5,142 nucleotides of DNA from Candidatus Wukongarchaeum yapensis (lineage in GTDB: Archaea > Asgardarchaeota > Wukongarchaeia > Wukongarchaeales > Wukongarchaeaceae). Position 1 is the stretch's first letter. Each line of letters starts with the position of its first letter. A model generated the notes under the pieces. That model ran no database searches and was not told the DNA's origin. It saw nothing but the letters and a program-made list of their open reading frames with translations. Where the stretch lies: assembly GCA_016840425.1 (NCBI GenBank), contig JAEOSI010000169.1, positions 1 through 5,142 of the forward strand, in the 5' to 3' direction. A program made the translations under genes and the position numbers. This document shows, in pieces, positions 1-5,142 of the stretch.

Positions 1-179
1 TCTTTTATGCTTTCTTTAACCAAACGCTGACCCGGATCAGAACACATATAACTGTAATCTTTAACAAAAACTACTCCTGGCAAGGTTTCCACGTATTTTT
101 TTGCCTTTTCAATGTCGACTGTGTGGACGATGTTTGTGCCGCAATGACACAAAAAAACACCGATTCTTTCTTTATCCAA
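1..179 (-). CDS. hdrA: Heterodisulfide reductase subunit A (methanogen-type HdrA), N-terminal part; runs off the left edge
   Basis: Manual translation from TTG at 179: MDKERIGVFLCHCGTNIVHTVDIEKAKKYVETLPGVVFVKDYSYMCSDPGQRLVKESIK..., open to the window edge. It matches the characteristic HdrA N-terminus (IGVFxCHCGxNI...YMCSDPGQ). An SD-like AGGGGATGA lies just upstream. Not in the ORF track. Confidence 0.93.
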   Translation of the reverse strand, partial: MDKERIGVFLCHCGTNIVHTVDIEKAKKYVETLPGVVFVKDYSYMCSDPGQRLVKESIK

Positions 180-182
180 AAA

Positions 183-191
183 TTCATCCCC
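183..191 (-). promoter_or_regulatory. Putative ribosome-binding site of hdrA
   Basis: Minus strand reads AGGGGATGA-attt-TTG, resembling the AGGAGGTGA consensus. Confidence 0.5.
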
Positions 192-447
192 TTAATATAC
201 CAAGAACCTTTAAAAGTGAGTGATAAAATACTTAATCAATTTTTCTTAGCAGTCCTTATTAAAAAATAGTTTTATATTCTTAAAAACTTTTATTTTATAA
301 TATTATAAGCTTTTAATAATAATTTAAAAAGATAGGGCCATCCCTTAAATTTAAATCCAATCATGCAAAAATTTTAAACAAAAAAGAAAGCTAATACCTT
401 TATCCCTTTTGCTAAGACATAGCTCAAAATCGAAAAATAGCTGAAAG

Positions 448-909
448 GTGGAGAAACTTGTGGGGCAAGTAGGAAGATATTATTACCCAGATGATGTTTG
501 GATTGATACAAGTGACCCAGGTCATATATGGATAAAAATCATCGGAAAAGACAAATTAAAGATGGGCATCGATGATTTTGCTGCAAAAAATAACGAGGAA
601 ATTATTTCTATAAGGTTGCAGAAAAAAGGAAAAGAACTTGAAAAAGGCAGGTTTTTCGCTACGATAGAAAGCGGTAAATGGACAGGCCCATTAATAATCC
701 CATTATCTGGGGAAATAGTTGAAATAAATCCAGAAATATTAGAACACCCGTCGATAGCGAATGAAAAGCCTTATGGTGAGGGATGGTTTGTTATATTTGA
801 AGCAAAAAATCTTGAAGAAGAGCTTGATAATGACCAAAATTTGGTAAAAGGTAGCGAAGTAGAAAAACTTGAGAAATGGATAAAGGTCGAAGAAGAGAAA
901 TACTTATGA
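448..909 (+). CDS. GcvH-like / LbpA-like lipoyl-carrier protein
   Basis: H-protein hallmarks: HxW(I)K, GIDDFA, ESGK with the lipoyl Lys at 676-678, PLSGEIVEIN, N-x-x-PYGEGW. The motif is ESGKW rather than the ESVK of canonical GcvH. The true start may be GTG at 460, which has GGTGGAG 6 nt upstream. Confidence 0.88.
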   Translation: MEKLVGQVGRYYYPDDVWIDTSDPGHIWIKIIGKDKLKMGIDDFAAKNNEEIISIRLQKKGKELEKGRFFATIESGKWTGPLIIPLSGEIVEINPEILEHPSIANEKPYGEGWFVIFEAKNLEEELDNDQNLVKGSEVEKLEKWIKVEEEKYL

Positions 910-961
910 TTAATAGATAGTTTAACTTTTTAATTTTTTAAAGAAAAGGGGCTAGTAACAA

Positions 962-1645
962 TTGATTTTAATGAGAACTAAAACTTACGAGATTGGTAGG
1001 TTTTTAGGTATCGGTTTTTCTTGTAATGTTTACTCGTTGATACACGGAGACGAAGTGACGTTGATAGATTCGGGTATCAGTGCTTCTTTGGCTGAAAGGC
1101 TTCTAGAAGAGTTAAGAAAAATAAAAGCTTCTTTAAAGGTCAAGAACCTTATTCTTACACATGCGCATTTAGATCATACAGGAGGCGCAGCTACGATAGT
1201 TGAAAAGTTTTCTCCTAATGTTTACGCTCATTTTAATGAGGCAGAAGCTATAATGGAGGGGGATGAAAGCCGCGTTTTAACCTTCATGTTTCCATATGGT
1301 TATACGCCTGTAAAAGTTACACATGTTGTAGAGGATGGCGATTTAATCAATCTAAGTAGTGGAGATGGACTTAGAGTAATTCATACGCCAGGGCATACTT
1401 CTGGGTCTATATGCATTTTTGATGAAAAAAACAAGATTTTATTTACTGGGGATACAATTTTTGCTCATGGTGCTGTGGGAAGGGTTGATTTACCCACAGG
1501 AGATGCAGAACAATTAATAAAAAGCTTAGAAAAGCTCAGCCAATTAGACGTAATAACATTTTTCCCCGGACATGAGGAACCGGTAATGTATAACGCTTCC
1601 CAAGAAATAAAAGAAATATATAATCACATCAAAATGTATCTGTGA
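962..1645 (+). CDS. Metallo-beta-lactamase-fold hydrolase (glyoxalase II-like)
   Basis: Complete MBL motif set: LIDSG, THAHLDH (HxHxDH), HTPGHT, FTGD, PGH. TTG start at 962 after AAGGGG; ATG at 971 is an alternative start. Confidence 0.92.
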   Translation: MILMRTKTYEIGRFLGIGFSCNVYSLIHGDEVTLIDSGISASLAERLLEELRKIKASLKVKNLILTHAHLDHTGGAATIVEKFSPNVYAHFNEAEAIMEGDESRVLTFMFPYGYTPVKVTHVVEDGDLINLSSGDGLRVIHTPGHTSGSICIFDEKNKILFTGDTIFAHGAVGRVDLPTGDAEQLIKSLEKLSQLDVITFFPGHEEPVMYNASQEIKEIYNHIKMYL

Positions 1646-1752
1646 AAAAACTGTAAAAATATTAAAAAAGGGAAAAGAACTTTTGAAACCGTTTGAAACC
1701 GTTGAATAATAGATCCACTAATCATGGCATGGCTTGTTATTATTTTTCTTTT
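1646..1752. terminator. Convergent intergenic spacer with oligo-T tracts on both strands (probable archaeal intrinsic terminators)
   Basis: Plus strand has TTTTTCTTTTTTT around 1743-1755, downstream of the MBL gene. The plus-strand A-runs at 1646-1676 are T-tracts on the minus strand, downstream of oapB. Confidence 0.5.
1682..1706. repeat. Short tandem repeat, (TTTGAAACCG)x2 + TTGAA
   Basis: Exact 10-bp unit at 1682-1691 and 1692-1701, with a partial third copy at 1702-1706. Confidence 0.8.
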
Positions 1753-2115
1753 TTATGTTGGGGGGTAGGAGTCTTTTAGGAGAAGGCTAAGTATTTCGTT
1801 ATCGTTTCTAAGGATTTTTACGGTTGAACTTGGAGCAACCACTGTGAAGCTTAACTGTCTTTTAGATCTTCTCCAAAAGCTTGAGTGGGAGGGGTCGTTG
1901 AAAAAACTTATAAGTTCTACGCCAGCAAAAGAAGGTTCTTCAAACTCTATCTGCATCATCACTCTGTTGATTAGACCGGTTTGTTCTTCGGGTGATAAAC
2001 CTCCTTCAAGAACGAGGATTGTGCCTTTTTTAACCCGGTCTATTATCATTGTAAACTTTGTTTCAAGGTCAAGTTTTTGGGCTGCATCCTTACTAATTAG
2101 ATCGAGTTTTGACAT
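1753..2115 (-). CDS. oapB: DUF2073-family protein (OapB-like)
   Basis: Matches the DUF2073 pattern (LDLIS...K...II..V..G.ILVLEGGL.PEEQ..LI...M..I...F.GVE) and lies directly downstream of the OapA-like GTPase. The ORF track starts at TTG 2136, overlapping the oapA stop; ATG 2115 is preferred because AGGAGG (2124-2129) lies 8 nt upstream. Confidence 0.8.
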   Translation of the reverse strand: MSKLDLISKDAAQKLDLETKFTMIIDRVKKGTILVLEGGLSPEEQTGLINRVMMQIEFEEPSFAGVELISFFNDPSHSSFWRRSKRQLSFTVVAPSSTVKILRNDNEILSLLLKDSYPPT

Positions 2116-2132
2116 CTTTTGGTCCTCCTTTT

Positions 2133-2753
2133 TCAAGTAGAAATTATTATATTTTTATACAGAGACTCGATATTTTCTCCTGTTAAAGCGGATATAGGGA
2201 CAACAAAATGTATGCTGTTAAAGGTTTCTTCGACGAGTTGGGGGTTGGCTTCATCTAAATCTATTTTGTTTGCGCAGATAATTATCGGGATCCCTTTTGC
2301 TTCTAGGTTGCCTACTATTACGAGGTCTATTTGATCAAAAGGAGGTTTTGTAGAGTCAACAATCACTAAAGCTATGTCGATTTGATCAAGCATTTTTATG
2401 GCTTCAACTACCCCTCTTGTGGCTTCTTTCGCTCTTTGGATAGACTCTTCTTTGGTTAAGCCGTGGTTTTCCATAAATTTTCTATAATCGATTTTTGTGG
2501 TGATTCCTGGTAGGTCTACAAGGGTCATATCAAGGTTTTTACCATTAAACTGTAGTTGAATATGTTCTACTTTGTTAGTTTCACGGGTTTCGTGGGGTAT
2601 CGAGCTGACTTTCCCCACCTTTTTTCCAGCAAGATCCATGGCTATGCGGTTTGCAAGTGTTGTTTTTCCAGCGTTAACACGCCCACAGAAACCTATGCTA
2701 ACAGTTTTTCGTTTTTTTCCAAGGAGGCTGGAAAGAATAGTCAAAGCATTCAC
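2133..2753 (-). CDS. oapA: Era-like GTP-binding protein (OapA-like)
   Basis: G1 GRVNAGKT, G2 region IPHETR, G3 DLPG, G4 NKID, G5 SAL. It also has segments typical of archaeal OapA (KTTLANRI, IPHETR, PGITTKIDY, RAKEATRGVVEA). GTG start. Confidence 0.88.
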   Translation of the reverse strand: MNALTILSSLLGKKRKTVSIGFCGRVNAGKTTLANRIAMDLAGKKVGKVSSIPHETRETNKVEHIQLQFNGKNLDMTLVDLPGITTKIDYRKFMENHGLTKEESIQRAKEATRGVVEAIKMLDQIDIALVIVDSTKPPFDQIDLVIVGNLEAKGIPIIICANKIDLDEANPQLVEETFNSIHFVVPISALTGENIESLYKNIIIST

Positions 2754-2920
2754 CAGCTAATTATGTTAATTAAAAGATTAAAGAGTAATCAGAAGCCCAT
2801 ATTTTAAGATAACAAAATACTAGGGTAACATCTGGATATACTAAAATGTAGCCATAAAAAGCGACTATAAGCGTTTTAAAAAAAGAGTAGTAAAGGATAA
2901 TAGATAGACCGTTGATGTTT

Positions 2921-2940
2921 TTAAAAAAGGAGAAAGGGCA
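2921..2940 (-). terminator. Probable native terminator of the ATP synthase F gene, now separated from it by the IS
   Basis: Minus strand reads CCCTTTCTCCTTTTTT, a pyrimidine/T6 tract about 30-40 nt downstream of the reconstructed pre-insertion stop codon. Confidence 0.4.
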
Positions 2941-4038
2941 CGGAAACTGTTTTTTATTTATCTTCATGCCGCAAGAAGACCTCTTCCACAAGGGGGGAGA
3001 TGAATTGCGACCAATGTATATTAGGGGTGCTTAAATATGAATCTTAGGCAAATATTTTTGGGTGAAAATGAGGCTTACAACCGTGCTAAAGCTCTGTTCG
3101 CATAAAGAAGAGCTAAAACAGATGAGCAAGGTTGTAACAGTCCTCTACAACTTAGCCAACTATGAGCGACGTAAAGCTTGGAGGGAAACGGGGAAGATCC
3201 CTAACTACTACCAGCAGTACCACGCTTTGAGGGACCACGAACTGGCAAGGCTTTTGCCTTCTCACACCGTGCAGCAAACCCTGAAAACTTTAGAACACAA
3301 CTACTGAAGCTGGTATGGTCTAAGGAAGAAGGGGGACAAGACAGCAAGACCTCCAGGCTTCAGAAAAACAAAACATCCTTCAACCTTCCGCTTCACCAAC
3401 TGCCACTTCAAAATCATAGGCGACAACACGATAAGGCTCACCACGAAGAACCTCCTCGGAGAGAACATAGAAGTAAAGGTTAAAGGCAACCCGAAAACAC
3501 CTATAAGCAAAATAGAGAAACCTCAGACCCTCACAATAGTCTTCAAAAACGGGGAAAAAATAACCACCGCAAACCTAACTTACAAGATCCCAGACCCAGA
3601 AGAAGAGGAGAATGGCAAAATAATGGGGATAGACTTGGGGATAAAGAACATAACAACAACCTACGACACAGCCGACGGAGAGGTTAGAATATATAAGGGC
3701 GGTAAAATCCTCTCAACCCAGCACCATTTCAACAAGCAAATCCAGAAGCTTCAGAAGAAACTGCCAGGAAAAGAGGACGGAAAAACCCAGCAATACAGCA
3801 AAAACATAACCAAACTTCACAAGAAAAAAGCGAGGCAGATAAAACACCAGCTCCACTGCATAGCCAAAGACATAGTGAAAACCTGCGAAAAAAAGGACAT
3901 AAAGACTGTAGTGGTAGGCGATCTCAAAAACATAAGAAAAAAGAGCAACGGGAAAGGAAAAAAACCTAGGAAGGAAAACAAACCAAAAGCTCCACTCATG
4001 GAGCTATTGGACGCTGACCTCGCTCTTAGAGTACAAAC

Positions 4039-4161
4039 TCAGAAGAGTAGGCATTGCAGTGAACTACTCCCAGCTTTTGCAGGGGGCTTCCTGTTTCAAC
4101 GACGGGATCATCATTATTCATCCATCTCCACAGGCGTAAATTCGGACAGTCCCTGTCCTAC
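4039..4161 (-). ncRNA. Predicted TnpB omegaRNA (reRNA) of the mini-element: scaffold about 4161-4059 plus guide about 4058-4039
   Basis: Perfect hairpin GGACAG-GGA-CTGTCC (4144-4158), a CCTGT/ACAGG stem, a terminal right-end hairpin, and GAATT (4143-4139) able to pair with the terminal AGTTC. It reads VGQGLSEFTPVEM, resembling the C-terminal tail of TnpB proteins that overlaps the omegaRNA. The 5' boundary is approximate. Confidence 0.7.
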
Positions 4162-4257
4162 TCTTCTATATTGTTATTCTTAGGACTATAAATAATTTAT
4201 TATTATTGTGCGACTTTCATCCCTCAGCTTTCGCAAGGGGACTTCTCGCCGAAGAAG
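4059..4257 (-). mobile_element. Nested 199-bp non-autonomous IS200/IS605 mini-element (left end + omegaRNA/right end, no ORF)
   Basis: On the minus strand it follows the target TTTAA (4262-4258), starts CTTCTTCGGCGAGAAGTCCCCTTGCGAAAGCTGAGGGATGAA and ends GAAGCCCCCTGCAAAAGCTGGGAGTAGTTCAC, the same end architecture as the outer element. Removing exactly 4059-4257 restores the tnpB frame (GGC ATT GCA|TTA AAG AAG GTC GGC GAA). Confidence 0.9.
4185..4192 (-). promoter_or_regulatory. Putative archaeal TATA box for the mini-element omegaRNA
   Basis: TTTATAGT on the minus strand, preceded by an A/T-rich stretch and ending about 23 nt upstream of the scaffold start near 4161, a spacing consistent with an archaeal promoter. 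Confidence 0.45.
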
Positions 4258-4419
4258 TTAAAGAAGGTCGGCGAAAAATACACCAGCAGGGCGTGTCATG
4301 CCTGCGGTGATAGGAAGAAGAAAAACCGCGCAAAAAGAGGAAGTTTTAAGTGCAGCGAATGCGGTTACAAAAACCACCCCGATGTGATCGGGGCTATAAA
4401 TATCCTTAAAACGTATCAG

Positions 4420-4561
4420 TATGGAGCGTTGGAAAACGTTCCTAACTGTAATCCCCGCGTGAACTCGGGCAACGTGGTCAAATGGGACGAATCTCATTTG
4501 ACATGTACGGAAGCCCCGTCCGCAAGGGCGGGGTAGTTCACTTGAGTTTTACTCCGACTGC
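4420..4561 (+). ncRNA. Predicted omegaRNA of the outer element: scaffold to 4541 plus guide about 4542-4561
   Basis: Stems GGAGCGTT/AACGTTCC (4423-4442), CCCG/CGGG (4454-4469), GTCAAATGGGA/TCTCATTTGAC (4477-4502) and the right-end hairpin (4514-4533). The loop GTGAACT (4459-4465) is perfectly complementary to the terminal AGTTCAC (4535-4541), i.e. a pseudoknot. The 5' boundary is approximate. Confidence 0.72.
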
Positions 4562-4852
4562 TCTTTTTATAAGCTCTGATATTGGGTCTACTTCACGTTC
4601 GATGGGGCCTTGGCGGTCAGGTATTTCTATTATTGTTGGTATTGTTCGTCTTTCCATGATTTCATTGAGTATGTTTCTTACTTTTTCCGCGAGACGCTCG
4701 GTTATGATGAGCAAGCCTATGTCGGGGTCTTGAAGGACTTTCTCTATGGCCGCTTTTACCTCTGATACTTCACTTGCTATGTATGCGTCGCCTATTCCAG
4801 CTAGTCGGAGACCTACTATAGTATCTTCTTCACCTATAGAAGCGATTTTCAT
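4538..4852 (-). CDS. atpF: A/V-type ATP synthase subunit F
   Basis: Typical archaeal subunit F: KIASIGEEDTIVGLRLAGI...DIGLLIITERLAE...PTIIEIPD...LIKRAVGV. SD GGTGA at 4863-4859. The stop codon TGA lies inside the IS right end. Confidence 0.95.
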   Translation of the reverse strand: MKIASIGEEDTIVGLRLAGIGDAYIASEVSEVKAAIEKVLQDPDIGLLIITERLAEKVRNILNEIMERRTIPTIIEIPDRQGPIEREVDPISELIKRAVGVKLK

Positions 4853-4922
4853 GGGATATCACCAAAAGTTTAAGTTATTTTTGACGAGGAGGGTCTTTTT
4901 TGTGTTTCATGCTTATATTTTT

Positions 4923-5142
4923 TTAGGAAGTTTTTCCTGTGATGGAGTTTTTAGCGAACTCTATGGCTTTTCCCGTGTTTTTTTCTGCAAGTTTAGAAAG
5001 CTGCGCGATTTCTTCTTTGGTTTGTTTTGTGATCTCTTTTGACTCAGTTTCCACAGTTTTTGCCGCGTCTTCTTTTATTTTTTCAACTTTAGAACGAGCT
5101 TCTTCAAGGATTTTTTCCGTTTTTGCTTTTGCTTCTTCCCTA
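4923..5142 (-). CDS. Probable A/V-type ATP synthase peripheral stalk subunit H (G-like), C-terminal part; runs off the right edge
   Basis: Manual translation of an open frame from the edge: REEAKAKTEKILEEARSKVEKIKEDAAKTVETESKEITKQTKEEIAQLSKLAEKNTGKAIEFAKNSITGKTS*. It is a charged coiled coil ending in an 'AEKN..KAIEF' pattern like subunit H/G, 70 bp upstream of subunit F. It lacks the globular C-terminus of subunit E. Confidence 0.7.
   Translation of the reverse strand, partial: REEAKAKTEKILEEARSKVEKIKEDAAKTVETESKEITKQTKEEIAQLSKLAEKNTGKAIEFAKNSITGKTS

Follow-up and report, generated by a model that had tools for sequence, protein, structure and literature searches.

A gene-less IS200/IS605-type element with an omegaRNA-like right end, nested in a decayed tnpB gene of Candidatus Wukongarchaeum yapensis

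A 5,142-nt stretch of Candidatus Wukongarchaeum yapensis DNA (the window) contains, on its minus strand, a 199-bp mini-element at positions 4059-4257 that is one copy of a multi-copy, protein-free family of the IS200/IS605 type. We consider it highly probable that this is a PATE/MITE derived from a resident TnpB family, which we call IS-A, and that its would-be guide is a by-product of the site where it landed. Gene-less offshoots of TnpB transposons are a kind of element that is already known, and this is a clean example of one. An initial annotation of the window had gone further, proposing that, given a cognate TnpB in trans, the mini-element would act like a one-spacer anti-transposon array, or as a parasite homing into sibling copies of the transposon that it sits in. 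Such an anti-transposon function would have been new. However, it fails the available test, because no copy of the host transposon was found with a site that the guide could recognize.

The window is contig C177 of the assembly G000 (2.16 Mb in 277 contigs, 92% complete). Its genes are of archaeal type and include those for a glycine-cleavage H protein, an MBL-fold hydrolase, OapB, a GTPase, and subunit F of an A/V-ATPase. Between the GTPase and ATPase genes sits a TnpB-type insertion sequence, IS-B, and the mini-element lies inside its tnpB gene (Table 1). Below, G000 is the window's own genome and G001 is a sister genome of the same genus.

Table 1. Coordinates in the window of the outer insertion sequence, the parts of the mini-element, and the adjoining would-be guide
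Feature	Position	Strand	Remarks
Outer insertion sequence (IS-B)	2962-4541	+	Left end after the TAM TTTAT (2957-2961); right end finishes with GTAGTTCAC at 4541
Outer tnpB pseudogene	3068-4536	+	TGA at 3305-3307; extra A in an A7 run at 3958-3964; insertion at 4058/4059
TAM TTTAA	4258-4262	-	Directly 5' of the left end of the mini-element; present before all six near-identical copies
Left end with subterminal hairpin (CCCC..GCGAAAGC..GGG) and GATGAAAG motif	4203-4257	-	Resembles IS-A left ends on C143, C5, and C137
AT-rich spacer with TATA-like box TTTATA (4187-4192)	4168-4202	-	Box in 10 of 11 copies
OmegaRNA-scaffold-like right end, last bases GTAGTTCAC	4059-4167	-	About 74% identical to the IS-A tnpB 3' end plus right end
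Would-be 20-nt guide flank	4039-4058	-	Complement of the outer tnpB codons that specify RRVGIA; position from established TnpB/omegaRNA architecture
Perfect 11-nt inverted repeat	4157-4167 with 4041-4051	+	Scaffold 5' end versus guide positions 8-18

When the mini-element was excised in silico, the flanks rejoined into one open frame (LEYKLRRVGIA followed by LKKVGEKYTSRACHACG) that matches Pfam PF07282 on the 3' side of the junction, and it is the zinc-ribbon domain that the insertion interrupts. The same frame runs uninterrupted across this site in a paralogue on contig C61 (85% amino acid identity) and in three copies in the sister genome. In addition, a metagenome contig (X3, 198 nt with zero differences) covers the 4058/4059 junction. 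Therefore, the insertion is real. The mini-element inserted 3' of TTTAA without a target-site duplication, and the empty site is seamless. Here, TTTAA is a Leu-Lys codon pair of the outer tnpB, and it is conserved in all paralogues and in the sister-genome copies. No open reading frame of at least 40 amino acids lies wholly within 4059-4257, and the listed frame at 3623-4183 merely enters from the outer gene. The initial annotation had stated that removing the mini-element restores the tnpB frame. This is so at the insertion site, but the stop codon and the extra A listed in Table 1 remain.

A search of the window's own genome found at least six copies with the same ends, 199 to 202 bp long and 93 to 100% identical (the window copy, two on C77, and one each on C168, C88, and C160). 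Some five others have diverged or been interrupted (C253, C147, C201, C268, and C175). All six near-identical copies directly follow TTTAA and end with GTAGTTCAC, and their flanks are unrelated. TTTAA also precedes several of the diverged or micro copies. The initial annotation had described an opposite-strand element placed 3' of TTTAA and composed of a left end, a stretch with a TATA-like box, and an omegaRNA-like right end. This was confirmed, and all copies of the family have that anatomy. Among the six near-identical copies, the window copy alone is inside a transposon gene; the remaining five are located either between genes or at the end of one. We therefore rejected a preference for landing in transposon genes. 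In metagenome contigs, the depth over the mini-element was about 30 times that of its flanks, but these depths are summed over contigs and organisms and so were not taken as a copy number. The window copy has five private substitutions in its left end and spacer, three of them in the left end (4224, 4213, and 4210). Its terminal stem contains a C.A mismatch, which is also present in two other copies. For these reasons, it may be immobile.

The TATA-like box is found at a fixed distance, approximately 25 to 30 nt, upstream of the point where homology to IS-A right ends begins. We infer that it may act as a promoter element, with a predicted archaeal start site near 4161-4165, right where that homology starts. 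The usual spacing between an archaeal TATA box and the start site is about 25 nt. Approximately 107 nt of the mini-element align with the last 113 nt of IS-A tnpB and a 15-nt tail. An alignment of 26 right ends, both gene-less and full length, has 41 invariant columns. RNAalifold gave a consensus of 20 pairs in which 98.3% of cells are paired and four pairs show compensatory changes. This covariation exceeded all 500 shuffles and all slid controls, a comparison that is somewhat inflated by the relatedness of the sequences and by the structure being derived from their consensus. One covarying helix is about 100 nt from the end, beyond the subterminal hairpin. TnpA uses the subterminal hairpin and should not need a helix that far away.

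Nucleotide diversity among seven closely related copies was 0.029 in the 5' part of the scaffold, 0.029 in the variable hairpin, 0.071 in the 3' part of the scaffold, and about 0.107 in both the left end and the spacer. Therefore, the 5' part of the scaffold is approximately 3.5-fold less diverse than the left end and spacer. In the window copy, the scaffold is identical to the family consensus except at position 173. The short, long, and other gene-less lineages are only 72 to 81% identical overall, and their scaffold core is invariant and the helices covary. The diversity values come from small samples of related sequences; they fit with selection on an RNA scaffold but do not prove it. Conservation of the scaffold beyond what transposition presumably needs suggests that there has been selection for borrowing a TnpB nuclease in trans.

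One part of the scaffold has been replaced. The long-form copies on C268 and C175 retain the internal CCGAGAGAAATCTCGG hairpin of IS-A, whereas the 199-bp form has a shorter stem in its place, the base of which still pairs. The same region was shortened independently in other gene-less lineages (C144 and C154). An Rfam scan of the window gave no match to an omegaRNA family and just two hits at chance level. We also considered a pseudoknot between TGAAC and the terminal GTTCA, but this was rejected because alignment A1 shows no conservation of the upstream partner (GTTGAAAC versus GTTGAACC). A single RNA run, a leaf-litter metatranscriptome (X20), matched few of the sampled words (0.08 of 51 in one comparison and 0.15, or 3/20, in another), which speaks neither for nor against expression.

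The host gene of the mini-element has its own lesions. Pieces of the outer tnpB match Pfam PF01385 (OrfB_IS605) and PF07282 (Cas12f1-like TNB zinc ribbon). At the position of its TGA codon the sister copies read arginine, and they are in frame through the region of the A run, where sibling metagenome contigs have 1 nt fewer at 3958. Therefore, a nonsense codon and a +1 frameshift have inactivated the host tnpB independently of the mini-element. The outer family is also distinct from IS-A. Its left ends follow TTTAT rather than TTTAA (six of six in the genome), and its protein is approximately 25% identical to IS-A TnpB. Nine IS-B right ends share the terminal hairpin and GTAGTTCAC.

All other IS-B copies in G000 are fragments or internal-deletion derivatives. 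We found no intact IS-B TnpB in this assembly, where the closest intact TnpB, whatever its family, has 27% identity. G001 has three intact, uninterrupted IS-B tnpB genes of 421 amino acids from the first Met (on C92, C4, and C27; loci L043, L042, and L044, respectively). The one on C92 is at the orthologous locus and has the same right flank as the window. This indicates that the outer insertion sequence predates the split of the two species and that the mini-element arrived later. At this GTPase/ATPase locus, IS-B has decayed solely in the lineage of the window.

Two other features of IS-B were noticed. At the usual position of the RuvC-II catalytic glutamate, the IS-B protein has a glycine (VVVGDL, encoded at 3872-3889, versus IAVEKL in IS-A), and the intact G001 copies have this glycine too. 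This suggests that IS-B has either a relocated glutamate or is a nuclease-inactive family. IS-B also has internal-deletion derivatives (C144:5545-6019, C97:7223-7584, and C246:2649-3014) that consist of the left end and the last 160 to 360 bp, and metagenome contigs contain IS-B deletion joints from 3042 to 3985 and from 3060 to 4437. Thus, gene-less derivatives arose repeatedly in several TnpB families of G000.

If the mini-element makes a guide RNA, it would have to borrow its nuclease. G000 has 31 matches to the TnpB zinc ribbon, about a dozen of them in frames of at least 379 amino acids. The IS-A family is on C59, C137, and C205, along with many broken copies, and its members on C137 (P0001, 397 amino acids) and C59 are intact. 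P0001 has all three Pfam TnpB domains. Like the ISDra2 enzyme, it has the catalytic D/E/D in place, and the two align over residues 6 to 361 (E value, 6e-48). Full-length IS-A left ends follow TTTAA and have a TATA box, with TTTATAAA shortly before the tnpB ATG. Therefore, the mini-element looks like a deletion that fused a left end and apparent promoter to the scaffold. The initial annotation had supposed that a cognate TnpB could act in trans, and IS-A provides a candidate, with its homologous right end, its TTTAA-flanked left end, and its intact genes. Because an intact IS-A TnpB with D/E/D is present, the genome does not lack a TnpB with a matching right end and TAM, and we regard this protein as a plausible partner in trans. 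However, recognition by a resident TnpB is not assured, because the closest full-length right ends are approximately 74% identical and one internal hairpin has been exchanged.

The sole intact Y1 tnpA in the assembly is at C70:7544-8002, and the left end of its element differs from that of the mini-element. For this reason, it may or may not be the mobilizing enzyme. At C70:7544-8568, this tnpA and the beginning of a tnpB overlap, with the tnpB truncated by the contig end. No other IS605-type element in the assembly appears to be autonomous.

The guide of a TnpB omegaRNA is the DNA flank just beyond the right end. Here, that flank is antisense to the outer tnpB; the initial annotation had noted that it is host tnpB sequence. 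It had also claimed that the target would be present in every uninterrupted copy of the outer insertion sequence, and this was not supported. In G000, there is no other site with fewer than three mismatches to TTTAA plus the 20-nt guide. The best other sites, in partial copies on C61 and C212, have mismatches at guide positions 1, 4, and 17. All three intact G001 copies keep TTTAA, but it is followed by CACCATG, CACGATA, or CACTATA rather than by the TGCAATG of the guide, so that there are three to five mismatches within positions 1 to 7. Searching five related genomes for the target pattern with up to three mismatches gave no match. Exact-pattern scans of genome_contigs and metagenome_contigs gave no hit to the 28-nt rejoined junction or to TTTAA with the first 16 guide bases (21 nt). 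Cleavage by ISDra2 TnpB is abolished by double mismatches at any place within positions 1 to 12 (PMC10097598). Therefore, no intact sibling carrying the target is present in the available data. The sole contrary hint is one contig from a marsh metagenome (depth of 4, shorter side of 30 nt) that joins 4058 to 4258 exactly, possibly an unoccupied allele from a related population.

These results bear on the proposal that the mini-element is a one-spacer anti-transposon device or homing parasite, with a guide that sends a TnpB supplied in trans to uninterrupted IS-B siblings. The architecture is right for this (TAM, scaffold, and a guide derived from tnpB), a candidate TnpB is present, TTTAA is conserved at the site in all IS-B copies, and the marsh joint raises the possibility that somewhere there is an uninterrupted site whose proximal bases match. 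Even so, we think it very unlikely. The genome of the window offers no matching target, its best sites being mismatched at positions 1 and 4, and no intact IS-B TnpB was found in the assembly. The intact G001 copies have TAM-proximal mismatches of the type that abolish cleavage by ISDra2 TnpB, and public contigs held no exact match. Furthermore, only one of the six near-identical copies is in a transposon gene, and that gene has other lethal lesions. A related scenario, at which the marsh joint hints, is that some cells in the natural population keep an uninterrupted IS-B with the exact target, that IS-A TnpB with the mini-element RNA cuts this allele, and that the mini-element is then copied in by recombination. 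We give this very little credence. If it were true, a gene-less element would spread as a drive that disables the tnpB of a rival family, and two families of transposon would be in direct conflict by means of a guide RNA.

It is a more serious possibility, but still a doubtful one, that the window copy is an inert fossil that makes no working guide RNA and cannot move, and that the conservation of the scaffold is only apparent and the result of recent expansion. Its private substitutions and weakened terminal stem are in keeping with this, as is the different left end of the element with the only intact tnpA. The minimum-energy fold also predicts that the guide is occluded, pairing with the 5' end of the scaffold through the 11-nt inverted repeat. 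However, the window copy has kept its TATA box and has a consensus scaffold at all but one position, and recent expansion does not sit well with an invariant core and covarying helices in lineages as diverged as those compared here. The inverted repeat itself is left unexplained by descent as a PATE. Complementarity of 11 nt is unlikely by chance: its empirical frequency for a TTTAA site of the genome is 6e-4, which comes to about 0.007 for 11 copies. It could be a coincidence, a means of guide occlusion, or a trace of annealing between the transposing strand and its target, and it is a single case. The last of these possibilities would mean that the site was chosen by base pairing, with AGAAGAGTAGG of the excised circle annealing to the 11 nt that lie 8 to 18 nt downstream of TTTAA. 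The complement is perfect and is on strands that would be single stranded during peel-and-paste transposition, and the low chance frequency speaks for it. But this is one post hoc observation, the other 10 copies have no 11-nt repeat and complementarity of at most 7 nt, and no such mechanism is known for IS200/IS605 elements. We consider it very improbable.

Our preferred reading, derivation from IS-A as a PATE/MITE, is as follows. An ISDra2-like IS-A element would have lost its whole tnpB coding region to give a gene-less derivative, and this loss would have put the left end, with its apparent TATA-box promoter, directly before the omegaRNA scaffold of the right end. Like its relatives, the derivative would integrate in single-stranded form on the 3' side of TTTAA and duplicate no target sequence, presumably by means of a Y1 TnpA acting in trans. 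The window copy would have landed by chance at a TTTAA in the zinc-ribbon region of the IS-B tnpB, and the guide is tnpB antisense because it landed there. Any transcript of the mini-element would have the neighboring 20 nt of tnpB antisense sequence as its guide. On an IS-A TnpB provided in trans, that RNA would recognize only the empty site of the mini-element itself, which is ordinary retention or homing. The other IS-B copies found would escape recognition because their TAM-proximal bases differ.

Similar elements have been described in bacteria. PATEs often encode omegaRNAs that need the TnpB of other insertion sequences in trans (Meers et al. 2023, PMC10055086). The mini-element resembles the Geobacillus stearothermophilus PATEs (PMC10055086) in having no protein gene, the ends of a resident TnpB insertion sequence family, a right-end omegaRNA scaffold for a TnpB encoded elsewhere, multiple copies, and TAM-adjacent insertion. 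It differs from them in its archaeal host, in the TATA-like box directly upstream of the scaffold, in its exchanged internal hairpin, and in being nested in the tnpB of another family. As in ISDra2 of Deinococcus radiodurans (PMC8612924, PMC10097598), the scaffold overlaps the 3' end of tnpB and the right end and is followed by a guide taken from the adjoining flank. Removal of an internal stem from the ISDra2 RNA (Trim2) keeps or improves activity (PMC8612924, PMC10097598), and the shortened hairpin of the mini-element parallels this. However, the mini-element has the TAM TTTAA rather than TTGAT, its scaffold is unrelated to that of ISDra2 at the nucleotide level, and it has the scaffold alone without the gene. 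It is a clear archaeal case of a transposon that has no gene but retains a guide-RNA scaffold, placed behind a predicted promoter box of its own. As such, it is relevant to how guide RNAs and nucleases came to be separate modules on the way to CRISPR-Cas12.

We also noted some smaller and larger relatives of the mini-element. Micro elements of about 45 bp are present in G000 at C160:803-847 (plus strand) and C104:~5105-5149 (minus strand). In these, a hairpin motif common to both ends connects the first ~29 nt of the left end with the final ~20 nt of the right end, and they are still flanked by TTTAA and end with GTAGTTCAC. The micro element at C160:803 and the full copy at C160:2053 have an identical 15-nt left flank and are in inverted orientation. 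In addition, a second element of approximately 270 to 310 bp, with TIR-like ends, is found within copies of the mini-element (C253:10001-10274, C175:~3567-3876, and C121:~900). Its site is identical each time, in the loop of the left-end hairpin (CTTGCG^AAAGCTGG), in copies that belong to different subfamilies, and two of these inserts are approximately 77% identical. Either the insertion is site specific, or the two elements form a composite lineage and move together.

Follow-up and report, generated by a model that had tools for sequence, protein, structure and literature searches.

The atpF gene of an Asgard archaeon ends on transposon DNA. In the stretch of 5,142 nucleotides analyzed here (the window), a tnpB-only element of the IS200/IS605 family lies in the last codon of the gene for subunit F of the A/V-type ATP synthase and supplies from its own right end the final base of that codon and the stop codon, a silent swap that leaves the protein intact. 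The same kind of landing recurs, with 9 of 15 independent right-end junctions of the element's subfamily falling on antisense stop codons. The window is one contig (C177) of a 2.16-Mb MAG (277 contigs, 38% G+C), and close relatives of its AtpF carry the label Candidatus Hodarchaeota (Asgard archaeon). Features and coordinates are listed in Table 1.

Table 1. Features of the window at and around the insertion in atpF.
Feature	Coordinates	Strand	Evidence
tnpB-only IS200/IS605-family element (IS1341 type), 1580 bp	2962..4541	+	Pfam; copy comparison
Target motif (TAM) TTTAT, outside the element	2957..2961	+	Precedes 7/7 left ends; kept in empty sites
Left end with weak subterminal hairpin	2962..3030	+	Conserved among copies; fold z -0.3
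tnpB pseudogene	3062..4536	+	tblastn with intact 424-aa sister TnpB; Pfam OrfB_IS605 and Cas12f1-like TNB
Nested gene-less mini-element (PATE-like) of a sister family, 199 bp	4059..4257	-	Lies 3' of TTTAA; ends GTAGTTCAC
Right-end subterminal hairpin, stem 8-9 bp	4514..4533	+	8 nt ahead of the element end
Right-end cleavage motif TTCAC, inside the element	4537..4541	+	9/9 subfamily and 48/50 superfamily copies; complement G-TGA-A supplies the new stop
Predicted omegaRNA guide portion, antisense to the last atpF codons	4542..4557	+	Known TnpB/omegaRNA layout
atpF, A/V-type ATP synthase subunit F, 104 aa	4538..4852	-	PF01990 ATP-synt_F, E 9.8e-24
Spacer from the original atpF stop to the next same-strand gene (GTPase, 2133-2753)	2754..2956		Gene order same in the empty allele L049

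The AtpF match covers positions 1-90 of the 91 in the PF01990 profile and is the sole match to that profile in the genome, i.e. the gene is single copy. All members of the AtpF cluster (15/15) end in ...GVKLK, and in the alignment distant homologues share this end point or run 1-2 residues past it. The plus strand at 4531-4550 is GGGTAGTTCACTTGAGTTTT, read on the minus strand as ...AAA CTC AAG TGA AC, with the last codon AAG at 4543-4541 and the stop TGA at 4540-4538; the stop and the final G of AAG (4541), which appear as TCAC on the plus strand (4538-4541), are element DNA. A preliminary description of this DNA had attributed the G and the TGA of the ending CTC AAG TGA to the right end of the IS, and the sequence as read here agrees exactly; its join of 2961 to 4542, giving ...CTC AAA TAA on the minus strand, was reproduced.

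Upstream, the only neighbors of atpF are pyrI and a small stalk-like subunit (L048 2965-3930), for which ATP-synt_B was the only match above cut-off (30.1 bits, Pfam cut-off 28), V-ATPase G remaining below its own cut-off. Unrelated genes follow downstream (L048), and atpF stands apart from any large ATP synthase operon. The element occupies the end of the atpF-GTPase spacer that is most distant from the start of the GTPase gene. That GTPase gene is paired with a gene for OapB (PF09846, origin-associated protein) on the minus strand (1753-2753), a pairing which suggests that a replication origin may be near. At 1682-1701, within a spacer, a 10-nt unit (TTTGAAACCG) occurs twice in tandem.

The element belongs to a known family (IS200/IS605, IS1341 group) and is ordinary for it. 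PF01385 and PF07282 were found on the window TnpB fragments and on the intact 424-aa TnpB of a sister genome (G001), which is encoded there by two copies (L060, 383-1657; L062, 1506-2780), and sequence matches in the PDB were to TnpB and Cas12f. The window tnpB is dead: tblastn revealed three lesions, namely an in-frame TGA (3305-3307), a frameshift near 3939-3988 and the 199-bp insertion (4059-4257). Intact copies of the element in the sister genome measure 1379-1387 bp, versus 1580 bp in the window, and the nested mini-element, whose family has more than 30 copies in the genome, is missing from the sister-genome copy and from the copy on C61. Internally deleted derivatives of the element (355-470 bp) are present on C97, C246, C144, and C115. 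In the three TnpB copies read (window 3899-3916, L060 and L062) the position of the RuvC-II catalytic glutamate is a glycine (VVVGDL), in agreement with a rearranged-catalytic-site class of TnpB that has glycine at this position and for which another glutamate is proposed to compensate (PMC10691335).

There is no tnpA within the element; one intact Y1 TnpA gene (PF01797) is found on contig C70 of the genome, and C117 has a fragment. The element around the C70 gene has a left end similar, by eye, to that of the window element, which makes the C70 TnpA a likely helper in trans. The element has no terminal inverted repeats, and its TTCAC differs from the target motif TTTAT at two positions. A right-end signature, GGAAGC-hairpin-GTAGTTCAC, occurs in 55 of 400 Asgard genomes in many families, with at most 100 occurrences in any one genome (reversed control pattern, 0-1 per genome); across these 55 genomes the sequence of the hairpin stem varies and the flanking GGAAGC and GTAGTTCAC are constant. 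An Rfam search of the window returned chance-level matches only.

Within the genome TTTAT precedes 7/7 left ends, and AGTTCAC ends 9/9 right ends, where similarity breaks off. Because conservation alone cannot assign the last T of the one and the last C of the other to flank or element, empty sites were sought. Three insertions in G001 have clean empty sites in the window genome (C133, C118, and C173), where (T/A)TTAT is followed directly by the right flank, and three insertions in the window genome (in the genes for aIF2-alpha, FEN1, and a cation-efflux protein) have empty sites in G001, again with the motif followed by the right flank. Target duplication is zero in all six filled/empty pairs. 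The element therefore begins at the base following TTTAT, the C of TTCAC is its final base, and insertion leaves no duplication; these are the boundaries originally drawn from the window alone. The empty FEN1 allele in G001 reads CTTAT. At two further sites occupied in G001, the window genome lacks a clean empty site and has additional bases between the flanks, 4 (CTAT) at C116:2867-2870 and 66 at C276:1579-1644, which could be footprints of excision or repair, or else indels unrelated to the element.

The atpF locus was compared in three close metagenome loci and in G001, which belongs to the same genus (flanks approximately 91% identical at the DNA level). In two metagenome contigs the stretch in common with the window is 99.9-100% identical. 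G001 carries the element at both atpF-side junctions and has no empty atpF allele, so the insertion is very probably older than the split of the two species. One G001 contig (C92; L032/L058) has the atpF-side copy joined leftward to DNA homologous to C86 of the window genome, and the GTPase-side flank with the left end lies on a separate contig (C42; L037); the foreign left flank on C92 is due either to an assembly chimera or to two element copies having recombined. The four full-length copies are about equally diverged (85-87.5% identity), which makes a comparison of young with old copies impossible.

The only empty atpF allele found is L049, from a more distant metagenome relative that is a different species (AtpF 91% identical, flanks 81-87% DNA identity). 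Its minus strand reads ...CTC AAG TAA ATA AAA, so that the motif there is TTTAC, not TTTAT. The empty allele predicted in the preliminary description is borne out in gene order and stop position but not in the last codon, which had been expected to be AAA and is AAG in L049, one synonymous base away. Since the sole empty allele has TTTAC, AAA as the codon before insertion is something we infer. L049 also gave rise to a reading with shifted boundaries, in which the element spans 2961-4540 between TTTA and CTTGAG, AAG is native and only the stop has been replaced; the TTTAC-TTGAG of L049 is exactly what this predicts. The six other pairs, however, assign the T of TTTAT to the flank and the C of TTCAC to the element, the aIF2-alpha pair reading TTTAT-TCCC when empty and TTCAC-TCTC when filled, and in L049, with the flank divergence of another species, the difference is a synonymous third-position transition. 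The shifted boundaries were therefore rejected and we regard them as very improbable. With the boundaries fixed by the six pairs, the AAG of L049 is best read as a synonymous difference between species rather than a boundary error. Around 4150-4160 L049 lacks the target motif and has one mismatch in the would-be guide, so this allele would be expected to hinder re-insertion or TnpB homing.

Recurrence was scored by a junction test, in which a long antisense ORF had to terminate precisely at the junction, as NN|G TGA in register 1 or as TA|G in register 2. In the window genome 4/9 subfamily junctions are on a stop codon (atpF, FEN1, and aIF2-alpha in register 1; the cation-efflux gene in register 2), and G001 contributes 5/6 new junctions (a D-aminoacyl-tRNA deacylase, a 4Fe-4S protein, DUF711, a TrmB-like regulator, and one more). 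Wider samples, pooled across subfamilies, gave 11/48 (23%) for superfamily copies with the same right-end motif in the window genome, where five further copies lie inside reading frames, and 14/118 (12%) in 17 other Asgard genomes. All eight named stop-site genes have clear Pfam matches and are mostly housekeeping genes. Wherever a stop-site copy has an empty counterpart, the latter carries TAA in the register expected, with the protein the same or nearly so: GAA TAA becomes GAG TGA in aIF2-alpha, GGA TAA becomes GGG TGA in DUF711, TA|A becomes TA|G in the cation-efflux gene, and TAA becomes TGA in FEN1.

These empty/filled pairs and the 9/15 recurrence uphold the earlier claim that the TTTAT/TTCAC pair allows landing on A-TAA-A stops without protein change. 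That the atpF insertion is a one-off coincidence with no general rule is already refuted by the eight further independent cases in the subfamily, along with those in the superfamily and in the other Asgard genomes, and we give it practically no credence. The D-aminoacyl-tRNA deacylase gene ends in a TGA two codons earlier in the window genome (C173, approximately 3215-3230) than in the sister, where the element is on the stop (L060 1662-1680). In the TTTAA-type mini-element family, two left-end matches (C160:802 and C160:2054) abut the 3' end of a gene running in the same direction; if the motif at the C160 sites is TTTAA, its last three bases would be the gene's TAA and this family could land silently in either orientation.

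Enrichment was measured against gene calls from a crude home-made caller based on ORFs and codon usage (2093 genes, 78% coding, 61% TAA stops). The genome has 14,446 TTTAT sites, and 318 overlap an antisense stop, a share of 2.2% overall and of 6.1% among non-coding sites. The 9/15 observed is far above both, as the preliminary description had expected for all TTTAT sites, with P 4e-8 against the non-coding null (P 4e-7 when the index case is dropped). The junctions tested are few and come from two fragmented MAGs of related organisms, and the index case was already known when the test was run. There are 263 genes (13%) that end in A-TAA-A, compared with approximately 15 antisense motifs at each other offset, a 17-fold spike. 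Many of the other copies are close to a gene 3' end (within 40 nt), in either orientation. A bias towards convergent insertion had been suspected from right-end flanks and was discarded, as left-end flanks show co-directional copies 15-35 nt past gene ends.

A stricter null treats the 40 nt past a gene end as harmless and, for the antisense orientation, predicts a stop share of 36%; the subfamily (9/11, P 0.002) and the superfamily (11/19, P 0.04) both exceed it. Since this null still leaves enrichment, selection together with motif frequency may not be the whole story. The elements may instead seek stops, either through a preference beyond the 5-nt motif or because TTTAT/TTCAC has been selected as a mimic of TAA/TGA, which would be a true safe-harbor strategy. 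Besides the residual 9/11, this is favored by a right flank that begins with T in 11/15 copies and by the motifs of IS608, TTAC and TCAA, which by our own reading complement to G-TAA and T-TGA in one register. The excess vanishes when the harmless zone is narrowed, however, the expected stop share rising to 48% for a zone of 20 nt and to 62% for one of 10 nt; superfamily and phylum-wide shares reach only the 23% and 12% given above; and target choice in IS200/IS605 is established to rest on 4-5 nt read by a guide in the left end. The target of ISDra2, TTGAT, has no stop in its complement, so the in-register stop property is not family-wide. On balance we think active or evolved stop seeking unlikely, and somewhat more doubtful still is its narrower form, in which the motif pair of this lineage (TTTAT/TTCAC, perhaps also TTAC/TCAA of IS608) was selected as a TAA/TGA mimic, possibly with a preference for gene ends. 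If it were true, transposons would colonize compact genomes by parking on the stops of essential genes, where deletion of the element would also be risky for the host.

The enrichment against genome-wide nulls is real and is largely explained by the frequency of the motif at stops and the loss of harmful insertions; extra targeting may add to this but is not needed. The safe-harbor effect described earlier as built in is retained as an effect of the sequences, an evolved adaptation being considered unlikely; most of the enrichment comes from the 17-fold motif spike and survival of harmless insertions near gene ends.

The account that we consider probable is that a now dead tnpB-only copy was inserted long ago by single-strand 'peel and paste', 3' of TTTAT on the strand opposite atpF, presumably mobilized in trans by a Y1 transposase. 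The complement of TTTAT, A-TAA-A, would have contained the third base of the last Lys codon and the TAA stop of atpF, and the element end TTCAC, with complement G-TGA-A, would have provided the new G and a TGA stop; because A-TAA-A is replaced by G-TGA-A, AAA TAA would become AAG TGA with an identical protein. In the standard code a change from NNA to NNG is synonymous in 14/16 codon boxes, the exceptions being ATA to ATG and TGA to TGG, and a second register, one base along, converts TA|A to TA|G. As approximately 13% of genes end in A-TAA-A, stops carry the motif about 17 times as often as any neighboring position does, and because landings there would cost nothing, stop-codon copies would survive purifying selection and accumulate, which makes selection the likely main cause of the enrichment. 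The stop swap itself would follow incidentally from the sequences of target and element end. What was observed is where the element begins and ends, that the swap is silent and recurs, and the age of the copy, as judged from its presence in both species.

The swap gives a transposon a sequence-level route into the coding end of essential genes at zero protein cost, and silent stop landing may help to explain how TnpB elements persist and spread in gene-dense archaeal genomes. For annotation of these genomes it provides a rule, since a gene-end TGA followed by ACTAC... marks an element boundary. At stop-site copies the predicted omegaRNA guide would be antisense to the last codons of the host gene, and such copies offer a clean natural test of selection versus targeting in insertion-site choice.

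Among known systems the closest likeness is to IS608 of Helicobacter pylori (PMC3201880), which also inserts 3' of a short fixed motif left outside the element, has its right cleavage motif inside the element a few bases past a subterminal hairpin, and has neither inverted repeats nor target duplication; the in-register complements of its two motifs, noted above, are a further likeness. IS608 has tnpA and tnpB, whereas the window element has tnpB only; its motifs are 4 nt rather than 5 nt; and the base before the stop would change from G to T, often non-synonymously, rather than from A to G. No report of stop-codon landings by IS608 was found in the literature searched. TnpB/omegaRNA elements such as ISDra2 and ISGst2 (PMC8612924) share the OrfB_IS605 and zinc-ribbon architecture of TnpB, a guide RNA expected to run from the right end into the flank, and a TAM that is the transposon target motif; the window TnpB differs in its glycine at the RuvC-II glutamate position, and the window copy is a pseudogene. 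IStrons (IS605/IS607 with a group I intron; bioRxiv 10.1101/2023.11.20.567912, PMC4227781) belong to the same superfamily and also leave the host gene unharmed, but they are silent through RNA splicing, whereas the window element is silent through the DNA sequence of target and end, and at stop codons only.

Haloquadratum has PATEs and core-deleted derivatives of IS605 that are short and gene-less, and small elements occur nested inside IS605-type ones (PMC3119063). The gene-less copies found here, of 355-470 bp and in the nested case 199 bp, are similar in retaining the two ends; that paper reports no stop-codon association. The papers searched contained nothing relevant on stop-codon rebuilding by IS200/IS605 elements or on its high frequency. 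Gene-less derivatives and nested insertions are already known (PMC3119063), and the stop-codon swap and its frequency are apparently undescribed.

A broader parallel is found outside this family. Integrating phages and genomic islands rebuild the 3' end of the gene that they target, as in tRNA genes and in icd for phage 21 and e14, and in both cases the insertion is at a gene 3' end and the mobile element supplies the replacement. Phages and islands do so with site-specific recombinases and long attachment sites at a single locus, whereas the window element needs a 5-nt motif and has hundreds of possible sites.
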